DNA of 64,000 nt from Escherichia phage teqskov. Below the pieces are notes generated by a model that was not told the origin of the DNA, searched no databases, and saw nothing but the letters and a program-made list of their open reading frames with translations. The position numbers were made by a program, and so were the translations under genes. Of the stretch, positions 1 to 64,000 are shown piece by piece. How positions within the stretch are numbered: the stretch's first letter is position 1; each line of letters begins with the position of its first letter. The stretch is taken from the sequence record NC_054934.1, one strand, 5' to 3'.

Positions 1-2542
1 GCAAATCCTTTCCTTTAACCCCACGAATAATTTCGCCTTCAAAACTAGGAAGTCTTTCTGCTTTAACTTCTTGGCCAGCAATTAATCGTCCCAAAAGATT
101 ATGAATAGTTACGGTCCATTGCAATTTACCATTAGAATAGCTTCTTTCTATATAAGTAACATTACATCTTCCTGTAGCTGTATAAATCGTTTGTCCTACT
201 AAGTCTTCAGTCAAAGAATCAGATTGAACGATTATATCATATTCAGTACCAGCCCCAGATTCAATTTCAATTTCAACCTCTTCATTATAAAGAACTTTAA
301 AAAGAAATTTGTATGATGCTTCAATTCCTTTAGTAGAATAAAAATCATAGCTACGTGATTCGAAAAATCTTGCAACAGCATCACGTTTGTCAGCATTTAA
401 ATAAATGTTTCTTTTATATATCTCTGACCACAAATATTCCCATGCATGCTCTTCTCGTGGATATTTGTTACGAATTAAATTTCGTAAATTGTTATACTGA
501 GTTCCATATCCATCAGAAAGATACTGAATATATGCTTCGCAAAATGCCTCAAAATTCGAATCCTGCAACAAATAAGAATCAGGCATCATTGTGCCAATCA
601 ATGGTCTTAAATCAGGGTCAGCCAATCCACGCTCTTCTTCAGGCGACCAAGGAGTTTCATGCTCTTGGTTTTGTAAAAATGCTTTTAAAAATACTTCAGT
701 TGGCTTCCAAATAATTTCTACTGTATCTCTCACGCGATAGTTAAAATCATAGTAAGAAATTATTTCACCAGAGGCTTTATAGAAAAGCATCCCAGATGCA
801 TATTTTTTAAATCCAGTGAATTTAACATTTGGCATTACTATAGTGCAATCGCCATCATCCCAGTATTCATGAACTAATCTATCTGGTGATGTTTCCGGAA
901 TATTTTCTATAACTTTAGTGTATTTTAAATCAGCATAAACTACTACAACCCTATCAGAGTTGTTTATCCAACAACGTGTGTTAGATTTTTTAGACCAGTT
1001 AAAGAATGGTTCTGCATAGTATTTCATCGGCTGAGGAGTAAAAGTTTCCCAATCAGACTTTTCATCTGCTATAAATGCCATCATATGATAATGCTTATCA
1101 GCTAACCATTCACGAGGAAATTCATATTTAACAGCACCGATTAACTGATATTTTGCTGCAGTTTCAGGGTCATTAACAACATTATCACTTAAAAATTTAA
1201 AATTACTCGAAGACAGAGAAACTAATTTACCGTCAGTTGACATATTCGCATATCCGGGTTGAATACGTCTTCTTTCTTCTTCGGTATTACCAAAAACTCT
1301 TTTCCATGTTTTTTCGTCATGATTTAAAACATATATTCCTTTATCAGCGGAATCAATTATTTTTGATGTTCTAGGATTAGCATTTAATGTTTCAACTTCA
1401 CCAATAATAAGAGCAAAAACTTTATCACCGATAGAATCCATTTTATAGCATACTGCTTTAGGATTTCCGGTTATAGTCATTGTATCAGGCTCAAAAAGCC
1501 TTTCCGAATATGTTGGAGATAATGGATCAGAATCTATAGGTGCATTACTCGTTTTTATGTATCTAACTTTGTCTCTGGCGACAACGTAAATGTAATCATC
1601 GGTGCAAGTAATAGCTTCTGCAATGCGATATACATTCGCTGGCAAAGTTGCGTAAGTTGCAAAAATTTCTACATCAAATCCTAAATGTAATTGGTCGCCA
1701 AGTTTAGCGAATGTTATATCCTGAGAACTAAATCTGACATCGTCAGCTGACCATCTAACATCAGTCGATTTGCGGCCATAGAAAATCTTGTCGTATCCTA
1801 GAACGTATGTTGTGTTCGCAGATTGGTAATATACTGTCTTAGATAAAGGATATCCTACGCGGTCATTGAAGAGCTTTACAGCTTTCCAAGTTTGTCCTTT
1901 ATCATTGGATACTTTAACTACAGGTTGATAACGCTCAAAAAGATATAGAATTCCTTCTGATTCCATCAAATAAACTCGGTTAATATCCTTACATACTTGC
2001 TGAATAGAACCTTGTATTTCATGATACTCATTTTCACCAATAATAAAATTACTTATTGATGAAACATCAACATATGATGGGCTGAATTGAAATGATTCAT
2101 TCATCAATGCAGCCATTATAGTGTCATTATTAAAATTAACATAATCAGAATTATTAAGAGTAAATTTTTCCTGAATGAATTTATTGGCTAATTGCATTTC
2201 AATCATGTTTTGAAATGTATAAGCATTTGTAGCAAAAGTTTCAAACTCTTCGGTATAAATCCAATCAGACTGCTCAAAATCTTGTGCAGCTGTAGCTACT
2301 CTAATAACGTATGATGTCAATGGGTCAGCATCATCAAAAAAGAAGCTGTTATTTGCAGTATATCCTAAGTTAATCCATCTGTATTGATTACTCGGGAGAT
2401 TTTCCCCCGAGTTTGTTTTTGTCTCAGCGATTTCTACAAAATAGTAGAAATTAGCACCAACGTCATCCCAGCGTACTTGCACCTGATTTGCGGATAACTT
2501 GGAAATTCTGAGACTAGTGACTGAAGGTGCTTTTACTGTCAT
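1..2542 (-). CDS. 7: Baseplate wedge protein gp7, N-terminal ~847 codons; gene continues past window start
   Basis: Minus-strand ATG at 2542 gives MTVKAPSVTSLRISKLSANQVQVRWDD, matching remembered T4 gp7; ATGA overlap with gene 6 stop; frame stays open to position 1. Confidence 0.9.
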   Translation of the reverse strand, partial: MTVKAPSVTSLRISKLSANQVQVRWDDVGANFYYFVEIAETKTNSGENLPSNQYRWINLGYTANNSFFFDDADPLTSYVIRVATAAQDFEQSDWIYTEEFETFATNAYTFQNMIEMQLANKFIQEKFTLNNSDYVNFNNDTIMAALMNESFQFSPSYVDVSSISNFIIGENEYHEIQGSIQQVCKDINRVYLMESEGILYLFERYQPVVKVSNDKGQTWKAVKLFNDRVGYPLSKTVYYQSANTTYVLGYDKIFYGRKSTDVRWSADDVRFSSQDITFAKLGDQLHLGFDVEIFATYATLPANVYRIAEAITCTDDYIYVVARDKVRYIKTSNAPIDSDPLSPTYSERLFEPDTMTITGNPKAVCYKMDSIGDKVFALIIGEVETLNANPRTSKIIDSADKGIYVLNHDEKTWKRVFGNTEEERRRIQPGYANMSTDGKLVSLSSSNFKFLSDNVVNDPETAAKYQLIGAVKYEFPREWLADKHYHMMAFIADEKSDWETFTPQPMKYYAEPFFNWSKKSNTRCWINNSDRVVVVYADLKYTKVIENIPETSPDRLVHEYWDDGDCTIVMPNVKFTGFKKYASGMLFYKASGEIISYYDFNYRVRDTVEIIWKPTEVFLKAFLQNQEHETPWSPEEERGLADPDLRPLIGTMMPDSYLLQDSNFEAFCEAYIQYLSDGYGTQYNNLRNLIRNKYPREEHAWEYLWSEIYKRNIYLNADKRDAVARFFESRSYDFYSTKGIEASYKFLFKVLYNEEVEIEIESGAGTEYDIIVQSDSLTEDLVGQTIYTATGRCNVTYIERSYSNGKLQWTVTIHNLLGRLIAGQEVKAERLPSFEGEIIRGVKGKDL

Positions 2543-4521
2543 TGTGATATAGGCTCCAAATCGATAGTTAAGTATTGTGGACGTAAGTCATTTTCAAATA
2601 CAATCAGTGAACCGTCGCGAGTAAAGATAACATCATCGGTTGGGTCAGAATATAATTCGATGGTCTGAACTTCAAATTTTTCAGATGTTAAATTAATTTT
2701 AGCGATATTCCAATAAATCACATCAGCTGGATAATTTATTTCACCGATAACATAGTATTTGTCGCGTCCATCAGAATTTGCTAATTTGTTAAAATCGTTG
2801 CCTGTATACGGCTGAATGTTTTCATTTTCTGTAACATCGCCAGAAGCAAATGGACCAATAATAACTTTACCAATTCCTTTAGAATCTCGGTCTGTTGATA
2901 CTATACGAACGTCATATAATACATCTTCTTCTAAACCAGTATCAGGATTTACAACCTTTCGTCCAGAATTAAATGAAAACGTATTAGATTCCATAGAACG
3001 ATCTTTTATTTGATTATTGTATTTAATACCTGCTTCAGGTGTTTTATAGAAGTTTTGTACTTCACGAACAATTTGAATTGTCGCTGATGAACCAATGATA
3101 GAATGATCTGCATCATCTACATATGTCAACATCTTAGACTTGGCAAAAGACGAGTTAAAAATTTCTACATCTTCGGTATAATAACGATCAATTTTATCAA
3201 TTATTTGACCTTCGAGCCACTGTTCGGATTCTTGCAGCTTATTTAAAGCATATGTGACTTTTAAATTAGTCTTAATAAAAAGATAATTAGGAGAAATAAT
3301 TGATGGCGTAATAGGAGCTAAATTATAGTCTTTGAGATAATTTTTAATATCTTCACGTTGCACAGTAGTTAAATACAATCCTGATTTAGGTTTAGCAGCA
3401 ATAAATGCATACCCAGGTTTAGTAGAATCAGTGAAAGTCTGAACAGCTTGAATAATAGAACCAAATCTCTCTGAAACGAATGTATCGTAGTCAGTCGCAG
3501 TTACGCAGCGTTGCTGGGTTTCGCGTTTAATAGTACCCAATTCGCGAATACGCTCAATATCTTCTGGATCACCGCCGCCATCTGCTCCGACAAAATCTGG
3601 GTCGTCGTTTGGATTTTCATTAATATTGATGACAGTTATATTTGTTAATGTATCTGCATATGAAAATCCGACTGCGCCATTCGCATCTGCACCGTTAGTA
3701 CTGATGTACTCAATAACAATCGTAGAGTTCTGGGTAGGTTTAAGACCTCCGATATAATTAGCGGTCAAAGCTCCTTCAGAAGCATTAACAGAAATTTCAC
3801 CTTCGCCAAAATAGAATTCAGTGTTTCCATCAATAGTTTCACGCATATAGTAAATCGTTGATGTTGAACCAGCATGAACCATTGACTTTCTTGTCCAGTT
3901 AATCCATTCCGCTCCATCAACATATAATTTAACCTGGTTTCTATCAATATTTTTATCATAAATGATAATAGGTGTTAATTTATCATAAATGATTTCAGTT
4001 CTTACTATACGTCCCTGGGCCAATTTTAAACGTGGAAAATATTGGTTATTTTTATCACGAATAGCAATAACGTCTTCGGTAGAAACGAAGTTATATGGAT
4101 TAACAGAAGTATCTTTTGCATATGCTAAAAAGCGAGTTCCGCGAGGAATTGTAATGTAATTCCTATTCAATGCGTCGGTGCATGTTAACATAATTTCGGT
4201 CTGCGCAGCGGATTTTGAAGTAGGTAAATATCCGTTATCTTGTGCAGCTTGAACAACTGAACTTCGTAAGTTAGCAGTACGCATAAAGCTTTCATACACA
4301 GCAGCATTACCAAACTGTTGAATGTACAACGTATTATAAGCCAAAAGGTCACACAGAACGTTTAATCTTGAGCCTTCAAAATCATAATCCAAAAATTCAT
4401 TTTGGCCATTAAGCCATTCAATGAGGTTTTGTTTTATTTCAGCAAACGTACCCCCGACGAATATCTCGGGAATAGCATTTGCTGTTCTTGTTAATTGATA
4501 ATTTACAGGGGTATTTGCCAT
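2539..4521 (-). CDS. 6: Baseplate wedge protein gp6
   Basis: 660 aa ORF, same length as T4 gp6; sits between 5.4 and 7 as in T4. Confidence 0.92.
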   Translation of the reverse strand: MANTPVNYQLTRTANAIPEIFVGGTFAEIKQNLIEWLNGQNEFLDYDFEGSRLNVLCDLLAYNTLYIQQFGNAAVYESFMRTANLRSSVVQAAQDNGYLPTSKSAAQTEIMLTCTDALNRNYITIPRGTRFLAYAKDTSVNPYNFVSTEDVIAIRDKNNQYFPRLKLAQGRIVRTEIIYDKLTPIIIYDKNIDRNQVKLYVDGAEWINWTRKSMVHAGSTSTIYYMRETIDGNTEFYFGEGEISVNASEGALTANYIGGLKPTQNSTIVIEYISTNGADANGAVGFSYADTLTNITVININENPNDDPDFVGADGGGDPEDIERIRELGTIKRETQQRCVTATDYDTFVSERFGSIIQAVQTFTDSTKPGYAFIAAKPKSGLYLTTVQREDIKNYLKDYNLAPITPSIISPNYLFIKTNLKVTYALNKLQESEQWLEGQIIDKIDRYYTEDVEIFNSSFAKSKMLTYVDDADHSIIGSSATIQIVREVQNFYKTPEAGIKYNNQIKDRSMESNTFSFNSGRKVVNPDTGLEEDVLYDVRIVSTDRDSKGIGKVIIGPFASGDVTENENIQPYTGNDFNKLANSDGRDKYYVIGEINYPADVIYWNIAKINLTSEKFEVQTIELYSDPTDDVIFTRDGSLIVFENDLRPQYLTIDLEPISQ

Positions 4522-4529
4522 TTTAAATC

Positions 4530-4823
4530 CTATTTAATGAATACTTTAGATGATGCCTGAGCCACAGTATCACCGCATGATATTGGATCAGCCATTTGAA
4601 CAGCTTTCTTTCCAGTGACATATACCTTAGAAGTTCTGGGTTGTGTCACTCCGCCATGTGTTTCATATGGCTTTTTAATTTCTGTATGTTCTGTAATTGG
4701 ATCGCCTGCTACTAGAACAGCAATTCCTCCAGTGAATACTTTGCTTTGTGTAGCATTCACAACTGTTGGAGGCCACGCTTCATGGCCAGCAGTAACACAC
4801 TTATCATAACTTAATCCTGACAT
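4530..4823 (-). CDS. 5.4: PAAR-repeat baseplate spike tip protein gp5.4
   Basis: 97 aa, same size and position as T4 gp5.4, directly downstream of gene 5/5.1. Confidence 0.8.
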
Positions 4824-5381
4824 TTATGGCCTCTCATACACATAGCTTCTCAATTTATTAGCCCAACGACTCCAATTTCCAACTATAGTTTTAGTATAAT
4901 TTTTAACGAGAGTTTTTCTTACTGGAGCAGGAGGATCCGTCGGTTCAGTAGTATCAGAAGATGACCTAGAATTACTGCCAGAACCTCCAGATTCACTTTG
5001 TTCTTGGTAGTCATATATTAATGTTACTTCGTAAGTGAATGTCTTCTGGAGATTTTGAGGAGCTTTCCACAAATACAACTGAGTATCAGAATCAGTAGGA
5101 AGTTCTTCCCATGAAGCAGCAGTTTTAAATTCATCGCCTAAACGATATTTCAACGCGTCATTTCCGAAACCAAATACAGATTCATATGTTCCATATAAGC
5201 GATTTTCTTCTACTAAAACCCCAGGAGTTTCTTCGTAACTAGTTATATTTATAGATACTAACGTTTCACCTGTTTCTAATTGAGCGGTAAAGGTGACGTC
5301 GATAGAAGAACCTTCCATGGATTCTCCTAAATCAGCGCTCATTGGAAGTATATTAGCCAATGTCAATCCTCGATCCATCAA
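4824..5381 (-). CDS. 5.1: Conserved hypothetical protein at the gene 5.1 position; exact start uncertain
   Basis: 185 aa ORF between gene 5 and 5.4; overlaps gene 5 end by 29 nt. Confidence 0.55.
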
Positions 5382-7080
5382 TTGTGTATTGACCAGATGA
5401 AATAGAACTCATAGATGCAATTTTTTCTGTCCAATCACCACCAACGTCCCAATCAACTGTCCCAGCAACTTTCCAAGAAAGATTTCCATTTACTGTATTA
5501 GTCTGATTTCCTTCAACTAAAGTGGTAGCATCTCCTTTAACTGTAATGTCAGCATTACCTTCAACTACAATAGTAACATTACCTTTAACTAGGATAGTTC
5601 CATTACCTTCAACCGTCTTAGTTTCATCGCCTCGAACAAATATCGTATTGCTTCCATCTATTTGGTGAAGACGATTATCCATGTTGTAATAAATTTCTGA
5701 TCCACCGACGTTAGTCTTTTTATCACCGGCTACCAAAAAATTACCATCAGCGTTGGTTATATCATACAAATTATCAACAGTTTTTCTTGTTCTTCTCCCT
5801 GACGGTGATACTTCTTCATAAGTTCCAGTTGGATGAACTAATCTATATCGTTCTTGCCCAGGGGTATCATCAAATTCCTGAATATGTCCACTTTCAGTTT
5901 CCATTGTATGCACATAAGGATATTCGCCTTTATATGAAGAAACTGGTTCTTTGAATAAAATTCTCGAGTCATTTGGAATAGGAGGGTCAGCAGGGTCAGA
6001 AGATTTAGTTACAGTCGCAGCCATTGCCGATAAAGACCTAGCTGGAGTTTTCACTTCAACACCATATGATTCCAAATTCCCCGTAAGAATAATCATGGTA
6101 ACACGGGATGCACGGCCTTTTGTTTGTTGATACCACAATGAATCACGACCGGCTTTATATGCTTTTTCCCAATCTCCTGCTAACATAGCAGTTAACATTG
6201 TGTTAAATTTAGCTACACCGCCAACCCCCATCTGAAATGCCATATTTTCTAATGCCATTTGACGAGAACGGTTGACAGCTTGCCAGACTGGTCCTACTTT
6301 AGAATGCGATTTAATGTCACGTTGCATATCAGCCAAATCACGCTCAAATAAAGTCGTCGCCTCTTCCATTGTAATAGAACCTGGATTTCCTGTAATTTCA
6401 CGACCAACTTGTTTTGATAAAACTTTATTAATTTGAGCCATATCACGAACTGGCTGCTTCATGATAAGATGACCAATACCAATTGTCGGATATCCTTCGG
6501 TATCCCAATAAACTTTTAATCTTAATCCTTCATCACGGCGAAGCATTTCAGCCATTGACATATTTGGATTATCATCAGTTGGAATCTCTGATAGTGGTCT
6601 ATCATCGGGATTTATTGCGGTGTCTAAGTTACTATCTTGAATAACATTAGAAGAGGAATCATATCCTACTTCTCCGCCTTGGTTTAATACGTTAGTATCA
6701 TTTCCTAAACGTCTAGGATACTGCCCAGTTGGGTCAGAAAATCCTTCAAGTCTATTCGGTTTTTCGCGAACTATTCCACCATACGTGCCAAGGACAATTC
6801 CGTTAGTTTTCCATTTGTCTAAAAAATGACCGTAAACTCTAGTTCCTTCTACCGGTCCAGTAACAGAACCTCCAATTCCTGACATTGCTGCAGAAGTTAT
6901 AGGTTGAATAACTGACATCCATGGTAATTTTTCAGTTGGAATACCCATTACATCACCTTGTGCTCTTTGAGGTGGATGCAGACCAACAACACGAACACGA
7001 ACACGACCTAATTTTAATGGGTCCATTCTATCTTCAACAACACCAACAAACCAATTAAGGTTATTACTTATCATTTCCAT
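5353..7080 (-). CDS. 5: Baseplate hub subunit and tail lysozyme gp5
   Basis: 575 aa as T4 gp5; internal lysozyme domain (LRLKVYWDTEGYPTIGIGHLI) paralogous to gene e; C-terminal VxGxxxxx beta-helix repeats. Confidence 0.95.
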   Translation of the reverse strand: MEMISNNLNWFVGVVEDRMDPLKLGRVRVRVVGLHPPQRAQGDVMGIPTEKLPWMSVIQPITSAAMSGIGGSVTGPVEGTRVYGHFLDKWKTNGIVLGTYGGIVREKPNRLEGFSDPTGQYPRRLGNDTNVLNQGGEVGYDSSSNVIQDSNLDTAINPDDRPLSEIPTDDNPNMSMAEMLRRDEGLRLKVYWDTEGYPTIGIGHLIMKQPVRDMAQINKVLSKQVGREITGNPGSITMEEATTLFERDLADMQRDIKSHSKVGPVWQAVNRSRQMALENMAFQMGVGGVAKFNTMLTAMLAGDWEKAYKAGRDSLWYQQTKGRASRVTMIILTGNLESYGVEVKTPARSLSAMAATVTKSSDPADPPIPNDSRILFKEPVSSYKGEYPYVHTMETESGHIQEFDDTPGQERYRLVHPTGTYEEVSPSGRRTRKTVDNLYDITNADGNFLVAGDKKTNVGGSEIYYNMDNRLHQIDGSNTIFVRGDETKTVEGNGTILVKGNVTIVVEGNADITVKGDATTLVEGNQTNTVNGNLSWKVAGTVDWDVGGDWTEKIASMSSISSGQYTIDGSRIDIG

Positions 7081-7654
7081 AAGATTTCTCCATTATACGT
7101 ATAAGGTCGTTCATAAATGAATTAATGTCTGATTTTGCTATTATTTTTATTTGACGAAGTTTTTCATTTTCAAGAACAGCCGCTTCATACGTATCGACCG
7201 CAGCAAGTGCTCCTTCATATTGAGGATATTTTCTAGCTTTATCGCCTTTGTCATACCAAACATATGGATTATCATCGTATGATATTAAATTATAAAATTT
7301 TTCACCGTTCTCATTCACATGATATACTATCTGGTCTCCACCCACATTTTTGTATTTTTGTATAGATGCTTGATAAGCAGCTTCTTGTGAAGTAATCCAT
7401 CCATAATACGGATCATAATTATCATTACACATCAATAAAACCCAATACAACTGTGGATTTCCGTATATAGTATTTGCTAATTCTTCCGGGCGTGGTGAAC
7501 CTTTAATATAATAAGTACGTAAGCGGTATCCCGCAAGAGCACGTTTGAAATAGTCTTTATAGTTTCTAAAAATATCTGTCATAGGAATAGTCGGCGCGTT
7601 TTTATTCACCGTTTTGGCCGCATATTCAATCGGATCAAAAAATGTAAAGAGCAT
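7064..7654 (-). CDS. 53: Baseplate wedge subunit gp53
   Basis: 196 aa as T4 gp53; upstream of gene 5 on the same strand; late promoter upstream. Confidence 0.88.
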   Translation of the reverse strand: MLFTFFDPIEYAAKTVNKNAPTIPMTDIFRNYKDYFKRALAGYRLRTYYIKGSPRPEELANTIYGNPQLYWVLLMCNDNYDPYYGWITSQEAAYQASIQKYKNVGGDQIVYHVNENGEKFYNLISYDDNPYVWYDKGDKARKYPQYEGALAAVDTYEAAVLENEKLRQIKIIAKSDINSFMNDLIRIMEKSYGNDK

Positions 7655-7667
7655 GGGCCCTCCTGTT

Positions 7668-7675
7668 TATAAATA
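7668..7675 (+). promoter_or_regulatory. T4 late promoter core TATAAATA for gene 4
   Basis: Exact TATAAATA about 27 nt upstream of the gene 4 ATG. Confidence 0.6.
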
Positions 7676-7682
7676 TATTATC

Positions 7683-7690
7683 TATTTATA
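7683..7690 (-). promoter_or_regulatory. T4 late promoter core TATAAATA (minus strand) for gene 53
   Basis: Plus-strand tatttata is TATAAATA on the minus strand, about 30 nt upstream of the gene 53 start. Confidence 0.6.
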
Positions 7691-7701
7691 AGGAGAATCC
7701 A

Positions 7702-8154
7702 ATGGCATATTCTGGAAAATGGGTTCCTAAAAATATATCAAAATATAGAGGTGACCCTAAAAAAATTACGTATAGATCAAATTGGGAAAAATTCTTTTTT
7801 GAATGGTTAGATAAAAATCCAGAAATTATTGCATGGGGTAGTGAAACAGCAGTAATTCCTTATTTTTGTAATGCAGAAGGGAAAAAACGTAGATACTTCA
7901 TGGATATTTGGATGAAAGATTCTTCTGGACAAGAATTTTTTATTGAAATAAAACCTAAAAAAGAAACACAACCACCAGTTAAACCAGCACATCTAACAAC
8001 TGCAGCGAAGAAAAGATTTATGAATGAAATTTATACATATTCCGTTAATACCGACAAATGGAAAGCAGCGCAAGCTTTAGCTGAAAAGCGTGGAATAAAA
8101 TTTAGAATTCTAACAGAAGATGGATTACGAGCTCTTGGCTTTAAGGGGGCATAA
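7702..8154 (+). CDS. 4: Head completion protein gp4
   Basis: 150 aa as T4 gp4; AGGAG SD; divergent from gene 53. Confidence 0.88.
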
Positions 8155-8978
8155 TGGCTATTTTTCAAATAATTAATGAAAGCACTCCCCAAGTTCCAAA
8201 GGTTAAGCAATCATTAAACGAAAAGAAATGGATTCAAATAGGTCTTGAATATAAAAAGGCCAAAGCAAAAGGAATGACAGGAAAGCAATTTGCTGAAGAA
8301 AGAGGAATCAAATACTCTACGTTTACTTCAGCAATGTCAAAATATGCTTCAGGAATTAAAACAGCTGAAAAGATTCAAAAGCTTGAATCAAAACCAATGA
8401 ATAAACTCAATAAGCAAGAAAGACAACTGCTTATGATAAATTCATTCAGACAAACATTGCGCGATAAAATTCGTAATGAAGGTGCAGCAATTAATAATAA
8501 AACCAGAAAATGGTTTGCTGAAACTATTAAGCAAGTAAAAGGACATAAAGTTGTTCGCCCGCAGCCGGGACGAATATATGCTTTTGCTTATGACGCTAAA
8601 CACAAGGAAACTCTTCCTTACTGGGATAAATTTCCTTTGATAATTTATCTTGGTTTAGGTAAGCATAACTTAATGTACGGATTAAACTTGCACTATATTC
8701 CACCTAAAGCTCGTCAGCAATTCCTAGAAGAGCTTTTAAAGCAATATGCAAATACACCTACTATTACTAATAAAACGAAATTAAAAATTGATTGGAGTCA
8801 AGTGAAAGGATTTAGGGGTGCAGACCAAATGATTAAGGCATATATACCTGGTAATATTATGGGTAGCCTTGTTGAAATCGCCCCGAAAGACTGGGCGAAC
8901 GTTGTGTTGATGCCACTTCAGCAGTTCGTTTCAAAAGGAAAACGTTTCTCTGCAAACAAAGTCTGGTCAAATATCTAA
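8154..8978 (+). CDS. 2: DNA end protector protein gp2
   Basis: 274 aa as T4 gp2; start overlaps gene 4 stop. Confidence 0.88.
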
Positions 8979-9084
8979 TTCTATTATCTTCCATTCTTTT
9001 CTGTTGTTTGTTCTAAATGGAATTGAATGGAAGGAACTTAGACCCATTATACCACCAACAGTTATAAAGCATTATGAGGAATAT

Positions 9085-9615
9085 ATGTCGCAAGCTCTGC
9101 AGCAAATTTTTAACCAAGCAAATACAACTAATTTTGTAGTATCAATACCACATAGTAATACTACATCTGCTTTTACTTTAAATGCTCAGTCAGTTCCTAT
9201 TCCAGGAATTAGAATACCTGTTACTGATACCGTGACTGGGCCGTTTGGACTAGGCCGAGCACAACGTCCAGGTGTTACATTTGAGTACGACCCACTCATC
9301 GTGAGATTTATAGTTGATGAAGAGCTTAAGTCATGGATAGGAATGTATGAATGGATGCTAGGAACTAGTAACTATCTTACAGGCGAAAATACTGCCCAAA
9401 AAACAGGTCCTGAGTACATTACGCTTTACATTTTAGATAATAGCAAAACTGAAATCGTGATGTCAATAAATTTTTATAAGCCTTGGGTTTCTGACCTGTC
9501 TGAAGTAGAATTTAGCTACACAGAAGATTCAGACCCAGCCTTAGTATGCACAGCAACGATTCCTTATACGTATTTTCAAGTAGAAAAAGATGGAAAAATT
9601 ATAGCAGAAGTTTAA
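9085..9615 (+). CDS. 3: Tail completion and sheath stabilizer protein gp3
   Basis: 176 aa from ATG 9085 (MSQALQQIF) with GAGGA SD; the longer ORF-track version (9004) is an upstream extension. Confidence 0.85.
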   Translation: MSQALQQIFNQANTTNFVVSIPHSNTTSAFTLNAQSVPIPGIRIPVTDTVTGPFGLGRAQRPGVTFEYDPLIVRFIVDEELKSWIGMYEWMLGTSNYLTGENTAQKTGPEYITLYILDNSKTEIVMSINFYKPWVSDLSEVEFSYTEDSDPALVCTATIPYTYFQVEKDGKIIAEV

Positions 9616-9664
9616 TGCTTCAGTTTCATGTGTTATAATCTTAACTAAATTTGAGGAGAAACAT

Positions 9665-10389
9665 ATGAAACTAATCTTTTTAAGTGGTGTAAAGCGTAGT
9701 GGAAAAGATACTACTGCAGATTTTATTATGAATAATTATTCTGCAGTTAAATATCAACTTGCTGGTCCTATTAAGGATGCATTGGCTTATGCATGGGGTG
9801 TATTTGCAGCAAACACTGACTATCCTTGTTTAACTCGTAAAGAGTTTGAAGGAATTGACTATGATCGTGAAACTAATTTAAATCTGACTAAATTAGAAGT
9901 AATTACGATTATGGAACAAGCATTTTGCTATCTTAATAGTAAAAGCCCAATTAAAGGTGTGTTTGTTTTTGATGACGAAGGAAAAGAATCAGTTACTTTC
10001 GTAGCATTTAATAAGATTGCTGACGTTATAAATAATATTGAAGATCAATGGTCAGTCCGTCGTCTGATGCAAGCCCTAGGTACGGATTTGATTGTTAATA
10101 ACTTCGACCGCATGTATTGGGTAAAATTATTTGCTTTAGATTATCTTGATAAATTTAACTCAGGTTATGATTATTATATCGTTCCTGATACTCGTCAAGA
10201 TCATGAAATGGATGCGGCTAGGGCGATGGGTGCTACAGTAATTCATGTAGTTCGTCCTGGTCAAAAATCCAATGATACACATATTACAGAAGCTGGATTG
10301 CCAATTCGTGATGGCGATTTAGTAATTACAAACGATGGTTCTCTTGAAGAACTTTTTTCTAAAATTAAAAATACACTAAAGGTACTATA

Positions 10390-10390
<1 letters not shown>
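9665..10390 (+). CDS. 1: Deoxynucleoside monophosphate kinase gp1
   Basis: 241 aa as T4 gp1; P-loop GVKRSGKDT. Confidence 0.92.
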
Positions 10391-11087
<697 letters not shown>

Positions 11088-11099
11088 CTTCATAAAGTT

Positions 11100-11129
11100 G
11101 TTTACACGCTGATGAGGTAGTGATACTAT
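11100..11129 (+). promoter_or_regulatory. T4 early (sigma70) promoter; -10 lies inside an inverted repeat (PeSL-like cassette)
   Basis: GTTTAC, 18 nt spacer, TGaTACTAT; inverted repeat gatgaggta/tacctcatc at 11111-11138. Confidence 0.6.
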
Positions 11130-11159
11130 TACCTCATCAAAATTAATTAGGAAAATAAA

Positions 11160-11417
11160 ATGAAAACTTATAAAGAGTTTGCTACAGAAACTATTATCAC
11201 TGAATCTTCTCATGGTATGGAAGTAAAGCTTGGAATGGCTTTAGCTGAAGCTGAGCGTCTTTTTTCTCGTATTAAAGAACTTGCTGCTGCAGTCGATCCT
11301 TCATCTTTTAAAGGAGACCAAACTAAAGTTAAAGCACTTTTAGCATTATGCTCTGATGCAGGAGAAATCGCTAAGAACGGTTCTAAGATGAAGAAACGAT
11401 TAGAAGATTTAAAATAA
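11160..11417 (+). CDS. Internal-protein-like ORF with capsid-targeting N-terminus (MKTYKEFATE)
   Basis: 85 aa; N-terminus resembles T4 IP capsid targeting sequence with I/L-x-E cleavage motifs. Confidence 0.55.
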   Translation: MKTYKEFATETIITESSHGMEVKLGMALAEAERLFSRIKELAAAVDPSSFKGDQTKVKALLALCSDAGEIAKNGSKMKKRLEDLK

Positions 11418-11429
11418 TTTCACAAAGTT

Positions 11430-11459
11430 GTTTACACGGGGTTTTAGTAGTGATACTAT
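11430..11459 (+). promoter_or_regulatory. T4 early promoter (PeSL-like cassette copy 2)
   Basis: Same GTTTACAC...GTAGTGATACTATTACC module as at 11100; preceded by duplicated junction gatttaaaataa. Confidence 0.6.
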
Positions 11460-11495
11460 TACCCTATCAAAACAAATGTGAAATTGGAGAATAAA

Positions 11496-11729
11496 ATGAA
11501 AACGTATCAAGAATTTATTGCTGAAGCTGCTGATGTAAAAGTTGAGTTTATTTACATTGGCAAGAAAGATAAAATGGGCGAAATGCCTCATGGAGTTCTT
11601 CGTGATGCATTAGATAATTTCGGTCAACTCGGTGGTGAAGAGTTTGGTGATTATTTTGTTATCTATGGACCAGAAAAAGTCATCGAGAAATGGGCTGATA
11701 AATATAAATCAATTTTTCGTAAAAAATAA
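11496..11729 (+). CDS. Internal-protein-like ORF with canonical capsid-targeting N-terminus MKTYQEFIAEA
   Basis: 77 aa from ATG 11496; GGAGA SD; N-terminus matches the T4 IP targeting sequence as remembered. Confidence 0.6.
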   Translation: MKTYQEFIAEAADVKVEFIYIGKKDKMGEMPHGVLRDALDNFGQLGGEEFGDYFVIYGPEKVIEKWADKYKSIFRKK

Positions 11730-11759
11730 GTTTACTTTTAGATAGGGTAGTGATACTAT
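11730..11759 (+). promoter_or_regulatory. T4 early promoter (PeSL-like cassette copy 3)
   Basis: GTTTAC then TGATACTAT; perfect inverted repeat gatagggta/taccctatc at 11741-11768 flanks the -10. Confidence 0.6.
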
Positions 11760-11787
11760 TACCCTATCTACTACTGAGGAGAATAAA

Positions 11788-11973
11788 ATGAAACGTTGTG
11801 AATTAATTCGAAATGTTGCTATTGCAATTTCTGCTTCCGCTTTTAGTTTTTCAATGTTTGTTGGATTTATATGCGGATTATTAACTACAGCAGAAAATGT
11901 GTTTTCACTTGTAGTAGCATTTTTAATTGGTTTAATCGCTATCGTTATGGATAAAATTTCTAAAGGTGAATAG
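11788..11973 (+). CDS. Small hydrophobic (membrane) protein
   Basis: 61 aa, mostly hydrophobic; GAGGAG SD. Confidence 0.45.
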   Translation: MKRCELIRNVAIAISASAFSFSMFVGFICGLLTTAENVFSLVVAFLIGLIAIVMDKISKGE

Positions 11974-12384
11974 ATGAGTATTAACGAATATTATGTTTAT
12001 GCCGGGGATTATGCAAATCCTTCTCATTTTGAAGGTAATTTAATACCTGATAAAGTTTTTAATACTCCTTTTGAAGCGTGGAGTTGGATTGAAAGTAAAA
12101 ATGGATTTTCTTACCGTTATGTTGAAGTAACTGATTGGAGAGGAACTAAATATCCTAAAGACCATTATTACGTAAATCCATCTAAGGTAAATTTTCTTTT
12201 ATTCGCAGGTGATAATTATTATCCTTGTGGCGGATATGATGATTTAATTGCGTATGCTGAAACAGAAGATAAACTGCGTGATATCATTAAAGAAAATGAA
12301 AATAAACCAGATTATGGTTCCAATCGTTTCGACTGGTGGCAAATCGTAAATGCCCATACTCATGCTATCGTTGATAGAGGCTGA
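11974..12384 (+). CDS. Hypothetical protein
   Basis: 136 aa ORF packed with neighbours; phage-like AT-rich codon usage. Confidence 0.5.
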   Translation: MSINEYYVYAGDYANPSHFEGNLIPDKVFNTPFEAWSWIESKNGFSYRYVEVTDWRGTKYPKDHYYVNPSKVNFLLFAGDNYYPCGGYDDLIAYAETEDKLRDIIKENENKPDYGSNRFDWWQIVNAHTHAIVDRG

Positions 12385-12386
12385 TA

Positions 12387-12680
12387 ATGATTCTTTATGC
12401 TAAAGTATCATCCATTGAAAATGGATATAAATATGATCAAGAAGCAGCTAAAGCCTTGATTGATGATTATGGCATTTTAACATGTTTTGAAGTTGAAAAG
12501 GTTTACATTGACCGTTCATCTTCTCAGGTTAAATTAGTGAAGGAAGACCGTAAATTTAATACAGTAAATTTTGATTTCTTTATTGAAACGGAAAAAGGTC
12601 CTCTTGAATATGATATTTTCAAGAATCCTTTGGGTCTTGAATGTATTGAATATACTTACATTAATATGGTGAGCAAATGA
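12387..12680 (+). CDS. Hypothetical protein
   Basis: 97 aa ORF, tightly packed. Confidence 0.45.
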   Translation: MILYAKVSSIENGYKYDQEAAKALIDDYGILTCFEVEKVYIDRSSSQVKLVKEDRKFNTVNFDFFIETEKGPLEYDIFKNPLGLECIEYTYINMVSK

Positions 12681-13192
12681 ATATTTGTTTAGGTACTACA
12701 ATTCCACAGGGTTACGTAATTGATGTCACTACCTGGGAAAATGATGGTGACAACTATAAAACTAAAACACTGTTTGGCGTAGAAGAGCATGAAATCTTAC
12801 AATTCCAATATCTTTTAAAGAAGTTTAAAAGCAGACATTCTAGTACTAAAGCTGAACGTTATTGTGGTAATGGCTTGTTCAGCGAGCAATCGCTTTTTAT
12901 TTATGAATACTTGGTTGAAGGACTGTTCTCAGAACAACTTTATCCAGAATTCATTAAAAAGGTCTTTGATATAGAAGTTGACCTTGGTAATAAATCCGAA
13001 GAAGACGAAGAACGCATATTTGACTTATTCTTTGTGAATGGTAATAAAGTGCTTGAAGGACTTATTAATATTTTAGGTAATGCTTCTGAGTATTATGATT
13101 ATGATTTTTTGCGTGTAGTTGAGAGTGTTAAATACTCTTATATAGAAGAAGAAATTGTTTTGCCGACCGTTAAAATGTTTAATTTGCTTTAA
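12677..13192 (+). CDS. Hypothetical protein
   Basis: 171 aa ORF, overlaps upstream stop. Confidence 0.5.
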   Translation: MNICLGTTIPQGYVIDVTTWENDGDNYKTKTLFGVEEHEILQFQYLLKKFKSRHSSTKAERYCGNGLFSEQSLFIYEYLVEGLFSEQLYPEFIKKVFDIEVDLGNKSEEDEERIFDLFFVNGNKVLEGLINILGNASEYYDYDFLRVVESVKYSYIEEEIVLPTVKMFNLL

Positions 13193-13278
13193 GAATTATT
13201 TGTTATTATTAACTCATACCGCACTGATTAATACCCTCTATCATCAAGGGTTCTTGTTTGAGAGCCTTTGTTAATAAT

Positions 13279-13351
13279 TGGGAATTAGCCAAGTTGGTAA
13301 GGCATAGCACTTTGACTGCTAGATGCAAAGGTTCGAGTCCTTTATTCCCAG
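13279..13351 (+). tRNA. tRNA-Gln (anticodon UUG)
   Basis: Cloverleaf folded by hand: acceptor tgggaat/attccca, anticodon loop ctTTGac, T-loop ttcgagt. Confidence 0.85.
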
Positions 13352-13352
13352 C

Positions 13353-13439
13353 GCGAGAATGGTCAAATTGGTAAAGGCACAGCACTTAAAATGCTGCGGA
13401 ATGATTTCCTTGTGGGTTCGAGTCCCACTTCTCGCACCA
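13353..13439 (+). tRNA. tRNA-Leu (anticodon UAA), long variable arm, CCA encoded
   Basis: Acceptor gcgagaa/ttctcgc, anticodon loop ctTAAaa, T-loop ttcgagt, ends ACCA. Confidence 0.85.
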
Positions 13440-13444
13440 AATTT

Positions 13445-13518
<74 letters not shown>

Positions 13519-13528
13519 ATTTAATTTA

Positions 13529-13602
13529 CTCCGTGTAGCTCAGTTTGGTAGAGCGTCTGCTTTGGGAGCAGAATGTCGTAGGTTCAAATCCTGCCGCGGA
13601 GA
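13529..13602 (+). tRNA. tRNA-Pro (anticodon UGG)
   Basis: Acceptor ctccgtg/cgcggag with one G-U, anticodon loop ttTGGga, T-loop ttcaaat. Confidence 0.8.
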
Positions 13603-13604
13603 CT

Positions 13605-13694
13605 GGAGGCGTGGCAGAGTGGTTTAATGCACCGGTCTTGAAAACCGGCAGTCGCTCCGGCGACTCATAGGTTCAAATCCTATCGCCTCCGCCA
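13605..13694 (+). tRNA. tRNA-Ser (anticodon UGA), long variable arm, CCA encoded
   Basis: Acceptor ggaggcg/cgcctcc, anticodon loop ctTGAaa, T-loop ttcaaat. Confidence 0.85.
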
Positions 13695-13699
13695 GTTTT

Positions 13700-13775
13700 G
13701 CTGATTTAGCTCAGTAGGTAGAGCAGTTGACTGTTAATCAATTGGTCCATGGTTCGAATCCATGCATGTCCGCCA
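13700..13775 (+). tRNA. tRNA-like element with intact D, anticodon (loop cuGUUaa) and T arms but an acceptor stem that cannot pair; possible hybrid or pseudo-tRNA
   Basis: 5' gctgatt against 3' catgtcc gives only 3 of 7 pairs; first ~26 nt match the remembered T4 tRNA-Thr 5' half; ends GCCA. Confidence 0.5.
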
Positions 13776-13901
13776 AACTTGTGACAGTTGTCACATTAAT
13801 ATCTACTTGACGCGATTATAGGGGTTGAACTGATCACACTTCTCTTAATTTCGTGTGAAGACATCTTGATTGTTGGAGTAGGTATTGCTGTGAACTAATT
13901 A
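13776..13901 (+). other. Non-coding spacer with hairpins (gtgacagttgtcac; cacac...gtgtg); possible small stable RNA
   Basis: No ORF; T4 encodes small stable RNAs in its tRNA region; assignment speculative. Confidence 0.2.
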
Positions 13902-13978
13902 CGGGGTGTAACTCAATTGTATAGAGTAGCGGTCCTCTAAACCGCAGGTTAAAGGTTAGAATCCTTTCACCCTGACCA
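13902..13978 (+). tRNA. tRNA-Arg (anticodon UCU), CCA encoded
   Basis: Acceptor cggggtg/caccctg with one G-U, anticodon loop ccTCTaa, T-loop ttagaat, ends ACCA. Confidence 0.8.
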
Positions 13979-13999
13979 AATTATTGAGAGAATAATATT

Positions 14000-14554
14000 A
14001 TGAGAAGTGATGTAGACTGGGACCAAATTAATTTGGCTATAAAAGCTGGATTAATATACCATGGTAATTTTGAAATAACACAAGAACTAATTGAAAATGT
14101 TGCTTTTCTTAAAATAACAGATAAGAAAAAATTCTTTTCTATGACTGAAGCCAAACGCTTGTCAAAATGGAAAGTATTTTGTAGGACTGCCGCCCTAAAT
14201 CTTTTGAAATTTAAAGATGAATTTGATATAGAAAAAAGCTATCGACAGGCTTTCGTATACATAATGGTAGATACTACAAATCCTAATTATTATAAAATAG
14301 GAAGAAGTATAGAACCTGATGTTAGAGTTATAACAGCAAATACATTTTCACCGTTTAAAAGTTTTAAAATAGTATCATTTAGATATTCCCAGGATGCAGT
14401 AGAACTTGAAAAATATATGCACAGCATTTATAATCAGGACCATATAAATGGTGAATGGTTTTTCTTTCATGACATAAGTTCCATAGTTAAAAAATTAGAT
14501 ACTAAATCTACACAATTTGAAATACCAAATGAGAAACCGGGTCGCTACCGGTAA
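14000..14554 (+). CDS. GIY-YIG superfamily / T5orf172-like domain protein (possible homing-endonuclease relative) in the tRNA region
   Basis: 184 aa; C-terminal half has FVYIMVD...YYKIGRS and GEWFFF motifs typical of T5orf172/GIY-YIG-like domains; sits where T4 carries segB. Confidence 0.5.
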   Translation: MRSDVDWDQINLAIKAGLIYHGNFEITQELIENVAFLKITDKKKFFSMTEAKRLSKWKVFCRTAALNLLKFKDEFDIEKSYRQAFVYIMVDTTNPNYYKIGRSIEPDVRVITANTFSPFKSFKIVSFRYSQDAVELEKYMHSIYNQDHINGEWFFFHDISSIVKKLDTKSTQFEIPNEKPGRYR

Positions 14555-14559
14555 GTCGT

Positions 14560-14837
14560 CGGACTGATGTTCCCTGAGTAAGGAATTGCGTTAATAATCT
14601 TTGCGTTTATTGATGCCCTCTTACATCACAGCAGAAACGGCGCACCGAATTATCGATTCGAGGAAATATCTTTGCCGTAAGCCGAGTAGCGTTTTTGACG
14701 GAACGTTCGGATATGGTCGAGATATGGCCTTTTAAAAATATTGAGTAGCGTCAACTACTTAATAACCGGGTTCAAGTCCCGGCGTTTCGTACAAACACTT
14801 GCCTTAGCAGGTGGAACCCCGACAAGGTTGCCGCAAG
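14560..14837 (+). ncRNA. Structured non-coding region with tRNA-like T-arm motif (ccgGGTTCAAGTCCcgg); candidate small stable RNA
   Basis: ~280 nt without ORF, GC-richer than surroundings, ends at a strong terminator; no full cloverleaf could be folded. Confidence 0.25.
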
Positions 14838-14841
14838 GCTT

Positions 14842-14870
14842 AGCCCCGACCGAAAGGTTGGGGCTTTTTA
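14842..14870 (+). terminator. Rho-independent terminator
   Basis: agccccgacc-gaaa-ggttggggct then TTTTT. Confidence 0.7.
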
Positions 14871-14915
14871 GTATAAATAAGTATATTAAAACCACGAATT
14901 AAAACAGGAAATAAG

Positions 14916-15389
14916 ATGAAATCATATGCTCAATTTTTAAATGAAGCGGTGTTAAATGAAGCATCTAGCACTGAAATTCAAGCTGTTGCAAAAGCTGCCA
15001 TTGCCGCGGGTAAATATTCCTATAAAGATGCTTCCGATGAATCACGATTCCAATTTGCTCGTGATATGAAAGCCGAAGGATTTACAGGGAATGCAGTTAG
15101 TATGGCTTGGAAAAGTTTAGTTGCTACTGGAGCTGCTTTTGCAAAGGCTTCAGGTAAACCTGCTCCTAAGGCTGATCCTAAAGCAGCACAAGAAAAAAAT
15201 ATTGCTAAAGGAATTATCTCTAGGTATGAAGCAATTCTTAAAGAACTTTTGATAATCAAAACTGAAGGCCAAAAGCTAGCTCGTGCTTATAGTTTCAAAG
15301 ATAACCCACATGTTCACTCTCTTGAATATGTTGAAGACATCCAAAAAATTATTAAAGACCGCATTTGGTCTGCTAAACAAATCAAATAA
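14916..15389 (+). CDS. Internal-protein-like ORF with capsid-targeting-like N-terminus (MKSYAQFLNEAVLNEA), Ala/Lys-rich
   Basis: 157 aa; N-terminus resembles the IP targeting sequence with two L-x-E sites; flanked by near-identical terminators. Confidence 0.5.
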   Translation: MKSYAQFLNEAVLNEASSTEIQAVAKAAIAAGKYSYKDASDESRFQFARDMKAEGFTGNAVSMAWKSLVATGAAFAKASGKPAPKADPKAAQEKNIAKGIISRYEAILKELLIIKTEGQKLARAYSFKDNPHVHSLEYVEDIQKIIKDRIWSAKQIK

Positions 15390-15396
15390 CATTCTT

Positions 15397-15425
15397 AGCC
15401 CCAGCCGAAAGGTTGGGGCTTTTTG
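15397..15425 (+). terminator. Rho-independent terminator, near-identical copy of the one at 14842
   Basis: agccccagcc-gaaa-ggttggggct then TTTTT. Confidence 0.7.
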
Positions 15426-15558
15426 GTATCTAGGCCTTTCCGGGCCTCTCTGGGCATCATTTAGTTTATACCCTTTATAATATATTATCCTACCTTTTAA
15501 TTGTCCCTCCTGACCCTAGAATTCCCTAAAACTTTTTAAAAAATTTTTTCACAAAACT

Positions 15559-15589
15559 GTTTACATCCCTGTTCTTCCATGGTACTATA
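15559..15589 (+). promoter_or_regulatory. T4 early promoter with conserved upstream and leader module
   Basis: tttttcacaaaactGTTTACa...TGgTACTATacaactatcaactactgatacag. Confidence 0.65.
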
Positions 15590-15631
15590 CAACTATCAAC
15601 TACTGATACAGAAAACAATTTGGAGAATGAA

Positions 15632-15895
15632 ATGGATAATTACGGCGAACTGTTCAACTTCTTTATGAAATGTGTTTCAGAAGATTTCGGTCGTACAGTG
15701 AATGATATTAAAGTTATCGGTCCTGATCATCCGATGTTTGAAACTTACGCAGTAATGGGTAATGAAGACGGTCAGTGGTATACTGTAAAGGTTGTGATTA
15801 ACATGTTCACGGCAGAAGGTTATGTTAAACTGTCTTCTAAAGTTTACCATGATAACGACGAAATCGCAGAAGAATATTTCAATAATATGAAATAA
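15632..15895 (+). CDS. Hypothetical protein
   Basis: 87 aa from ATG 15632 with GGAGA SD in the conserved leader. Confidence 0.5.
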   Translation: MDNYGELFNFFMKCVSEDFGRTVNDIKVIGPDHPMFETYAVMGNEDGQWYTVKVVINMFTAEGYVKLSSKVYHDNDEIAEEYFNNMK

Positions 15896-15964
15896 TTGTG
15901 TACAAACACCAAGGACGGTGTTATTATAGACTTATCAAAAACAAATACAGAAACGGAGAAATAA

Positions 15965-16177
15965 ATGACTACTTTAATTATTTGGTTCGACGAAAATGAA
16001 GAAACATACTGCGTGAACATTGGCGAAAGCCCAATGCCAGAATTTGAATCTTCAGATAAAAACTCGGTTGTATCTTGGGCTGAAGGTTATAAAGCAGCAA
16101 AAGGCGATGTTGAAATAGTTTACAAACTCTTGGGAGTAGAGTATAATACTCCCACGGATTATAAAACCCTTAATTAA
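15965..16177 (+). CDS. Hypothetical protein
   Basis: 70 aa ORF with GGAGA SD. Confidence 0.45.
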
Positions 16178-16191
16178 CTAAAGGAAATGCT

Positions 16192-16785
16192 ATGAACATG
16201 CTGAAGAAAATTGTTGAGTTTATTCGCACTAAACTTGGTTCTGCTATGGCTAAAAATTTATCTGTTGAAGAACAGTATACTGCTGCGGCAGCAAAACTAC
16301 TTGATAAGATTAAAGATCTAAAAACTGCTTCTGTTAAATCTATTAATGAAGAAAAACGTATTCGTGAACTTATTGTCGAAAAGAATCGACAGGCCGAATC
16401 AAAAGAGCGTGAAATTCGCAAGCTTCTTTCTGAAGGTCAAGATGTAACAATGCATGCTAAACTCGGCTTGCTATATCGTCGAACAGCTGAACAGTTGACT
16501 ACTAAAGCTGATGGTTATGCTGAAATGCGAATTGAAATCGCCAAGAAAGTAGTTGAATTGGATGATGCTCGCCAAGAACTTGCAGTTAAATTGGAATATA
16601 TCCGTGAAACTCGTGCAGCAAATGCCCTTGGAATTAGTACTGCTGATGATGTAGTTGAAATTGCAGCGCTAACTAAAGTTGATATTGAAGATACTCTCGC
16701 CCGAGTTGAAACCTTTAATGGTAATATTTCTGGGGTTGAAACTACCTCTGCCGATGTTCAGGAATATATTAATTCTCTGAAATAA
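16192..16785 (+). CDS. Coiled-coil protein (possible PspA/IM30-like architecture)
   Basis: 197 aa, heptad-rich charged helices; similarity to PspA is by eye only. Confidence 0.45.
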
Positions 16786-16791
16786 TGATAA

Positions 16792-16805
16792 GGGGCTTCG
16801 GCCCC
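16792..16805 (+). terminator. GC stem with UUCG tetraloop (ggggc-ttcg-gcccc); stabilising hairpin or weak terminator
   Basis: Perfect 5 bp GC stem immediately after the stop codon; no clear T-run. Confidence 0.4.
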
Positions 16806-16826
16806 TATTACTTGGAGTAAGTAGGA

Positions 16827-17432
16827 ATGAAAATGCAAAGTGATTTCAATTCAATGTTTGAAGAGTTCCAAAGACAGGTTGATGTTCCAGACCAATTACT
16901 AAATGCTCTTAAACGCATGGCAGAAGGACGTAATTACTATTGGGGGTCTTCATATGAAACTGATGAAAGTCTTTCTGGATTTTATAAAGGTAAAAAGTCT
17001 TTAATACGTCCTGGAATACTTATTAACAGTATTGAATCAATTCATTTATTAACATGCGATTTTGACGTTGAATTTACTGATTTTGTTTCTCCTGAATGGA
17101 CGGTCTGTTATTTAAACGACGATTATGATTATCTTGGCGTTTATAGTTTAAGTGATGCATGGTTTAAACGTAATTTACAAAAGTCAAATTTATTCTATAT
17201 TGATACTACTGTAAAATTTCAGGGCAAGAAATATTTCTTTACTCTTATAGTTGATTCTGAAACGAAGCATGAAAATAAACGTATTCTTAGTAAAAAGAAT
17301 ATCTTAACTATTGTCGATGTTCTTTTTGATAAATTCGTAGAAAATCCTAATTTTGAAAGCGATTTATTATTAGAAAAATTTGTTAAGGAATGTAGAGAAT
17401 ATGTCAAAGCCATCACTATACCTTCCAAGTAA
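16827..17432 (+). CDS. Hypothetical protein; first of four tandem genes sharing a C-terminal FVKECR motif
   Basis: 201 aa; C-terminus EKFVKECREY. Confidence 0.5.
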   Translation: MKMQSDFNSMFEEFQRQVDVPDQLLNALKRMAEGRNYYWGSSYETDESLSGFYKGKKSLIRPGILINSIESIHLLTCDFDVEFTDFVSPEWTVCYLNDDYDYLGVYSLSDAWFKRNLQKSNLFYIDTTVKFQGKKYFFTLIVDSETKHENKRILSKKNILTIVDVLFDKFVENPNFESDLLLEKFVKECREYVKAITIPSK

Positions 17433-17793
17433 ACCCTTAAAGTATGAATTAAAGCGTCAGATAATTTCTACTGATGTGTTAATAGGTCCTGTGGTAGCTG
17501 TATCATTTGTGATTCTGCTGATTGCTGGAATGGTTATAGACGTTATGACTGATATTGAATCTGGTGCAATATTTGGAGCAACACTAATTCTTCCATTGGT
17601 AGTTCCGCTTTTATTAGTACCTATAAATTGGATAGGATATTGGTATCAAGGAAGACACTATCGTAAACGTGTACGTGATTGGAAAGCTCAGTGTAAAAAG
17701 ATTAAAAAGGAACATCAGCTTAAACTTGCTGCGCATGAATTTGATGAAATTATGAAATTTGTTAAGGAATCACGATGCAAAAGCCAAAACTAA
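17401..17793 (+). CDS. Small membrane protein (two predicted TM helices), C-terminal FVKESRCK
   Basis: ATG 17401; hydrophobic core VVAVSFVILLIAGMVIDV and ILPLVVPLLLVPI. Confidence 0.5.
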   Translation: MSKPSLYLPSKPLKYELKRQIISTDVLIGPVVAVSFVILLIAGMVIDVMTDIESGAIFGATLILPLVVPLLLVPINWIGYWYQGRHYRKRVRDWKAQCKKIKKEHQLKLAAHEFDEIMKFVKESRCKSQN

Positions 17794-18137
17794 ATAAAGT
17801 CAAATATTCTCTTCCTGAGGCACTATTAATTCTTGCCGTATCAGCATTTGCAGCTCTTGCAGGTAGTCTTATTGGATTGTTAATTGACTGTTTTATTTTA
17901 AACATCGACGGCACAGTAATTATAACAGAGGTTTGGAGTGAACTTCGTTTTACTATAGCGATTTCATTATTTTCATTCTTTGGTACAATGTTATATTTTC
18001 ATTATGATAATTTTAAAATAAATTGGCAAAGAAAAAAGGATTACAAAATACAATTAAAGGAATATAATAGCTACATGTCTTATATTGAAAAAGAATCAAT
18101 GGAAGAGTTTGTGAGTGATTGTAGGAAAATTAAATGA
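17775..18137 (+). CDS. Small membrane protein, C-terminal FVSDCRKIK
   Basis: 120 aa; TM segments; stop overlaps next start. Confidence 0.5.
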   Translation: MQKPKLNKVKYSLPEALLILAVSAFAALAGSLIGLLIDCFILNIDGTVIITEVWSELRFTIAISLFSFFGTMLYFHYDNFKINWQRKKDYKIQLKEYNSYMSYIEKESMEEFVSDCRKIK

Positions 18138-18622
18138 TTTTAAAAACTCGCTGGTATGATTTAGATGATGGGGACGATGGCATTTCAGTTGATAGAGTTG
18201 ATTGGAGTGGCTGTTCTGAAGATACAAAGAAACGATTAATTAGGGAGTTTAGAATGGGATATCAAGCAGCTAAGCCATCTACTGTAACAGATGATAAATT
18301 CGTGTGTATTCAAAATGGTCGTGCTAAGTTAACGAACGCTGATTGGTTCACAGATAAGAAGGTTATTCTGTGGTATATTATTAGTTTTCCTGTGACATCA
18401 TTTGTATTTTGCTTCTTTGGAGAAAGTCCAGTAGGCAGAACGGAAGATTGGATTCTTTTAATTATACTTGTTAATATTTTTACAGCAACAGTACTATCAG
18501 GAATATGGTGCGTGTTCATTGAAATGCCATGGCGGTTACGTAGGCAGCAAAAGATTTTTGATGAAAAGAAATATACTCAAAATTTAAATAATTTTATCAC
18601 TGAATGCAGGAAATTAAAATGA
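18134..18622 (+). CDS. Membrane protein, C-terminal FITECRKLK
   Basis: 162 aa; TM segments; stop overlaps nudE start. Confidence 0.5.
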   Translation: MILKTRWYDLDDGDDGISVDRVDWSGCSEDTKKRLIREFRMGYQAAKPSTVTDDKFVCIQNGRAKLTNADWFTDKKVILWYIISFPVTSFVFCFFGESPVGRTEDWILLIILVNIFTATVLSGIWCVFIEMPWRLRRQQKIFDEKKYTQNLNNFITECRKLK

Positions 18623-19059
18623 AAACATTATCAGCTGGTATTATCTTTATGACAGAAGATAAAGATTTATTTATGGGACGAGTTACTGGTTCTCGTAAGC
18701 CTGGAATGATGGCACATCGCTGGGATATTCCAAAGGGGCGTGTAGAAAATTCTGATTTAAGCGCATTAGATGCAGCACGAAGAGAATGCTCAGAAGAGAC
18801 TGGTTTTAACAATTATAATCCAGACCTTCTAGAAGACCTAGGTGTATTTAAATATTCTAGTAATAAAGACTTACAGTTATTTTATTATACGATTCCAGTA
18901 GAGCATGAGATGTTCAGAAATTGCCATTGCGAGTCTTATTTTGAAAATAAAGATGGTGTTATGATTCCAGAGATGGATGCTTTTGCCCTTATTCCTCGTA
19001 CTCAGTGGCAATATGTGATGGGTCCTTCACTTTACCGAATAATGAACAGCCTCTTTTAA
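18619..19059 (+). CDS. nudE: Nudix hydrolase NudE (e.1)
   Basis: Nudix box GRVENSDLSALDAARRECSEETGF; ATG 18619 with AGGAAA SD; directly upstream of e as in T4. Confidence 0.8.
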   Translation: MKTLSAGIIFMTEDKDLFMGRVTGSRKPGMMAHRWDIPKGRVENSDLSALDAARRECSEETGFNNYNPDLLEDLGVFKYSSNKDLQLFYYTIPVEHEMFRNCHCESYFENKDGVMIPEMDAFALIPRTQWQYVMGPSLYRIMNSLF

Positions 19060-19590
<531 letters not shown>

Positions 19591-19594
19591 AGTT

Positions 19595-19624
19595 GTTTAC
19601 TTTCTCCTAGAATTGTGATAGTAT
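19595..19624 (+). promoter_or_regulatory. T4 early promoter upstream of denV
   Basis: GTTTAC ... TGaTAGTAT. Confidence 0.55.
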
Positions 19625-19649
19625 ATTCACAGTTACTTGGAGGGATAAA

Positions 19650-20066
19650 ATGACTCGTATTAATTTGACTTTAGTATCTGAACTTGCTGATCAACATTTA
19701 ATCGCAGAATACCGTGAATTGCCACGTGTTTTTGGTATAGTTCGTAAGCATGTGGCAAACGGTAAGCGCGTTAAAGATTTTAAAATATCTTCCGAGTTTA
19801 TTTTAGGTTCTGGTCATGTTACGTTCTTTTACGATAAGTTAGAATTTTTGCGAAAGCGTCAATTAGACATTATAACGGAATGCTTAAAACGAGGGTTCAG
19901 TATAAAAGATACTGAAGTTCCTGACATCAGCGATATTCCAGTAGAATGGAAAAATGATTATAATCCATGCAAATCAGCTATTAAATTGAGTCAACAACGA
20001 CTTGATGAAAAAATTTTAATGAAACCACATTGGTATAAGTATTACGGTAAAAATATTTACATTTAA
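19650..20066 (+). CDS. denV: Endonuclease V (pyrimidine dimer DNA glycosylase)
   Basis: 138 aa; [17 protein letters not shown]...WYKYYGK matches remembered T4 DenV. Confidence 0.93.
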
Positions 20067-20075
20067 AGGAAACAT

Positions 20076-20549
20076 ATGAAAACATATCAAGAATTTATCA
20101 CTGAAGCAGCTATTAATTCTCAAATTATTGCTGAATCTTTTACCGATCTTTTGAAATTTAAAAAAGGTCAAAAAATCACTGCTGTATTGGATGATGGTAC
20201 AGAAGTTGAGATGGATGTACAGGGATATAATTATGCAGTAGATGGAAAACTGTATAATAAATCTCATGCTAAATTTGATTCATTTGACGACTTTGTTAAT
20301 ACAGTTGAAGATGAAAAAACTCGTAGATCCATTGCAACTGGTGATGCTAAGGTTCTTATGGCACATGGTCATGAACGCATTCGCGCTAAACAGAATAAAA
20401 TGGGTGAAGATAATTTTGCATTAGTTGGTTATCAATCTGGTAAACAAACTTATGGCTATCAACGTACTGCTACCATGTATAATAAAAATGGTAAAATCGC
20501 TTTCGTGAATAGTAAAGGTTCTATTCAGTACGTTAAATCGTTCAAATAA
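20076..20549 (+). CDS. Internal-protein-like ORF with capsid-targeting N-terminus MKTYQEFITEA
   Basis: 157 aa; basic; ipII/ipIII locus next to denV, but size differs from T4 IPII (100 aa) and IPIII (194 aa). Confidence 0.6.
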   Translation: MKTYQEFITEAAINSQIIAESFTDLLKFKKGQKITAVLDDGTEVEMDVQGYNYAVDGKLYNKSHAKFDSFDDFVNTVEDEKTRRSIATGDAKVLMAHGHERIRAKQNKMGEDNFALVGYQSGKQTYGYQRTATMYNKNGKIAFVNSKGSIQYVKSFK

Positions 20550-20690
20550 TATGGGAACAACCTGGACCTCATGATTCTATGAGGGATTCCCGCCAACCTG
20601 TAATAAGGTCGAGCCTGAGTGCGGTAATGGGTAAATACAGAAATGGACAATTCATGCGCCACGGAATGGCCCAAATTTAGAGAGAATAAA

Positions 20691-21230
20691 ATGAGAACAT
20701 TTTTAACTGGTCCTTATCTATCCCTGATGAATGCTTTTACACACCATTCTGACGCTAGAGTAGAAGAAATTTGTAAAAACGAATATATCCCGCCATTTGA
20801 AGAATTACTTAAACAGTACTGCACACTTCGACTAGATGGTGGACGTCAATCTGGTAAATCAACTGCAGTAACTAATTTTGCCGCTAATTGGTTGTATGAC
20901 GGTGGAACAGTTATTGTTCTTTCTAATACTTCAGCTTACGCTAAAATTTCTGCAAATAACATTAAAAAGGAATTTTCGCGTTATTCTAATGATGATATAC
21001 GTTTTCGTTTATTTACTGATTCTGTACGCAGTTTTATTGGTAATAAAGGAAGTAAGTTCAGAGGTTTATCGCTTTCGCGAATTTTGTATATAATTGACGA
21101 GCCTGTCAAATCTCCTGATATGGATAAGATTTATAGTGTCCATATTGACACTGTACACTGCTGCTGTAATATTAAATGTTGTATTGGTGGTATTACTCGT
21201 CCACAGTTTTTCGTAATCGGAATGCAATGA
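20691..21230 (+). CDS. P-loop (Walker A) NTPase-like hypothetical protein
   Basis: ATG 20691 with gagaataaaATG context; GGRQSGKST motif. Confidence 0.45.
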   Translation: MRTFLTGPYLSLMNAFTHHSDARVEEICKNEYIPPFEELLKQYCTLRLDGGRQSGKSTAVTNFAANWLYDGGTVIVLSNTSAYAKISANNIKKEFSRYSNDDIRFRLFTDSVRSFIGNKGSKFRGLSLSRILYIIDEPVKSPDMDKIYSVHIDTVHCCCNIKCCIGGITRPQFFVIGMQ

Positions 21231-21556
21231 TGACAGACACTCAGCTTTTCGAATATCTTTATTTTTCGCCAAAAACTATTAAAAATAAATTGGTGAATCA
21301 TTTTGAAATTTTGGCAAATAATAACACTTTGAGCGAATTTTATCCCAAGCAATACAAATTACAAAAAGGTATATTCAAAGGATGCAGAGTTTTGTGCACT
21401 GCTCCTAATGCACGGCTAATGAATAAAATTCCATATTTTACCATGGAATTTATTGATGGACCTTTTAAAGGATTAATTACCCAAAGTTTAATGGCATATG
21501 ATTCTGAGCCATTTTTAATTAAAGAACAATCTTGGATAAATTTATTTTCTAATTGA
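21227..21556 (+). CDS. Hypothetical protein
   Basis: ~109 aa from ATG 21227 overlapping upstream stop. Confidence 0.4.
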
Positions 21557-21563
21557 GGTTTAT

Positions 21564-21926
21564 ATGAAAGCATATCAAATTCTTGAAGGCACACATAAAG
21601 GCACTATTTATTTTGAAGATGGTATTCAAGCACGAATTATTGTCTCTAAAACCTTTAAAGAGGACTCTTTTGTAGACCCAGAAATTTTCTACGGTTTGCA
21701 TGCCCGTGAAATTGAAATTGAGCCACAGCCTACAGTTAAAATTGAAGGTGGTCAACACCTGAACGTTAACGTTCTGCGTCGTGAAACTCTGGAAGATGCA
21801 GTTAAGCATCCGGAAAAATATCCGCAGCTGACCATCCGTGTATCCGGTTATGCAGTTCGCTTTAACTCTCTGACTCCGGAACAGCAGCGCGACGTTATCG
21901 CTCGTACCTTCACCGAGAGTTTGTAA
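21564..21926 (+). CDS. Autonomous glycyl radical cofactor (GrcA/YfiD-like; T4 Y06I-type)
   Basis: 120 aa; C-terminal ~60 aa ([61 protein letters not shown]) matches remembered E. coli GrcA, with RVSGY glycyl-radical motif. Confidence 0.85.
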
Positions 21927-22147
21927 TGGCAAAGATAATTATTGAAGGTTCTAAAGATGTGCTAAATGCTTTCGCCGAGTGGTTTAGTAATTCAGGCGAA
22001 CAGCAATTTAACGAAGCGTGGAATATGGGTGATATTGATGGAATTTATCCTACTACAGAAATTTCTGTTCAGGGATATGGCATTCATGAACCTATTCGTT
22101 TAGTTGAATACGATTTATGTACTGGTGAGGAAGTCAAATATGATTGA
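21926..22147 (+). CDS. Hypothetical protein
   Basis: 73 aa ORF, stop/start coupled to neighbours. Confidence 0.4.
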   Translation: MAKIIIEGSKDVLNAFAEWFSNSGEQQFNEAWNMGDIDGIYPTTEISVQGYGIHEPIRLVEYDLCTGEEVKYD

Positions 22148-22436
22148 AGATATTAAAGGTTATAAGCCACATACCGACGAAAAAATCGGTAAAGTAAATG
22201 CTATTAAAGACGCTGAAGTTCGTTTAGGACTTATCTTTGATGCTTTATACGATGAATTTTGGGAAGCATTTGATAGCTGTGAAGATGATGAACTCGCGAA
22301 GAATTACGCCGAAAGCCTCGATCAGTTAACTATTGCTAAACGAAACTCAAAGAAGCCAGTATGTGGGCTTGTCGTGCAGTGTTCCAACCAGAGGAAAAAT
22401 ACTAATGGCTCAATTAAGTGCAGGGTTTGGTTATGA
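22140..22436 (+). CDS. Hypothetical protein
   Basis: ~98 aa from ATG 22140 (ATGA overlap). Confidence 0.4.
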
Positions 22437-22683
22437 GTATTATACTGCCCCTCGTCGTGTATCTGTCGCTCCTAAGAAAATTCAAAGTCTTGATGACTTC
22501 CAGGAAGTAGTCCGTAAAGCTTTCCAGGACTATGCACGTTATCTTAAAGAAGATTCACAGGACTGTCTCGAAGAAGATGAAATTGCTTACTATGAGCAGC
22601 GTCTTGAACAGCTTAAAAACTTACATGAGGTTCGTGCAGAAGTTTCAAAGTCTATGAATAAATTGATTAGATTTAAAGAATAA
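22405..22683 (+). CDS. Hypothetical protein
   Basis: ~92 aa from ATG 22405 with GAGGAAA SD. Confidence 0.4.
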
Positions 22684-22685
22684 CT

Positions 22686-22715
22686 GTTTACTTTTCCTCT
22701 TGACTGTGGTATAAT
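22686..22715 (+). promoter_or_regulatory. T4 early promoter upstream of regB
   Basis: GTTTAC ... TGgTATAAT, then AGAGGAG SD. Confidence 0.65.
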
Positions 22716-22742
22716 TTTTCTATCAGTTAAGAGGAGAATAAC

Positions 22743-23204
22743 ATGACTATCAATACAGAAGTTTTTATCCGTCGAAATAAGCTTCGTCGTCACTTTGAGT
22801 CGGAGTTTCGTCAAATTAACAATGAGATTCGTGAGGCATCAAAAGCAGCAGGAGTCTCATCGTTTCATCTAAAATATTCTCAACATCTTCTTGATCGTGC
22901 AATTCAACGGGAGATTGATGAGACATATGTTTTTGAATTATTCCATAAAATAAAAGACCATGTTTTAGAAGTTAATGAATTCCTGAGTATGCCTCCGCGT
23001 CCTGACATTGACGAGGATTTTATTGATGGGGTTGAATATCGTCCTGGACGTTTAGAAATCACAGATGGAAATCTTTGGCTTGGATTTACGGTTTGTAAGC
23101 CTAATGAGAAGTTCAAAAACCCGTCACTTCAATGCAGGATGGCAATTATCAACAGTCGTCGTTTACCAGGAAAGGCTTCTAAAGCAGTAATTAAAACTCA
23201 ATGA
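22743..23204 (+). CDS. regB: Site-specific endoribonuclease RegB
   Basis: 153 aa; matches remembered T4 RegB in sequence and length. Confidence 0.88.
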   Translation: MTINTEVFIRRNKLRRHFESEFRQINNEIREASKAAGVSSFHLKYSQHLLDRAIQREIDETYVFELFHKIKDHVLEVNEFLSMPPRPDIDEDFIDGVEYRPGRLEITDGNLWLGFTVCKPNEKFKNPSLQCRMAIINSRRLPGKASKAVIKTQ

Positions 23205-23211
23205 GGTAAGC

Positions 23212-23757
23212 ATGAGAAAAGCACTACTCGCTGGTCTATTGGCCATTTCAATGATGGCACATAGCTCCGAGCATACTTTCAGTAATGTCCAACTCGATAA
23301 CATGCGTTACGCGTATCAATTCGGGGAACAATTTTCTAAGGATGGAAAATATAAAACACACAAAAATATCCACAAGAGCGGATTAGGTCATATAATGGCT
23401 GCTATTTTATGGCAAGAAAGCTCTGGCGGAGTTAATTTAAAATCTAAACCAAAGCATCACGCCTACGGAATGTTCCAAAATTATTTGCCTACTATGCGAG
23501 CAAGAGTTAAGGAACTTGGTTATAATATGACCGATGCTGAAATAAAAAGAATGTTGAATAAACGGTCCAATTCAGCTTCCTGGGCGTACATTGAACTTTC
23601 TTATTGGTTAAATATACATAAGGGCGATATAAGAAAAGCAATATCCTCTTATAATTCGGGATGGAATGTTAAAGCAGGTTCTAAATATGCTTCTGAAGTC
23701 CTAGAAAAGGCTAATTACCTTAAAAATAATAAACTTTTGGAAATAGTAAATGACTAA
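23212..23757 (+). CDS. Secreted lytic-transglycosylase-like protein (vs.1 position)
   Basis: 181 aa; signal peptide; WQESSGG and YGMFQ motifs resemble the SLT domain. Confidence 0.55.
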   Translation: MRKALLAGLLAISMMAHSSEHTFSNVQLDNMRYAYQFGEQFSKDGKYKTHKNIHKSGLGHIMAAILWQESSGGVNLKSKPKHHAYGMFQNYLPTMRARVKELGYNMTDAEIKRMLNKRSNSASWAYIELSYWLNIHKGDIRKAISSYNSGWNVKAGSKYASEVLEKANYLKNNKLLEIVND

Positions 23758-24091
23758 AATTTTGGTTTTATGTATAGGATTAATTTCATTTTCTGCGTTA
23801 GCAGATACATCATATACTGAAATTAGAGAGTATGTAAACCGTACTGCCGCGGATTATTGTGGGAAAAATAAAGCATGCCAAGCTGAATTTGCGCAGAAAT
23901 TAATATATGCATATAAAGACGGAGAAAGAGATAAATCAAGCAGATACAAAAATGATACATTGTTAAAACGATATGCTAAAAAGTGGAATACCTTAGAATG
24001 TTCAGTTGCGGAGGAGAAAGATAAAGCCGCTTGTCATTCAATGGTTGACCGTTTAGTAGATTCTTATAATCGAGGATTGAGTACTAGATGA
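23750..24091 (+). CDS. Small secreted protein at the vs locus (possible vs homolog)
   Basis: 113 aa; N-terminal signal peptide; assignment by position only. Confidence 0.4.
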   Translation: MTKILVLCIGLISFSALADTSYTEIREYVNRTAADYCGKNKACQAEFAQKLIYAYKDGERDKSSRYKNDTLLKRYAKKWNTLECSVAEEKDKAACHSMVDRLVDSYNRGLSTR

Positions 24092-24567
24092 TTGTAAAAT
24101 ATATCAAGGGCGATATTGTCGCCCTATTTCTTCAAGGTAATATTATTGCGCATGGGTGCAATTGCTTCCACACAATGGACTCTGGCGTAGCAGGTCAATT
24201 AGCAAGAGCCTATCCTAAAATTTTGGAAATAGATAAAACCACTACCGAGTACGGTTCTCGTGATAAATTAGGCGATATGTCTATTGTTTTTAAACATAAT
24301 CCTACAGGATTTGGTATATGCTATAACCTGTATACGCAATATGAACCGGGTCCTAATCTTGATTATGGTGCTTTAGTAAACTGCATGATAGAATTAAATC
24401 TACAGGCAGAAACCCTTTTGTTTAAACCAGTAATTTACATTCCACGCATAGGTTGCGGTATTGCTGGCGGCGATTGGGATAAGGTTTCTAAATTAATCGA
24501 CATGTTTACTCCTGATATTGATTTAATAGTGGTGGATTATGAAAGTACATTACCCGCATCCGTTTGA
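24088..24567 (+). CDS. Macro-domain protein (putative ADP-ribose binding/hydrolase)
   Basis: 159 aa; GDIV...IAHGCNCF..MDSGVAGQL and IPRIGCGIAGG motifs resemble macro domains (by eye). Confidence 0.55.
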   Translation: MIVKYIKGDIVALFLQGNIIAHGCNCFHTMDSGVAGQLARAYPKILEIDKTTTEYGSRDKLGDMSIVFKHNPTGFGICYNLYTQYEPGPNLDYGALVNCMIELNLQAETLLFKPVIYIPRIGCGIAGGDWDKVSKLIDMFTPDIDLIVVDYESTLPASV

Positions 24568-24751
24568 TCCTAAAAACAAAGTGGAAATTATTCGTCAATG
24601 GGAACGCATTTGCCGTACTAAATGTCCAATTAATAGTCCGCATGATGTAGATAAAGACTATATTGGAACATTCGTTGAATATACCTTTATTGATAAGAAA
24701 GGTCGTAAACAGCACGTAGAAGAATATTGCTTAAAGGTTACATGGTTATGA
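24539..24751 (+). CDS. Hypothetical protein
   Basis: 70 aa ORF. Confidence 0.4.
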   Translation: MKVHYPHPFDPKNKVEIIRQWERICRTKCPINSPHDVDKDYIGTFVEYTFIDKKGRKQHVEEYCLKVTWL

Positions 24752-24954
24752 GCCAAACAAGTATTCTTAAAAATGCCCACTGCGAAAAGTGTGAATGGCC
24801 GGTTGTTTTTGCTTTATGTAATGATGAAATGGCTTGTGATTTCGATTATTGGTGCTATTGTTCTAATAAAGGATGCATCAATCATAAAGGTGAAGGATTT
24901 TATTCAGGATTTTATCCTTATCCTGATTTCGTTAAAGAAGGTAAACCAAAATGA
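24727..24954 (+). CDS. Cys-rich small protein (putative zinc-binding)
   Basis: 75 aa with CxxC pairs (CEKCEW, CYCSNKGC). Confidence 0.4.
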   Translation: MLKGYMVMSQTSILKNAHCEKCEWPVVFALCNDEMACDFDYWCYCSNKGCINHKGEGFYSGFYPYPDFVKEGKPK

Positions 24955-25124
24955 ATAGTTTTGAGTTACAATATGAAGTGTTACGTGAGCTTGATAATTT
25001 AATTGAACTCGCTGTCAATAAAGGTTTTGCCATTGGAATCGGTCAAAAAGATACTGGTCATTTAACCATGGAAATATTTAAGCAAAAGCGAATTATTTTA
25101 AAACTCCTGGAAATTAATATATGA
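24951..25124 (+). CDS. Small hypothetical protein (57 aa)
   Basis: ATG overlaps upstream stop and stop overlaps downstream ATG; below the ORF-track size cutoff. Confidence 0.35.
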   Translation: MNSFELQYEVLRELDNLIELAVNKGFAIGIGQKDTGHLTMEIFKQKRIILKLLEINI

Positions 25125-25306
25125 GTCTGAGTAAAGAACAAAAAGATAAATTGTTTGAGCTTATCCATGAACTTCTAGATGAGCATACAGAAGCAAACAC
25201 CTTTTATGATGAATACGGCCCGCTATCTCCCGAACAACAGGAAGAATTTGCTGATCGGTTTGATAAGAAAGAAAACGAATTAATAGCTTATGTGAATACG
25301 CTTTAA
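25121..25306 (+). CDS. Hypothetical protein
   Basis: 61 aa acidic ORF upstream of tk. Confidence 0.4.
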   Translation: MSLSKEQKDKLFELIHELLDEHTEANTFYDEYGPLSPEQQEEFADRFDKKENELIAYVNTL

Positions 25307-25315
25307 GAAGGTGAT

Positions 25316-25897
25316 ATGGCGAGTTTAATTTTTACTTATGCAGCAATGAATGCTGGAAAATCTGCTTCTCTTTTGACTGCTGCGCATAATTATAAAGAAC
25401 GCGGAATGGGTGTATTAGTTCTTAAGCCTGCTATTGATACTCGCGATTCTGTCTGTGAAGTCGTTTCTCGCATTGGAATTAAACAGGAAGCGAATATTAT
25501 TACGGATGATATGGATATTTTTGAGTTCTATAAATGGGCTGAAGCACAAAAAGATATTCATTGCGTATTTGTAGATGAAGCCCAATTTTTAAAAACTGAA
25601 CAAGTGCATCAATTGAGCCGAATTGTTGATACATATAATGTTCCTGTTATGGCTTATGGATTAAGGACTGATTTCGCTGGAAAATTGTTTGAAGGTTCTA
25701 AAGAACTTTTAGCGATTGCAGATAAACTTATTGAACTAAAAGCAGTTTGTCATTGTGGTAAAAAAGCGATTATGACAGCTCGATTAATGGAAGATGGAAC
25801 ACCAGTTAAAGAAGGTAATCAAATCTGTATTGGTGATGAAATTTATGTTTCTTTGTGTAGAAAACACTGGAATGAATTAACTAAAAAGCTCGGTTAG
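25316..25897 (+). CDS. tk: Thymidine kinase
   Basis: 193 aa; P-loop AMNAGKS; C-terminal zinc-ribbon cysteines; matches T4 Tk. Confidence 0.93.
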   Translation: MASLIFTYAAMNAGKSASLLTAAHNYKERGMGVLVLKPAIDTRDSVCEVVSRIGIKQEANIITDDMDIFEFYKWAEAQKDIHCVFVDEAQFLKTEQVHQLSRIVDTYNVPVMAYGLRTDFAGKLFEGSKELLAIADKLIELKAVCHCGKKAIMTARLMEDGTPVKEGNQICIGDEIYVSLCRKHWNELTKKLG

Positions 25898-25939
25898 TGC
25901 AAAAGTTATAAATAGGTTTATCTAACTAAAGGGGTATAT

Positions 25940-26152
25940 ATGCTACAATTAACTGAAAAGCAACTTCGCAATCTTACTGTTCTTCAATTAGATGAAATTC
26001 GTAGGGAAGTTGGAAATGTTATTTCAGCTTTGCGTCGAGAAGTATCACTCAACCAATCTCCGGCAGACTATACTAGATTGCGAAATTTTGAAAAATACCT
26101 TGATAAAGTTAAGGCCGTGCATCGGCATAAAGTAAATACAGGACAAAAATGA
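25940..26152 (+). CDS. Hypothetical protein
   Basis: 70 aa ORF. Confidence 0.4.
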
Positions 26153-26164
26153 TAGGAGGCCTTT

Positions 26165-26458
26165 ATGGCCTTAAAAGCAACGGCACTATTTGCCATGCTA
26201 GGATTGTCATTTGTTTTATCTCCATCGATTGAAGCGAATGTCGATCCTCATTTTGATAAATTTATGGAATCTGGTATTAGGCACGTTTATATGCTTTTTG
26301 AAAATAAAAGCGTAGAATCGTCTGAACAATTCTATAGTTTTATGAGAACGACCTATAAAAATGACCCGTGCTCTTCTGATTTTGAATGTATAGAACGAGG
26401 CGCGGAGATGGCACAATCATACGCTAGAATTATGAACATTAAATTGGAGACTGAATGA
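26165..26458 (+). CDS. rI: Lysis inhibition regulator (antiholin) RI
   Basis: 97 aa with N-terminal signal-anchor; sequence matches remembered T4 RI. Confidence 0.85.
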   Translation: MALKATALFAMLGLSFVLSPSIEANVDPHFDKFMESGIRHVYMLFENKSVESSEQFYSFMRTTYKNDPCSSDFECIERGAEMAQSYARIMNIKLETE

Positions 26459-26841
26459 AATTCAGCGACTTTTCACAAAGTGGAAAACCTTCAAAGGCAG
26501 ATGAATACTTAGGTTTATTAATGGCTGCACAAGCTTATTTTCATTCTGCACATTTTGAAACTAAAAGTTATGCTAGACACAAAGCATACGATTTTATTTT
26601 CTCCGAGTTGCCAGATTTGATTGATAAATTTGGTGAGCAATATTTGGGGTATTCTGGTAGAAAATACACACCTTCAATTCCAGATGCCAGTAAACTTCCT
26701 ACCGACACAATTAAAATGATTGATCGCATACTAGACCAATCTAACAGCATTTATAAAGAAATGCCTCCAGCCATTCAAAGCACGATAGATGATATTACTG
26801 GAATGTTTTACCAGAGTAAGTATCTTCTTTCCCTCGAATAA
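26455..26841 (+). CDS. Hypothetical protein (rI.-1 position)
   Basis: 128 aa ORF overlapping rI stop. Confidence 0.55.
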
Positions 26842-26845
26842 CATT

Positions 26846-26869
26846 AGTCTCCTTCGGGAGACTTTTTTC
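26846..26869 (+). terminator. Rho-independent terminator
   Basis: agtctcc-ttcg-ggagact then TTTTTT. Confidence 0.7.
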
Positions 26870-26878
26870 ATTTTACCG

Positions 26879-26909
26879 GTTTACTTTCCGTTTGAGCTGT
26901 GGTACTATA
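26879..26909 (+). promoter_or_regulatory. T4 early promoter
   Basis: GTTTAC ... TGgTACTATacaac, shared with other copies. Confidence 0.6.
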
Positions 26910-26936
26910 CAACCATCGGATAAAGAGGAGAACATC

Positions 26937-27125
26937 ATGAAAATTGAAGCACTCAATCAAGAAGGAAATATCTACGTCATCATTAATGGTGATTTTTTCG
27001 TCGACATGGATGAAGTTACTAGTGAAGAACTTGTAGAATTTCTTAAGAAACGTTATAATATGTGTGATGAAGTTGCAACTCACATGGCGTGTGCAATATT
27101 CTCTCTTTCATATGTGGTGGAATAA
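26937..27125 (+). CDS. Hypothetical protein
   Basis: 62 aa from ATG 26937 with AGAGGAG SD. Confidence 0.45.
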
Positions 27126-27328
27126 TGATTAGTATCGAACAAGCGGATAAAATTAAGGAATTGGTAGCTTTAATTCGTAAAGCAGACGAGGAACGCATTA
27201 ACTTTGCTTGGTATTCATCGGGTATTTCGAATAAAGGCATTAAAGACTTTGAAGCTAAAGTTGATAATGCTTTAGAAGCGTTAGATATGTTTCTTGATGA
27301 AATTATCGATCATAATACGAGAGTTTAA
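27125..27328 (+). CDS. Hypothetical protein
   Basis: 67 aa from ATG 27125 (TAATG overlap). Confidence 0.4.
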   Translation: MISIEQADKIKELVALIRKADEERINFAWYSSGISNKGIKDFEAKVDNALEALDMFLDEIIDHNTRV

Positions 27329-27330
27329 GT

Positions 27331-27525
27331 ATGCTAACACGCGAACAGTTTGAAAAAATCATTAAATTAGCACGTGATATTGAAATAGATTCATATCAAT
27401 TAGCAGTTGAGCATTGTGAAGGATATTCATACGACGGTATAGAAGCAGCTAAAAAGGATTTGGATAAATCCAAAGCTAAGTTAGTTCAATATCTTGAAAT
27501 GATTAGGTGGAATAATGAAAACTGA
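27331..27525 (+). CDS. Hypothetical protein
   Basis: 64 aa ORF. Confidence 0.4.
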   Translation: MLTREQFEKIIKLARDIEIDSYQLAVEHCEGYSYDGIEAAKKDLDKSKAKLVQYLEMIRWNNEN

Positions 27526-27688
27526 AAAGCAGATGTTTTTAATGAAGCTAATTGAAGAATATGCTAATGCAGTTTCTGACTATGAGTATTCTGCTCGGGA
27601 AAGAGGTACAGCTTTCGCAAAGGAAGAAATGAAAATCATGGTTGATGCTCATACAAAGCTTCAGAATTTTATCGAAAACGTCATTTAA
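27515..27688 (+). CDS. Small hypothetical protein (57 aa)
   Basis: ATG 27515 overlapping upstream gene; below the ORF-track cutoff. Confidence 0.3.
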   Translation: MKTEKQMFLMKLIEEYANAVSDYEYSARERGTAFAKEEMKIMVDAHTKLQNFIENVI

Positions 27689-27690
27689 TG

Positions 27691-27720
27691 GTTTACAAGT
27701 TGGCAAGGTTATGGTATAGT
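27691..27720 (+). promoter_or_regulatory. T4 early promoter
   Basis: GTTTAC ... TGgTATAGT, same module as at 62544. Confidence 0.55.
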
Positions 27721-27852
27721 AATCTTGTCAACTGCCAAGGAGAAGAGAATGAAAGTTTTGTTTGTTGTGTATGTGATGATTCAATATAATTACCCAATGT
27801 TTACTTATAATCTGGTGAACAACATTATTGATATGATTCAGAGGAGTATGTA

Positions 27853-28398
27853 ATGATGGGCGAGGCGAAACGATTAGTATTAGAAGTTAGTTCACTTTTT
27901 GGTGAATTGGCTATAGAAAAAGTAAATAATATGTATCGTTTGACACAAGAAGACGATATGCTATATTTTACTCCTAACGAAATTATTCATTTAACCCAAA
28001 TTGAAAATTCTTATACTGATAAAATTGTAAGCATTAATGATGAGCATAAAATTCATTTTTATTCTTTATGCCCAGGATTTAACATTGAAAGCGAGTCAAT
28101 ATGCTTATCAATTAATAATTGGGATAATTTTATAACTAAGATTAAATATTTTTATTATTCTAATGAAAGAAAACACAGTTTAAAATGGCTTAAAAATTGC
28201 AATGCTATTATTACTAACGCTTGCGATCAGAATGATGAAACTGTTTTAAATGTATCAAAATGTTATGAAGATGGAGATGTCTTAACTATTCGTCAAATTG
28301 ATGATTTTCGAGCGCATATTGTCACATTTACCAAAGACGAAGCTATTGCACTAAAGACTTATCTTGATTCTGTTATTCCAACTATGATTTCAAAGTGA
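27853..28398 (+). CDS. Hypothetical protein, paralog A of a tandem pair
   Basis: 181 aa; shares GFNIE(S/D)E and C-terminal EAxAxxxYLxxVxPxM motifs with the next gene. Confidence 0.5.
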   Translation: MMGEAKRLVLEVSSLFGELAIEKVNNMYRLTQEDDMLYFTPNEIIHLTQIENSYTDKIVSINDEHKIHFYSLCPGFNIESESICLSINNWDNFITKIKYFYYSNERKHSLKWLKNCNAIITNACDQNDETVLNVSKCYEDGDVLTIRQIDDFRAHIVTFTKDEAIALKTYLDSVIPTMISK

Positions 28399-28404
28399 GG
28401 AAAT

Positions 28405-28926
28405 ATGTTTATTTCAAGTGGAAGCGGTTTAATTCGTGTTGAATTTAAAAATGACATCTTCCTTAGTCAAGGAGATGATATTATTAAAATGAGTTATGAC
28501 GAAATCAAGAAAATTTGTCATGCTCTTGAAAGTCATGGAAAAGTGAACGCTGTTATTGATATTGGCGATTTATGGGTGACACTTTATGAAGTATCCGAAG
28601 GATTTAACATTGAAGATGAAAATAACATTTTAGCTATTGATAAAAGAAGTGATTTGTTTGATGTATTAAAAGTTTATGAACAGTCAAATGGCGGAAGAAA
28701 AGCTGCATTGATTTATCAAAAACCGCATTCATGTGGAACTGCTTCAATCATTTCAAATATTGAAGATGAAGTTGATACTTATATGTGTGTTTTAAAAGCT
28801 GGTGGTGACCGTCATCCGGATTTTATTTCTATTCGTCAAAACAATGGAGAAATTTCATTATCAAAATCAGAAGCTGAAGCTATGATTAAGTATTTAACAA
28901 CTGTTACGCCTTCAATGAAAGGATAA
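28405..28926 (+). CDS. Hypothetical protein, paralog B of a tandem pair
   Basis: 173 aa; same motifs as 27853. Confidence 0.5.
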   Translation: MFISSGSGLIRVEFKNDIFLSQGDDIIKMSYDEIKKICHALESHGKVNAVIDIGDLWVTLYEVSEGFNIEDENNILAIDKRSDLFDVLKVYEQSNGGRKAALIYQKPHSCGTASIISNIEDEVDTYMCVLKAGGDRHPDFISIRQNNGEISLSKSEAEAMIKYLTTVTPSMKG

Positions 28927-28928
28927 TT

Positions 28929-29390
28929 ATGATTATTAATGAAAACTCTTGGCACTATAAATTATTCAAATTGTTTAACGATGAATGGCAACGACCTAAG
29001 ACACTATGCGCATATTTTTGGTCTATTGCCATTCCTACATTTTTCGTTTCTATTTTTGGATGTGCTATACTCGTAGGGCTAACAATTATTTGTGCAGAAA
29101 GCCTACAACGTTGGCTTATTTTTGGTAGTTTATGGACTTTGCTTCCATCAGCATTTATACTTGCGCTTTTGGTTGTTTTACTTATTATCGGTTCATTTGT
29201 TATTCCTGCACATTTGCGTGAAAAATATAAAGATTATAAATGGAAAAAGGATTATGCTTTACACGTAGAAAATATTGATAGGGCGTATAAAGGTTTACCT
29301 CCTATTCAACCTAAGAAATCGATTATCGTCGAATTTTTAAAAGCTCGTAAAGCTAAAGTATGTCCTGTTATTGAATATAAGGCTGAATGA
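28929..29390 (+). CDS. Membrane protein (two TM helices)
   Basis: 153 aa; hydrophobic stretches. Confidence 0.5.
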   Translation: MIINENSWHYKLFKLFNDEWQRPKTLCAYFWSIAIPTFFVSIFGCAILVGLTIICAESLQRWLIFGSLWTLLPSAFILALLVVLLIIGSFVIPAHLREKYKDYKWKKDYALHVENIDRAYKGLPPIQPKKSIIVEFLKARKAKVCPVIEYKAE

Positions 29391-30400
29391 TGAAAACAGT
29401 AATGAAAAGCTATTTTGGTAGTCATCTTTATGGAACTTCTACCCCAGAATCTGATGTAGATTTTAAAGAAATCTTTGTTCCTCCTGCTCGCGATATTCTT
29501 ATCGGAAATGTCAAAGAGCACATGAGTAAAAACACTAACAATACATCATCTAAAAACACTAAAGATGATATTGACCATGAACTATACAGTCTTAAATATT
29601 TCTTTAAATTAGCAGCAGATGGTGAAACTGTAGCATTGGATATGCTTCACACTCCACCTGAACTAGTGGTTAAATCTGATTTGCCTGATGTGTGGAAGTT
29701 TATTCAAGACAACCGTTCTCGTTTTTATACGACTAACATGAAATCCTATTTAGGATATGTCCGCAAGCAAGCTTCTAAATACGGTGTCAAGGGTTCTCGT
29801 TTGGCTGCATTACGCGATGTATTGAAAGTAGTTAATCAAATCCCTGAGCAATGGGTTGATTACCAAGAAGACGGTTCCATTAAGCAGCGTCGTACTAAAG
29901 TTGAAGATATTAAGCATCGTCTTCCAGAAAACGAATTCTGTGAATGGGTGTTCCATAATCATGAGAAAACAGGCCCACAGACGTTTTACACAGTGTTGGG
30001 TCGTAAATATCAGACAACGCTTTCTCTTATTGAGCTTAAGCAGTCACTGAACAAATTAGATGCTGAATACGGTGAACGTGCTCGTAAGGCTGAAGCCAAT
30101 GAAGGTATTGATTGGAAAGCACTAAGTCATGCTTGTCGTGGTGGACTTCAACTATTGGAAATTTACAAAACTGGCGACTTGATTTATCCACTCCAAGATG
30201 CTCCATTTATTCTCGACGTGAAGTTGGGTAAACATCCATTTAAAACAGTTCAAGAGTTTTTGGAAGATGTGGTCGATCAAGTAGAAGCAGCATCTACTGA
30301 AGCTTCTAAGAACGGTATGCAGCAAAAAGTAGACATGAGTTTCTGGGATGACTTCCTTGAGAAGGTCTATCTTGAAAACCACCGAAGTTATTATAAATGA
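29387..30400 (+). CDS. Nucleotidyltransferase-fold protein (Pol-beta superfamily motif GS-x9-SDVD)
   Basis: 337 aa; N-terminal GSHLYGTSTPESDVDFKEIF matches the NTase signature. Confidence 0.55.
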   Translation: MMKTVMKSYFGSHLYGTSTPESDVDFKEIFVPPARDILIGNVKEHMSKNTNNTSSKNTKDDIDHELYSLKYFFKLAADGETVALDMLHTPPELVVKSDLPDVWKFIQDNRSRFYTTNMKSYLGYVRKQASKYGVKGSRLAALRDVLKVVNQIPEQWVDYQEDGSIKQRRTKVEDIKHRLPENEFCEWVFHNHEKTGPQTFYTVLGRKYQTTLSLIELKQSLNKLDAEYGERARKAEANEGIDWKALSHACRGGLQLLEIYKTGDLIYPLQDAPFILDVKLGKHPFKTVQEFLEDVVDQVEAASTEASKNGMQQKVDMSFWDDFLEKVYLENHRSYYK

Positions 30401-30402
30401 TA

Positions 30403-30426
30403 GGGAGCCTTCGGGCTCCCTTTTTT
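30403..30426 (+). terminator. Rho-independent terminator
   Basis: gggagcc-ttcg-ggctccc then TTTTTT. Confidence 0.75.
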
Positions 30427-30448
30427 ATTTAAATTTTTTCACAAAATG

Positions 30449-30479
30449 GTTTACAAGCATAAAGCTTTGTGGTACTATA
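30449..30479 (+). promoter_or_regulatory. T4 early promoter with conserved leader module
   Basis: tttttcacaaaatgGTTTACa...TGgTACTATacaactatcaact. Confidence 0.65.
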
Positions 30480-30512
30480 CAACTATCAACTGATACGGAT
30501 TTGGAGAATAAA

Positions 30513-31481
30513 ATGAAAACTGTAACTATCAATAAGGGTATCTACTTCGGTAAAGAAATCTCTGGAACTTTTGAGCTCTTAGGCGAATGGTTCCCAGATA
30601 ATGCTCCGGTAGATGCACAAGGAGATGGTAAAGTTTTTGTTGAAATTGACGGTAAGCGTCGCGGTGTTTGGGTTTACAAATCAGACATTTCATATGATGG
30701 TGTAAAAGTTGAAGAAGTTAAAGAATCGTATGAAGATATGAAAACCCGCATTAATAAAAGATTTAATGTTATGGGAATGATGACGAATGGTATTATTAAT
30801 GGAAATATTCGTTCATTAATTATCTCTGGCGCAGCAGGTATCGGTAAAACGTATTCTTTAGATAAAGCTTTAAATAAAGCAAATGATATTGGATACATTG
30901 AATATAAAAGCATTAACGGTAAAATCTCCGGTATCGGTCTTTATGAACAGCTTTGGAATAATCGTGAAGAGAATTCTGTCCTTTTGATTGATGATGTGGA
31001 TGTTTTCTCTGATATGGACATTCTTAATCTTCTGAAAGCTGCTCTGGACACTGGAGAGACCCGTAAAGTCTGCTGGAGCACTGCATCTTCTTACTTGGAA
31101 GAAAAAGGCATTGACCGTGAGTTTGAATTTAAAGGAACGATTGTTTTTATCACAAACGTTGACATTGACCGCGAATTAGACCGTGGTACTAAACTTGCTC
31201 CACATTTACAAGCATTAGTGTCCCGCTCGGTTTATTTGGATTTGGGTGTTCACACTAATGAAGAAATTATGGTCAGGGTTGAAGATGTTATTCTTTCAAC
31301 TGACATGATGCAAAAGCGCGGTCTTTCTGATGAAGAAACTTATAAAGCATTATCATGGATGAAAGTCAATGTTAATCGTTTACGCAATGTTTCACTGCGT
31401 ACTGCTCTTTATCTTGCTGACTTTATTATGACCGACAAAAATGGTTGGGAAGAAATTGCTGAGGTTACTCTTCTGAAATAA
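30513..31481 (+). CDS. AAA+/P-loop ATPase
   Basis: 322 aa from ATG 30513; Walker A GAAGIGKT, Walker B LLIDDVD. Confidence 0.65.
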   Translation: MKTVTINKGIYFGKEISGTFELLGEWFPDNAPVDAQGDGKVFVEIDGKRRGVWVYKSDISYDGVKVEEVKESYEDMKTRINKRFNVMGMMTNGIINGNIRSLIISGAAGIGKTYSLDKALNKANDIGYIEYKSINGKISGIGLYEQLWNNREENSVLLIDDVDVFSDMDILNLLKAALDTGETRKVCWSTASSYLEEKGIDREFEFKGTIVFITNVDIDRELDRGTKLAPHLQALVSRSVYLDLGVHTNEEIMVRVEDVILSTDMMQKRGLSDEETYKALSWMKVNVNRLRNVSLRTALYLADFIMTDKNGWEEIAEVTLLK

Positions 31482-31570
31482 TTCATAAGAGGCCTTCTAT
31501 GACAAAAAGGCAGTTCAGAAATAGATTATATGGACTGCCATCAAAAAGATGACTAGAATTAAACTGGTAA

Positions 31571-31885
31571 ATGGAGGTAATGATGTTATACTCAAAGGCT
31601 CGTGAAATTTACGAAACTAAAATTAAAGAAGCAGTATTTCAGTTCGCAACGACAATGCGTTGGACAAATGACTGGGAGTATTCAAAAAATCATAAGAAGC
31701 CCATGGTGACAAGAAAGGCTCATATGTTAGTGTTAATAGACCGTGAGCAGATTAAAGCCCGAGAAGCCCTCCAGAATCATAAAAAGGCTGCCTTTGAATG
31801 GTTTATGGATAACACTGCTCCTGAGACTAAGAAAGCGGTAAGTGCATGGTTCAGTGGAAAAAATTGTGAAAGAAGTTTCTTTTAG
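31571..31885 (+). CDS. Hypothetical protein; start ambiguous (31571/31580/31583)
   Basis: ~100 aa ORF; GGAGG just before the ATG cluster. Confidence 0.45.
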   Translation: MEVMMLYSKAREIYETKIKEAVFQFATTMRWTNDWEYSKNHKKPMVTRKAHMLVLIDREQIKAREALQNHKKAAFEWFMDNTAPETKKAVSAWFSGKNCERSFF

Positions 31886-31887
31886 TG

Positions 31888-31918
31888 GTTTACAAGACTG
31901 TTCCTCTGTGGTACTATA
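31888..31918 (+). promoter_or_regulatory. T4 early promoter, near-identical to the copy at 56825
   Basis: GTTTACaagactgttcctctgTGgTACTATacaactatcaactac. Confidence 0.65.
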
Positions 31919-31945
31919 CAACTATCAACTACGGAGGAACACAAA

Positions 31946-32473
31946 ATGAACGCTAAAGATATTTTCAACCTGGTAAATTACAACGATGGTAAATTTAAAT
32001 CAGAAGCACAAAGAAAGTTCTTTAATGACATCTCAATCGGAGGTGAAATCACTGTTGATGGAGGACAAATTTACAAATCTCGTTGGAATTGGATCGTTAT
32101 TATCGATGAGATTGGTATTGTAGAAATTTACAAGAATACGAATAAAAATCGTACATTACACTGGTCTCGTGATACTAACGAACAGTACAAAAAGGATAAA
32201 GCATCTAAATTATCTCGTGTAACTCAAGAAGATATTGAGTTCATCAAGAAAGATATTTTGATGTATGATAACTTAATTGCTGAAGAGCAAGCTGTTATTG
32301 ATAAATTTGACGAGATTAAAGCTTCTCGTGAAATTCCTGATTTTATGAAAGAATCAGTAAATGAACGATACACTCTCATTTCAGAGCGTATTGAAACTTA
32401 CAAAAAGCAAAGAGCTGAACGCCAAAATACTCTTCGGAAGTTTGAAGAACGGTTAAAGACGGTACTCGCATAA
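31946..32473 (+). CDS. Hypothetical protein
   Basis: 175 aa ORF with GGAGG SD. Confidence 0.5.
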   Translation: MNAKDIFNLVNYNDGKFKSEAQRKFFNDISIGGEITVDGGQIYKSRWNWIVIIDEIGIVEIYKNTNKNRTLHWSRDTNEQYKKDKASKLSRVTQEDIEFIKKDILMYDNLIAEEQAVIDKFDEIKASREIPDFMKESVNERYTLISERIETYKKQRAERQNTLRKFEERLKTVLA

Positions 32474-32528
32474 CCGCTTTATACCAAGGATGGTATAATG
32501 GTTCTAAGCCCTTTTAATTGAGATTATT

Positions 32529-32936
32529 ATGAAACAGTTGATAATTAAAAGATTGAATTTATTGATATGTTGTTTATGTATAGTAATTGCATATGGTTAT
32601 TACGCAATTAATGATTATATGCATTATAAAGATTATGATGTTACTGTAGTTAATACCCTTACAGGAACTCAAGGAAAGGGGTCTAGTTTATCGTTTATTG
32701 CTGTATATGAACTCAAAGACGGTTATAGATTTAGTGAATATATTTCCCCAGAGATGTATTCATCAATAGAAAAAGGCGATAATATTACTGTAAGTTTACG
32801 TCCTTTCGACGTAAAACAGACATTGTTTGATAATATTGTTTGGTTCTTTGGAATGGTATTAGTTCAATCTGTGTGTGGTGCTTATATAGTCTGTTCTATC
32901 TTATTCTGTATATTTAGTAAAATTGAAATTGAGTGA
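32529..32936 (+). CDS. Membrane protein
   Basis: 135 aa; N- and C-terminal hydrophobic helices. Confidence 0.5.
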   Translation: MKQLIIKRLNLLICCLCIVIAYGYYAINDYMHYKDYDVTVVNTLTGTQGKGSSLSFIAVYELKDGYRFSEYISPEMYSSIEKGDNITVSLRPFDVKQTLFDNIVWFFGMVLVQSVCGAYIVCSILFCIFSKIEIE

Positions 32937-32943
32937 GGAAAAT

Positions 32944-33834
32944 ATGTCAGTAGTAATTAATAATGTCAATGCAGTAATTAAATCTTTAGTTAATAAGAAA
33001 ATGATGAATGAATGGACTGTACTTCGTCGTGGAGAGCCAGATAAATTTTTTCATAGATTTAACCCAACTTTGGATTTGAATGTTATTGATAAAGATGTTC
33101 ATGCAGAAATTTTAGATAAGTTTAAAGTTGATATTGGATTTGGATTAGAAAAACATTTACAGCGAACAAACGGATCTGGAATGAGTTTATCTAATCGCAT
33201 TATGAAAGCACTTAATAAAATTGGAGCATTGTCTCGTATTAACGCGAGTGAAATCCTTCGCAATTATAATAAAGGATACGACCTTTATGGTCGACTAATG
33301 CCGAAATTATCATTTGACCAAATGATTGCGGATTTGTGGGAAAATCAACGACGATTATTAGCATTAGGCGCTCGATTAGCTAAAGGTCTAGATAAACAAA
33401 TGATTTTTAAGACCAATAATACAGAAGACCTTAAATGCTTTAAATTTAGTATTCGCGGAGATGATTATTACATCAGAGCTCGCTCTACAGATTATGTTAA
33501 TATGGGGCATCATCTCTGTTTAGCTTTTGAAGTTTTAAAAGAAGTCGGAACATTAGAATATTCATCTGGTGCAAAATGTCCAATTGGTTCAAGTTGTATT
33601 TTAATTTATCGCCCGGATGAATCCAGTTCAACTAAATTGCCTACAAAACCTGTACCAGTTCGTAGTAACGAAAAACATTCTGAACAAATTGATTATTTTA
33701 ATAAGCAAATTGAAGAGCTGAATATTTCTATTCAACAGTATGACGATGAAATTTTCAGACTATCTGGATTGAGTAGTAAAGCTAAATCTGAGCGTGAAAA
33801 ATTAATTAAAATTGTTGATTTACTTAAATCTTAA
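32944..33834 (+). CDS. Hypothetical protein, member 1 of four tandem ~300 aa genes with C-terminal coiled coil
   Basis: 296 aa from ATG 32944 with GAGGAAA SD. Confidence 0.5.
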   Translation: MSVVINNVNAVIKSLVNKKMMNEWTVLRRGEPDKFFHRFNPTLDLNVIDKDVHAEILDKFKVDIGFGLEKHLQRTNGSGMSLSNRIMKALNKIGALSRINASEILRNYNKGYDLYGRLMPKLSFDQMIADLWENQRRLLALGARLAKGLDKQMIFKTNNTEDLKCFKFSIRGDDYYIRARSTDYVNMGHHLCLAFEVLKEVGTLEYSSGAKCPIGSSCILIYRPDESSSTKLPTKPVPVRSNEKHSEQIDYFNKQIEELNISIQQYDDEIFRLSGLSSKAKSEREKLIKIVDLLKS

Positions 33835-33842
33835 GGAACACT

Positions 33843-34868
33843 ATGAAAACTCGTTCTCAAATTGAAGATATGGTTCGTAATGCCAGCTATACTCGTGATG
33901 TTATGACATTTTTGTGCCAAAATAATTTAGACCCTGATAAAGTTAATCGTGATATTCACTTTAAGTATATGAATAGCAGTGAATGGTTACGTCATTTTGA
34001 TAAAGCTGGATATATTACACAAATGACTGCTCGTGAGCAGCTCACCGATTTCTGTAAAACTATTGATTATAAAAATCCTCTATTTGTTCAAGGCGTCGGT
34101 CAGAGTAAGGTTGATTTATCAACAGGATTTTTTAATCCAAATCATTATCGTCTTGAATGGAGATTTATTGCTCTATTCCGTAAACAATTAAAGCAAATTT
34201 TGTCTACTGCTAGTCGATTAAAAGGCTCTGATATTAACTTAAAGAATTTGAAATTTGATGGTTATACTCTTCAGATGGAAGTAAGACCGTTAAAAGAAAA
34301 TAATAGAACTGCACGAATTAGCTTTAAACCTAATACAAAAAATTCTCTTTCAATTTGTGAATGTCTTAAATCACAGTTGACAGAAGCATTTAAGTATATG
34401 GATGTTGTTGCTGCTGTTCAATCTAAGATTTTACCTCGTTTTGAACGATTTAAATTAGACACAACAACATATGAACTTGATATGGTTGTTTCATTTAAAT
34501 ATGATTTTTTGAGAAAGGACGAAGTCCCGCAAGAGAAAAAGCAGGAAGTACAAGATAACTTAAATTTAAATTTATCCAATTACTTATCAAACGATCCTAA
34601 ATTTTGGATGTATAGTTCAGGTAATAAAGATGCATGGAAATTTAATAAAGTGAATTTTCTTCCTATTGAAAATCCGAGTCTTAAACCTGTTGAAAAATGG
34701 CACGCGGATGCGATTGAGAAGTCTATCAAGGCAGTAGATGATGAACTCGTTAAAGCTACCAATGAAGTGTTAGAAGCTGAAAAGATGCTAGAAAAAGCAC
34801 AAGAAAAAGTCAAAAATCTGACAAAGCAACGTTCTAAACTGAACAATGCACTAAATGCACTAAACTAG
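33843..34868 (+). CDS. Hypothetical protein, member 2 of the tandem family
   Basis: 341 aa; C-terminal heptad coiled coil. Confidence 0.5.
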   Translation: MKTRSQIEDMVRNASYTRDVMTFLCQNNLDPDKVNRDIHFKYMNSSEWLRHFDKAGYITQMTAREQLTDFCKTIDYKNPLFVQGVGQSKVDLSTGFFNPNHYRLEWRFIALFRKQLKQILSTASRLKGSDINLKNLKFDGYTLQMEVRPLKENNRTARISFKPNTKNSLSICECLKSQLTEAFKYMDVVAAVQSKILPRFERFKLDTTTYELDMVVSFKYDFLRKDEVPQEKKQEVQDNLNLNLSNYLSNDPKFWMYSSGNKDAWKFNKVNFLPIENPSLKPVEKWHADAIEKSIKAVDDELVKATNEVLEAEKMLEKAQEKVKNLTKQRSKLNNALNALN

Positions 34869-34897
34869 TTTACTTTGCCACAAGGATGTGGTATAAT
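34868..34897 (+). promoter_or_regulatory. T4 early promoter
   Basis: GTTTAC ... TGgTATAAT. Confidence 0.6.
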
Positions 34898-34925
34898 GTT
34901 CTTACTTTCTACTGAGGAGATTATT

Positions 34926-35927
34926 ATGACTCGTAACGAATATATCAAATCATTCAATAGCGTTATTGATGATAAAGCTATACCGATGTTTGGTCAAAAT
35001 ATCATTCTTTCTATTATCAATCAATGGCTCAATAGTGTTGATGCAAGTATTGTTTCTTCTACTAAATTTATTCATGAAATTCGTAAAATTTCTAGCCGTG
35101 TAGATAAAGATGTTATCAAGAAAACTTTTAAAGAGTCTCGTCTTCTTTCATATTTGGTTAATCGGGATATTCTTGGTAATTTTGGGAAAGAAATTAAACG
35201 AACCAAAGATGTAGTAGGATATAATTGGTTCGGTGATGTTAATTCTTATCATCTTAATAATAAAGAAGACCCTGAGAATATTTTTACTCGTCGTTGGATT
35301 AGTAATTTCAGACTTTTCAAAGGACAAATTCTAAAATCAGCTTCTAAATTATGTTATGGCGATTATCGTCAAATTCATCCTTTGGCTTCTGATATGATTA
35401 TCGTAAAAGAATATGAGCTTGATGAAAATAAAGTAGCTATTTTTGTGAATTATGGATTTTTTACACCAAACGCTAACCAAAAGAATATTAATAAATTTTT
35501 CTCAATTGCTAGCACTATAACTCGTCAGTTAGAGACTGCATTACTTTGTATGGAAACAGTAGAAAATATTCATACATATCCTTTTAAGAATATATGCGGA
35601 TGGGAAGGATATAAAATTGTAATTAGTCTTCGTGAAGTGAAATGTGCTTATTCACCTACTGATAAAGAAATTTATCAACAAAAATGTGAGGAAATTGTGA
35701 ATACTCCTAAAGAAGAAACTACTCTTGAGGAACTAATGGATAATCTTGATGATTCGCCTGAACCGGTAGAAATTCGTCCAGAAGTTATTGCATTAGAAAA
35801 AGCTTATAAAGAAGTTCTAGAAATTTCTAATAAAGCGCAGAAAGAATATGAGCAGGCTAAAAAGATTTGGGAAGAATCCGTTAATCGTCTTGATCGTCTT
35901 GAACAAGCTTTACAGTTAATTAAGTAA
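34926..35927 (+). CDS. Hypothetical protein, member 3 of the tandem family
   Basis: 333 aa from ATG 34926 with GAGGAG SD; C-terminal coiled coil. Confidence 0.5.
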   Translation: MTRNEYIKSFNSVIDDKAIPMFGQNIILSIINQWLNSVDASIVSSTKFIHEIRKISSRVDKDVIKKTFKESRLLSYLVNRDILGNFGKEIKRTKDVVGYNWFGDVNSYHLNNKEDPENIFTRRWISNFRLFKGQILKSASKLCYGDYRQIHPLASDMIIVKEYELDENKVAIFVNYGFFTPNANQKNINKFFSIASTITRQLETALLCMETVENIHTYPFKNICGWEGYKIVISLREVKCAYSPTDKEIYQQKCEEIVNTPKEETTLEELMDNLDDSPEPVEIRPEVIALEKAYKEVLEISNKAQKEYEQAKKIWEESVNRLDRLEQALQLIK

Positions 35928-35979
35928 TTTAAAGCCAAGGATGGCTCGGAGTATAAATCATTAACCAAGTGAGAAGAAC

Positions 35980-36906
35980 ATGAAAACTCGTAAACATTAT
36001 ATTGATTATTTTGACAGTCTTATTACTAAACATCGTGATTATCAGAAAGGACATAGAGAAGTAATCAATAATATTCTTCGTGATTTTTTAGACTATATTG
36101 GATGGGAAAACCATATTTGTAAAGATACACAAAATGCGTATTCACATTCTCTTGGTTCTTTGCTCGAGTGGTTCAAACGTTCCCGATTACTATCTTCTGT
36201 GATAGCTGTTAATAATGTTAAAAAATTTATGTATCCAAGCTACATTGAGACTAATGTATCAAATGCTAGTGTTGTTACATTTAATATTATTAACGACGTG
36301 AAAAGAACTTATTTAGAAGAATGGTTTTCTAAAGATAGTAAAGAAAAATTTGCTAGTGAATTTTCACACGAATTCAATAATAACGTGAATATGCTTTTTA
36401 AGCATTCTCGTAGACTGTTTTGTCATGGTGATAACCGTACTATTAATGTGAATGTAAAAGACTGGGTTACGGCTAAATTCACTCCATCGTCCCAGAATGG
36501 ACAATTTGAATTGTCAATTATCGTTTGCGCTCCGCACGAGATATATAAAAATCTTCCGTATATGAAACCACGCGAAGCTAATAAACACAATGAAACTATT
36601 AGTTCTTTGGCTTATAATTTGCGCGTGTTATTATCTGATATGGATGTAGTCAAATCCTTTGATGATAATACGAATTATGGTCTTTCACTGTTTGAAACTA
36701 AATTTGTTATTAAATTAAAGGACCCTAGTGAATTTAAACCTACGCCAAAATTCAATCATGGGAATGATACTATGAAAGAAGAACGCGAATATCTCAATGC
36801 TCGTTTGATTGAAGTTGAAAAACAAATTGAAGAGCATACTAAAGTTCTTAAGGTTTTAACCGCCAAAGCAAATGGTTTACGTAATGCTATTGAGGTATTG
36901 AAATGA
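35980..36906 (+). CDS. Hypothetical protein, member 4 of the tandem family
   Basis: 308 aa; N-terminal MKTRKHY like member 2 (MKTRSQI); C-terminal coiled coil. Confidence 0.5.
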   Translation: MKTRKHYIDYFDSLITKHRDYQKGHREVINNILRDFLDYIGWENHICKDTQNAYSHSLGSLLEWFKRSRLLSSVIAVNNVKKFMYPSYIETNVSNASVVTFNIINDVKRTYLEEWFSKDSKEKFASEFSHEFNNNVNMLFKHSRRLFCHGDNRTINVNVKDWVTAKFTPSSQNGQFELSIIVCAPHEIYKNLPYMKPREANKHNETISSLAYNLRVLLSDMDVVKSFDDNTNYGLSLFETKFVIKLKDPSEFKPTPKFNHGNDTMKEEREYLNARLIEVEKQIEEHTKVLKVLTAKANGLRNAIEVLK

Positions 36907-37199
36907 AAAAGCGTCTATTAGAAGACATTGCAGAAGCTTCAGATTTTCCTGAATGGACTCCATGCGCCGGGTTTGATAAAGGACTGCTAGTTACTGACGA
37001 TTTAGATTTTAAACCTCCAGCATGGGATGCCATTATGGCTATGGTTAAACGTCGCGAAAGGGCTTCTAAAAACGTTCCTAATTGCCCTGAATGTGGAACT
37101 GAACAGGTGCAATTGGTCCATTGGCAGACTAGTAATCTTCGTTATAAATGCCGCCATTGTAAACACCGATTTGACCGAGAAGAAAATGACAAAGCGTAA
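36903..37199 (+). CDS. Zinc-ribbon protein
   Basis: 98 aa with CPECG...CRHCKH four-Cys motif. Confidence 0.45.
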
Positions 37200-37428
37200 A
37201 GAATATATGGAGACTGCTGAAAAGGCAGTCCGTGAATTAGCAATAGCGTATTATAATGAACATGGTAAATTTCCTGATAGATACAGCGTGCTTAAATCTG
37301 CTTTAACTCGTTCATATAAAAATATGCTATCAGAAGTAAGTGATATTATATACAAACATAAAGAACAAACGGGCCAAAGTCTTGATTACGATGAGACTTT
37401 TAAACAAGTACTAGGAATTAAGGAATAA
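37186..37428 (+). CDS. Hypothetical protein
   Basis: 80 aa from ATG 37186; the longer ORF-track version is an upstream extension. Confidence 0.4.
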
Positions 37429-37429
37429 T

Positions 37430-37693
37430 ATGTTTAAAGTATATGGTTATGATAGCAACATCCATAAATGCGTGTATTGCGATAATGCAAAACGTCTTTT
37501 GACTGTAAAGAAACAGCCATTTGAATTTATCAACATTATGCCGGAAAAAGGTGTTTTTGATGATGAGAAAATCGCTGAGCTTCTAACGAAACTAGGTCGT
37601 GATACTCAAATTGGTTTGACGATGCCACAAGTATTTGCTCCTGATGGAAGTCATATTGGTGGATTTGACCAATTGCGGGAATACTTTAAATGA
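37430..37693 (+). CDS. nrdC: Thioredoxin (glutaredoxin-like) NrdC
   Basis: 87 aa; CVYC active site; sequence matches remembered T4 thioredoxin. Confidence 0.9.
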   Translation: MFKVYGYDSNIHKCVYCDNAKRLLTVKKQPFEFINIMPEKGVFDDEKIAELLTKLGRDTQIGLTMPQVFAPDGSHIGGFDQLREYFK

Positions 37694-37905
37694 TTCTCGA
37701 AGGAACTGATTATATCCATGATTATCGCGGAAGCGCGGTATATGTAGGTGATGAAGTTGCAGTTTACTATGGGTATGGAACTTTGATGACAGCCAAGGTT
37801 ATTCAAATTAAAAATAATCGTGCTAAACTCGAAGTTTATTATTCTAACGGCGAAAAGTCTATTTCTAAATGGAAATACGGCGATTGCATGGTCAAACTGG
37901 GGTAA
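37690..37905 (+). CDS. Hypothetical protein
   Basis: 71 aa ORF overlapping nrdC stop. Confidence 0.4.
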   Translation: MILEGTDYIHDYRGSAVYVGDEVAVYYGYGTLMTAKVIQIKNNRAKLEVYYSNGEKSISKWKYGDCMVKLG

Positions 37906-37907
37906 AT

Positions 37908-38078
37908 ATGATTTACGATATTAGTGCAGCAAGAGCTCCATCAATGGTTACTATTCCAGCTGAAGAATTAGATCGTCTTCATAAAATTGAAGAACTTCTT
38001 TGGGAAATTGAATCTGATTTGCCATCAGGATTAGAATCCTGGATTGATTATGAAGAACTTAATAAATTGCGAAATTAA
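37908..38078 (+). CDS. Small hypothetical protein
   Basis: 56 aa from ATG 37908. Confidence 0.35.
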   Translation: MIYDISAARAPSMVTIPAEELDRLHKIEELLWEIESDLPSGLESWIDYEELNKLRN

Positions 38079-38089
38079 TTGGTGAAAAA

Positions 38090-38410
38090 ATGAATACTGA
38101 AAATAAATTAGATGTTGATGCAGTTCTGAGCGAAATCATTGAAGACCATGATGCATTTTCGGAAAACTATGATTTCGATTTTTCCGATTATCTTAAACCT
38201 GTCGAAATAGAAGACTGGGTGCAAGATGGTAAATGTCAATATCGTCAGTGTGTTTACTTTAGTCCAAAACATAATGTACATGTGGCTGTAAATGAATCTC
38301 GTTCAGGTTCTTACCATTCTGACTGGTATTATGCAGTTCCTACCGTTGAACTGGTTGAGCTTCGAGAACGCGTAGTAACTCAGACAGTAAGAGAATGGAT
38401 TACGTTATAA
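38090..38410 (+). CDS. Hypothetical protein
   Basis: 106 aa acidic ORF. Confidence 0.45.
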   Translation: MNTENKLDVDAVLSEIIEDHDAFSENYDFDFSDYLKPVEIEDWVQDGKCQYRQCVYFSPKHNVHVAVNESRSGSYHSDWYYAVPTVELVELRERVVTQTVREWITL

Positions 38411-38533
38411 AACCTTGGTGGGCGGCTAGATGGGAAACTGTAGAGCCAGAGCCGGAAGAACCGGTTTACACTGATGAAGAAACAGTATATAATGAACCAA
38501 CGATAAATGACTTAATTGATATGGAGATGGGAC

Positions 38534-39019
38534 ATGATTACAGTAGATAAGTGGTTTAGAATTAATCGTGTTGATACAGGGCTATGTAATTACTGGCCGG
38601 AACTTAGTGCAGGTACTGTCTTTAAAGTTCGTGAACTTGCAAAAGAATGTGAAGATGATATAGAACCTGATACTGGAATTATTGAAATTGAACTTTCTGA
38701 TGGAAAGATTATTAACATCTACGATAAGCCAATTACGTATTGGTGTTTGTGGAATACTGAATCAGTAGAAAATGGCGAAATTGAAGAAGTTGTAGAGCGA
38801 ACTAATCAAGTTGTTCAGAAGCCTAAAGCCGATTTTCAAGGTGAACGTATTTCATACGCATTAGCTAAATTAGCTGCACAAGAAAATAACGATGGCTATG
38901 AAGGAAATTTGATGCAAGCTGCGGCAGAATATATTGAATGGCTTGAAACCCAAATTTCTTTTTCTGACCAAAAGATTCGGCAATATAAGCGATTGAATCA
39001 AATGTTTTACAATACTTGA
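38534..39019 (+). CDS. pin: Putative protease inhibitor Pin (by position and size)
   Basis: 161 aa from ATG 38534; directly upstream of gene 49 as T4 pin; sequence not independently recognised. Confidence 0.5.
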   Translation: MITVDKWFRINRVDTGLCNYWPELSAGTVFKVRELAKECEDDIEPDTGIIEIELSDGKIINIYDKPITYWCLWNTESVENGEIEEVVERTNQVVQKPKADFQGERISYALAKLAAQENNDGYEGNLMQAAAEYIEWLETQISFSDQKIRQYKRLNQMFYNT

Positions 39020-39031
39020 AAAATAATAAAT

Positions 39032-39056
39032 ACCCTTATCTATTTAAGGTAAGGGT
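39032..39056 (+). promoter_or_regulatory. Hairpin immediately upstream of the gene 49 start; possible translational control
   Basis: accctta ... taagggt inverted repeat ending 5 nt before the ATG. Confidence 0.35.
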
Positions 39057-39061
39057 TTATT

Positions 39062-39535
39062 ATGTTATTGACTGGCAAATTATATAAAGAAGAAAAACAA
39101 AAATTTTATAATGCACAAAACGGTAAATGCTTAATTTGCCAACGAGAACTAAATCCTGATGTTCAAGCTAATCACCTCGATCATGACCATGAATTAAATG
39201 GACCAAAAGCAGGAAAGGTACGTGGATTGCTTTGTAATCTCTGCAATGCTGCAGAAGGTCAAATGAAGCACAAATTTAATCGTTCTGGCTTAAAGGGACA
39301 AGGTGTTGATTATCTTGAATGGTTAGAAAATTTACTTACTTATTTAAAATCCGATTACACCCAAAATAATATTCACCCTAACTTTGTTGGAGATAAATCA
39401 AAGGAATTTTCTCGTTTAGGAAAAGAGGAAATGATGGCCGAGATGCTTCAAAGAGGATTTGAATATAATGAATCTGACACCAAAACACAATTAATAGCTT
39501 CATTCAAGAAGCAGCTTAGAAAGAGTTTAAAATGA
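39062..39535 (+). CDS. 49: Recombination endonuclease VII (Holliday junction resolvase)
   Basis: 157 aa; matches remembered T4 endo VII. Confidence 0.92.
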   Translation: MLLTGKLYKEEKQKFYNAQNGKCLICQRELNPDVQANHLDHDHELNGPKAGKVRGLLCNLCNAAEGQMKHKFNRSGLKGQGVDYLEWLENLLTYLKSDYTQNNIHPNFVGDKSKEFSRLGKEEMMAEMLQRGFEYNESDTKTQLIASFKKQLRKSLK

Positions 39536-41349
39536 CAATTGAAAAAGAAATTGAAGGATTGATTCATAAAACTAATAAAGACCTTTTAAACGAGAATGCT
39601 AATAAAGATTCTCGTGTTTTTCCAACTCAACGGGACCTTATGGCTGGTATTGTGTCTAAACACATTGCCAAAAATATGGTCCCGTCTTTTATTATGAAAG
39701 CGCATGAAAGCGGAATTATTCATTTCCATGATATTGATTATTCCCCTGCTCTTCCATTTACTAATTGTTGTTTAGTAGATTTAAAAGGAATGCTTGAAAA
39801 CGGATTTAAGCTAGGTAATGCGCAGATTGAAACTCCTAAATCAATTGGAGTTGCTACTGCAATTATGGCACAAATTACTGCGCAAGTTGCTTCTCACCAA
39901 TACGGCGGAACGACTTTTGCGAATGTAGATAAAGTACTTTCTCCTTATGTTAAACGCACCTATGCAAAACATATTGAGGATGCAGAAAAATGGCAAATCG
40001 CTGATGCGTTGAATTATGCTCAATCTAAAACAGAAAAAGACGTATACGATGCATTTCAAGCTTATGAATATGAAGTAAATACTCTCTTTAGTTCAAACGG
40101 ACAAACGCCTTTTGTAACAATTACATTTGGTACAGGAACTGACTGGACTGAACGAATGATTCAGAAAGCAATTCTGAAAAATCGTATTAAAGGTCTTGGT
40201 CGTGATGGGATAACTCCTATTTTCCCTAAGCTTGTTATGTTTGTTGAAGAAGGTGTTAATCTTTATAAAGACGATCCGAACTATGATATTAAACAGCTTG
40301 CTCTAGAGTGCGCAAGCAAAAGAATGTATCCTGATATTATTTCAGCTAAGAACAATAAAGCTATCACTGGTTCATCTATTCCTGTTTCTCCGATGGGATG
40401 CCGTAGTTTCTTGAGCGTATGGAAAGATTCGACTGGTAATGAAATTCTTGATGGACGTAATAATCTTGGTGTTGTAACACTGAATCTTCCTCGCATCGCG
40501 TTAGATTCTTATATTGGAACACAATTCAATGAACAGAAATTTATCGAATTGTTCAATGAACGAATGGATTTATGTTTTGAAGCATTGATGTGTAGAATTA
40601 GTTCCTTAAAAGGAGTTAAAGCGACTGTTGCTCCTATTCTTTACCAAGAAGGTGCATTCGGGGTTCGTCTTAAACCTGATGACGATATAATTGAGTTATT
40701 TAAAAACGGCAGAAGTTCAGTGTCTCTAGGATACATTGGTATTCACGAATTAAATATTCTTGTCGGTCGTGATATTGGACAAGAAATTTTAACTAAAATG
40801 AATGCTCATCTTAAGCAGTGGACTGAAAGAACCGGATTTGCTTTTAGTTTGTATTCTACTCCTGCTGAAAACCTTTGTTATCGCTTCTGTAAACTTGATA
40901 CAGAAAAATATGGAAGTGTAAAGGATGTTACTGATAAAGGCTGGTACACTAACAGTTTTCATGTTTCAGTAGAAGAAAATATTACTCCGTTTGAAAAGAT
41001 TTCTCGTGAAGCGCCATATCATTTCATTGCGACAGGTGGTCACATTTCTTATGTTGAACTTCCTGATATGAAAAATAACTTAAAAGGTCTTGAGGCCGTG
41101 TGGGATTATGCTGCACAGCATTTAGATTATTTTGGTGTTAATATGCCAGTAGATAAGTGTTTTACATGCGGAAGCACCCATGAAATGACTCCTACTGAAA
41201 ACGGATTTGTTTGTTCTATTTGTGGAGAAACTGATCCTAAAAAGATGAACACAATAAGAAGAACATGTGGTTATTTGGGAAATCCGAACGAACGCGGATT
41301 TAATCTCGGTAAAAATAAAGAAATCATGCATAGGGTTAAACACCAATGA
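39532..41349 (+). CDS. nrdD: Anaerobic ribonucleoside-triphosphate reductase NrdD, uninterrupted
   Basis: 605 aa continuous ORF; MTIEKEIEGLIHKTNKDL N-terminus; C-terminal Cys cluster and glycyl-radical region. Confidence 0.92.
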   Translation: MTIEKEIEGLIHKTNKDLLNENANKDSRVFPTQRDLMAGIVSKHIAKNMVPSFIMKAHESGIIHFHDIDYSPALPFTNCCLVDLKGMLENGFKLGNAQIETPKSIGVATAIMAQITAQVASHQYGGTTFANVDKVLSPYVKRTYAKHIEDAEKWQIADALNYAQSKTEKDVYDAFQAYEYEVNTLFSSNGQTPFVTITFGTGTDWTERMIQKAILKNRIKGLGRDGITPIFPKLVMFVEEGVNLYKDDPNYDIKQLALECASKRMYPDIISAKNNKAITGSSIPVSPMGCRSFLSVWKDSTGNEILDGRNNLGVVTLNLPRIALDSYIGTQFNEQKFIELFNERMDLCFEALMCRISSLKGVKATVAPILYQEGAFGVRLKPDDDIIELFKNGRSSVSLGYIGIHELNILVGRDIGQEILTKMNAHLKQWTERTGFAFSLYSTPAENLCYRFCKLDTEKYGSVKDVTDKGWYTNSFHVSVEENITPFEKISREAPYHFIATGGHISYVELPDMKNNLKGLEAVWDYAAQHLDYFGVNMPVDKCFTCGSTHEMTPTENGFVCSICGETDPKKMNTIRRTCGYLGNPNERGFNLGKNKEIMHRVKHQ

Positions 41350-41816
41350 ATTATGATAGATTTTATCCCTGTGATTTTGTGAACGGCCCTGGATGCAGGG
41401 CCGTTCTTTTCGTTACAGGTTGTTTGCATAAATGCGAAGGGTGTTATAATAAATCAACATGGAATGCTAGAAATGGTATTCCATTTACTGGTGAAACACT
41501 AGAACAATTGATTGAATGTTTGAATAATGATTATATAGAAGGATTGACTATAACTGGAGGTGACCCTCTCTATCCTGATAACCGAGATGTTATTCATTGC
41601 ATTGTTCAAACTATTAAAAATCTTTATCCCAATAAAAGCATTTGGTTGTGGACAGGATATAAGTTTGAAGATATTAAACAACTAGAAATGCTTAAATATG
41701 TTGATGTTATTATTGATGGGAAGTATGAGAAAAATCTTCCGACCAAAAAGCTGTGGCGAGGATCAGATAATCAGCGACTTTGGTCAAATACCGATGGGGT
41801 GTGGACACATGATTAA
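41346..41816 (+). CDS. nrdG: Anaerobic RNR activating protein (radical SAM) NrdG
   Basis: 156 aa; CxxxCxxC cluster (CLHKCEGC). Confidence 0.88.
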   Translation: MNYDRFYPCDFVNGPGCRAVLFVTGCLHKCEGCYNKSTWNARNGIPFTGETLEQLIECLNNDYIEGLTITGGDPLYPDNRDVIHCIVQTIKNLYPNKSIWLWTGYKFEDIKQLEMLKYVDVIIDGKYEKNLPTKKLWRGSDNQRLWSNTDGVWTHD

Positions 41817-41931
41817 ATTGAATTACATTATGGATACTATAAATGATATGATTTTTCATTTTGGTCCAGAATTTTATTCGCAATATAGTTTAGTGCTTAT
41901 CAATGCTTGGTTAATCAATTAAGGGTAAAAT

Positions 41932-42144
41932 ATGTATAAATTTCGTAAAGGTTTAGCTGATTTTCTTACAACTGTAACATTCTTTCTGTTTATGGCAGTT
42001 GGAGCTATTTTCCTTATTCCTTTTATTGCTATATTTTTCGTGATTAGTTTAATTTCTCCAGAAAAGGGCTTATCTTCTAGTGAGTTCAATGAGCGTCTGG
42101 ATAAAATTACTAACAAGCTGAATGCTGCTCTTAGTAAGGAATAG
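41932..42144 (+). CDS. Small membrane protein
   Basis: 70 aa, one long hydrophobic segment. Confidence 0.45.
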   Translation: MYKFRKGLADFLTTVTFFLFMAVGAIFLIPFIAIFFVISLISPEKGLSSSEFNERLDKITNKLNAALSKE

Positions 42145-42146
42145 TT

Positions 42147-42455
42147 GTGAAACAAAATAAGATTGAAGTCTATGGAATTCCAGATGAAGTAGGTCGTTGT
42201 CCTGGATGTCAATCAGTTACAAAACTTCTAAAGGAGCTCAATGCTCCTTTTACTTTCTATAAAGTTCTTACTAATAATGGTAAGATTGAGTATGATCGTC
42301 CACTGATTGTATCTCTTGCCAAACGCGCCGGATTCACATCTCTTAATATTCGGTATCCGGTCATTTTCATTAATGATTCTAGGCAAAAGAACATTAAACA
42401 CTTCAAAGAAACTCTCATTTCACTTGGATATGATAGAGATATCATAGAAGATTAA
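42147..42455 (+). CDS. nrdH: Glutaredoxin-like protein NrdH
   Basis: 102 aa, GTG start with AAGGA SD; CPGC active site. Confidence 0.7.
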   Translation: MKQNKIEVYGIPDEVGRCPGCQSVTKLLKELNAPFTFYKVLTNNGKIEYDRPLIVSLAKRAGFTSLNIRYPVIFINDSRQKNIKHFKETLISLGYDRDIIED

Positions 42456-42458
42456 GAC

Positions 42459-42480
42459 GGGCCCTCTGGGCCTTTCTTTC
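42459..42480 (+). terminator. Rho-independent terminator
   Basis: ggccc-tct-gggcc then T-rich tract. Confidence 0.55.
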
Positions 42481-42552
42481 TCGCATTCTGTATATTACCA
42501 TTCTAAGCTATCGTTCCCTTCTTGTCATTCCCTAAAATATTTTCACAAAGTT

Positions 42553-42582
42553 GTTTACAAGAAGTTCAAACCGTGGTATTAT
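42553..42582 (+). promoter_or_regulatory. T4 early promoter with conserved upstream module
   Basis: ccctaaaatattttcacaaagttGTTTACa...TGgTATTAT. Confidence 0.6.
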
Positions 42583-42612
42583 TAACATATGAATTACCTT
42601 TGAGGAATTGAT

Positions 42613-42789
42613 ATGGTTGATAAAGAGATTAAAATTGACCAGTACTATCGTGTTAACGGACATATCGTTATTGTTACAGCAGTCGATGATTTAGATGTTC
42701 ATTATACTGTGATTAAATGGAACAAACGTATGATTTGTGATCGTGCTGTATTTAGTTCAGTTGCTAAGGAAATTAAACTCCATGGGTAA
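42613..42789 (+). CDS. Small hypothetical protein (58 aa)
   Basis: ATG 42613 with GAGGAA SD. Confidence 0.4.
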   Translation: MVDKEIKIDQYYRVNGHIVIVTAVDDLDVHYTVIKWNKRMICDRAVFSSVAKEIKLHG

Positions 42790-43075
42790 AACGTATCGTC
42801 GTAAAGACTTAAAAGTGCGTGATTATGACTATTTCGGAAAGCGTAAAGCTCCTGATGGGGTAAGTCATAAAGATATGGTTGAAAACATTTTTCGCTCAGA
42901 TAAATGGCGTAGAATGAAAGGTATTGATTCAGAAGTTAAAGATGAGTTAAATCGTCAATTACGTGGTGAAGTAAGAAAGTTGAAAAAATCAGTTTACATT
43001 GACGATGATTTTGATTATAATACTTCTCAACGAGTTGCTAAGCGCAAATCAAACGAATGTTATCGTTACAGCTGA
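42782..43075 (+). CDS. Basic hypothetical protein
   Basis: 97 aa, Lys/Arg-rich, from ATG 42782. Confidence 0.45.
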   Translation: MGKTYRRKDLKVRDYDYFGKRKAPDGVSHKDMVENIFRSDKWRRMKGIDSEVKDELNRQLRGEVRKLKKSVYIDDDFDYNTSQRVAKRKSNECYRYS

Positions 43076-43214
43076 GGAAAATATGAATATCAAACGAATG
43101 CTTTTTAAGCAGGGGTTATACACTTTAAATGTTACTCCAAAAGGTGATACAACTAAGTGGTCAGTAAATGACTGGATTAAATTTATTGATGAAAACGGTA
43201 ACTGGAAAATTTAA

Positions 43215-43415
43215 ATGAATCCTGAATCTATGTTATCGCAAAAGCTTCGTGAAGAACGCGCCAAATTTTTCCAGAACATGAAACACAATGGTATTGAGGA
43301 TGAAGTTTTTCTAAATTGGTTCTGGAATAATAAGTACACAGCATGTGAAGGAGCTTTGTTATTGTCAGTCGCAATGATGTACGAAGGCTGGAAGGGTGCC
43401 AAACAGTTTAGCTAA
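43215..43415 (+). CDS. Hypothetical protein
   Basis: 66 aa ORF followed by a terminator. Confidence 0.4.
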   Translation: MNPESMLSQKLREERAKFFQNMKHNGIEDEVFLNWFWNNKYTACEGALLLSVAMMYEGWKGAKQFS

Positions 43416-43433
43416 GGGCTTCGGCCCTTTTTT
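43416..43433 (+). terminator. Rho-independent terminator (gggc-ttcg-gccc, then TTTTTT)
   Basis: Perfect GC stem, UUCG loop, T-run. Confidence 0.75.
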
Positions 43434-43468
43434 GGATAATAAAATTTTAATGCAATTGAGGATAATGT

Positions 43469-43795
43469 ATGACTATTCAAATTAAAAACGCCATCAATTC
43501 TTATGCATATGATAAAGTAGTTTCTTTGCTAGAAAAAGGCGATATTGTAACTCCTCAAAGTTTGGATAAATGGGAAAAAGAGCTTCATCAGACGATGAAA
43601 CAGAATGATCAGAAGATTGGACGCAATACTGTCCGTGAATTGTTGGTTCAATATATCTTGTCAGAATTTGATGTTAAAGCTTTTGGCGTAGAATCTAAAG
43701 CTTATCAAAAGCATGAAATTTCCGATAAAACTATTCGTCGTATGAAAAATCAACGCAAGAAAAAATTTGCAGACCTGAAAATTACTAAGGTATAA
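43469..43795 (+). CDS. Hypothetical protein
   Basis: 108 aa ORF. Confidence 0.45.
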   Translation: MTIQIKNAINSYAYDKVVSLLEKGDIVTPQSLDKWEKELHQTMKQNDQKIGRNTVRELLVQYILSEFDVKAFGVESKAYQKHEISDKTIRRMKNQRKKKFADLKITKV

Positions 43796-43797
43796 TT

Positions 43798-44013
43798 ATG
43801 AACGAAGCTCTTATTAACGATTTACGTCTTGCTGGGTATGAAGTAAATACAAACGGCAATGGTTTAACTCAAATTGAAGGAAATGGATTCATCCTTGAGT
43901 ATGAATTTAGCCAATGGTGGTTATATGCCAATTACGGCGAATTGATTGAATATGTTGACCAATTTGATTCACTAGATGCAGCTCTTGGAGCGGCTAAGTT
44001 GATGAATGTATGA
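43798..44013 (+). CDS. Hypothetical protein
   Basis: 71 aa ORF. Confidence 0.4.
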   Translation: MNEALINDLRLAGYEVNTNGNGLTQIEGNGFILEYEFSQWWLYANYGELIEYVDQFDSLDAALGAAKLMNV

Positions 44014-44279
44014 AATTTATTAATATTTCTATTACTATTGAAAATTATGGCATTTTCTATGTTGACCAATACATGAAAATTTCATTTTTCCCAAATAAGA
44101 CTGGTGTTGGATATTGGGAAAGCCATGTTTCTGAATTAAATGAAAGCGAATATGTTAGCACACATGAAAAGTTTTTAGACTTTTTATATCATGCTGATCT
44201 AACTAGTCATTATATAGATATTCATGAATTTAAAAAGATGATGGAGAAAGTATTCCAAGCATACTGCTTACTTAGATAA
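44010..44279 (+). CDS. Hypothetical protein
   Basis: 89 aa ORF. Confidence 0.4.
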   Translation: MKFINISITIENYGIFYVDQYMKISFFPNKTGVGYWESHVSELNESEYVSTHEKFLDFLYHADLTSHYIDIHEFKKMMEKVFQAYCLLR

Positions 44280-44292
44280 CTGATATCCTCTA

Positions 44293-44321
44293 TGCTTTAA
44301 GATAGATCTTCAAATATTATG
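44293..44321 (+). promoter_or_regulatory. Candidate T4 middle promoter (MotA box TGCTTTA) upstream of gene 55; -10 region inside an 8 bp inverted repeat
   Basis: atGCTTtA then A/T-rich -10 candidates; atagatct/agatctat inverted repeat at 44302-44337. Confidence 0.35.
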
Positions 44322-44357
44322 ATATAATAGATCTATGAATTGAGCTAAGAGGTGAAA

Positions 44358-44915
44358 ATGTCAGAAACTAAGCCTAAATATAATTACGTAAACAATAAAG
44401 AGCTTTTACAAGCTATTATTGATTGGAAAACAGAATTAGCAAATAATAAAGACCCAAATAAAGTAGTTCGTCAGAATGATACTATCGGATTAGCCATTAT
44501 GCTTATTGCAGAAGGCTTATCTAAGCGTTTCAACTTTTCAGGATACACCCAGTCTTGGAAACAAGAAATGATTGCAGATGGTATAGAAGCTTCTATTAAG
44601 GGGCTTCACAATTTTGATGAAACGAAATATAAAAACCCACATGCATATATAACTCAAGCTTGTTTTAATGCATTCGTCCAACGTATTAAAAAAGAACGTA
44701 AGGAAGTTGCAAAGAAATATAGTTACTTCGTTCACAATGTCTATGACAGTCGTGACGACGATATGGTTGCGTTAGTAGATGAAACTTTTATTCAAGACAT
44801 CTACGATAAAATGACGCATTACGAAGAATCAACCTATAGAACACCGGGGGCTGAAAAGAAAAGTGTTGTAGACGATTCTCCTAGTTTGGATTTTTTATAT
44901 GAGGCTAACGATTAA
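44358..44915 (+). CDS. 55: Late-transcription sigma factor gp55
   Basis: 185 aa from ATG 44358 ([20 protein letters not shown]); matches remembered T4 gp55. Confidence 0.92.
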
Positions 44916-45117
44916 CCTCTCCGGATTCTTGGAAGAAATACCTGAAGTTGAAGCTATTCCCTATTTACTTAAAATGTATCTCAGGGAAGTTTTAGCTCTT
45001 GACATTGATATTGATCCAGAAAATCCGTATGATACCGCTTTTAAATCTAATGGTGTAGAATTAAATTACAGGTATCATTTAACAGATGATGATTTTTATT
45101 TTATATTAGAGAAATAA
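44899..45117 (+). CDS. Hypothetical protein
   Basis: 72 aa ORF overlapping gene 55 end. Confidence 0.35.
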
Positions 45118-45118
45118 T

Positions 45119-45436
45119 ATGACTGATAAACCCGAAATTAATGATGAAGTGGAAAAGCTTATTTCTTCTATTGAAGAAAAGAACCGTCTTGAAGCAGAAA
45201 GAAAAGCAAATAAGTTATTGTCTAAAAACAAACGCGAACTGAATCGTCTTTATAAGCACGCTCAGACTGCAGCTGAAAACAATAATTTTGCTCAATACGA
45301 ATATGCTATCAAGAAAAGTCGGGATATTCTAAAACAGCCATATAACGATGAACTCATCAGTATTCTTTGGAAGACTACTAGATCGCAAATTGAGGATATG
45401 ATTGATGCTTACACACGTAAAATTCAAGCGTCTTAA
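45119..45436 (+). CDS. Hypothetical protein
   Basis: 105 aa ORF. Confidence 0.4.
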   Translation: MTDKPEINDEVEKLISSIEEKNRLEAERKANKLLSKNKRELNRLYKHAQTAAENNNFAQYEYAIKKSRDILKQPYNDELISILWKTTRSQIEDMIDAYTRKIQAS

Positions 45437-45608
45437 AATTAATGCAGGATTTACTGAATCTTTGAATGGTCATCTTTGTGTGAAAATTTCTGAAAAAGAA
45501 TACCATGATAGTTCAATTAAAGAAGTTAATCCTCCTATTGTAAGAGCAGACCCTAATATGAAAGTGTGGGTTGATTCTTATCAAGTCAAAAAATGGTGGC
45601 AGTTATGA
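45402..45608 (+). CDS. Hypothetical protein
   Basis: 68 aa ORF. Confidence 0.35.
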   Translation: MMLTHVKFKRLKINAGFTESLNGHLCVKISEKEYHDSSIKEVNPPIVRADPNMKVWVDSYQVKKWWQL

Positions 45609-45784
45609 AAGATGAACACCCAGACTTCTGAAATAGATTATAATAAAATTCGTTCCTCTAAAGAGGAAATGATGAGACTCTTTAAAGCGTCTCATGATAA
45701 AGCTAAAGCAGAAGGAACTATAAAATATAAGCGCATAAAATTTAAAAGTTCTAACGAGCCTCTGTATGGCGTATTATGTGGATA

Positions 45785-45798
45785 GGAGCTTCGGCTCC
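45785..45798 (+). terminator. GC stem with UUCG tetraloop (ggagc-ttcg-gctcc)
   Basis: Hairpin after a 38-codon ORF; no strong T-run. Confidence 0.35.
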
Positions 45799-45851
45799 TA
45801 TATTGCTTTATAAATTTTTGGTAAAATAAACCAAAACAAAGAGGATATTAA

Positions 45852-47054
45852 ATGAAAGTATGTATTTTTATGGCTCGAGGTCTTGAAGGTTGTGGTGTAA
45901 CTAAATTTTCTCTTGAGCAACGTGATTGGTTTATTAAGAATGGTCATGAAGTAACTTTGGTTTATGCTAAAGATAAATCATTTACTCGTAATTGCGCGCA
46001 TGATTATAAATCATTTTCAATTCCGGTTTTATTGGCAAAAGAATATGATAAAACACTTAAGCTGGTAAATGATTGTGATATTCTAATTATCAATTCAGTT
46101 CCTGCTACTTCGGTTGAAGAAGACACTATTAATAACTATAAAAAAATTATTGATAACATTAAACCTTCTGTTCGTGTTGTAGTTTATCAACATGACCATT
46201 CTTCTCTTTCTTTGCGCCGAAATTTGGGATTAGAAGAAACTGTTCGTCGAGCTGATGTTATTTTTAGCCATTCTGATAATGGTGATTTTAATAAAGTTCT
46301 GATGAAAGAATGGTATCCTGAAACAGTTTCTCTGTTTGATGATATTGAAGAAGCACCGACAGTATATAACTTTCAGCCTCCTATGGATATTGCGAAGGTT
46401 CGGTCAACCTACTGGAAAGATGTTTCTGAAATTAACATGAATATCAACCGTTGGATTGGTCGTACGACTACATGGAAAGGTTTTTATCAGATGTTTGATT
46501 TTCATGAAAAACATCTTAAACCTGCAGGACTAAGTACTATTATGGAAGGTCTGGAACGTTCTCCAGCGTTCATTCCTATTAAAGAAAAAGGAATTCCATA
46601 CGAGTATTATCGTCTTCATCAAGTAGACCAAATTAAAATTGCTCCTAATTTGCCAACGCAAATTCTTGACCGTTATGTAAATAGCGAAATGCTTGAACGT
46701 ATGAGTAAATCCGGTTTTGGTTATCAGCTGAGTAAGTTGGATAAAAAATATCTACAGCGCTCTTTAGAATATACTCATCTCGAGCTTGGTGCATGTGGAA
46801 CAATTCCGGTATTTTGGAAATCTACTGGCGAAAATTTAAAATTCCGTGTTGATAATACTCCTTTGACCTCGCATGATAGCGGTATCATTTGGTTTGATGA
46901 AAATGACATGGAATCAACATTTGAACGTATTAAAGAACTGTCATCTGATCGAACTCTTTATGACCGCGAACGCGAAAAAGCTTATGAATTTTTGTATCAG
47001 CATCAAGATTCAAGCTTCTGCTTTAAAGAACAGTTTGACATTATTACAAAATAA
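45852..47054 (+). CDS. agt: DNA alpha-glucosyltransferase
   Basis: 400 aa; close match to remembered T4 alpha-gt across its length. Confidence 0.9.
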   Translation: MKVCIFMARGLEGCGVTKFSLEQRDWFIKNGHEVTLVYAKDKSFTRNCAHDYKSFSIPVLLAKEYDKTLKLVNDCDILIINSVPATSVEEDTINNYKKIIDNIKPSVRVVVYQHDHSSLSLRRNLGLEETVRRADVIFSHSDNGDFNKVLMKEWYPETVSLFDDIEEAPTVYNFQPPMDIAKVRSTYWKDVSEINMNINRWIGRTTTWKGFYQMFDFHEKHLKPAGLSTIMEGLERSPAFIPIKEKGIPYEYYRLHQVDQIKIAPNLPTQILDRYVNSEMLERMSKSGFGYQLSKLDKKYLQRSLEYTHLELGACGTIPVFWKSTGENLKFRVDNTPLTSHDSGIIWFDENDMESTFERIKELSSDRTLYDREREKAYEFLYQHQDSSFCFKEQFDIITK

Positions 47055-47055
47055 A

Positions 47056-47070
47056 GGGCTTCGGCCCTTT
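47056..47070 (+). terminator. Rho-independent terminator (gggc-ttcg-gccc-ttt)
   Basis: Immediately after the agt stop. Confidence 0.6.
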
Positions 47071-47093
47071 AGCTTTATACGGAGTTTGATATA

Positions 47094-47234
47094 ATGATAT
47101 TTCTTGGATATGTGATACTTTTTCTCGCATTTTATCTATTCACTAGAGCATGTTGGATTGGATTCTTTAGCACTCCAGATGGATTTATTTCAATAATTTT
47201 ATTTTGCATTTCAATGACGGTTCTTGATATATGA
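47094..47234 (+). CDS. Small hydrophobic membrane peptide (46 aa)
   Basis: ATG 47094; stop overlaps gene 47 ATG (ATGA); below the ORF-track cutoff. Confidence 0.35.
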   Translation: MIFLGYVILFLAFYLFTRACWIGFFSTPDGFISIILFCISMTVLDI

Positions 47235-48250
47235 AAATTTTAAATTTAGGTGATTGGCATTTAGGCGTTAAAGCCGATGATGAGTGGGTTCAATCTATTC
47301 AGTTGGATGGAATTAAACAAGCAATAGAATATTCTAAGAAAAATGGAATTACTACATGGATTCAATATGGTGATATTTTTGATGTGCGAAAAGCAATCAC
47401 ACATAAAACTATGGAGTTCGCTCGTGAAATAGTTCAAATGCTTGATGATGTTGGTATTACCCTGCATACTGTTGTAGGAAACCATGATATGCACTTTAAA
47501 AATACTTTAACTCCAAATGCCTCTACTGAGCTTTTGGCTAAATATCCTAATGTTAAAGTATATGATAAGCCTACTACAGTAGATTTTGACGGATGTTTAA
47601 TTGATTTAATTCCTTGGATGTGTGAAGAAAATACTGGTGAAATTCTCGAGCACATAAAAACTTCTTCTGCTTCTTTTTGTGTTGGTCACTGGGAACTGAA
47701 TGGATTTTATTTTTATAAAGGAATGAAATCTCACGGTCTTGAACCTGATTTCCTTAAGACTTATAAAGAGGTGTGGTCTGGTCACTTCCATACTATTTCT
47801 GAGGCTGCAAACGTCAGATATATTGGGACACCATGGACACTAACTGCAGGTGACGAGAATGACCCTCGCGGGTTCTGGATGTTTGATACAGAAACAGAAC
47901 GAATGGAATTTATTCCAAACAACACTACCTGGCATCGTAGAATTCATTATCCATTTAAAGGAAAAATTGACTATAAAGATTTTACAAATCTATCAGTACG
48001 TGTTATAGTAACTGAAGTAGACAAAAATCTAACGAAGTTCGAATCTGAACTAGAAAAAGTTGTGCATTCGTTACGAGTTGTGTCAAAGATTGATAACTCT
48101 GTCGAGTCAGATGACAGCGAAGAGGTTGAAGTTCAATCGCTTCAGACATTGATGGAAGAATACATTAATGCAATTCCAGACATCACTGATTCTGACCGTG
48201 AAGCACTTATTCAATATGCAAATCAGCTATATGTAGAGGCAACACAATGA
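47231..48250 (+). CDS. 47: Recombination endonuclease subunit gp47 (Mre11-like)
   Basis: 339 aa; phosphoesterase motifs (GDWHLG, GNHD). Confidence 0.92.
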   Translation: MKILNLGDWHLGVKADDEWVQSIQLDGIKQAIEYSKKNGITTWIQYGDIFDVRKAITHKTMEFAREIVQMLDDVGITLHTVVGNHDMHFKNTLTPNASTELLAKYPNVKVYDKPTTVDFDGCLIDLIPWMCEENTGEILEHIKTSSASFCVGHWELNGFYFYKGMKSHGLEPDFLKTYKEVWSGHFHTISEAANVRYIGTPWTLTAGDENDPRGFWMFDTETERMEFIPNNTTWHRRIHYPFKGKIDYKDFTNLSVRVIVTEVDKNLTKFESELEKVVHSLRVVSKIDNSVESDDSEEVEVQSLQTLMEEYINAIPDITDSDREALIQYANQLYVEATQ

Positions 48251-48510
48251 CTTTTGATGAATTTAAAAATGTTATGATGAGTCAGCATTTTGAATGCGAA
48301 GTAAAAGATGATATTGGTCATAAAGAAATTATTGAATATTGGTTTGAACCGCTAGAGGTTGAAGATAATTGTATTAAAAAGGTTACAGTCTGCACTGACT
48401 GGGCTGTATCTTTTAACTTCAACATTTTAGATAATGACACACCTAAATCATTACGAGATATGGCTGTATCTTGTATTAAGGATGCATACTGTGAAGTTTT
48501 CGACATTTGA
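48247..48510 (+). CDS. Hypothetical protein
   Basis: 87 aa ORF between genes 47 and 46. Confidence 0.45.
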   Translation: MTFDEFKNVMMSQHFECEVKDDIGHKEIIEYWFEPLEVEDNCIKKVTVCTDWAVSFNFNILDNDTPKSLRDMAVSCIKDAYCEVFDI

Positions 48511-48697
48511 CATTAATGATGAATTCATAGCAAACATTGATTATACCGAAGAAGATTCTAGATATGTTGGAATAATTTATATTACATCAAAAACAGCACA
48601 AGGTGTTGTTTGCATGGCTGAATTTGATGAATACTTTTTAGATTATGATGATATGATAGAATGGTCTAAAAGATACATTAAAAGGAATCTTTTGTGA
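48434..48697 (+). CDS. Hypothetical protein; start uncertain (possibly GTG near 48491)
   Basis: ORF overlapping the previous one in another frame; ends at gene 46 start. Confidence 0.3.
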   Translation: MTHLNHYEIWLYLVLRMHTVKFSTFDINDEFIANIDYTEEDSRYVGIIYITSKTAQGVVCMAEFDEYFLDYDDMIEWSKRYIKRNLL

Positions 48698-50376
48698 AGA
48701 ATTTTAAACTAAACCGAGTTAGGTATCAAAATATAATGTCAGTAGGTGGAAATCCTATTGACATTCAATTAGATAAGGTTCAAAAAACTCTTATTACTGG
48801 CCGAAATGGCGGTGGTAAGTCTACTATGTTAGAAGCCATCACATTTGGGCTTTTTGGCAAGCCATTTCGTGATGTAAAGAAAGGTCAATTAATAAACAGC
48901 ACAAATAAGAAAGAACTTTTAGTTGAATTGTGGATGGAATATGATGAGAAAAAGTACTATATCAAAAGAGGACAAAAACCAAACGTTTTCGAAATCACCG
49001 TTAACGGTACACGTCTTAATGAATCTGCCAGCAGTAAAGATTTCCAAGCAGAATTTGAACAGCTTATCGGAATGTCATATGCCAGTTTCAAGCAGATTGT
49101 TGTTCTTGGTACAGCAGGGTATACCCCTTTCATGGGTTTGTCTACCCCTGCGCGAAGAAAGCTTGTGGAAGACCTGCTTGAGGTAGGAACATTAGCTGAA
49201 ATGGATAAGCTTAATAAAGCACTAATACGTGAATTAAATTCACAAAACCAAGTGCTTGATGTTAAAAAAGATAGTATTATCCAACAGATTAAAATATATA
49301 ATGATAACGTTGAACGCCAGAAAAAATTAACTGGTGACAATCTTACTCGTCTGCAAAATATGTATGATGATTTGGCAAAAGAAGCTAGAACGCTAAAATC
49401 GGAAATAGAAGAAGCTAATGAAAGATTAGTTAATATTGTTTTAGACGAAGACCCGACTGATGCATTTAATAAAATCGGTCAAGAAGCAGTTTTAATTAAA
49501 TCAAAAATTGACTCGTACAATAAAGTCATTAATATGTATCACGAAGGTGGATTATGTCCAACCTGTTTGTCACAATTAAGTTCCGGTGATAAAGTTGTTT
49601 CTAAAATTAAAGATAAAGTTTCTGAATGTACGCATTCGTTTGAACAGCTTTCAACACATCGTGATAATTTAAAAGTTCTTGTTGATGAATACCGAGATAA
49701 TATTAAAACCCAACAGTCGTTGGCAAATGATATTCGCAATAAAAAGCAATCTCTAATCACGACGGTAGATAAAGCCAAAAAAGTTAAAGCAGCTATAGAA
49801 AAAGCATCTTCTGAGTTTATTGACCATGCTGATGAAATAGCACTGCTTCAAGAAGAACTTGATAAAATTGTTAAGACAAAAACTAATTTAGTAATGGAAA
49901 AATACCACCGAGGAATTTTGACTGATATGCTCAAAGATTCTGGTATTAAAGGTGCTATTATTAAAAAGTACATTCCATTATTTAATAAGCAGATTAACCA
50001 TTATCTTAAAATAATGGAAGCGGATTATGTGTTTACATTAGATGAAGAATTTAATGAGACAATTAAATCCCGTGGTCGTGAAGATTTTAGTTATGCTTCA
50101 TTCAGTCAAGGTGAAAAAGCACGAATTGATATTGCTCTTTTATTTACTTGGCGTGATATTGCTGAAAAAGTTTCAGGTGTTAAAATAAACACGTTAATTC
50201 TTGACGAAGTTTTTGATTCAGCGACCGATGTTGAAGGTGTAAAAGCTATTTCAACTATTTTAGATAGTTTAAAAAATACTAATGTTTTTGTTATTTCGCA
50301 TAGAGACCATGACCCACAAGCATATGGTCAGCACCTTCAAATGAAGAAAGTTGGTCGATTTACTGTAATGGTTTAA
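48694..50376 (+). CDS. 46: Recombination endonuclease subunit gp46 (Rad50-like)
   Basis: 560 aa; Walker A GRNGGGKST; coiled-coil middle with CPTC zinc hook; C-terminal signature and Walker B. Confidence 0.92.
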   Translation: MKNFKLNRVRYQNIMSVGGNPIDIQLDKVQKTLITGRNGGGKSTMLEAITFGLFGKPFRDVKKGQLINSTNKKELLVELWMEYDEKKYYIKRGQKPNVFEITVNGTRLNESASSKDFQAEFEQLIGMSYASFKQIVVLGTAGYTPFMGLSTPARRKLVEDLLEVGTLAEMDKLNKALIRELNSQNQVLDVKKDSIIQQIKIYNDNVERQKKLTGDNLTRLQNMYDDLAKEARTLKSEIEEANERLVNIVLDEDPTDAFNKIGQEAVLIKSKIDSYNKVINMYHEGGLCPTCLSQLSSGDKVVSKIKDKVSECTHSFEQLSTHRDNLKVLVDEYRDNIKTQQSLANDIRNKKQSLITTVDKAKKVKAAIEKASSEFIDHADEIALLQEELDKIVKTKTNLVMEKYHRGILTDMLKDSGIKGAIIKKYIPLFNKQINHYLKIMEADYVFTLDEEFNETIKSRGREDFSYASFSQGEKARIDIALLFTWRDIAEKVSGVKINTLILDEVFDSATDVEGVKAISTILDSLKNTNVFVISHRDHDPQAYGQHLQMKKVGRFTVMV

Positions 50377-50387
50377 TTTATAAGAGA

Positions 50388-50415
50388 TTATGCTTTAATT
50401 TATTAGAGTATAATC
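50388..50415 (+). promoter_or_regulatory. Candidate T4 middle promoter (MotA box aTGCTTtA, then TATAAT) inside a 9 bp inverted repeat
   Basis: agagattat-gctttaatttattagagt-ataatctct. Confidence 0.4.
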
Positions 50416-50431
50416 TCTATGGAGGAAAAAC

Positions 50432-50620
50432 ATGGAATATTCAACTGGACAGCATCTATTAACTATTCCTGAAATAAAACGATATATTCTGAGAAATAAT
50501 TTTTCTAATGAAGAGCATATAGTTACTGAATCTATGCTTAGGAATGCATTTAAAGCAGAATATACAAAAATAATGTCCAATAGAAATGAAGCTTGGACTG
50601 TTACTGATTATTATGACTAA
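50432..50620 (+). CDS. Hypothetical protein
   Basis: 62 aa ORF with GGAGG SD. Confidence 0.45.
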   Translation: MEYSTGQHLLTIPEIKRYILRNNFSNEEHIVTESMLRNAFKAEYTKIMSNRNEAWTVTDYYD

Positions 50621-50629
50621 AGGTGTATT

Positions 50630-51019
50630 ATGACTAAAATTACTGTGAATTATACTGTTGATGTAAAAGATATTCAGCCAAAACACGTGCGTTCTGAATC
50701 AAATCCACAAAACCAAAATAAAATCCGTCGAGCATGGGTTTTGTCTCTTTCTGATAACGCAATGGAAGTTATTCAGAACAAAATTAAATCTGCACCTGCT
50801 CGTCATGCGTATTATGAAGCTATCGATCGTGAAGTAAGTAATAAATGGATTGAACTAATGCGCAAACATACTACAGAATCCCTAAACGCCGGTGCTAAAT
50901 TTATTATGACTTCATGCGGTGAACGTCTTGAAGATGATTATTGCGGTAATGCAGATGAACGTCTAATTGTTGCTGCTCAAATTGTTGCGGAAACAATTGC
51001 GGCTGATTTTAATCGTTAA
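50630..51019 (+). CDS. rpbA: RNA polymerase binding protein RpbA
   Basis: 129 aa; position between 46 and 45 as T4 rpbA. Confidence 0.75.
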
Positions 51020-51074
51020 TTGCTTTATTAAATTAGTTATAAAATTAAATCTCATTTGAATTGAAGGAAATTAC

Positions 51075-51761
51075 ATGAAACTGTCTAAAGATACTACTGC
51101 TCTGCTTAAAAATTTCGCTACTATTAACTCCGGTATTATGCTTAAATCCGGTCAATTTATTATGACTCGCGCAGTTAATGGTACAACTTATGCGGAAGCA
51201 AATATTTCTGACGTTATTGATTTTGATGTAGCAATTTACGATTTGAACGGTTTTCTCGGTATTCTGTCTCTAGTTAATGATGATGCAGAAATTTCCCAGT
51301 CAGAAGATGGAAATATTAAAATTGCTGATGCTCGTTCAACAATTTTTTGGCCAGCAGCCGATCCGAGTACAGTAGTTGCTCCTAATAAACCAATTCCATT
51401 CCCGGTAGCATCTGTTGTTACTGAAATTAAAGCTGAAGACCTTCAACAACTGTTGCGTGTATCTCGTGGTCTGCAAATTGATACAATTGCTATCACGGTA
51501 AAAGAAGGTAAAATCGTAATTAACGGTTTTAATAAAGTAGAAGATTCTGCTCTGACCCGTGTTAAATATTCTTTGACTCTTGGTGATTATGATGGTGAAA
51601 ATACATTTAATTTCATTATCAATATGGCAAATATGAAAATGCAACCAGGAAATTATAAACTTCTGCTTTGGGCAAAAGGTAAACAAGGCGCTGCTAAATT
51701 TGAAGGTGAACATGCGAATTATGTAGTAGCTCTTGAAGCTGATTCTACCCACGATTTTTAA
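51075..51761 (+). CDS. 45: Sliding clamp gp45
   Basis: 228 aa; matches remembered T4 gp45. Confidence 0.95.
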   Translation: MKLSKDTTALLKNFATINSGIMLKSGQFIMTRAVNGTTYAEANISDVIDFDVAIYDLNGFLGILSLVNDDAEISQSEDGNIKIADARSTIFWPAADPSTVVAPNKPIPFPVASVVTEIKAEDLQQLLRVSRGLQIDTIAITVKEGKIVINGFNKVEDSALTRVKYSLTLGDYDGENTFNFIINMANMKMQPGNYKLLLWAKGKQGAAKFEGEHANYVVALEADSTHDF

Positions 51762-51765
51762 TAAA

Positions 51766-51780
51766 GGGCTTCGGCCCTTT
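51766..51780 (+). terminator. Hairpin/terminator gggc-ttcg-gccc-ttt
   Basis: Immediately after the gene 45 stop. Confidence 0.55.
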
Positions 51781-51812
51781 ATAATTTACACTAAAACTTG
51801 AATGAGGAAATT

Positions 51813-52772
51813 ATGATTACCGTAAATGAAAAAGAACACATTCTTGAACAGAAATATCGTCCATCTACTATCGATGAATGTATTCTTCCCGCCTTTGATA
51901 AAGAAACCTTTAAATCTATTACAAGTAAAGGTAAGATTCCACATATTATTCTTCATTCTCCTTCTCCAGGAACAGGTAAAACAACTGTAGCGAAAGCATT
52001 GTGTCATGATGTAAATGCTGATATGATGTTTGTGAATGGGTCAGATTGTAAAATTGATTTCGTTCGTGGTCCTTTGACTAATTTTGCCAGTGCAGCTTCA
52101 TTTGATGGTCGTCAAAAAGTAATCGTTATTGATGAATTTGACCGCTCAGGGTTAGCAGAGTCTCAGCGACATCTTCGTTCCTTTATGGAAGCTTATAGTT
52201 CAAACTGTAGTATTATTATTACTGCTAACAATATTGATGGTATTATTAAACCGCTTCAGTCACGCTGCCGAGTTATTACATTCGGTCAACCGACCGATGA
52301 AGATAAAATTGAAATGATGAAGCAGATGATTCGTCGATTGACTGAAATCTGCAAGCATGAAGGAATTGCTATAGCTGATATGAAAGTTGTAGCAGCTTTA
52401 GTTAAAAAGAATTTTCCTGATTTTCGTAAAACTATTGGCGAGCTCGATAGTTATTCATCTAAAGGTGTTTTGGATGCTGGTATTTTATCATTGGTTACTA
52501 ACGATCGTGGTGCTATTGATGATGTTCTTGAGTCTCTCAAAAATAAAGATGTTAAACAACTCAGAGCTTTAGCACCAAAATATGCAGCTGATTATTCGTG
52601 GTTCGTGGGTAAACTTGCCGAAGAAATCTATTCACGTGTAACTCCACAAAGTATTATTCGTATGTACGAAATTGTTGGTGAAAATAATCAGTATCATGGT
52701 ATTGCAGCTAATACTGAATTGCATTTAGCTTATCTTTTCATTCAATTAGCATGTGAAATGCAGTGGAAGTGA
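51813..52772 (+). CDS. 44: Clamp loader large subunit gp44
   Basis: 319 aa from ATG 51813 with GAGGAA SD; Walker [11 protein letters not shown]. Confidence 0.95.
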
Positions 52773-52773
52773 T

Positions 52774-53337
52774 ATGAGCTTATTTCAAGATGATATTCAA
52801 TTAAACGAGCATCAAGTTGCTTGGTATTCTAAAGATTGGACAGCTGTCCAATCTGCTGCTGATACTTTTAAAGAAAAAGCTGAAAATGAATTTTTTGAAA
52901 TAATTGGAGCTATTAATAATAAAACTAAATGCTCTATTGCTCAAAAAGATTATTCAAAATTCATGGTTGAAAATGCATTATCACAATTTCCAGAGTGCAT
53001 GTCAGCTGTATATGCTATGAATTTAATTGGATCAGGCTTAAGTGATGAAGCTCATTTTAATTATCTAATGGCTGCAGTTCCTCGTGGTAAAAGATATGGT
53101 AAATGGGCAAAACTAGTTGAAGATTCCACCGAAGTATTGATTATTAAGTTACTTGCTAAGCGGTATCAAGTTAATACAAATGATGCAATTAACTATAAAT
53201 CAATTCTTACTAAAAATGGAAAACTACCTTTAGTATTAAAAGAACTTAAAGGATTAGTCACGGATGATTTTTTGAAAGAAGTGACTAAGAACGTAAAAGA
53301 ACAGAAACAACTCAAAAAACTAGCATTGGAATGGTAA
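52774..53337 (+). CDS. 62: Clamp loader small subunit gp62
   Basis: 187 aa from ATG 52774, directly after gene 44 stop. Confidence 0.92.
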
Positions 53338-53338
53338 A

Positions 53339-53707
53339 ATGATTGAAATTACTCTTAAAAAACCTGAAGATTTTCTGAAAGTAAAAGAAACTTTGACTCG
53401 TATGGGAATTGCTAATAATAAAGATAAAGTTCTGTATCAGTCCTGTCATATTCTTCAGAAAAAAGGACTATACTATATCGTTCATTTTAAAGAAATGCTT
53501 CGTATGGATGGTCGCCAGGTTGAAATGACAGAAGAAGATGAAGTTCGTCGTGATTCGATTGCATGGCTATTAGAAGATTGGGGACTGATTGAAATCGTCC
53601 CTGGTCAAAGAACTTTTATGAAAGATTTAACTAATAACTTCCGAGTTATTTCTTTTAAACAAAAACATGAATGGAAACTCGTTCCTAAATATACGATTGG
53701 TAATTAA
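53339..53707 (+). CDS. regA: Translational repressor RegA
   Basis: 122 aa; matches remembered T4 RegA. Confidence 0.92.
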   Translation: MIEITLKKPEDFLKVKETLTRMGIANNKDKVLYQSCHILQKKGLYYIVHFKEMLRMDGRQVEMTEEDEVRRDSIAWLLEDWGLIEIVPGQRTFMKDLTNNFRVISFKQKHEWKLVPKYTIGN

Positions 53708-53708
53708 T

Positions 53709-53930
53709 ATGACTGCTATAACTCCACAAGAATACATGGCGTCTCTTAAAGAAAAATATAATCTTTCTGCAACAGAAACACTTTTTGATTTACCAGAAAA
53801 CCTCCAACTAAAATTTCAGGTAGAATTTCAAAAATTAATTCATCCAGAACAAAAACACTTTACCGCAGTCGTTAAGTCAATTAATGCAGATGGAATGACA
53901 ATTTTTCACCGACAAATAGTACTAATTTAA
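53709..53930 (+). CDS. Hypothetical protein between regA and 43
   Basis: 73 aa from ATG 53709; followed by a GC hairpin. Confidence 0.45.
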   Translation: MTAITPQEYMASLKEKYNLSATETLFDLPENLQLKFQVEFQKLIHPEQKHFTAVVKSINADGMTIFHRQIVLI

Positions 53931-53934
53931 GCAA

Positions 53935-53953
53935 GGGGCTTCGGCCCCTTATT
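53935..53953 (+). terminator. Hairpin/terminator ggggc-ttcg-gcccc
   Basis: Perfect GC stem with UUCG loop, then T-rich tract. Confidence 0.55.
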
Positions 53954-53971
53954 TGGAGTATAATATATATC

Positions 53972-54010
53972 AAGAGCCTAATAACTCGGGCTATAAACTA
54001 AGGAATATCT
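53972..54010 (+). promoter_or_regulatory. gp43 translational operator (hairpin with AAUAACUC loop next to the SD)
   Basis: gagccu-AAUAACUC-gggcu then AAGGAA SD; this loop is the known T4 gene 43 operator. Confidence 0.7.
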
Positions 54011-56707
54011 ATGAAAGAATTTTATATCTCTATTGAAACAGTCGGAAATAACATTGTTGAACGTTATATTGATGAAAACGGAAAGGAACGTACCCGTGAA
54101 GTAGAATATCTTCCGACTATGTTTAGGCATTGTAAGGAAGAGTCAAAATACAAAGACATCTATGGTAAAAACTGCGCTCCTCAAAAATTTCCATCAATGA
54201 AAGATGCTCGAGATTGGATGAAGCGAATGGAAGACATCGGTCTCGAAGCTCTCGGTATGAACGATTTTAAACTCGCTTATATCAGTGATACATATGGTTC
54301 AGAAATTGTTTATGACCGAAAATTTGTTCGTGTAGCTAACTGTGACATTGAGGTTACTGGTGATAAATTTCCTGACCCAATGAAAGCTGAATATGAAATT
54401 GATGCTATCACTCATTACGATTCAATTGATGACCGTTTTTATGTTTTCGACCTTTTGAATTCAATGTACGGTTCAGTATCAAAATGGGATGCAAAGTTAG
54501 CTGCTAAGCTTGACTGTGAAGGTGGTGATGAAGTTCCTCAAGAAATTCTTGACCGAGTAATTTATATGCCATTCGATAATGAGCGTGATATGCTCATGGA
54601 ATATATCAATCTCTGGGAACAGAAACGACCTGCTATTTTTACTGGTTGGAATATTGAGGGATTTGACGTTCCGTATATCATGAATCGCGTTAAAATGGTT
54701 CTCGGTGAACGTAGTATGAAACGCTTCTCTCCAATCGGTCGAGTAAAATCTAAACTAATTCAAAATATGTACGGTAGCAAAGAAATTTATTCTATTGATG
54801 GCGTATCTATTCTTGATTATTTAGATTTGTACAAGAAATTCGCTTTTACTAATTTGCCGTCATTCTCTTTGGAATCAGTTGCTCAACATGAAACCAAAAA
54901 AGGTAAATTACCATACGACGGTCCTATTAATAAACTTCGTGAGACTAATCATCAACGATACATTAGTTATAACATCATTGACGTAGAATCAGTTCAAGCA
55001 ATTGATAAAATTCGCGGGTTTATCGATCTAGTTTTAAGTATGTCTTATTACGCTAAAATGCCTTTTTCCGGTGTAATGAGTCCTATTAAAACCTGGGATG
55101 CCATTATTTTTAACTCATTGAAAGGTGAACATAAGGTTATTCCTCAACAAGGTTCGCACGTTAAACAGAGTTTTCCGGGTGCATTCGTATTTGAACCTAA
55201 ACCAATTGCTCGTCGATATATTATGAGTTTTGACTTGACGTCTCTGTATCCGAGCATTATTCGTCAGGTTAACATTAGTCCTGAGACTATTCGTGGTCAG
55301 TTTAAAGTTCATCCAATTCATGAATATATCGCAGGAACAGCTCCTAAACCGAGTGATGAATATTCTTGTTCTCCGAATGGATGGATGTACGATAAGCATC
55401 AAGAAGGTATCATTCCAAAGGAAATCGCTAAAGTATTTTTCCAGCGTAAAGATTGGAAAAAGAAAATGTTCGCTGAAGAAATGAATGCCGAAGCTATTAA
55501 AAAGATTATTATGAAAGGCGCAGGGTCTTGTTCAACTAAACCTGAAGTTGAACGATATGTTAAGTTCAGTGATGATTTCTTAAATGAACTATCGAATTAT
55601 ACTGAATCTGTTCTCAATAGTTTGATTGAAGAATGTGAAAAAGCGGCTACACTTGCTAACACAAATCAGCTGAACCGTAAAATTCTTATTAACAGCCTTT
55701 ACGGTGCTCTTGGTAATATTCATTTCCGTTACTATGATTTGCGAAATGCTACTGCTATCACAATTTTCGGCCAAGTTGGTATTCAGTGGATTGCTCGTAA
55801 AATTAATGAGTATCTGAATAAAGTATGTGGAACTAATGGCGAAGATTTCATCGCAGCAGGTGATACTGATTCGGTATATGTTTGTGTAGATAAAGTTATT
55901 GAAAAAGTTGGTCTTGACCGATTCAAAGAGCAGAACGATTTAGTTGAATTCATGAATCAGTTCGGTAAGAAAAAGATGGAACCTATGATTGATGTTGCAT
56001 ATCGTGAGTTATGTGATTATATGAATAACCGCGAGCATCTGATGCATATGGACCGTGAAGCTATTTCTTGCCCTCCACTTGGTTCAAAGGGCGTTGGTGG
56101 ATTTTGGAAAGCGAAAAAGCGTTATGCTCTGAACGTATATGATATGGAAGATAAGCGATTTGCTGAACCGCATTTAAAAATCATGGGTATGGAAACTCAG
56201 CAGAGTTCAACGCCTAAAGCGGTCCAAGAAGCTCTCGAAGAAAGTATTCGTCGTATTCTTCAGGAAGGTGAAGAGTCTGTCCAAGAATATTACAAGAACT
56301 TCGAGAAAGAATATCGTCAACTTGACTATAAAGTTATTGCTGAAGTAAAAACTGCGAACGATATAGCGAAATATGATGATAAAGGTTGGCCAGGATTTAA
56401 ATGTCCGTTCCATATTCGTGGTGTGCTAACTTATCGTCGAGCTGTTAGCGGTTTAGGTGTAGCTCCAATTTTGGATGGAAATAAAGTAATGGTTCTTCCA
56501 TTGCGTGAAGGAAATCCATTTGGTGACAAATGCATTGCTTGGCCGTCGGGTACAGAACTTCCAAAAGAAATTCGTTCTGACGTACTGTCTTGGATTGACT
56601 ACTCAACTTTGTTCCAAAAATCGTTTGTTAAACCGCTTGCAGGCATGTGTGAATCGGCTGGTATGGACTATGAAGAAAAAGCTTCGTTAGACTTCCTGTT
56701 TGGCTGA
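54011..56707 (+). CDS. 43: DNA polymerase gp43
   Basis: 898 aa; exonuclease and polymerase motifs (GDTDS); extensive match to remembered T4 gp43. Confidence 0.97.
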   Translation: MKEFYISIETVGNNIVERYIDENGKERTREVEYLPTMFRHCKEESKYKDIYGKNCAPQKFPSMKDARDWMKRMEDIGLEALGMNDFKLAYISDTYGSEIVYDRKFVRVANCDIEVTGDKFPDPMKAEYEIDAITHYDSIDDRFYVFDLLNSMYGSVSKWDAKLAAKLDCEGGDEVPQEILDRVIYMPFDNERDMLMEYINLWEQKRPAIFTGWNIEGFDVPYIMNRVKMVLGERSMKRFSPIGRVKSKLIQNMYGSKEIYSIDGVSILDYLDLYKKFAFTNLPSFSLESVAQHETKKGKLPYDGPINKLRETNHQRYISYNIIDVESVQAIDKIRGFIDLVLSMSYYAKMPFSGVMSPIKTWDAIIFNSLKGEHKVIPQQGSHVKQSFPGAFVFEPKPIARRYIMSFDLTSLYPSIIRQVNISPETIRGQFKVHPIHEYIAGTAPKPSDEYSCSPNGWMYDKHQEGIIPKEIAKVFFQRKDWKKKMFAEEMNAEAIKKIIMKGAGSCSTKPEVERYVKFSDDFLNELSNYTESVLNSLIEECEKAATLANTNQLNRKILINSLYGALGNIHFRYYDLRNATAITIFGQVGIQWIARKINEYLNKVCGTNGEDFIAAGDTDSVYVCVDKVIEKVGLDRFKEQNDLVEFMNQFGKKKMEPMIDVAYRELCDYMNNREHLMHMDREAISCPPLGSKGVGGFWKAKKRYALNVYDMEDKRFAEPHLKIMGMETQQSSTPKAVQEALEESIRRILQEGEESVQEYYKNFEKEYRQLDYKVIAEVKTANDIAKYDDKGWPGFKCPFHIRGVLTYRRAVSGLGVAPILDGNKVMVLPLREGNPFGDKCIAWPSGTELPKEIRSDVLSWIDYSTLFQKSFVKPLAGMCESAGMDYEEKASLDFLFG

Positions 56708-56720
56708 TAGAATAAATCTA

Positions 56721-56741
56721 GGGACCTCCGGGTCCCTTTTT
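56721..56741 (+). terminator. Rho-independent terminator
   Basis: gggacc-tccg-ggtccc then TTTTT. Confidence 0.75.
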
Positions 56742-56824
56742 CATACAAGTAATATAAATCTATACTTATGAAAAACAGATGATTCTGGACCTTTAGAATT
56801 CCCTAAAAAATTTTTCACAAAACT

Positions 56825-56855
56825 GTTTACAAGACTGTTCCTCTGTGGTATTATA
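56825..56855 (+). promoter_or_regulatory. T4 early promoter, near-identical to the copy at 31888
   Basis: tttttcacaaaactGTTTACaagactgttcctctgTGgTATTATacaactatcaactactgatacag. Confidence 0.65.
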
Positions 56856-56891
56856 CAACTATCAACTACTGATACAGATTTGGAGAATAAA

Positions 56892-57128
56892 ATGAAAATT
56901 GTTATGGGATGCTTAGCAGTTTGTTTAGTTGCATTAGCAGCAGTTCCATTTGTTAGTGTTGAAAATGATACTCAACCTGTGATTGAATCTAGCACCGTTA
57001 TTCACACTAATGGTAAAATATCAGTTAAAATTGATGATAATCTTCATGTGAATACAAATGGATCTTTAGGTGTGCAAATGGGTAATACCTGCATAAGCAC
57101 TACTGGAGTAATTACTACTTGCATTTGA
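56892..57128 (+). CDS. Small membrane or secreted protein
   Basis: 78 aa from ATG 56892; hydrophobic N-terminus; GGAGA SD in the conserved leader. Confidence 0.45.
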   Translation: MKIVMGCLAVCLVALAAVPFVSVENDTQPVIESSTVIHTNGKISVKIDDNLHVNTNGSLGVQMGNTCISTTGVITTCI

Positions 57129-57138
57129 GGAAATTATT

Positions 57139-57519
57139 ATGAAAATCGCTATTTTGGTTATTGCATTAGGTCTTACTGGTTGTGTAGCTCAAGGACCGGT
57201 AGTAAATCAGTCTGATGTAGGAAAAATTGTAAACTGTTCAAGCAAATTTTATAATCCTAATGTCAAGTGTTATAAAGAAGCTCCAAAGCAAACAGTCGAA
57301 CAAATGCAGGCGAATTTTGACGAAGCTATTCGTCCAGATGAATCTGCTCAAGCATATCGTAATTCTGATGTAATTACACGCGAAGAAAAAATTGAAAACT
57401 ACTGCGCCGAAATTTGGGCTAATTGGGCTAATAATTACCAATGGCGTACTGGTAAAAATGCTCCGATGGAGTATGTAGTGAATTCTTATAATTCATGTGT
57501 AAAAAATTTGACTAAGTGA
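57139..57519 (+). CDS. Putative lipoprotein
   Basis: 126 aa; signal peptide with lipobox LTGC; GAGGAAA SD. Confidence 0.55.
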   Translation: MKIAILVIALGLTGCVAQGPVVNQSDVGKIVNCSSKFYNPNVKCYKEAPKQTVEQMQANFDEAIRPDESAQAYRNSDVITREEKIENYCAEIWANWANNYQWRTGKNAPMEYVVNSYNSCVKNLTK

Positions 57520-57526
57520 GGAAAAC

Positions 57527-57778
57527 ATGGAAACTTTAGTAGCAGGTTCAATTTTTATGGTTTTAGTTTCAGGCGTGTTGGCTATTATTATATACATGCT
57601 TCCATGGTTTATCGCCTTGATGCGTGGGTCAAAATCGACAGTAGGAATCTTTTTCACATCTTTACTGTTTAACTGGTCAATTATTGGTTGGTTTATTACA
57701 TTTATTTGGTCAATTGCGGGTGAAACTAAAAAATCTGTACAGCAAAATCAAGTAATTATCATCAGAGAGAAGGAATGA
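57527..57778 (+). CDS. imm: Superinfection immunity membrane protein Imm
   Basis: 83 aa, two TM helices; size and position as T4 imm. Confidence 0.75.
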   Translation: METLVAGSIFMVLVSGVLAIIIYMLPWFIALMRGSKSTVGIFFTSLLFNWSIIGWFITFIWSIAGETKKSVQQNQVIIIREKE

Positions 57779-57924
57779 AAAGCAAAATTTTAGCAGTATT
57801 GCTTTTAATCTTGATGATTATAATAAGTATATACTATAGCGTAACAGTTCCTCTTATGATTCCGCCACTTATTATAGGTTGGAGTTTATTACTGTTACAA
57901 GTTAAATATGAATGCATCAATTGA
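57775..57924 (+). CDS. Small hydrophobic membrane peptide (49 aa)
   Basis: ATG overlaps imm stop (ATGA); below the ORF-track cutoff. Confidence 0.35.
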   Translation: MKSKILAVLLLILMIIISIYYSVTVPLMIPPLIIGWSLLLLQVKYECIN

Positions 57925-57931
57925 GGTTTAA

Positions 57932-58672
57932 ATGATTAACGATTATATGACAGTTGAAGAAATCCGTCTTGATTTGGGTCTTGCATTAAAGGAAAAAGAT
58001 TTCGTAATTGATAAAACCGGTGTTAAAACTATTGAAATTATTGGTGCATCATTTGTAGCAGATGAACCTTTTATTTTTGGCGCTCTTAATGATGAATACA
58101 TTCAGCGTGAACTTGAATGGTATAAATCTAAGAGCTTGTTTGTTAAAGATATTCCAGGTGAAACACCAAAGATTTGGCAGCAGGTAGCATCTTCTAAAGG
58201 CGAAATTAATTCGAATTATGGTTGGGCCATCTGGTCAGAAGATAACTATGCCCAATATGATATGTGTTTAGCTGAACTTGGTCAAAATCCTGATTCTCGA
58301 CGTGGTATCATGATTTATACTCGTCCATCTATGCAGTTTGACTACAACAAAGACGGCATGTCAGATTTCATGTGTACGAATACAGTACAGTACCTGATTC
58401 GTGATAAGAAAGTTAATGCAGTAGTAAGCATGCGTTCAAATGACGTGGTCTTCGGATTCCGTAATGATTATGCATGGCAAAAATACGTATTAGATAAATT
58501 AGTATCTGATTTGAATGCAGGCGATTCAACTCGTCAGTATAAAGCAGGTTCTATTATATGGAATGTTGGAAGTCTTCATGTATATTCTCGTCATTTTTAC
58601 TTGGTTGATCATTGGTGGAATACTGGCGAAACTCATATTGTGAAAAAAGATTATAACGGTGAGTGGAAATGA
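57932..58672 (+). CDS. 42: dCMP hydroxymethylase gp42
   Basis: 246 aa; thymidylate-synthase-like fold motifs; matches remembered T4 gp42. Confidence 0.9.
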   Translation: MINDYMTVEEIRLDLGLALKEKDFVIDKTGVKTIEIIGASFVADEPFIFGALNDEYIQRELEWYKSKSLFVKDIPGETPKIWQQVASSKGEINSNYGWAIWSEDNYAQYDMCLAELGQNPDSRRGIMIYTRPSMQFDYNKDGMSDFMCTNTVQYLIRDKKVNAVVSMRSNDVVFGFRNDYAWQKYVLDKLVSDLNAGDSTRQYKAGSIIWNVGSLHVYSRHFYLVDHWWNTGETHIVKKDYNGEWK

Positions 58673-59511
58673 TTCAATTCGTAATTCCGAGCTATCAACG
58701 TGTAGGGGCAGTTTCTGCCCTTGATATGTTTCCGACTGATTATGAACCTCATATCGTAGTACGTGAACATGAAGAAAAAGCTTATTATGACGCCTATGGG
58801 TCTAGAGCTAAAATTATAACTATTCCTGATGATGTAAACGGAATTGCCGGTACTCGTAAAGCAATTACTGATATGTATGCAGGTCAACGAATCTGGATGA
58901 TTGACGATGATACTACTATTCGTATGAGTTCAATGCGAAAAAGAGATGATCGTCGTTGCGTAGATAAAGTCAATCAATTGACTCGTGAACAGTTCTATGA
59001 ATTGATTCAATATGTTGAGGATGCCATGGATTGTGGGTATTATCATGGCCATGCTCGTCTACCTATTTTTAAAATTACTTCATCTTGGGGTAATTATCGT
59101 GAAAATTCATATGGATTCACGAATACATGGTATGACCTTGGAAAACTTACTACAGAACAAATTGGGTATGGAAAAATTGATTTATGCGAAGATATGTATG
59201 CATTTCTCAATTTAATTAATCAAGGTTATCCGCATTTGGCCTTGTTCAAATATCTAGTTGTATCTGGAAAAGCACAAGCTCCTGGCGGGTGCAGTTCAAT
59301 TCGCAGTAATTCTAAACATAATAGAGCGCTTGAGCAAATCAATATAGAGTTTCCAGAGCAAGCTCGTTGGAAAACTTCTAATATTGAAAAACGAAAATCG
59401 TTGGGTGAAGAAGACGAGCCATTAAAGGTTCTTCGCATGTGTGTTTCGCGCAAAGAAAAATCAGAAGCATTTCATAAGTTTAATGCTATTCATCCAATAG
59501 CAGTTGATTAA
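58669..59511 (+). CDS. Putative GT-A glycosyltransferase (DxD motif) at the beta-gt locus; not T4 beta-gt-like
   Basis: 280 aa from ATG 58669 (ATGA overlap with 42); IWMIDDDTTI DxD motif; T4 has the 351 aa beta-gt here. Confidence 0.5.
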   Translation: MIQFVIPSYQRVGAVSALDMFPTDYEPHIVVREHEEKAYYDAYGSRAKIITIPDDVNGIAGTRKAITDMYAGQRIWMIDDDTTIRMSSMRKRDDRRCVDKVNQLTREQFYELIQYVEDAMDCGYYHGHARLPIFKITSSWGNYRENSYGFTNTWYDLGKLTTEQIGYGKIDLCEDMYAFLNLINQGYPHLALFKYLVVSGKAQAPGGCSSIRSNSKHNRALEQINIEFPEQARWKTSNIEKRKSLGEEDEPLKVLRMCVSRKEKSEAFHKFNAIHPIAVD

Positions 59512-59566
59512 TGCCTAAATTTATTGTGTTATAATTACTCTATCTTTAACCAGTGAGGAAAATATA

Positions 59567-59623
59567 ATGATGCCTATGGAAAAAATGAATGTCTATTGCA
59601 GATTTAAAATCCCGTTTGATTAA
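59567..59623 (+). CDS. Candidate 18-codon upstream ORF overlapping the uvsX start
   Basis: GAGGAA SD at 59555-59560, 6 nt before ATG 59567; the uvsX ATG at 59589 lies inside this ORF. Confidence 0.25.
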   Translation: MMPMEKMNVYCRFKIPFD

Positions 59624-60770
59624 AGCTTCCACTTCTAAAATGACTGCTGAACTGACTACATCTAAATTCTTTAATGAAAAGGATGTAATCCGTACAAAAA
59701 TCCCAATGCTTAATATTGCTATTTCTGGTGCGATTGATGGCGGCATGCAGTCTGGTTTAACTATTTTCGCAGGGCCTTCTAAACACTTTAAATCAAATAT
59801 GTCTTTGACTATGGTTGCGGCATATTTGAACAAATATCCTGACGCGGTTTGTCTATTCTATGATAGCGAATTTGGTATTACTCCAGCTTATTTGCGATCC
59901 ATGGGAGTTGACCCGGAACGTGTAATTCATACGCCAATCCAGTCAGTTGAACAGCTGAAAATTGATATGGTGAACCAGCTTGAAGCTATTGAGCGTGGTG
60001 AAAAGGTTATTGTATTCATCGATTCAATCGGTAATATGGCTTCCAAGAAAGAAACTGAAGATGCTTTGAATGAAAAATCTGTAGCAGATATGACTCGTGC
60101 TAAATCACTGAAGTCATTATTCCGTATTGTTACTCCTTATTTTAGCATTAAAAATATTCCGTGCGTTGCGGTTAACCATACAATTGAAACAATTGAAATG
60201 TTTAGTAAAACCGTGATGACAGGTGGTACAGGCGTAATGTATTCGGCTGATACCGTATTCATTATCGGTAAACGCCAGATTAAAGATGGTTCTGATCTTC
60301 AGGGGTATCAATTTGTTCTAAATGTAGAAAAATCTCGTACCGTTAAAGAAAAAAGTAAATTCTTTATTGATGTTAAATTTGATGGTGGTATCGATCCTTA
60401 TTCTGGATTGTTAGATATGGCTCTAGAATTAGGATTCGTGGTAAAACCCAAAAATGGTTGGTATGCTCGTGAATTTCTTGATGAAGAAACCGGCGAGATG
60501 ATTCGCGAAGAAAAATCTTGGCGTGCAAAAGATACCAACTGCACTACATTCTGGGGTCCTTTATTTAAGCATCAACCATTCCGAGATGCTATTAAACGTG
60601 CTTATCAGTTAGGTGCTATTGATAGTAATGAAATTGTTGAAGCTGAAGTTGATGAATTGATTAACTCAAAGGTTGAAAAATTTAAATCTCCAGAAAGTAA
60701 AAGTAAATCAGCTGCTGATTTAGAAACTGACCTCGAGCAGTTAAGTGATATGGAAGAATTTAATGAGTAA
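59589..60770 (+). CDS. uvsX: RecA-like recombinase UvsX
   Basis: 393 aa; Walker A GPSKHFKS; close match to remembered T4 UvsX. Confidence 0.95.
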   Translation: MSIADLKSRLIKASTSKMTAELTTSKFFNEKDVIRTKIPMLNIAISGAIDGGMQSGLTIFAGPSKHFKSNMSLTMVAAYLNKYPDAVCLFYDSEFGITPAYLRSMGVDPERVIHTPIQSVEQLKIDMVNQLEAIERGEKVIVFIDSIGNMASKKETEDALNEKSVADMTRAKSLKSLFRIVTPYFSIKNIPCVAVNHTIETIEMFSKTVMTGGTGVMYSADTVFIIGKRQIKDGSDLQGYQFVLNVEKSRTVKEKSKFFIDVKFDGGIDPYSGLLDMALELGFVVKPKNGWYAREFLDEETGEMIREEKSWRAKDTNCTTFWGPLFKHQPFRDAIKRAYQLGAIDSNEIVEAEVDELINSKVEKFKSPESKSKSAADLETDLEQLSDMEEFNE

Positions 60771-61107
60771 AGATGATTTAGATTTAGATCTAGAAATTAT
60801 CGATGAATCCCCCTCTTCGGAGGGGGAAGAAGAAAGAAAAGAACGTCTTTTTAATGAGTCTCTTAAGATAATTAAATCTGCCATGGAAAATGTTATCCAG
60901 GAGATTGTCATTAAACTAGAAGATGGTTCTACACATATAGTGTATGTAACTAAACTGGATTGGGTTGATGGAAAGGTTGTAATGGACTTTGCTGTTCTTG
61001 ACCAAGAAAGAAAAGCTGAGTTAGCTCCTCATGTAGAAAAATGTATTACAATGCAACTACAAGATGCATTTAATAAAAGGTCAAAGAAAAAATTTAAATT
61101 CTTTTAA
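60763..61107 (+). CDS. 40: Head vertex assembly chaperone gp40 (by position)
   Basis: 114 aa from ATG 60763 overlapping uvsX stop; sits between uvsX and 41 as T4 gene 40. Confidence 0.6.
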   Translation: MSKDDLDLDLEIIDESPSSEGEEERKERLFNESLKIIKSAMENVIQEIVIKLEDGSTHIVYVTKLDWVDGKVVMDFAVLDQERKAELAPHVEKCITMQLQDAFNKRSKKKFKFF

Positions 61108-61116
61108 GGAGTAAGT

Positions 61117-62544
61117 GTGGTAGAAATTATTCTTTCTCATCTCATATTTGATCAAGCTTATTTTTCAAAAGTTTGGCCATATATGGATTCAGAATATTTT
61201 GAAAGTGGTCCAGCTAAAAATACATTCAAATTAATTAAATCTCATGTTAATGAGTATCATAGCGTTCCATCTATTAATGCGTTAAATGTTGCATTAGAAA
61301 ATAGTTCATTTACTGAAACAGAATATTCTGGTGTAAAAACACTTATTTCAAAACTGGCTGATTCTCCGGAAGACCACAGCTGGTTAATAAAAGAAACAGA
61401 AAAATATGTTCAGCAAAGGGCGATGTTTAATGCTACGTCTAAAATAATCGAAATTCAAACTAATGCTGAGCTTCCTCCGGAAAAACGAAATAAGAAAATG
61501 CCGGATGTTGGTGCTATTCCTGACATTATGCGTCAAGCATTATCAATTTCATTTGATAGTTACGTTGGTCATGATTGGATGGATGACTATGAAGCACGTT
61601 GGCTATCTTATATGAATAAAGCTCGTAAGGTTCCATTTAAACTCAGAATTCTAAACAAAATTACGAAAGGCGGAGCTGAAACTGGAACGCTGAACGTTTT
61701 AATGGCTGGCGTTAACGTTGGTAAGTCATTAGGATTGTGTTCATTGGCAGCAGATTATTTGCAGCTCGGACATAATGTTCTTTACATCTCCATGGAAATG
61801 GCAGAAGAAGTCTGTGCTAAGCGTATTGATGCTAATATGCTTGATGTTTCTCTTGATGACATTGATGATGGGCATATTTCTTACGCTGAGTATAAAGGAA
61901 AAATGGAAAAATGGCGTGAGAAATCTACCCTTGGTCGTTTAATCGTTAAGCAATATCCTACTGGTGGAGCAGACGCTAATACATTTCGATCACTTTTAAA
62001 TGAATTAAAGCTCAAGAAGAATTTTGTTCCAACAATCATTATTGTCGACTATCTAGGTATTTGTAAATCTTGCCGCATTAGAGTTTATTCAGAAAATAGT
62101 TACACAACTGTTAAAGCTATCGCAGAGGAATTGCGTGCTCTTGCTGTTGAAACCGAAACTGTTCTTTGGACCGCAGCACAAGTTGGTAAGCAAGCTTGGG
62201 ATTCTTCTGATGTTAACATGAGCGATATTGCAGAATCTGCCGGTCTTCCAGCAACAGCCGATTTTATGCTTGCGGTCATTGAAACCGAGGAGTTAGCAGC
62301 TGCTGAACAGCAACTCATTAAGCAAATCAAATCACGATATGGTGATAAGAATAAGTGGAATAAGTTTTTGATGGGTGTTCAAAAAGGAAATCAAAAATGG
62401 GTAGAAATTGAACAAGATTCTACTCCAACTGAAGTGAGTGAAGTAGCAGGTTCACAACAGATTCAGGCTGAGCAGAATCGCTATCAAAGAAATGAATCCA
62501 CTCGAGCTCAGTTAGATGCTTTGGCAAATGAATTAAAATTTTAG
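61117..62544 (+). CDS. 41: Replicative DNA helicase gp41
   Basis: 475 aa, GTG start; Walker A GVNVGKS; DnaB-like. Confidence 0.95.
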   Translation: MVEIILSHLIFDQAYFSKVWPYMDSEYFESGPAKNTFKLIKSHVNEYHSVPSINALNVALENSSFTETEYSGVKTLISKLADSPEDHSWLIKETEKYVQQRAMFNATSKIIEIQTNAELPPEKRNKKMPDVGAIPDIMRQALSISFDSYVGHDWMDDYEARWLSYMNKARKVPFKLRILNKITKGGAETGTLNVLMAGVNVGKSLGLCSLAADYLQLGHNVLYISMEMAEEVCAKRIDANMLDVSLDDIDDGHISYAEYKGKMEKWREKSTLGRLIVKQYPTGGADANTFRSLLNELKLKKNFVPTIIIVDYLGICKSCRIRVYSENSYTTVKAIAEELRALAVETETVLWTAAQVGKQAWDSSDVNMSDIAESAGLPATADFMLAVIETEELAAAEQQLIKQIKSRYGDKNKWNKFLMGVQKGNQKWVEIEQDSTPTEVSEVAGSQQIQAEQNRYQRNESTRAQLDALANELKF

Positions 62545-62573
62545 TTTACAAGCTGACAAGACTATGGTATAGT
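62544..62573 (+). promoter_or_regulatory. T4 early promoter with -10 inside an 8 bp inverted repeat
   Basis: GTTTACaag...TGgTATAGT; caagacta/tagtcttg inverted repeat at 62557-62580. Confidence 0.6.
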
Positions 62574-62602
62574 AGTCTTGTTGGTTAAATGAGGAGATTG
62601 TT

Positions 62603-62785
62603 ATGGAATTGGTAAAGGTAGTTTTTATGGGGTGGTTTAAGAATGAAAGCATGTTTACTAAAGAAATCACAATGATGAAAGATGACGTTCAATGGGCTAC
62701 TACTCAATATGCTGAAGTTAATAAAGCATTAGTTGAAGCTTTCATTGATGACAAGAAAGTATGTGAAGTAGATTGCCGAGGATAA
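62603..62785 (+). CDS. dmd: Dmd (61.5), antitoxin against RnlA/LsoA
   Basis: 60 aa directly downstream of gene 41; sequence consistent with remembered T4 Dmd. Confidence 0.75.
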   Translation: MELVKVVFMGWFKNESMFTKEITMMKDDVQWATTQYAEVNKALVEAFIDDKKVCEVDCRG

Positions 62786-62786
62786 T

Positions 62787-63044
62787 ATGCATATTGTTTT
62801 ATTTAAACCTACTCCGTATAACGTCAGGAAAAATACTCAATTCAAAGCACTTATTGCAGATACGTGGGAATTGGTGCTAGATATTCCAGCAGAAGAAAGT
62901 CCTCCATTTGGTCGAGTGGAATTTATTAAGTTTGCTGTACGTCCTACGAAGCGACAGATTCGTCAGTGTAAAAGGTATTTTCGTAAGATCGTTAAGCTAG
63001 AGAAACAGTTTGTAACATGTGATTACGCAGAAGTTTTAAAATAA
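62787..63044 (+). CDS. Hypothetical protein (61.4 position)
   Basis: 85 aa ORF. Confidence 0.5.
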   Translation: MHIVLFKPTPYNVRKNTQFKALIADTWELVLDIPAEESPPFGRVEFIKFAVRPTKRQIRQCKRYFRKIVKLEKQFVTCDYAEVLK

Positions 63045-63046
63045 CT

Positions 63047-63076
63047 GTTTACTTTTGTTGGAAATTGAGATACTAT
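63047..63076 (+). promoter_or_regulatory. T4 early promoter upstream of sp
   Basis: GTTTAC ... gaTACTAT, then GAGGAG SD. Confidence 0.55.
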
Positions 63077-63104
63077 ATAAACATAAATTACTGAGGAGAT
63101 TATC

Positions 63105-63398
63105 ATGAAAAAATTTATCTTTGCCACAATTTTTGCTTTAGCTTCTTGTGCTGCTCAGCCTGCTATGGCAGGTTATGATAAAGATTTGTGCGAATGGTCT
63201 ATGACTGCGGATCAGACTGAAGTTGAAACTCAAATTGAAGCAGATATTATGAATATCGTTGAGCGCGATCGCCCTGAAATGAAAGCTGAAGTGCAAAAAC
63301 AACTTAAGTCTGGTGGTGTAATGCAGTATAATTATGTTCTGTATTGCGATAAAAACTTTAATAACAAAAATATCATCGCTGAAGTGGTAGGTGAATAA
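63105..63398 (+). CDS. sp: Spackle (61.3), periplasmic inhibitor of the gp5 lysozyme
   Basis: 97 aa with signal peptide; size and position as T4 sp. Confidence 0.75.
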   Translation: MKKFIFATIFALASCAAQPAMAGYDKDLCEWSMTADQTEVETQIEADIMNIVERDRPEMKAEVQKQLKSGGVMQYNYVLYCDKNFNNKNIIAEVVGE

Positions 63399-64000
63399 TG
63401 CTCTATCAAATGCACAAGTGCAAAGATACATACAAATATAAAGGTGCCCAGTGTTATATCATTAATCGTGAAAACGCGGGTCCAGGTCATTCGCATCAAT
63501 CACGGTTTGTATTCGTTAAAAACAATGAAATTATAGCAGTTGCTAATTACATGCTTGTGACTAATGATGTTAATCCGGTGCCTTTTACATATTATAATCT
63601 AATGGATTTGGCGTACGATTATAATTGGTTTAATCATGACACTTTGGCTCATATCGAAGGTGTAGGATTTGACATCTCTTATTCTAGTTACTCGTTGTGT
63701 CCTATGAGCCGAGCTCATAAAGAGCCTGAATATTTTTCATTTCGTCGGCGTGTAGACTTTAAACGCAGTACAGAGTATGTCGGTGGAATATTTGTTAAAG
63801 ATAATCGAATTACTCGCATTATTTATCCTTTGGGCTGTGGTCAAAAAGATATTGATGTCGATTTAGACTTCACTGAAAATATCATTAATCATATTGCTTC
63901 TGTGTATTTTGATATTGATCATAAAATTGTAATATGTGGATATGAATTGCCATCTGAAAAACAGTCTAAAGTAAATGTTTCTATTGATGACCAAATTTTT
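63398..64000 (+). CDS. Hypothetical protein (61.2 position), C-terminus beyond window end
   Basis: ATG 63398 overlaps sp stop; frame open to position 64000. Confidence 0.55.
   Translation, partial: MLYQMHKCKDTYKYKGAQCYIINRENAGPGHSHQSRFVFVKNNEIIAVANYMLVTNDVNPVPFTYYNLMDLAYDYNWFNHDTLAHIEGVGFDISYSSYSLCPMSRAHKEPEYFSFRRRVDFKRSTEYVGGIFVKDNRITRIIYPLGCGQKDIDVDLDFTENIINHIASVYFDIDHKIVICGYELPSEKQSKVNVSIDDQIF

Follow-up and report, generated by a model that had tools for sequence, protein, structure and literature searches.

The vs.6 gene of Escherichia phage teqskov is very probably an old, full-length GrcA homologue of T4-like phages in which host grcA replaced the glycyl radical domain segment through homology-dependent gene conversion. 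The same would have happened independently in Klebsiella phages, and the product most likely serves as a spare part for PFL. The window analyzed is the whole stretch of 64,000 nucleotides from record NC_054934.1, in which the vs.6 coding sequence occupies positions 21564–21926; unless stated otherwise, all features described here lie on the plus strand. The gene consists of a phage-type 5′ part (codons 1–59 and the first base of codon 60; 21564–21741), a conversion tract of 169 nt read as host-derived (21742–21910), which is 100% identical to E. coli grcA nt 200–368, and a tail in phage-type codons (21911–21923) ahead of the stop.

The vs.6 Locus and Its Product

The window comes from a Tequatrovirus (T4-like) genome and includes the T4 lysozyme gene e (19096–19590), denV (19650–20066), and regB (22743–23204). 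Within the denV-regB region, the position of vs.6 between vs.7 and vs.5 is kept, with the neighbors matching T4, phiD1, and IMG/VR Tequatrovirus loci. The coding sequence specifies a phage GrcA-type autonomous glycyl radical cofactor of 120 aa plus stop. Read directly from the sequence, a GAGG Shine-Dalgarno element (21555–21558) lies 5 nt before the ATG and overlaps the TGA stop of vs.7 (21554–21556), and the vs.6 stop overlaps the vs.5 start in TAATG (21924–21928). A scan for promoters and terminators around vs.6 returned a site count no higher than in shuffled sequence. On the opposite strand, an ORF of 127 aa (21549–21932) is a mechanical reading frame facing a well-supported gene.

At the nucleotide level, vs.6 is 100% identical to its counterparts in phages JK1 and JY01 and matches 755 phage records, 743 of them at a coverage of at least 80%. 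The T4 counterpart is vs.6 at NC_000866 63557–63919, which carries the RefSeq name "autonomous glycyl radical cofactor GrcA," and T4 Vs.6 is the Y06I of the biochemical literature. It is the same gene of 363 nt in the same vs.7-vs.6-vs.5 position upstream of regB, with the same E. coli-identical 3′ tract. The two proteins are identical at 119/120 positions, with R73 in teqskov and H73 in the T4 reference, and the genes differ in addition at a few synonymous sites; mismatches to E. coli in the tail number five in teqskov and two in T4. The protein also matches phrog_1209, the orthologous group of T4 vs.6, over its full length (1–120 vs. 1–121, E 1.2e-62).

The C-terminal ~60 residues had been matched to E. 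coli GrcA in a first-pass annotation of this DNA, and the alignment bears this out: vs.6 residues 61–120 equal GrcA 68–127 at 60/60 positions, the RVSGY glycyl radical motif included (21837–21851, placed by alignments to GrcA and PFL). In alignments to 6OWR and 1H16, Gly95 of vs.6 (21846–21848) corresponds to Gly102 of GrcA and Gly734 of PFL. The Pfam Gly_radical family (PF01228) is recovered at 66.8 bits against a cutoff of 22.2. Among PDB chains, the protein matches GrcA (6OWR; E 2e-35 to 8.6e-42, depending on whether the whole protein or the radical domain is used) and the C-terminus of PFL (1H16; E about 1e-26 to 5e-26), together with many PFL-family enzymes. Against the GrcA equivalog model TIGR04365 (NCBIfam), vs.6 scores 153.3 bits, below the 170-bit cutoff, because its N-terminal half is diverged; the Slopekvirus orthologue L015 scores 155.5 bits and E. 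coli GrcA 233.9 bits. From its size, its domain, and the homology of its N-terminal half, vs.6 is classed as a diverged phage subfamily of GrcA that falls short of the equivalog cutoff.

Like E. coli GrcA/YfiD (6OWR; TIGR04365), the vs.6 product is a stand-alone protein of ~14 kDa with a two-part architecture, identical to GrcA in its C-terminal 60 residues and homologous in its N-terminal half. It differs from GrcA in its N-terminal half, which has diverged strongly and is shorter by 7 residues, and in that the gene is carried by a lytic phage and has phage codon usage in its 5′ half. The C-terminal glycyl radical domain of PflB (1H16, residues 697–759) is likewise very similar in sequence, and it is this portion of PFL for which the spare part substitutes, but the phage tract derives from grcA (97.3% nucleotide identity) and not from pflB.

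Identity of the Tract with E. coli grcA

The tract codes for most of the structured glycyl radical domain (GrcA residues 68–123). A nucleotide alignment to E. coli grcA, the check proposed with the original annotation, gives 97.3% identity (180/185) between 21742–21926 and grcA of the best-matching E. coli genomes, including the exact run of 169 nt. In all 5,426 complete E. coli genomes, grcA is 95–99% identical to 21742–21926, and it is the best place for the tract in every one of them. The five mismatches of teqskov (21911, 21914, 21917, 21920, and 21921) are all synonymous, with one in each of the five final codons. Chance alone would confine 5 differences to the last 5 of 61 codons with a probability of about 2e-7 to 4e-6. 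Contamination or an assembly artefact was considered as well and rejected, because the tract recurs in over 630 independent phage records, the T4 reference among them.

Composition changes at the same point. In the 5′ part (21564–21741), which is written in AT-rich codons, the GC content is 35.4%; in the tract, it is 50.3%. The window averages 34.8%, which puts the tract at a z of 3.6, and a GC content this high occurs in just 0.23% of 167-nt windows, the others of which fall in the tRNA cluster and in the rnaC/rnaD region. Third codon positions show the same contrast, with a GC3 of 0.44 for the tract and 0.24 for the 5′ part of vs.6. Codon choice follows suit: in the tract, Leu is encoded by CTG at 5/5 positions, Pro by CCG at 3/3, Asn by AAC at 3/3, and Ile by ATC at 2/2, whereas in the other phage ORFs the same codons account for 6.7, 16, 22, and 14%, respectively. 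A codon switch had been noticed at about 21745; it is found at 21742, within 3 nt of that position, and the GC and codon windows proposed for examining it show that the shift is real.

These features could in principle arise without any transfer, if selection on a highly expressed gene had converged on the codons preferred by E. coli and the protein were under strong constraint. The codons CTG, CGT, CCG, and AAC of the tract are typical of highly expressed E. coli genes, and the protein segment is very strongly conserved across all phages. However, the tract shows 0 synonymous differences from E. coli grcA over 42.8 synonymous sites, and the codons in common include GTA, CAA, AAG, CAT, and TAT, which the host does not prefer. 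Protein constraint leaves far more room than this, as Slopekvirus L015 has an identical protein segment (Nd = 0) yet differs at 28/42 synonymous positions (dS about 1.6). The 3′ half of vs.6 in Krischvirus (RB49-like, E. coli host) is only 74–75% identical to E. coli grcA, and the same domain in T5-like phages reaches 73–76%. Furthermore, the 5′ half of the same vs.6 mRNA lacks codon adaptation, and the Klebsiella phages described below carry K. pneumoniae-specific bases at 19/22 diagnostic sites rather than generic optimal codons. Convergence is thus scarcely credible. Given the zero synonymous divergence, the shared non-preferred codons, and the low identity of the Krischvirus and T5-like copies, the tract is therefore taken to be E. 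coli DNA. E. coli is also the closest to the tract among 81 bacterial grcA genes; over the tract, E. coli grcA is 98.9% identical to that of a cryptic Escherichia sp. and 92.4% identical to that of Citrobacter amalonaticus, so that the phage tract is closer to E. coli than the grcA of any other bacterial species compared.

Transfer in the opposite direction, by which E. coli (and Klebsiella) would have acquired the 3′ halves of their grcA genes from phages, has a precedent in the two-way intragenic exchange between host and phage reported for cyanophage psbA (PMC1484495). It is nonetheless most improbable for grcA. The composition of the tract is host-like and not phage-like; grcA is present in 5,426/5,426 complete E. 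coli genomes and adjoins ung in the one genome examined for its neighbors. Between E. coli and other Enterobacteriaceae, grcA is 87–92% identical in its 3′ half and 84–88% in its 5′ half, and the two halves thus diverge in step, as vertical descent predicts. In addition, 22 sites tell E. coli grcA from that of K. pneumoniae, and at these the alleles of each phage group agree with those of its own host. The direction is accordingly read as host to phage, on the grounds of the host-like composition and of the vertical inheritance that E. coli grcA displays.

An Older Phage Gene Probably Overwritten by Host DNA

The gene was initially interpreted as a direct capture of the host grcA 3′ region fused to a phage-derived N-terminus. 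Host origin of the 3′ half is upheld by the absence of synonymous differences, whereas the fusion is not, since the N-terminal halves of the phage and bacterial proteins are homologous and the phage orthologues are full-length. The vs.6 5′ part encodes a diverged counterpart of the N-terminal half of GrcA. When 13 phage N-terminal halves were compared as a profile with 14 bacterial GrcA N-terminal halves, hhalign returned a probability of 97% and an E-value of 1.1e-10, covering residues 1–60 vs. 2–67. Pairwise comparison of the N-terminal halves by BLASTP gives an E-value of 5e-6 and about 35% identity over 40 residues. The N-termini of the phage copies L022-L027 are visibly intermediate and clearly GrcA-like.

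Orthologues in other genera carry the whole gene. Those of Karamvirus lie within a common vs.8/vs.7/vs.5/vs.4 neighborhood, and in those of Slopekvirus vs.4 is next. In Karamvirus, Slopekvirus, and Krischvirus, the orthologues are full-length GrcA homologues whose 3′ half is written in non-host codons, at 74–84% nucleotide identity and at most 84% to any of the 81 bacterial grcA genes. In a comparison of T4-like genomes, vs.6 was conserved in every one (PMC1524935).

Under the fusion explanation, a fragment of host grcA would have been captured by illegitimate recombination and joined to an unrelated phage N-terminal ORF, producing a new chimera. Composition and identity do change abruptly at 21742, much as at a fusion joint, and the low pairwise identity of the N-terminal half could suggest an unrelated origin. 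Against this, the N-terminal profiles are homologous end to end, intermediate phage forms with GrcA-like N-termini exist, and syntenic orthologues in three other genera already possess a glycyl radical domain in non-host codons. Host non-coding DNA is also absent: no host flank is found beyond the TAA of vs.6, and the match to the host extends exactly as far as this stop codon. Moreover, phage-type synonymous codons persist at the last five positions, which means that a homologous 3′ end was already there. A fusion is thus very improbable. N-terminal homology and the orthologues with non-host codons lead to the preferred reading, namely that an existing phage grcA homologue was overwritten by host DNA and not fused to it.

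The boundaries of the tract are in keeping with overwriting. Among the 751 phage records matching grcA, 0/751 cover at least 80% of the gene, so none carries an E. coli-type 5′ half, and the phage matches start at grcA nt 200 in 30/30 cases among the matches listed. The last mismatches upstream of the 5′ junction are at 21738–21741. They are followed by the stretch TTGAAGGTGG (21742–21751), which is present or nearly so in unconverted phage orthologues; those of CC31 and Slopekvirus have GTTGAAGGTGG / GTGGAAGGTGG in common with the host. As judged from these alignments, the 5′ crossover must lie within the about 10 nt of TTGAAGGTGG. The junction falls seven residues inside the structured domain of GrcA (61–127), just past the disordered half (1–60; boundaries according to PMC8683613). 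At the other end, the last five codons are of phage type, which implies that the phage already had a homologous 3′ end and that this acted as the 3′ arm.

In the proposed mechanism, a segment of E. coli grcA would have replaced the corresponding domain segment of vs.6 in E. coli-infecting Tequatrovirus and Mosigvirus. On its 5′ side, the patch would reach as far as recognizable homology extends, and on its 3′ side, as far as the last few codons. Homologous recombination is the probable route of the crossovers, although the ~10 nt in common at the 5′ junction are short for the classical kind. T4 degrades host DNA and carries hydroxymethyl-C in its own, and host-phage exchange should therefore be rare.

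A Probable Second Conversion in Klebsiella Phages

The bacterial panel was made up of 80 species from a genome scan, from which K. pneumoniae was missing. Measured against this panel, the corresponding tract of Klebsiella T4-like phages was 86–89% identical and seemed to be an orphan or an intermediate. The donor grcA was later taken from a chromosome filed as a plasmid in PLSDB. With it, 106 phage records are 95–98.2% identical to K. pneumoniae grcA over nt 202–369/374, nearly all of them Klebsiella phages among the matches listed. An IMG/VR contig (L081) contains an exact run of 146 nt with K. pneumoniae grcA. In the Jiaodavirus phage Nispero, the gene is intact, and its GC content moves from 36.5 to 56.2%.

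E. coli and K. pneumoniae grcA differ at 22 sites in the segment, and these diagnostic sites separate the two groups of phages. Teqskov has the E. coli base at 21/22, the one exception (21914) lying in the tail outside the tract, and T4 and Mosigvirus have the E. coli base at 21–22 of the 22. Phage KPV15 has the K. pneumoniae base at 19/22, with its exceptions at the two ends. At the protein level, the residues LLDAVEH of Klebsiella type replace LEDAVKH in the converted Klebsiella phages, amounting to two amino-acid differences. A Klebsiella-like patch around LLDAVEH was also sought in Slopekvirus, where no convincing run was found, the longest being 17–20 nt.

The Klebsiella event starts at grcA nt 202 and has its 3′ boundary a few codons before the stop. 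On this evidence, the conversion in Jiaodavirus, with K. pneumoniae grcA as donor, is judged to be independent of the event in the E. coli phages while having the same 5′ boundary. Conversions in two phage genera from two donors are independent, and vs.6 is therefore a recurrent target of host-to-phage conversion. The marks of gene conversion found here are donor-like composition and donor-specific alleles within a phage-type homologous gene, the absence of donor flanks, and recurrence with different donors.

Tempo of Conversion in E. coli Phages

Within the E. coli phages, the tract and its surroundings have different histories. Between teqskov and Mosigvirus, dS is 0.33–0.40 in the 5′ half and 0–0.16 in the tract (Fisher p 2e-4 to 0.1), and the vs.7 and vs.5 flanks are 14–25% diverged. 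The lower divergence of the tract indicates that it postdates the split of the DNA around it. The 3′ ends vary from copy to copy, with tail mismatches numbering from one (OES_C-2) to five (teqskov) and several combinations of host-type and phage-type codons. This pattern fits repeated conversion as well as one conversion followed by exchange between phages, and the copies of Mosigvirus show too few differences among themselves to tell the two apart.

It may be that a single conversion took place per host lineage and that Tequatrovirus and Mosigvirus differ so little in the tract because phages later exchanged it during co-infection. The 5′ boundary is common to all E. coli-phage copies, but independent events would be expected to share it as well, since the Klebsiella event has it too. 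Substitutions specific to Mosigvirus were not found as E. coli alleles when the most diverged Mosigvirus tract was compared with all E. coli genomes (best match 95.7%), so they look like changes that followed the transfer. By our own estimate, the counts of differences from E. coli (0–6) fit one Poisson process. On the other side stand the ragged 3′ boundaries, with all combinations of host-type and phage-type tail codons, and the 0–1 differences from E. coli seen in some copies of both genera (L009, OES_C-2). A single conversion per host lineage is a realistic possibility, to which we give somewhat less than even weight.

A further idea is that vs.6 is a standing conversion hotspot in T-even-type phages, the radical-domain segment being repeatedly overwritten by the grcA allele of the current host as a form of adaptive host tracking. 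We regard this as possible but doubtful. If true, the spare part would stay matched to the PFL and the activase of the host, down to residues such as the Klebsiella LLDAVEH. It would also be a case of adaptive tracking through recombination with a chromosome that the phage is destroying, which is not known to have been described before.

Probable Function as a Spare Part for PFL

The first-pass annotation proposed that a spare glycyl radical domain could repair oxygen-damaged PFL, and for T4 this role is already in print. According to Wagner et al. (2001, BBRC 285:456), as recounted in PMC8683613, T4 Y06I is a biochemically validated spare part for oxygen-cleaved PFL; it is activated by PFL-AE and rescues the cleaved enzyme. 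This role is expected to carry over to teqskov vs.6, given the near-identity of the proteins (119/120) and the identical radical domain. In GrcA/YfiD, residues 1–60 are disordered and aid the binding of cleaved PFL as well as activation, and the C-terminal half has the fold of PFL 693–759 (PMC8683613).

By this model, the host radical-SAM activase PflA would install a glycyl radical on the Gly of RVSGY in vs.6. The C-terminal domain of vs.6 would then replace the C-terminal segment that PFL loses upon oxygen cleavage at Gly734, bringing the activity back, and the N-terminal half would help in binding and activation. The phage would benefit by keeping up the fermentation of pyruvate to acetyl-CoA and formate, and with it the supply of ATP, in the micro-oxic gut after host expression has been shut off. 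Such a benefit would probably matter when the host makes no new PFL or GrcA.

T4 also encodes an oxygen-sensitive NrdD, and a gene of the same origin could have this phage enzyme, or another glycyl radical enzyme, as its real target in place of PFL. A role in nucleotide metabolism has been suggested for vs.6 from a Pfam match (PMC1524935), and spare parts for other glycyl radical enzymes have been the subject of speculation (PMC8683613). The sequence comparisons do not favor such a target. The C-terminal domain is identical to that of GrcA and very close to PflB 700–759 (E 4e-26), whereas no class III ribonucleotide reductase (NrdD) chain appears among the PDB matches of the whole protein or the radical domain, either at E ≤ 1e-3 or even at E ≤ 10. 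Repair of the phage NrdD, which the first-pass annotation had offered as a second option, is thus without support at the sequence level. Y06I is, in addition, reported as a PFL-AE-activated rescuer of cleaved PFL (PMC8683613), and the domain tracks the host GrcA allele, including the two Klebsiella amino-acid differences, which points to host partners. A target other than PFL is accordingly improbable, and PFL remains the preferred partner of vs.6.

Relation to Known Systems and Implications

The vs.6 gene and its function are already known, and only two spare-part proteins, T4 Y06I among them, have been validated. With gene and biochemical role being textbook-adjacent, the presence of a GrcA-like gene in a phage is therefore ordinary. 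An earlier account of the nucleotide-level identity of vs.6 to the host or of the Klebsiella parallel was not found in the literature searched, which yielded only citations of Wagner 2001 and the Pfam remark in PMC1524935; an earlier remark is possible.

The closest comparison is with psbA and psbD of cyanophages, in which intragenic recombination between host and phage and patchy GC content have been described in T4-like phages (Zeidner 2005; Sullivan 2006, PMC1484495). As in those genes, vs.6 is a host-like metabolic gene of T4-like phages whose GC content is patchy and which has exchanged sequence with its host counterpart. It differs in several respects. The donor of the vs.6 segment can be assigned to a species, with identity of up to 100%. 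Both ends of the patch are defined, its start lies near the edge of a protein domain, and it is seen in two phage genera, each with its own host and donor. Furthermore, the recipients are T-even phages that contain hydroxymethyl-C and degrade host DNA.

To our knowledge, T4 is regarded as having almost no nucleotide similarity to its host, and the 169-nt identity to the E. coli chromosome stands in contrast to this supposed near-lack of similarity. The vs.6 tract offers a clean natural marker of recombination between a virulent phage that degrades host DNA and its host. It is also a simple target for an assay, as the transfer of synonymous markers from grcA can be measured. In addition, the tract is a practical cue for host prediction because it names the host genus for nearly all phages among the records listed. 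Exceptions include Yersinia phage phiD1, which carries the E. coli allele, and Salmonella phage PSE-D1, which carries the K. pneumoniae allele.

Klebsiella-like grcA sequence in vs.6 and bacterial sequence in the collections

In the T4-like phages of Klebsiella (Jiaodavirus), the 3′ tract of vs.6 is 95-98% identical to the grcA gene of Klebsiella pneumoniae, and the GC content of the phage gene climbs from 36% to 56% on entering this K. pneumoniae-like tract. The comparison covered Klebsiella phage KPV15 (L029/L176), Nispero (L177), and the sequences L081 and L171. In KPV15, a frameshift splits vs.6 into two annotated CDS, whereas the Nispero copy is an unbroken gene. The tract of Phi_KR8, at 93.6%, is further diverged than these. 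Klebsiella phage vB_Kpn_AM_K4 (H184) also contains a tract, annotated as grcA, that resembles the K. pneumoniae gene, with 95.9% identity across nt 199-369 of the latter. This record, unusually long at 288,685 bp, either belongs to a separate phage lineage or is a concatenated assembly.

The K. pneumoniae grcA sequence was taken from CP125156.1 (L175), which is listed in PLSDB as “plasmid unnamed2.” At 5.37 Mb, this K. pneumoniae record is evidently a chromosome, despite its plasmid label. Several of the IMG/VR “viral” contigs matched by the vs.6 query (L032 and L072-L082) carry bacterial-type sequences. L032 encodes a full, Yersinia-like GrcA, with 91% nucleotide identity to Y. artesiana, and PflB C-termini are encoded on L072-L082. 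The probable explanation for these sequences is host DNA, carried in contigs that are of prophage type or have been misclassified.

Other features of the window

A 127-aa ORF on the minus strand (21549-21932) lies antisense to the entire vs.6 gene and is a mechanical ORF.

The T4-type tRNA cluster at 13279-13978 comprises Gln, Leu, Gly, Pro, Ser, and Arg tRNAs as identified by ARAGORN, and a truncated tRNA-like match at 13707-13764 was returned by Rfam only (model positions 8-63). A GC-rich, strongly structured non-coding stretch at about 14600-14900 (MFE -106 kcal/mol, z -5.9), in which no family reached the Rfam gathering score, is the counterpart of rnaC/rnaD in the annotation of phage Aplg8. 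Between tRNA-Arg and rnaC/rnaD sits a 184-aa ORF (14000-14554), at the position held in T4 by the homing endonuclease gene segB.

At 19096-21230, the gene order is e, denV, a single internal-virion-protein-like gene (157 aa), and a vs.8-like gene, an order shared with phage phiD1. In contrast, the T4 order is e, ipIII, ipII, denV, vs.8, and the internal-protein region of the window is rearranged relative to T4.

What the first reader, a model, noticed from the sequence alone, without database searches (positions are those of the whole stretch)
24088..24567. Macro-domain protein in the early region
The 159 aa product has motifs reminiscent of macro domains (GDIV...IAHGCNCF..MDSGVAGQL...IPRIGCGIAGG). 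T4-like phages encode ADP-ribosyltransferases, and bacteria use ADP-ribosylation (for example DarT) and NAD-derived signals in defence, so a phage macro domain could reverse such modifications or degrade a signalling nucleotide.
Basis: partly seen in the sequence, partly recalled or inferred. Interest (0 to 1): 0.55.

Follow-up and report, generated by a model that had tools for sequence, protein, structure and literature searches.

The report
Known T4-type phage macrodomain (Tk.4/AdfM)
This gene is the already-described tk.4 macrodomain gene of T4-like phages, whose T4 counterpart was recently shown genetically to protect the phage from the bacterial DarTG2 DNA-ADP-ribosylating defence, so the finding is correct but not new.

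Summary

The window is a Tequatrovirus early region ordered regB-vs.1-vs-tk.4-tk.3...tk. The protein is identical to the "Macro domain protein / phosphatase" of Escherichia phage teqskov. tk.4 orthologs were assigned an A1pp/macro domain in 2006. A November 2025 preprint showed that T4 tk.4 (renamed adfM) is needed to resist DarTG2.

Three refinements:
- This allele is only 57% identical to T4 Tk.4, yet it sits in flanks that are 96-100% identical to T4. It looks like a sharply bounded allele cassette.
- The family has an invariant Gln84 where DarG and TARG1 have the catalytic Lys. SCO6735, a biochemically proven thymidine-ADP-ribose hydrolase, has Gln at the same position. It therefore works like DarG but is not a DarG family member.
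- This phage carries a private G31D change in the phosphate-binding loop, of unknown effect.

Anti-DarT2 activity of this allele is inferred, not shown. Interest is low.

The parts
24088..24567 (+). tk.4 (adfM-type) coding sequence: a 159-aa stand-alone macrodomain, stop codon included
   Evidence: ORF. Pfam Macro above cut-off. PHROG 335 at 3e-70. Annotated tk.4 in syntenic phages. Exact match to teqskov QHR64335.1.
24088..24091 (+). ATGA overlap: the tk.4 start ATG overlaps the TGA stop of vs, which suggests translational coupling (inferred)
   Evidence: Sequence. ORF ends and starts.
24151..24201 (+). Loop 1, the phosphate-binding loop HGCNCFHTMDSGVAGQL (residues 22-38). H22, G23, N25, C26, G33 and A35 are invariant in the family.
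   Evidence: Alignment A1. N25 aligns with the Asn that was mutated in PhiKZ AdfM (N23A).
24178..24180 (+). Codon 31 is GAC (Asp). This is a private G31D substitution (GGC to GAC at nt 24179) in the phosphate-binding loop.
   Evidence: All 9 close relatives, T4 and T2 have Gly here. Among 134 relatives the counts are G 119, A 5, N 4, K 3, R 2, D 1, and the single D is this protein itself.
24325..24339 (+). NLYTQ (residues 80-84). The invariant Gln84 occupies the position of the catalytic Lys of DarG (K80) and TARG1 (K84), and of Gln85 in SCO6735.
   Evidence: HMMER profile alignment to TARG1 and BT1257. MAFFT alignments. Invariance. SCO6735 Q85A is inactive (PMC9411070).
24442..24477 (+). Loop 2, the substrate-binding loop PRIGCGIAGGDW (residues 119-130). 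The same motif occurs in SCO6735 and BT1257 (PRIGCGLAGGxW). T4 has PRIGAGIGKGNW.
24130..24569 (+). Divergent allele cassette: about 49-61% DNA identity to T4, inside flanks that are 96-100% identical
   Evidence: Sliding identity against T4. 337 phage records carry this allele type. 385 records match the T4-type allele query, about 215 of them at >=95% and 154 at about 80% identity.
24539..24567 (+). 29-nt overlap of the tk.4 3' end with the start of tk.3 (DUF7202), in another reading frame
23750..24091 (+). Upstream neighbour vs (valyl-tRNA synthetase modifier)
   Evidence: Synteny and annotation.
24539..24751 (+). Downstream neighbour tk.3 (DUF7202, 70 aa)
   Evidence: Pfam PF23832 at 1.2e-37. 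Annotation.

Best explanation
The gene is the tk.4 ortholog of a T4-like phage, probably Escherichia phage teqskov. It encodes a 159-aa stand-alone macrodomain of the ALC1-like clade (TARG1 / DarG / SCO6735 / Poa1p).

Its most likely job is that of an orphan antitoxin mimic. It would be expressed from the regB-vs-tk transcription unit, would bind ADP-ribose attached by the host DarT2 toxin to thymidines in single-stranded phage DNA, and would hydrolyse the ribose-base bond. That would restore replicable DNA and release free ADP-ribose.

The chemistry is probably not the Lys-dependent one of DarG and TARG1. It more likely resembles the Gln-dependent, water- and backbone-mediated mechanism proposed for SCO6735. 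In that scheme the invariant Gln84 positions the distal ribose, and the two Gly-rich loops (residues 22-38 and 119-130) clamp the diphosphate.

What is shown here: the ORF, the fold, the clade, orthology and synteny with T4 tk.4, purifying selection, and the Gln at the catalytic position. What comes from the literature: the anti-DarTG2 phenotype of T4 tk.4, and the thymidine-ADP-ribose hydrolase activity of the Gln-type enzyme SCO6735. What is inferred: that this 57%-identical allele, carrying its private G31D change, has the same activity.
For: Fold and clade:
- Pfam Macro.
- AF2 model at pLDDT 93.5.
- Profile against PDB: BT1257 2.8e-19, TARG1 1.4e-16, SCO6735 2.1e-15, DarG 9.5e-12.

Orthology:
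- Synteny vs-tk.4-tk.3.
- 57% identity over 155 aa to T4 Tk.4, E=1e-69.
- PHROG 335.

Function of the ortholog:
- T4 tk.4 was the only HIDEN-SEQ hit on a DarTG2 host, and a clean knockout was sensitised.
- T4 and T2 stay DarTG2-resistant without adfA and adfN (PMC11825919).

Mechanistic precedent:
- SCO6735 has Gln85 at the catalytic-Lys position. Q85A is dead. The enzyme removes DarT thymidine-ADP-ribose faster than DarG and rescues E. coli from DarT (PMC9411070).
- Window Gln84 aligns with that Gln and is invariant in 79 of 79 relatives.
- The PRIGCGxAGGxW loop is shared with SCO6735 and BT1257.

Evidence of a functional gene:
- dN/dS is 0.04-0.09.
- The T2 Tk.4 protein is detected in infected cells (bioRxiv 2026.06.19.733364).
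Against: - No member of the Tk.4 family has been assayed biochemically. The T4 result is a preprint-level genetic phenotype.
- That phenotype was obtained with an allele only 57% identical to this one. The T4 substrate-binding loop also differs (GAGIGKGNW against GCGIAGGDW).
- This phage has a private G31D in the phosphate-binding loop. It lies next to the position equivalent to SCO6735 Lys34, and the K34E mutation there nearly abolishes DNA activity. This particular copy could therefore be weakened.
- The family lacks the 5-6-residue longer 'mobile loop', with its Lys89, that characterises the SCO6735 subclass.
- DarG HMMs give only 22 bits.
- One bacterial homolog that was inspected has no ADP-ribosyltransferase neighbour.
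Confidence: 0.7

Rival explanations
1. It is a Poa1p-like small-molecule enzyme. It would act as an ADP-ribose-1''-phosphate phosphatase or an O-acetyl-ADP-ribose deacetylase, or would otherwise process soluble ADP-ribose derivatives. Such derivatives could include NAD-derived immune signals. It would not act as a DNA repair enzyme.
For: - The database names are 'phosphatase', 'Poa1p-like' and 'O-acetyl-ADP-ribose deacetylase'.
- The invariant His22 aligns with Poa1p His23 in the HMMER alignment. An H23A mutant structure of Poa1p has been deposited.
- Iyer et al. argue that many phage macrodomains may target soluble ADP-ribose derivatives (PMC9503650).
Against: - No phenotype or assay supports this for any Tk.4 protein.
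- The annotation names are transferred by homology only.
- The only genetic phenotype known for the family is DarTG2 sensitivity.
- From my own knowledge, T4 RNA repair does not use a Tpt1/KptA step that would generate Appr-1''-p.
Confidence: 0.12
2. It is a protein de-ADP-ribosylase. It would erase Glu/Asp-linked (TARG1-like) marks, or would tune the modifications laid down by the phage's own Alt/ModA/ModB transferases or by host transferases.
For: TARG1 and SCO6735, both close structural relatives, also hydrolyse Glu/Asp-ADP-ribosylated proteins.
Against: - From my own knowledge, Alt, ModA and ModB modify arginine, a linkage macrodomains are not known to cleave.
- SCO6735 strongly prefers DNA over protein substrates.
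- No such transferase gene lies next to tk.4.
- There is no phenotype to support it.
Confidence: 0.07
3. In this particular phage the gene is a weakened or inactive copy. The private G31D change puts an acidic side chain into the phosphate-binding loop. It may be a recent mutation that survived because the phage was propagated on a host without DarTG. This reading is compatible with the best explanation at the family level.
For: - D31 occurs in none of 133 other relatives. Ozark differs from the window protein only at this residue.
- The exact protein was seen on a single contig.
- The neighbouring position corresponds to SCO6735 K34, where K34E nearly kills DNA activity.
- Natural loss of the gene does occur: FL33 carries a frameshifted tk.4.
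Against: - Position 31 tolerates A, N, K and R in other family members.
- The profile penalty is only about 2 bits.
- The ORF is otherwise intact.
- A sequencing error cannot be excluded.
Confidence: 0.2
4. It neutralises DarT2 mainly by binding the toxin or its product (interaction-inhibition or sequestration), not by catalysis.
For: Catalytically dead SCO6735 (Q85A), DarG (K80A) and TARG1 (K84A) still inhibit DarT in vitro (PMC9411070).
Against: - The family keeps a strictly invariant active-site set: H22, G23, N25, Q84 and the Gly loops.
- It lacks the C-terminal DarT-binding domain of DarG. The protein is 159 aa, and only the first ~145 positions of the DarG HMMs (329-338 positions) are matched.
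Confidence: 0.05

Closest known systems
T4 Tk.4 / AdfM (anti-DarT factor Macrodomain; bioRxiv 10.1101/2025.11.20.689424)
   Same: It occupies the same locus, vs-tk.4-tk.3. It belongs to the same PHROG. It has the same length class and the same invariant residues, including Gln84. The first 14 residues are identical.
   Different: It is only 57% identical in protein and about 60% in DNA, inside otherwise 96-100% identical flanks. The substrate-binding loop reads GCGIAGGDW here and GAGIGKGNW in T4. It is 4 residues longer at the C-terminus and overlaps tk.3. It carries a private G31D. The anti-DarTG2 phenotype was tested only for the T4 allele.
SCO6735 (Streptomyces coelicolor) and BT1257 (Bacteroides thetaiotaomicron): Gln-type ALC1-like macrodomains
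   Different: Identity is 25-28%. Tk.4 lacks the 5-6-residue longer mobile loop and the Lys34 and Lys89 equivalents. It has Gly23 where SCO6735 has Val25. It is encoded by a phage, not a bacterium.
DarG antitoxin macrodomain (DarTG2)
   Different: The catalytic Lys80 is replaced by Gln. There is no C-terminal DarT-binding domain and no adjacent darT. The NCBIfam DarG model gives 22.4 bits against a cut-off of 250.
PhiKZ gp104 'AdfM' (Cell Rep 2026, PMC13309987)
   Same: It is also a phage stand-alone macrodomain that counters DarTG2. It was shown biochemically to remove DarT2 ADP-ribose from DNA.
   Different: It belongs to a different subfamily. gp104 is a true DarG-type macrodomain, with the FPTK motif and 133-138 bits to DarG HMMs. 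It is barely alignable to the window protein (BLASTP E=0.012). The two proteins received the same name independently.
Human TARG1/OARD1 and yeast Poa1p
   Same: Same clade. TARG1 also reverses DarT thymidine ADP-ribosylation (PMC8501950 title and abstract).
   Different: The TARG1 catalytic residues Lys84 and Asp125 correspond to Gln84 and Ala126 here. Poa1p is a phosphatase acting on a soluble metabolite.

Membership tests
Macro domain (Pfam PF01661) | Profile score above the curated gathering threshold | tested here: met
   30.8 bits against a cut-off of 22, E=3.2e-7, covering profile positions 2-117 of 118.
Macro domain (Pfam PF01661) | Three-layer alpha/beta macro fold | tested here: met
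Macro domain (Pfam PF01661) | ADP-ribose binding | not testable with these tools
   Both Gly-rich loops are present, but G31D lies within loop 1.
ALC1-like clade (TARG1 / DarG / SCO6735 / Poa1p) | Closer in structure and sequence to these proteins than to MacroD, viral Mac1, PARG or macroH2A classes | tested here: met
Tk.4 / AdfM orthologous group of T4-like phages | Conserved position between vs and tk.3, and high-scoring membership of the same phage protein family | tested here: met
   Synteny. PHROG 335 at 3.3e-70. 57% identity to T4 Tk.4.
Tk.4 / AdfM orthologous group of T4-like phages | Required for plaque formation on DarTG2-expressing hosts | not testable with these tools
   Shown only for the T4 allele.
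DarG antitoxin (NCBIfam NF048014 / PADLOC DarG) | Score above the family cut-off | tested here: not met
   22.4 bits against a cut-off of 250. PADLOC DarG gives 22.2 bits.
DarG antitoxin (NCBIfam NF048014 / PADLOC DarG) | Catalytic lysine (Lys80) | tested here: not met
   Gln84 aligns at that position and is invariant in the family.
DarG antitoxin (NCBIfam NF048014 / PADLOC DarG) | C-terminal DarT-binding domain and an adjacent darT gene | tested here: not met
   The protein is 159 aa and matches only HMM positions ~2-145 of 329-338. Its neighbours are vs and tk.3.
SCO6735/BT1257 subclass of ALC1-like macrodomains | Gln at the catalytic-Lys position | tested here: met
   Q84 aligns with SCO6735 Q85 and the BT1257 Gln (PMC9411070).
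SCO6735/BT1257 subclass of ALC1-like macrodomains | Mobile loop five residues longer than in DarG and TARG1 | tested here: not met
   BT1257 and SCO6735 show a 5-6-residue insertion relative to Tk.4. The Tk.4 loop has the TARG1/DarG length.
Poa1p-type ADP-ribose-1''-phosphate phosphatase | Phosphatase activity on Appr-1''-p | not testable with these tools

The most novel reading that the evidence does not exclude
The tk.4 locus may be an arms-race cassette. At least three allele classes circulate in otherwise near-identical T4-like genomes: this type in 337 records, the T4 type in about 215, and a class about 80% identical to the T4 type in about 154. The swap boundaries are sharp. The classes differ in the substrate-binding loop, which reads AGGD here (SCO6735-like) and GKGN in T4. 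They might therefore have different specificities, for example for different DarT2 variants, other nucleic-acid ADP-ribosyltransferases, or different linkages. On this reading the teqskov-specific G31D would be a further specificity-changing or inactivating step.
Probability: 0.2. Interest if true: 0.45.

Novelty: already known. Interest (0 to 1): 0.2.

Why it matters
The finding adds little. It recovers a gene whose domain has been annotated since 2006 and whose counter-defence role was published in 2025. The source record already calls it a macro domain protein.

Its practical value lies in three refinements:
- The T4 family 'AdfM' proteins are Gln-type (SCO6735-like) enzymes, not Lys-type (DarG-like) ones. 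The chimallivirus protein of the same name is Lys-type. The two 'AdfM' groups are therefore different subfamilies and probably use different chemistry.
- The locus is strongly polymorphic among near-identical phages. A DarTG2 phenotype measured in T4 should not be transferred automatically to the roughly 340 sequenced phages that carry this allele.
- This isolate's G31D offers a ready-made natural variant for testing the phosphate-binding loop.

Tried and rejected
- Single-sequence AlphaFold gave an unusable model (pLDDT 34). It was replaced by the alignment-based model.
- Filing the protein as a DarG family member was rejected. The HMM score is far below cut-off, the catalytic Lys is absent, and there is no C-terminal domain or adjacent darT.
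- Filing it as a full member of the SCO6735/BT1257 subclass was rejected because the long mobile loop is absent.
- I looked for an ADP-ribosyltransferase next to one bacterial homolog (Pelagimonas, P0096). None was present, which is uninformative.
- The sigma-70 promoter scan around the gene was no better than shuffled sequence: 17 sites against 20.5 expected. No promoter claim is made from it.
- I checked whether T2 could serve as a DarTG2-resistant phage carrying this allele. It cannot, because T2 has the T4-type allele.
- The Poa1p structure paper was not in the searchable library, so the role of His23 is not cited from it.
- The HMM penalty for G31D is only about 2 bits, so sequence statistics cannot decide whether the change is harmful.

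Full report
**Observation**

The window has an ATG-to-stop ORF at 24088..24567 on the + strand, encoding 159 aa. The start ATG overlaps the TGA stop of the upstream gene as ATGA. The last 29 nt overlap the start of the downstream gene in another frame.

**Source and context**

The 3-kb surroundings are 98-99% identical to many Tequatrovirus (T4-like) genomes. The annotated gene order in those genomes is regB, vs.1, vs, tk.4, tk.3..., tk, rI.1, rI, so the ORF is tk.4. Pfam scans of the neighbours agree:
- RegB at 22743-23204
- an SLT-domain protein (vs.1) at 23212-23757
- DUF7202 (tk.3) at 24539-24751
- further upstream, NUDIX (nudE/e.1), lysozyme e and denV

An exact-sequence look-up finds this very protein as QHR64335.1 / YP_010074652.1 of Escherichia phage teqskov. 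It is named 'phosphatase' and 'Macro domain protein' there, and was seen on a single 165-kb contig. The window therefore most probably comes from that phage or a near-identical one.

**Is it a macrodomain?**

Yes. The evidence is:
- Pfam Macro (PF01661) scores 30.8 bits against a curated cut-off of 22, and covers nearly the whole profile.
- PHROG 335 matches at 3.3e-70.
- Single-sequence AlphaFold was useless (pLDDT 34). With a 79-sequence alignment of database relatives, the model reached pLDDT 93.5 and pTM 0.89.
- The top Foldseek hits against the PDB are all macrodomains: Poa1p, TARG1, BT1257 and DarG.
- A profile search against PDB sequences gives the same ranking.

The protein therefore belongs to the ALC1-like clade. 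The gene is under strong purifying selection: dN/dS is 0.04-0.09 against eight close alleles, with dS up to 0.68.

**What is already known**

- Nolan et al. 2006 (PMC1524935) reported that tk.4 orthologs match the A1pp (macro) domain.
- Several GenBank records label the gene 'macro domain protein' or 'Poa1p-like'.
- A November 2025 preprint (10.1101/2025.11.20.689424) screened a T4 transposon library on a DarTG2-expressing host. tk.4 was the single significant hit, and a clean knockout sensitised T4 to DarTG2. The authors noted similarity to the M. tuberculosis DarG macrodomain, renamed the gene adfM, and proposed enzymatic removal of ADP-ribose from DNA.
- This filled a gap left by Nat Commun 2025 (PMC11825919). 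That paper showed that T4 and T2 remain DarTG2-resistant without adfA and adfN.
- The T2 Tk.4 protein has been detected in infected cells.

**Refinement 1: the allele**

The window protein is only 57% identical to T4 Tk.4 (89 of 155 residues). A sliding comparison with T4 DNA shows the following:
- 96-100% identity through regB, vs.1 and vs
- 83% over the first 100 nt of tk.4
- about 49-61% from roughly 24188 to 24569
- 89-96% again in tk.3

This is a sharply bounded allele replacement. The window-type allele occurs in 337 phage records, including the genera Dhakavirus and Gaprivervirus. The T4-type allele occurs in about 215 records at >=95% identity. A further class, about 80% identical to the T4 type, occurs in 154 records. 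T2 has the T4-type allele. The published phenotype therefore concerns a different allele class from the one in this window.

**Refinement 2: the active site**

In HMMER and MAFFT alignments, window Gln84 falls at the position of the catalytic Lys of TARG1 (K84) and DarG (K80). TARG1 Asp125 corresponds to Ala126. Gln84 is invariant in 79 of 79 relatives, as are H22, G23, N25, C26, G33, A35, D49, N80, Y82, P119, G122, G124 and W130.

DarG HMMs score the window protein at only 22 bits, against an NCBIfam cut-off of 250. They match only the macro part of the model. There is no C-terminal DarT-binding domain and no darT neighbour. The protein is therefore not a DarG family member.

PhiKZ gp104 was independently named AdfM and was shown biochemically to remove DarT2 ADP-ribose from DNA (PMC13309987). 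It is a genuine DarG-type macrodomain: it has the FPTK motif, scores 133-138 bits to the DarG HMMs, and matches M. tuberculosis DarG at E=9e-25. It is barely alignable to the window protein.

The missing Lys does not argue against DNA de-ADP-ribosylation. SCO6735 of Streptomyces coelicolor is 54% identical to BT1257, the best structural match of the window protein. It has Gln85 at exactly this position, and Q85A or Q85E abolishes activity. The enzyme removes DarT-made thymidine-ADP-ribose faster than DarG or TARG1 and rescues E. coli from DarT. A water- and backbone-mediated mechanism was proposed for it (PMC9411070).

The window protein shares the SCO6735/BT1257 loop motif PRIGCGxAGGxW. It lacks their 5-6-residue longer mobile loop, and it lacks equivalents of Lys34 and Lys89. 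It is thus a Gln-type ALC1-like macrodomain, but not a full member of the SCO6735 subclass.

**Refinement 3: a private substitution**

Codon 31 is GAC (Asp). All nine close relatives that were fetched, plus T4 and T2, have GGC or GGT (Gly). Phage Ozark differs from the window protein at this residue only. Among 134 relatives the position is G 119, A 5, N 4, K 3, R 2 and D 1, and the single D is this protein itself.

Residue 31 lies in the phosphate-binding loop. It is adjacent to the position equivalent to SCO6735 Lys34, where K34E nearly abolishes activity on DNA. However, the family-profile penalty is only about 2 bits, and other side chains are tolerated at this position. The effect cannot be predicted. 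A sequencing error or a laboratory-passage mutation is possible. Natural loss of the gene does happen: phage FL33 has a frameshifted tk.4.

**Most likely mechanism**

- Shown here: the fold, the clade, orthology, selection, and the Gln-type site.
- Taken from papers: the T4 knockout phenotype and the SCO6735 enzymology.
- Inferred: the protein is made from the regB-vs-tk transcription unit. It recognises ADP-ribose that host DarT2 attaches to thymidines in single-stranded phage DNA. It hydrolyses the N-glycosidic bond with Gln84 positioning the distal ribose. It releases ADP-ribose so that replication can proceed.

I put about 0.7 on this for the allele class, and somewhat less for this D31 copy being fully active.

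**Rivals**

The rivals are a Poa1p-like small-molecule phosphatase or deacetylase, a protein de-ADP-ribosylase, a weakened copy caused by G31D, and non-catalytic toxin inhibition. They are listed with their evidence in the Rival explanations section.

**Verdict**

The feature is already known. Interest is low. The allele polymorphism, the Gln-type rather than Lys-type distinction between the two proteins called 'AdfM', and the private G31D are the only points that go beyond the literature.

Noticed in passing
window 24107-24125 (+): There is a perfect 7-8-bp GC-rich hairpin (AGGGCGAT-ATT-GTCGCCCT) followed by a T-rich tract, inside codons 7-13 of tk.4. Both stem arms are unchanged in all 12 phages compared, including P479 (dS 0.68) and the T4/T2 allele. 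Only loop bases vary. The break in identity between the two allele classes starts immediately after it. It could be a transcription or RNA-stability element or a recombination boundary, or simply a by-product of the conserved KGDIVAL coding sequence.
   Followed up: partly
window 24369-24394 (+): A MotA-box-like middle-promoter motif (TGCTTTA, 12 nt, TAGAAT) lies inside tk.4, pointing towards tk.3 and tk. It is a single regex match and was not tested against chance.
   Followed up: no
window 24753-25119: The stretch between tk.3 and the last small ORF before tk has no blastn match to T4. It carries small ORFs annotated RB32ORF111c and RB32ORF110c in a related phage, where T4 has tk.2 and tk.1. 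This is a second mosaic patch right next to the tk.4 cassette.
   Followed up: no
window 13279-13978: The tRNA cluster has six intact tRNAs: Gln, Leu, Gly, Pro, Ser and Arg. Rfam also finds a truncated tRNA at 13707-13764 that matches only model positions 8-63 of 71. This is probably a decayed remnant of one of the extra tRNAs that, as I recall, T4 carries at this place.
   Followed up: partly
window 18604-19059 (+): A NUDIX hydrolase gene (nudE/e.1 position, Pfam 1.3e-13) lies 5 kb upstream on the same strand. As I recall, the T4 enzyme hydrolyses ADP-ribose, so it could dispose of the product released by the macrodomain. No link was tested.
   Followed up: no
L010 (Escherichia phage FL33) 301-776: In this otherwise near-identical phage, tk.4 is frameshifted after residue 130 (…GGDWIRFLN*). 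This is a natural loss-of-function allele.
   Followed up: partly
protein cluster (P0128): A member of the same 90% cluster is deposited as an E. coli protein (WP_260938641.1) on a 489-kb contig. This suggests phage DNA within, or contaminating, a bacterial assembly.
   Followed up: no
window 23750-24091 (vs): In T4, the upstream neighbour vs was the gene most strongly depleted in minimal medium in the same HIDEN-SEQ study. The two adjacent, translationally coupled genes are therefore both conditionally important, each under a different condition.
   Followed up: no

Follow-up and report, generated by a model that had tools for sequence, protein, structure and literature searches.

T4 is the best-studied phage, and its nrdC.5 gene, whose product is filed as DUF7235 (PF23882), is the closest described counterpart of the genes discussed here. 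The sections of the published work that deal with this gene report that T4 nrdC.5, supplied in trans, restores infection by a deletion clone of T4 when the E. coli host carries dsr1 of ECOR17; they also term nrdC.5 an early gene of T4 and describe the nrdC region as dispensable in the laboratory (Srikant et al., 2022, eLife, PMC9391042). DSAD1 of an SPbeta-type phage is, like NrdC.5, a phage protein that counters a defence-associated sirtuin NADase, and the accounts of its action offer a precedent for stoichiometric inhibition of a defence protein (PMC11087589, PMC10973363); its target, however, is DSR2, whereas that of NrdC.5 is Dsr1, to which binding is presumed. From a broader perspective, the nrdC array resembles T4 tifA, dmd, adfA ('anti-TA island'), ipI and ipIII, which the passages on counter-defence in the T4 study present as early, dispensable in the laboratory, variable from one related phage to another and needed on particular hosts (PMC9391042). 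Those genes encode unrelated small proteins, whereas the nrdC array consists of one predicted fold in one to four copies of about 300-340 aa, with putative coiled-coil tails.

Our window, a stretch of 64,000 nucleotides of Escherichia phage teqskov (NC_054934.1), contains the Tequatrovirus genes nrdC.6 (32944..33834, 296 aa), nrdC.5 (33843..34868, 341 aa), nrdC.4 (34926..35927, 333 aa) and nrdC.3 (35980..36906, 308 aa, overlapping nrdC.2 by 4 nt), at a DNA identity of about 97% to phages JLBYU31 and PE37. All lie on the + strand and are preceded by a Shine-Dalgarno sequence, and the coordinates and lengths given in the original prediction were accurate. For nrdC.4, the list of open reading frames places the start at a TTG at 34875; the ATG at 34926 is better supported, because GAGGAG lies 7 nt upstream of it and the -10 element of the promoter ends at 34897. 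The second gene is the ortholog of T4 nrdC.5: it occupies the same position, its product is 92.8% identical to T4 NrdC.5 and 100% identical to the protein of phage TH09, and it matches PF23882 over its full length in a Pfam search (residues 1-341, 409.7 bits, E 1.2e-122, gathering score 30 bits). The other three are distant paralogs of T4 NrdC.5, outside PF23882 and filed under other Pfam and PHROG families. In the same search, PF23882 reached 13.4 bits with NrdC.3, in the tail only and under the cut-off, and gave no match to NrdC.6 or NrdC.4. The latter two fall into separate groups: NrdC.6, the most diverged member, matches phrog_2257 (E 4.1e-152), and its homologs carry the precomputed label PF26899, whereas NrdC.4 shares phrog_1435 with NrdC.3 (E 2.6e-169 and 5.2e-99, respectively). 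Both are also assigned to PF26897, a label taken from homologs, where it is precomputed on 97 of the 97 proteins in the joint nrdC.3 and nrdC.4 alignment.

Pfam and PHROGs thus file the four proteins under three families, and plain BLASTP among them does not reveal the tandem paralogy that had been proposed, the best pair being NrdC.3 and NrdC.4 with 23% identity over 173 aa and an E value of 0.047 in a tiny database. Comparison of profiles and structures bears the proposal out. With hhalign, nrdC.4 aligns with nrdC.3 (98.3%, E 1.7e-14) and nrdC.5 with nrdC.4 (93.9%, E 1.6e-7, 247 columns), and a bridging group, made up of four metagenomic proteins and the genes that Kanagawavirus IME523 and Mosugukvirus PM2 have in single copy, aligns with nrdC.6 (99.0%, E 6e-18), nrdC.5 (98.6%, E 7e-16) and nrdC.4 (94.2%). 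All three database families are linked by this chain at levels above those of reversed profiles, which served as controls and scored 20 or less. Because direct hhalign of nrdC.6 against nrdC.5, nrdC.4 and nrdC.3 is weak (3-6%, and 45% against a merged profile), it is through intermediates and structure that nrdC.6 can be placed in the family: NrdC.6 scores 58 bits against the HMM of the bridging group, and the metagenomic protein P0268 matches the HMMs of both nrdC.6 (51 bits) and nrdC.5 (32 bits). The four proteins are members of one superfamily, homologous across most of their length, into which three separate families of unknown function join.

Each protein is predicted to begin with a bundle of helices, followed by an alpha/beta sandwich core, in which two motifs are common to the four paralogs, then by a disordered linker and finally by a C-terminal heptad helix. 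The AF2 models of the two members modelled, NrdC.6 and NrdC.4 (pLDDT 76.9 and 83.8), run through the same series of bundle, long helix, hairpin, helix, hairpin, linker and C-terminal helix. In Foldseek, the NrdC.4 model retrieves nrdC.3 of fPS-65 (E 7.6e-8) and nrdC.6 of JS10 (E 5e-5, probability 1.0), the NrdC.6 model retrieves nrdC.3 of fPS-65 (probability 0.90), and both match the same proteins of about 300-340 aa in some 10 other Straboviridae genera. TM-scores between members are low (0.2-0.47), so that the structural link rests on the Foldseek probabilities and the common match lists. The MKTR noted earlier at the start of the second and fourth proteins is indeed there, as part of a wider N-terminal motif, M(K)TR..(Y/E)I..F, which also includes MTRNEYIKSF of NrdC.4. 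Conserved positions in the superfamily alignment are almost exclusively hydrophobic residues, glycine, proline and alanine, together with one near-conserved R/K, and no enzyme signature is seen in it; beyond the DUF7235 match, searches of Pfam, NCBIfam, PADLOC and PDB sequences returned nothing.

How are the C-terminal tails built? In the last 42 residues, or six heptads, of all four proteins, 75-92% of the a and d positions are hydrophobic compared with 17-27% of the others, a periodicity with composition-shuffle p values of 0 to 0.016. Taking a coiled coil to be hydrophobic a and d positions over at least four heptads within a predicted helix, the heptad pattern is present in all four tails, and AF2 predicts long C-terminal helices for NrdC.4 and NrdC.6, in agreement with the coiled coils suggested originally. 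The heptad helices measure 45–60 residues. In NrdC.6 they comprise aa 243-272 and 278-295 (33670..33828, + strand; AF2; p = 0.002) with a kink at G275, in NrdC.4 a single long helix at aa 285-332 (35778..35921, + strand; AF2; p = 0.016). Those of NrdC.5 (about aa 283-341; 34689..34865, + strand; p < 0.0005) and NrdC.3 (about aa 262-308; 36763..36903, + strand; p = 0.007) are supported by the superfamily alignment and by alignment with the NrdC.4 tail, respectively, and that of NrdC.5 has an insertion of one heptad (DDELVKA) relative to other family members. All four end in a similar L..A(L/I)..L(K) motif. The tails plausibly oligomerise. They are conserved as a structural feature and not, as had been stated, as a sequence: identity between paralogs is 2-29% (end-anchored), although in three of the four ortholog groups no other region is conserved as well as the tail. 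This pattern, kept among orthologs and divergent among paralogs, fits a paralog-specific self-association. The idea of a constant tail attached to a variable domain is accordingly not supported between paralogs, whose globular parts are homologous and alike in core motifs and predicted fold and whose tails differ strongly; it does describe the allele classes of nrdC.3.

Those classes, two in number among the Tequatroviruses, are about 60% identical (minimum amino acid identity 0.60 among six Tequatrovirus loci), and tblastn with nrdC.3 finds about 136 records at 92-99% identity, most others lying at 54-61%. Between the classes, the first 85 residues are 81% and the tail 76% identical, compared with 47% for the central domain and 38% for the linker. 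Within the N-terminal bundle, residues ~20-60 form a variable patch common to NrdC.6, NrdC.5 and NrdC.4. Copy number varies as well, from one in Kanagawavirus and Mosugukvirus through two in Acinetobacter phage Acj61 and three in Mosig-, Dhaka- and Gaprivervirus to four in Tequatrovirus, and in every case the genes are found in the interval from nrdC.10 to nrdC. For nrdC.5, nrdC.4 and nrdC.3, dN/dS is 0.20-0.30 compared with 0.01-0.14 for most neighbours, with nrdC.7 (0.27) and nrdC.2 (0.26) as exceptions, whereas nrdC.6 (0.10) is conserved like its neighbours. Copy number, substitution rates, nrdC.3 alleles, the N-terminal patch and dispensability are together consistent with an arms race; all dN/dS values are well under 1, and the elevated ones could also stem from relaxed constraint.

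The early promoter predicted for the third gene at 34868 is well founded. This T4-type site (34868..34897, + strand; GTTTACT-N17-(TG)G-TATAAT) matches 10 of 12 consensus positions and has a TG extension, its spacer harbours a 7-bp inverted repeat around AGGA, and it is conserved in front of nrdC.4 in Tequatro-, Gapriver- and Dhakavirus. Because promoter-like matches across the region do not exceed chance (34 found, 29.6 expected), the evidence for it lies in the quality and conservation of the site. A degenerate version of the module, putatively active, precedes nrdC.3 (35927..35957, + strand; ATTTAA-N19-TATAAA, spacer AGCCA-AGGA-TGGCT), and in an upstream alignment the Mosigvirus regions in front of nrdC.3 and nrdC.5 retain the full GTTTAC...CCAAGGATGG...TATAAT. 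A further promoter-like site of the extended -10 kind, TGGTATAAT, whose spacer contains ACCA-AGGA-TGGT, lies 5' of nrdC.7 (32471..32499, + strand) and has a counterpart directly 5' of nrdC.6 in Dhaka-, Gapriver- and Mosigvirus. It probably drives nrdC.7, nrdC.6 and nrdC.5, which are separated by gaps of 7 and 8 nt.

What might the four proteins do? The original prediction recognised no function for them and suggested host-interaction or anti-defence proteins in general terms; for one member, the T4 work on nrdC.5 and Dsr1 had already supplied such a role in its sections on that gene (PMC9391042), and the suggestion holds for this member. With 92.8% identity to its T4 ortholog, NrdC.5 of the window would likewise be expected to neutralise Dsr1. 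We favour, at somewhat better than even odds, a scenario whereby all four genes encode early, oligomeric, non-enzymatic inhibitors of host immunity that arose by tandem duplication. One ancestral gene would have been duplicated, along with its early-promoter module, within the nrdC.10-nrdC interval of T4-like phages. The result would be a family of diverged paralogs whose products are cytoplasmic and expressed early, each of them most likely made a homo-oligomer by its amphipathic C-terminal heptad helix. The family would act by stoichiometric inhibition of host immune proteins. NrdC.5, which in T4 neutralises the SIR2/NADase protein Dsr1, would probably bind it directly, ahead of its triggering by late phage proteins, among them the capsid protein, and NrdC.6, NrdC.4 and NrdC.3 would be copies retargeted at other host defence proteins or variants.

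Alternatively, the paralogs may be subunits of a single hetero-oligomer that is held together by the tails and has one function, in anti-defence or elsewhere. The genes are adjacent, co-oriented and tightly spaced, with gaps of 7-8 nt from nrdC.7 through nrdC.6 to nrdC.5 and the overlap of nrdC.3 with nrdC.2, and their tails end alike; yet a copy number of one to four between genera implies that no fixed stoichiometry has been kept, and tails that are paralog-specific but preserved in three of four ortholog groups are expected of self-association that avoids cross-pairing. Moreover, nrdC.5 by itself was enough against Dsr1 when provided in trans, although the account of the deletion clone leaves unstated whether it kept the other paralogs (PMC9391042). 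We consider such an assembly unlikely. Similarly unlikely, in our estimate, is that the proteins bind nucleic acids or serve host takeover, for instance by acting on mRNA, transcription or the nucleoid, and that nrdC.5 affects Dsr1 indirectly. Their globular parts are basic (net charge +5 to +9, with a whole-protein pI of ~9 in three of the four), the genes resemble many host-takeover genes of T4 in being both early and dispensable, and the published work on nrdC.5 gives no mechanism in the sections devoted to it.

It is also conceivable, if quite improbable, that the alpha/beta core copies a lambda gpU-like tail terminator, such that soluble early copies act as decoys that occupy sensors of structural proteins without activating them. 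As for the proteins being gpU-like terminators themselves, we found neither fold likeness at the level of homology nor late expression nor a structural role: they lack sequence similarity to lambda gpU-type terminators, they possess an additional N-terminal bundle and C-terminal coiled coil, and their genes have early rather than late promoters and lie outside the structural cluster, with no sign that the products are virion components. That they are redox proteins, as implied by many GenBank records ('thioredoxin', 'Thioredoxin, phage-associated'), has a negligible probability and derives from database annotations only. Searches of Pfam and NCBIfam gave no match to thioredoxin or glutaredoxin domains, a CxxC motif is absent from all four sequences, and the fold predicted for NrdC.6 and NrdC.4 is not that of thioredoxin. 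The label has evidently spread from the nrdC.x names, which denote map position beside nrdC, and the superfamily analysis corrects this widespread misannotation.

Returning to inhibition of host immunity, NrdC.6, NrdC.4 and NrdC.3 are good counter-defence candidates because their paralog NrdC.5 disables Dsr1, and with them we nominate the one to four homologs that other genera of T4-like phages carry, those of Acinetobacter among them; for mutation or exchange, the analysis points to the tail, the central domain and the variable patch near the N-terminus. More tentatively, the family may constitute an ancient, syntenic platform for retargetable inhibitors throughout the Straboviridae, in which a conserved scaffold is combined with a paralog-specific oligomerising helix, and duplication and allele exchange between genera re-aim variable surfaces at different pattern-recognition sensors, for example of the Dsr1/Avs7 type. 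Those surfaces would be the N-terminal patch at residues ~20-60 and the central domain swapped between nrdC.3 alleles, and the inhibitor may occupy the sensor groove in which a structural protein of the phage is normally recognised. If this holds, every paralog would be a distinct new anti-defence protein, and if alleles and copy number of the array decide which defences a phage overcomes, they would improve the prediction of host range for therapeutic T4-like phages.

The segment belongs to a Tequatrovirus (T4-like) genome in which early transcription follows the + strand, and a DNA search with the 4-kb stretch of the four genes matches 507 phage records, headed by Escherichia phages JLBYU31 and PE37 (~97% identity). 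Named as annotated in RB51, the genes are nrdC.6 (32944-33834), nrdC.5 (33843-34868), nrdC.4 (34926-35927) and nrdC.3 (35980-36906), all on the + strand, and the lengths and start codons of the original prediction hold for each. Their neighbours, nrdC.11, nrdC.10, nrdC.9, nrdC.8 and nrdC.7 upstream and nrdC.2, nrdC.1, nrdC, endonuclease VII and nrdD downstream, are ordered as in the T4 annotation. For the nrdC.5 protein, identity is 100% with its counterpart in phage TH09 and 92.8% with the T4 protein. Searching the 64-kb window for further members of the nrdC.3-6 family revealed none elsewhere.

Do these four genes share a common ancestor? All-against-all BLASTP yields marginal matches only, which are insufficient alone, and public classifications place the proteins in three families: nrdC.6 in PF26899 and phrog_2257, nrdC.5 in PF23882 (DUF7235) and phrog_2351, and nrdC.4 together with nrdC.3 in PF26897 and phrog_1435. 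Homologs were gathered by searching the protein database and phages of other genera, and one profile per ortholog group was compared by hhalign. With shallow profiles, built from 8-16 sequences for each group, nrdC.5 reached only 40-50% and nrdC.6 less than 5%, so that deeper profiles and bridge sequences were required. By hhalign, nrdC.4 matches nrdC.3 at 98.3% (E 1.7e-14) and nrdC.5 matches nrdC.4 at 93.9% (E 1.6e-7) over 247 collinear columns; nrdC.5 against nrdC.3 reaches 29%, and nrdC.6 against each other paralog 0.5-6%. Against a merged nrdC.3/4/5 profile, nrdC.6 attains 45% with a score of 37, the aligned parts coinciding exactly with the pair of motifs discernible by eye; controls with reversed-sequence profiles never scored above 20.

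The gap to nrdC.6 is bridged by intermediates. When the nrdC.6 HMM was searched exhaustively against 1.84 billion representative proteins, only 15 reached E <=0.001, and four of these are full-length intermediates that also match the nrdC.5 HMM (P0268, for instance, with 51 bits on the former and 32 bits on the latter). Among cultured phages, their nearest relatives occur in Kanagawavirus IME523 and Mosugukvirus PM2, each of which has a single-copy gene directly upstream of nrdC.2. These two genes and four metagenomic proteins make up a bridge group, the profile of which matches nrdC.6 at 99.0% (E 6e-18), nrdC.5 at 98.6% (E 7e-16) in an alignment reaching the C-terminus, and nrdC.4 at 94.2%. 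The hhalign chain and the bridge matches together imply homology over most of the length of the four ORFs, beyond the tail. The tandem paralogy originally proposed is thus borne out by profiles and bridge sequences where BLASTP was nearly uninformative, and we consider it very probable that all four are paralogs, nrdC.6 being the weakest link. The MKTR motif, noted earlier in nrdC.5 and nrdC.3, is likewise genuine and forms part of a longer N-terminal motif common also to nrdC.4.

Family membership has its limits nearby. nrdC.8 (31946-32473, 175 aa), two genes upstream of nrdC.6, has a significant heptad tail (p = 0.0015) and was rejected as a detectable member, its hhalign scores against every group lying at control level (15-19). 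For p120 and p121 of Acinetobacter phage Acj61, the HMM and hhalign links to the family are at noise level; these two are assigned to it from Foldseek matches, synteny and architecture. Acj61 p118 (268 aa), compared with the family, shows no relation to it.

AlphaFold2 models of nrdC.4 (pLDDT 83.8) and nrdC.6 (76.9) show an identical order of elements. Both begin with a helical bundle at the N-terminus, followed by a long helix that bears the motif A(S/A)(R/K)L..G(D).R and then by two beta hairpins with a helix between them. A linker modelled at low confidence, variable in length and rich in proline or in acidic residues, leads to the C-terminal helix; nrdC.4 has a single one (residues 285-332), and that of nrdC.6 is kinked at G275. 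In BFVD, the nrdC.4 model retrieves fPS-65 nrdC.3 (E 7.6e-8) and JS10 nrdC.6 (E 5e-5, prob 1.0), and the nrdC.6 model retrieves nrdC.3 (prob 0.90). Both match one shared set of uncharacterised proteins (300-340 aa) from T4-like phages, whose hosts are Pectobacterium, Enterobacter, Klebsiella, Erwinia, Serratia, Yersinia, Citrobacter and Acinetobacter. The TM-scores of these matches are low (0.2-0.47), which we attribute to a mobile domain arrangement and which leaves the structural evidence short of conclusive. Pfam, NCBIfam and PADLOC contained no informative domain except DUF7235, and two profiles and a single sequence used as PDB queries gave nothing significant; sub-threshold matches to Cas6b_C, BrxC, PgrA and prefoldin were discarded, falling mostly on the coiled-coil region.

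The C-terminal coiled coils of the original prediction agree with the heptad pattern in each 42-residue tail, which composition-matched shuffles seldom equal (p 0 to 0.016), and with the long helices that AlphaFold2 places there in nrdC.4 and nrdC.6. That the tail is constant among the four proteins does not hold: their last 42 residues are only 2-29% identical. In cross-genus comparisons of nrdC.6, nrdC.4 and nrdC.3, no part is better conserved than the tail, with 58-76% identity versus 22-56% for most other segments. All members, the Acinetobacter proteins included, end in the motif L..A(L/I)..L, and the Tequatrovirus nrdC.5 tail carries an insertion of exactly one heptad.

Counted genus by genus in the nrdC.10-nrdC interval, copy number is one in Kanagawavirus and Mosugukvirus, two (adjacent) in Acinetobacter phage Acj61 of the subfamily Twarogvirinae, three in Mosigvirus (nrdC.6, nrdC.5, nrdC.3) and in Dhaka- and Gaprivervirus (nrdC.6, nrdC.5-like, nrdC.4), and four in Tequatrovirus. 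Among six Tequatrovirus loci, mean protein identity is 92% for nrdC.5, 93% for nrdC.4 and 77% for nrdC.3 (NG86 dN/dS 0.20, 0.22 and 0.30), against 95-100% for neighbouring genes except nrdC.2 (78%) and dN/dS of 0.01-0.14 for most of them, the exceptions being nrdC.7 (0.27) and nrdC.2 (0.26). nrdC.6 is conserved in the same loci (97%, dN/dS 0.10). Comparison within Tequatrovirus shows that nrdC.6, nrdC.5 and nrdC.4 each vary in a patch at residues ~20-60 and are nearly invariant at residues ~60-180. nrdC.3 occurs in two allele classes that differ chiefly in the central domain and linker and keep the first 85 residues and the tail. Together with the overlapping nrdC.2, it forms a mosaic block (35980-37199) with two allele classes among Tequatroviruses; minimum amino-acid identity is 0.60 for nrdC.3 and 0.62 for nrdC.2, and at least 0.86 for the other genes compared. 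The alternative nrdC.3 allele, found in three of the loci (L001, L004, L005), is close to that of Mosigvirus JS09, which suggests that alleles were exchanged between genera.

Paralogs of the array can also recombine into hybrids, as shown by the database protein P0056 (299 aa; contigs up to 167,058 bp). This in-frame chimera fuses the nrdC.5 middle (up to ...KFNKVN) to the C-terminal half of nrdC.3 (MLFKHARKLF...) at a short common (N)xVN stretch, which implies that nrdC.4 was deleted. Small genes, too, have moved into and out of the array: nrdC.7 (32529-32936), a predicted membrane protein, sits between nrdC.8 and nrdC.6 in Tequatrovirus and after nrdC.2 in Mosigvirus and PM2, and a different 71-aa ORF separates nrdC.6 from the nrdC.5-like gene in Dhaka-/Gaprivervirus. 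Elsewhere in Acj61 (9028-11322 of the locus compared), the adjacent ~372-aa p076 and p077 are annotated by the record as mutual copies, and accessory genes may often be duplicated in tandem in such genomes.

The early promoter originally assigned to the third ORF (34868-34897: GTTTACT, 17 nt, TATAAT with TG) is upheld by its strong consensus match, among the best of a region whose total of promoter-like matches is not above chance, and by its conservation ahead of nrdC.4 in three genera. Its -10 element ends at 34897, and the ATG at 34926 is supported as the nrdC.4 start by a GAGGAG 7 nt upstream. A promoter module consisting of GTTTAC, a spacer containing CCAAGGATGG, and TATAAT accompanies several gene copies and precedes different paralogs in different genera, with a degenerate copy before nrdC.3 of the window; this suggests that gene and module were duplicated together. 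The nrdC.4 Shine-Dalgarno sequence (34913-34918) includes GGAG, absent from those of the other three paralogs and given in PMC1702504 as the site at which the T4 endoribonuclease RegB cuts early mRNAs; the paralogs may hence differ in post-transcriptional shut-off.

The -35/-10 spacers of the region's early-promoter modules contain a small AGGA-centred inverted repeat, located in the window at 32479-32498, 34876-34893, 35933-35946 and 23330-23349, and in other phage loci at ~6868-6885 (L006), ~6817-6834 (L007) and ~5949-5966 and ~6945-6962 (JS09). The AGGA flanks co-vary across copies and genera (TTATACCA/TGGTATAA, TGCCACA/TGTGGTA, AGCCA/TGGCT, CTTCCA/TGGAGG, CATCCA/TGGATG, CAACCA/TGGTTG). Folded as RNA, the repeats form 5-8 bp hairpins with modest z-scores (-1.6 to -2.5), and one is also flagged as terminator-like. 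The repeat could be an operator, a 3'-end or processing hairpin of the upstream transcript, or merely a copied part of the promoter.

What might these proteins do? The original prediction recognised no function, overlooking a published role of nrdC.5: a T4 clone lacking it through a compensatory deletion plates neither on ECOR17 nor on MG1655 with ECOR17 dsr1, and plating is regained by dsr1 deletion or by nrdC.5 in trans (Srikant et al. 2022, PMC9391042). This is the sole experimental datum on family function, and a literature search on nrdC.3/.4/.6, DUF7235 and anti-Dsr1 found only this study and no later work on mechanism. Dsr1 is a SIR2-domain defence protein whose C-terminal sensor, which it has in common with Avs7, recognises the Drexlerviridae major capsid protein (PMC13581612). 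Early expression, lack of catalytic signatures, a putative oligomerising tail, variability and dispensability together make one model the best supported: the family's members, made early and as oligomers, would inhibit host immune proteins stoichiometrically. We envision that nrdC.5 would target Dsr1 and the other three paralogs other partners; direct binding, oligomerisation and anti-defence roles of those three are what we infer.

Alternative readings appear less likely. In the superfamily alignment, conservation falls on hydrophobic, Gly, Pro and Ala positions and on a single basic residue that is nearly conserved; no invariant polar constellation is found there, which argues against an enzyme. 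A nucleic-acid-binding or host-takeover role may be considered for proteins whose bodies are basic (net charge +5 to +9) and whose tails are neutral, and is less probable than immune inhibition. The same applies to decoys mimicking structural proteins, for which a tail-terminator-like core provides a basis, and to a single hetero-oligomeric complex of all four paralogs; the tail pattern is as expected if each paralog self-associates via its own tail.

Many GenBank and UniProt homologs of nrdC.3-nrdC.6, and even of nrdC.10 and nrdC.11, are labelled 'thioredoxin', 'putative thioredoxin' or 'Thioredoxin, phage-associated', and one homolog record reads 'inhibitor of host transcription'. Such labels appear to have spread via the locus name, not similarity; the thioredoxin label is refuted by the lack of a Trx domain and CxxC motif and by a different predicted fold. 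A recent paper misread nrdC.8 from its name as a nucleotide reductase (PMC13275509).

The genes have long been listed as T4 ORFs, and the nrdC.5 role is published. Relative to Pfam, PHROGs and the papers searched, it appears to be new that the four genes and their Straboviridae homologs form one superfamily of common architecture, that copy number ranges from 1 to 4 with paralog-specific tails, and that variable patches recur and alleles are exchanged. Where one characterised anti-defence gene stood before, the superfamily offers a set of candidates.

Follow-up and report, generated by a model that had tools for sequence, protein, structure and literature searches.

Superinfection immunity has been known in phage T4 since the 1970s. 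The 64,000-nucleotide stretch of Escherichia phage teqskov that was analysed here (sequence record NC_054934.1; hereafter the window) carries the immunity gene imm as one of four same-strand open reading frames (ORFs) that the ORF list places between the DNA polymerase gene 43 (54011-56707) and gene 42 (57932-58672). This arrangement raises the question of whether the small neighbours of imm, which are imm.1 and two genes called here p78 and p49, share in its work. In the literature searched we found no mechanism for the block that Imm places on DNA entry, no exclusion phenotype for Imm.1, p78 or p49, and nothing on the function of Imm.1; nor do the CRISPRi-ART and HIDEN-SEQ papers mention imm.1 in their main texts. 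The 2020 paper on the structure of Spackle names only Spackle and Imm for superinfection exclusion by T4, and its introduction calls the step of DNA delivery that involves the tail tube and the inner membrane ‘less well-understood’ (PMC7677548). A second strongly constrained gene for an early exported protein, located beside imm in six genera as imm.1 is, could reveal an overlooked component of exclusion.

Layout and signals of the interval

The features of the interval and its surroundings are listed here by position in the window.

56720..56742, + strand: terminator-like hairpin and T-run 3' of gene 43, AGGGACCTCCGGGTCCCT then TTTTT
56826..56854, + strand: early sigma-70 type promoter; -35 TTTACA, 17-nt spacer, TG-extended -10 TATTAT
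56892..57128, + strand: p78, 78 aa; SD GGAG; phrog_4189
57139..57519, + strand: imm.1, 126-aa predicted lipoprotein; DUF5481, phrog_1754
57527..57778, + strand: imm, 83-aa superinfection immunity membrane protein; PF14373, phrog_1039
57775..57924, + strand: p49, 49-aa very hydrophobic membrane protein; phrog_3610
57932..58672, + strand: gene 42 (dCMP hydroxymethylase), from the ORF list and the annotations of relatives; 7 nt past p49
63105..63398, + strand: sp (spackle), Pfam T4_Spackle E 1.3e-44, phrog_1586; 5.2 kb downstream

The hairpin and T-run that follow gene 43 are kept in T4, T2 and T6, and in the record of phage Ge15 this element is annotated as a terminator. The promoter scan gives the early promoter 10 of 12 matches together with the TG, and a G at 56825 makes its -35 element GTTTACA. 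An earlier note on this DNA had placed a conserved early promoter at 56825, and the element is indeed found at 56826-56854 with a sequence that is conserved in T4, T2 and T6. Each of the four ORFs has an SD of the GGAG/GAGG type. The gaps between them are 7-10 nucleotides, with imm.1 ending 7 nucleotides upstream of imm, and the stop codon of imm overlaps the start codon of p49 in the sequence ATGA. A TTG at 56880 overlaps the SD of p78 and is unlikely to be the start of that gene.

The four ORFs are genuine genes under purifying selection, not chance ORFs. The pN/pS of imm.1 (0.04) shows a constraint as strong as that on imm (0.06), whereas p78 and p49 have values of 0.35 and 0.34. The ORFs are intact wherever they are present, except in phage CT01, where p78 is a fused fragment. 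Every one of the four products has an export or membrane signal, as had been predicted of this group. The interval is best explained as the T-even imm region, transcribed as one immediate-early unit from the promoter at 56826-56854, which lies downstream of the gene 43 terminator. Such a unit would put four small proteins into the envelope of the freshly infected cell.

The earlier note had described the interval as an envelope-protein module larger than imm alone. Four ORFs are present as stated, but they are not new: the genes of the interval are already catalogued, with imm.1 in the T4 RefSeq record and all four in relatives. By megablast the region matches 508 phage records, of which 453 span 80% or more of it and 395 are 95-99% identical to it, and a scan of IMG/VR adds seven loci that all belong to Tequatrovirus or Mosigvirus. 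By tblastn, Imm has matches in 1009 phage records and DUF5481-type Imm.1 in only 655, and divergent members of phrog_1754 account for part of this gap. Searches of the interval proteins with PADLOC and NCBIfam yielded no meaningful matches. The comparison also flags gaps in the T4 reference record, where the p49 ORF is unannotated and the product name given to imm.1, ‘iduronate sulfatase’, finds no support in any search that was run.

The predicted lipoprotein Imm.1 and its place beside imm

Imm.1 matches PF17578/DUF5481 with 237.6 bits (cut-off 27; E 1.7e-71), with residues 22-124 aligned to positions 1-103 of the 103-position profile, and it matches phrog_1754 with E 3e-44. The T4 protein (UniProt P18057; PF17578) is the product of the same gene, shares 98% amino-acid identity and is likewise encoded directly upstream of imm, and its lipobox, LAGC, is one residue apart from the LTGC found here. 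Comparison with the T4 imm region had been proposed in the earlier note; imm.1 and an intact p49 are both found there, but the p78 slot is empty. T4 and T6 lack the p78 gene, and therefore imm.1 of T4 takes the SD that serves p78 in the present phage. Both the RNA and the protein of T4 Imm.1 are classed as ‘early’ in time-resolved omics data, which is the same class as Sp (PMC9697503 supplements).

The N-terminus of Imm.1, MKIAILVIALGLTGC, has K2 and Cys15 and conforms to a PROSITE-type lipobox rule ([LVI][ASTVI][GAS]C with the Cys at 15-35, K/R in the n-region and an uncharged h-region). Among ATG-initiated ORFs of at least 50 amino acids in the window, 3 of 174 pass this rule. They include both Imm.1 and Sp, the latter of which we take to be soluble with a cleaved signal. 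Rule-based lipoprotein calls can mislead, because Sp passes the rule yet is described as a periplasmic protein (PMC7677548). Moreover, two members of the Imm.1 family have an AHA-type signal instead of the lipobox Cys, and thus export, not lipidation, is the invariant feature of the family.

Six cysteines in addition to that of the lipobox had been counted in the earlier note, but there are four: Cys33, Cys44, Cys89 and Cys120. In the alignments Cys89 and Cys120 are invariant, while Cys33 and Cys44 are either both present or both absent, a pattern that is compatible with periplasmic disulfides. The protein has all of the family residues that are invariant in both alignments (N32, Y38-N39-P40, K43, Y45, Y73-R74, S76, C89 and C120). 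Lipidation of Imm.1 at Cys15 is probable. With Val rather than Asp at residue +2, the protein is predicted by the E. coli rule to be sorted by Lol to the outer membrane. The protein would then reside in the inner leaflet of that membrane, with a domain of ~110 residues facing the periplasm and putative disulfides joining C89 to C120 and probably C33 to C44.

An AF2 model of Imm.1 has a pLDDT of 66 and is confident only in the C-terminal helical hairpin (residues 81-125). A Foldseek search against the PDB had no hit below E 1, a search against BFVD found only the protein's own family, and no significant match came from profile searches against PDB sequences. Because the model is weak and fold relatives are lacking, no mechanism can be read from the structure. 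The family also appeared to be tiny when a word-indexed search gave three near-identical clusters and phmmer against 1.84 billion representatives gave six. PHROG profiles then tied Imm.1 to longer lipoproteins. This result supersedes an hhalign comparison of the mature DUF5481 proteins with the long lipoproteins, which had reached 78% probability over the N-terminal 40 columns only.

The neighbouring Imm protein is a two-segment membrane protein that matches Pfam PF14373 (Imm_superinfect) with 58.1 bits (cut-off 27.9) as well as phrog_1039, ‘immunity to superinfection’, and it is 96-100% identical among Tequatrovirus loci. By tblastn, imm.1 adjoins imm in all 24 of the Imm.1-bearing loci that were examined, and members of phrog_1754 extend this association to four further genera. 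In total, phrog_1754 lipoproteins are found next to imm in six genera of Tevenvirinae and in three gene orders. The order is imm.1-imm in Tequatrovirus, with adjacency also seen in four divergent metagenomic lineages. In Mosigvirus RB69 the order is 61.4-imm.1-imm-sp, with a GTTTACA promoter in front of each gene. Dhakavirus Bp7 and Gaprivervirus VR25 have the order imm-p49-lipoprotein, and Gelderlandvirus STML-198 and Jiaodavirus Kp122 and KPV15 have lipoprotein-imm. The lipoproteins of these genera match phrog_1754 over the full length (E 1.5e-51 to 2.3e-15). A point against the link to Imm is that Imm-like genes lacking an adjoining lipoprotein gene occur in Bragavirus phiP4-3, Jerseyvirus SS3e and Obolenskvirus Scipio. 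The persistence of this neighbourhood despite rearrangements agrees with the choice of the lipoprotein as leading candidate in the earlier note.

The p78 and p49 genes

The product of p78 matches phrog_4189 over its full length (E 4e-30). There are 14 protein clusters and 324 phage records that carry it, all of Tequatrovirus type. The protein had been described as hydrophobic. The ORF and its export signal are present, but only the signal-like residues 1-24 are hydrophobic, and they are followed by a polar part that is predicted as beta strands and includes Cys67 and Cys77. The lipobox rule fails for p78, as candidate cysteines are found only at positions 7 and 11 (VMGC and LAVC), and a signal peptidase I site between ALA (residues 14-16) and the A that follows is plausible. 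Variants with a 7-amino-acid duplication gain LAAC or LAVC at Cys18, and in one source a variant of this type bears the name ‘Lipoprotein’.

The slot that holds p78 is empty in T4 and T6, where there is a clean 247-bp indel bounded by an 8-nucleotide ATGAAAAT repeat that arises from the two start regions. In T2 the slot holds an unrelated 83-amino-acid protein with no signal peptide. Thus the view of the interval as an early envelope module holds for exported or membrane products behind an early promoter, but p78 is not integral to the imm module. It is an exported accessory protein that occupies a variable, promoter-proximal slot, and it may act in the periplasm as a separate, strain-variable early envelope factor. 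Cross-exclusion between the members of T-even therapy cocktails could be influenced by early envelope genes that, like p78, vary from strain to strain.

The p49 gene corresponds to 42.1 of RB32 and VR7. The 49-amino-acid membrane peptide proposed earlier is encoded at 57775-57924 and is very hydrophobic; it matches phrog_3610 over residues 3-49 (E 1.2e-24) and is found in 746 phage records. The alignment of ten p49 sequences has twelve invariant columns, and P26, M28-I29-P30, W36, L41-Q42, K44, C47 and N49 are invariant across genera. With gp42.1, RB69ORF054c and phrog_3610 the protein shares the C-terminal motif P-x-MIPT...W..L.LQ.K(Y/F)(E/Q)C(F/I)N. The ORF is intact in T4 (positions 3228-3377 of locus L001, minus strand), and it is left without annotation in T6 and VR25 as well as in T4. 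Upstream of p49, Tequatrovirus has imm. Mosigvirus, Winklervirus and Kagamiyamavirus instead have a gene labelled arabinose-5-phosphate isomerase, which in Mosigvirus is labelled hypothetical. The Mosigvirus gene keeps its position downstream of gene 43 though imm is elsewhere, and in the Winklervirus and Kagamiyamavirus loci p49 has the same position and no imm is seen in the stretch read. The conserved tiny membrane protein p49, which probably forms a hairpin in the inner membrane, may be a separate early factor; its position would go with gene 43, downstream of which it lies, and not with imm.

Two other interpretations of these small ORFs deserve mention. It is scarcely credible that p49, p78 or both are not genes and that the p49 region is kept as regulatory DNA upstream of gene 42. 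The T4 RefSeq record does leave a 153-bp gap between imm and gene 42 without annotation, and p49 contains a MotA-box-like TGCTTTT that is followed 13 nucleotides on by TATAAT. We do not claim a MotA middle promoter, as the element fails the strict pattern TGCTTYA. However, the p49 protein is conserved with invariant residues in at least seven lineages while its N-terminal half and its DNA diverge, its ORF is intact in every locus, the ATGA coupling is kept behind differing upstream genes, the pN/pS value given above points to selection on the protein, and PHROG families exist for both p49 and p78. For p78 itself, we consider it very unlikely that the protein is a periplasmic decoy akin to the C-terminal beta-helix of the gp5 tail spike, disturbing the puncturing device of superinfecting phages. 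The idea draws on a weak match of the p78 profile to a ‘baseplate central spike protein’ of solved structure (residues 499-543; E 3.1), on a BLASTP alignment of p78 residues 21-66 with residues 496-541 of the phage's own gp5 (5353-7080, minus strand; E 0.032 in a single comparison), and on an AF2 model with one helix and six short strands. Against it, the scores are not significant, since 7.3% of shuffled sequences reach them, the likeness may stem from a common composition rich in N, G, T and V, and the confidence of the model is low (pLDDT 56).

Imm.1 as a candidate partner of Imm and comparison with known systems

Judged from association only, Imm.1 is a reasonable candidate partner of Imm. 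We regard as evenly poised between right and wrong the fuller proposal of a four-protein early envelope operon in which Imm.1 acts with Imm while p49 and p78 are separate factors. Together with the inner-membrane protein Imm, Imm.1 might form the periplasmic or outer-membrane-side component of immunity or envelope protection, and it might help to keep the DNA of an incoming tail from crossing the inner membrane. A broader proposal, which we put forward as a tentative and rather unlikely one, is that the phrog_1754 lipoproteins supply Imm with its missing partner, in the outer membrane or the periplasm, and that the two form a two-membrane exclusion device that is conserved across enterobacterial Tevenvirinae. 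If true, this would explain how an inner-membrane protein diverts the DNA of an incoming tail into the periplasm. In lineages where p49 follows imm, p49 might be a third component of the device, located in the inner membrane. The link between Imm.1 and Imm rests on conserved neighbourhood, which partly reflects shared descent rather than independent events. Lu and Henning reportedly found in 1989 that cloned imm alone already confers immunity and, if so, Imm.1 is not strictly required. A more specific contact between the N-terminal Imm.1 motif C-x-x-QG-x-x-V-x-A-x-x-VGK-x-R and the C-terminal ‘VIIIRE’ tail of Imm was dropped, because the motif is missing in Mosigvirus, STML-198, P0004 and P0008.

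The main competing explanation, which we judge to be a real though lesser prospect, is that Imm.1, p49 and p78 do not work with Imm but serve other ends in the envelope early in infection, and owe their nearness to imm only to an ancestral early region for secreted proteins. They could set the timing of lysis or act in lysis inhibition, stabilise the envelope, counter host defences that are located there, or remodel host transport. The position of p49 after gene 43 where imm is elsewhere or not seen, the variable content of the p78 slot in T4, T6 and T2, and the lack of any family or fold match that indicates a mechanism all favour this explanation. It accounts less readily for the imm.1-imm pair, which in Mosigvirus has moved together to the sp locus and in Dhakavirus and Gaprivervirus has survived changes of order, and for the fact that lipobox ORFs are rare, with ~2 real ones in this 64-kb window. 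Another explanation is that Imm.1 is a receptor-masking lipoprotein comparable to T5 Llp or phi80 Cor, which would bind the receptor in the outer membrane from its periplasmic face and block the adsorption of later phages. As with Llp, a lytic phage makes Imm.1 early, and the protein is predicted to be a lipoprotein of the outer membrane. However, T2 uses FadL/OmpF, T4 uses OmpC/LPS and T6 uses Tsx as receptors, yet Imm.1 is 97.6-100% identical among T2, T4, T6 and the present phage, which makes receptor masking by this protein unlikely. T-even exclusion also acts after adsorption, and the Pfam, PHROG, NCBIfam and PADLOC matches reveal no sequence or profile similarity to the Llp or Cor families. 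Hence we consider this explanation to be highly improbable.

A partnership of Imm.1 with Imm can be set beside several known systems. The lipoproteins Llp of T5 and Cor of phi80 and N15 resemble Imm.1 in being phage lipoproteins with a predicted outer-membrane location that are produced before the progeny are released. Imm.1 differs from both in that it is always paired with the gene for an inner-membrane protein and in that its sequence does not track receptor specificity.

Arbiol, Comeau and Krisch are said to have described in 2010 the promoter-early/stem-loop (PeSL) mobile cassettes of T4-type phages. The p78 gene is similar to such cassettes because its ORF lies behind a stem-loop and an early promoter and its presence varies among near-identical genomes, some of which lack it or carry a replacement. 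Unlike them, it has no second copy of the promoter and stem-loop at its other boundary, where only the 8-nucleotide repeat is found.

Imm.1, p78 and p49 have no sequence or fold similarity to Imm or Sp, and the Spackle profile PF25676 is matched by none of the four interval proteins. Nevertheless, Imm.1 is early and exported, as are Imm (PF14373) and Spackle (PF25676), the known exclusion proteins of T4. In RB69, imm.1, imm and sp are contiguous, whereas in the present phage sp is located 5.2 kb downstream of the imm.1-imm pair.

The interval between genes 43 and 42

The window is a segment of a T-even (Tequatrovirus) genome, and a megablast query with 56700-57950 matched 508 phage records, with at least 80% query cover in 453 and 95-99% identity in 395. 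The top match is Escherichia phage vB-Eco-KMB22 (98.5% identity). Four plus-strand ORFs fill the space between genes 43 and 42.

ending at 56707, gene 43 (DNA polymerase), flanking the interval
56720-56742, terminator (hairpin and T-run), upstream of the ORFs
56826-56854, promoter (TTTACA-17 nt-TG-TATTAT), upstream of the ORFs
56892-57128, plus strand, ORF for p78
57139-57519, plus strand, imm.1, the 126-aa ORF
57527-57778, plus strand, imm
57775-57924, plus strand, ORF for p49
starting at 57932, gene 42 (dCMP hydroxymethylase), flanking the interval

Each ORF is preceded by a GGAG/GAGG-type ribosome-binding site, the ORFs are spaced 7-10 nucleotides apart, and the p49 start shares an ATGA with the imm stop. 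With the G at 56825, the -35 element reads GTTTACA, which is typical of T4 early promoters, and the promoter is kept in T4, T2 and T6. These features confirm the claim of the earlier note that imm and three further ORFs lie behind a conserved early promoter. The interval is an early operon encoding exported and membrane proteins.

All four ORFs are real genes. Across ten Tequatrovirus loci, pN/pS summed over pairs, which are phylogenetically non-independent, is 0.04 for imm.1, 0.06 for imm, 0.35 for p78 and 0.34 for p49. Every product has a profile match: Pfam DUF5481 (E 1.7e-71) and phrog_1754 for Imm.1, PF14373 for Imm, phrog_4189 for p78 and phrog_3610 for p49. The ORFs are intact wherever they are present, with the exception of a fused p78 fragment in a rearranged record of Shigella phage CT01 (OK018184). 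There (locus L014, 909-1746), the fragment is joined in frame to a duplicated segment carrying the promoter and the imm.1 5' end, and the chimeric ORFs are annotated as 101 aa and 179 aa. Recombination could account for this, as could an artefact of assembly.

The gene next after gene 42 (58663-59511; phrog_842, Pfam TAGT) encodes a beta-glucosyl-HMC-alpha-glucosyltransferase like that of T2 and T6, unlike the beta-glucosyltransferase of T4. It probably starts at ATG 58669, in an overlap with the stop codon of gene 42, and not at GTG 58663. In the whole window, the MotA-box pattern TGCTTYA-N10-13-TANNNT occurs 14 times versus 2.8 expected, with 12 of the 14 on the plus strand, a pattern consistent with genuine T4 middle promoters on the early/middle transcription strand.

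The p78 slot and p49

Comparison with the T4 imm region, as the earlier note had proposed, finds imm.1, imm and p49 in T4, whereas p78 is absent. Both imm.1 and imm are annotated in T4, and the 153-bp gap between imm and gene 42 holds an intact 49-aa p49 ORF (T4 locus L001, 3228-3377, minus strand) that is 90% identical to p49 of the window. This ORF is left unannotated in NC_000866, T6 (MH550421) and VR25, and is named 42.1 in RB32 and VR7.

A clean 247-bp indel accounts for the lack of p78 in T4 and T6. It is bounded by the 8-nucleotide sequence ATGAAAAT, with which both p78 and imm.1 begin, and therefore T4 imm.1 takes over the p78 ribosome-binding site. The corresponding slot of T2 (locus L016, 1037-1288) holds an unrelated 83-aa ORF lacking a signal peptide, a type present in 38 records; p78 is present in 324 records, all of Tequatrovirus type. 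Thus, the slot between the promoter and imm.1 (56892-57138) is polymorphic, holding p78, the unrelated ORF or nothing, and p78 is a cassette in this variable promoter-proximal position rather than a constant component of an imm module.

The description of p78 as a 78-aa hydrophobic protein holds only for residues 1-24, which resemble a signal peptide and offer a plausible cleavage site (ALA|A); the remainder is polar, with six short beta strands predicted in a low-confidence model. The signal codons (56910-56950) vary among phages: CLVALA(A/V) is duplicated in units of 7 aa (21 bp), ID repeats also occur, and the resulting proteins are 78, 80, 85 or 89 aa long. In some of these the duplication yields a lipobox that passes the rule (LAAC or LAVC, Cys18), and one database labels such a variant 'Lipoprotein'. 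The mature part (56952-57089) resembles tail spike protein gp5 (5353-7080, minus strand) in the C-terminal beta-helix of the latter, weakly and not significantly (BLASTP E 0.032 in one comparison, shuffle p 0.07), and its match to a solved baseplate central spike is likewise not significant (E 3.1). These likenesses are a lead only.

At the protein level, p49 shows conservation in at least seven T4-type lineages, its homologues sharing the motif P-x-MIPT...W..L.LQ.K(Y/F)(E/Q)C(F/I)N. The protein is hydrophobic nearly end to end, and with its mid-sequence prolines this fits a helical hairpin. In Tequatrovirus, two metagenomic lineages, Dhakavirus and Gaprivervirus, the homologues come after imm. 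Those of Mosigvirus, Winklervirus and Kagamiyamavirus follow another gene, annotated as arabinose-5-phosphate isomerase in two of three records, and still lie downstream of gene 43 with the ATGA overlap kept. Therefore p49 is tied to genome position and not to imm.

Imm.1 and its linkage to imm

The earlier note had assigned Imm.1 an LTGC lipobox and six further cysteines. The lipobox is present, with Cys15, but there are four further cysteines (33, 44, 89 and 120). There are six representatives of this very small DUF5481-type family among 1.84 billion proteins in an exhaustive sequence search, and a profile search gives eight clusters. Invariant in the alignment are N32, YNP, K43, Y45, YR-S, C89 and C120. 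C33 and C44 co-occur or are both missing, as expected of putative disulfide partners in the periplasm. Five of seven members carry a lipobox and the other two have an AHA-type signal in its place, so export is a constant feature of the family. Asp is never found at +2, and the E. coli Lol rule thus predicts sorting to the outer membrane. The confident part of the AF2 model is restricted to a C-terminal helical hairpin (81-125), and the PDB and BFVD hold no fold relatives outside the family itself.

ORFs with a lipobox are uncommon in this genome; in the 64 kb, three ORFs pass the lipobox rule: Imm.1, Sp and one that is probably spurious. Sp (Spackle; 63105-63398), the product of the other known T4 exclusion gene, does so with FALASC in its signal region, though its structure paper calls it simply periplasmic (PMC7677548), which advises caution on rule-based lipoprotein calls. 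T4 imm.1 (L001, 3637-4014) carries the RefSeq name 'iduronate sulfatase', copied to other records such as JLBYU31 ('putative iduronate sulfatase'); Pfam, PHROG, NCBIfam and fold searches give this name no support.

A DUF5481 gene lies immediately upstream of imm in every lineage that carries one. In Mosigvirus RB69 the pair has moved out of the 43-42 region and now lies between 61.4 and sp, where imm.1, imm and sp (locus L004, 2435-3236) are contiguous, each with its own GTTTACA...TAnnnT early promoter, and form a cluster of three exported early proteins. Further genera also place a lipoprotein near imm. In Gaprivervirus VR25 it has 167 aa and lies two genes downstream of imm (first flagged by tblastn), the order is 43-imm-p49-lipoprotein in Dhakavirus (Bp7), and it is 43-lipoprotein-imm-42 in Gelderlandvirus (STML-198) and Jiaodavirus (Kp122, KPV15). 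These lipoproteins, which Pfam DUF5481 fails to reach, are full-length phrog_1754 matches (E 1.5e-51 to 2.3e-15) and are Imm.1 homologues. No lipoprotein is encoded beside the Imm-like genes of Bragavirus phiP4-3, Jerseyvirus SS3e and Obolenskvirus Scipio. Imm.1 is a conserved, strongly constrained gene neighbour of imm.

Possible role of Imm.1

Published omics supplements (PMC9697503) place T4 Imm.1 in the early class for both RNA and protein. We give about an even chance to the proposal that Imm.1, a predicted periplasm-facing lipoprotein, would cooperate with Imm, a protein of the inner membrane, to provide superinfection immunity or to protect the envelope. Reportedly (Lu and Henning, 1989), imm confers immunity by itself; if so, Imm.1 would be at most an enhancer or specificity factor. 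The chief rival, somewhat less likely, is that Imm.1, p49 and p78 perform other early envelope jobs, and it would make the recurrent linkage of Imm.1 to imm historical.

None of the four genes is new: all had been annotated before, and no further member or variant comes from the window. The new element is the cross-genus pairing that we infer between imm and a phrog_1754 lipoprotein, of which we found no discussion in the literature searched, and which makes a simple experiment worthwhile. Among known exclusion lipoproteins, Llp of T5 and Cor of phi80 mask receptors. T2, T4 and T6 use different receptors, yet their Imm.1 proteins share 97.6-100% identity, which makes a role of this type unlikely for Imm.1.
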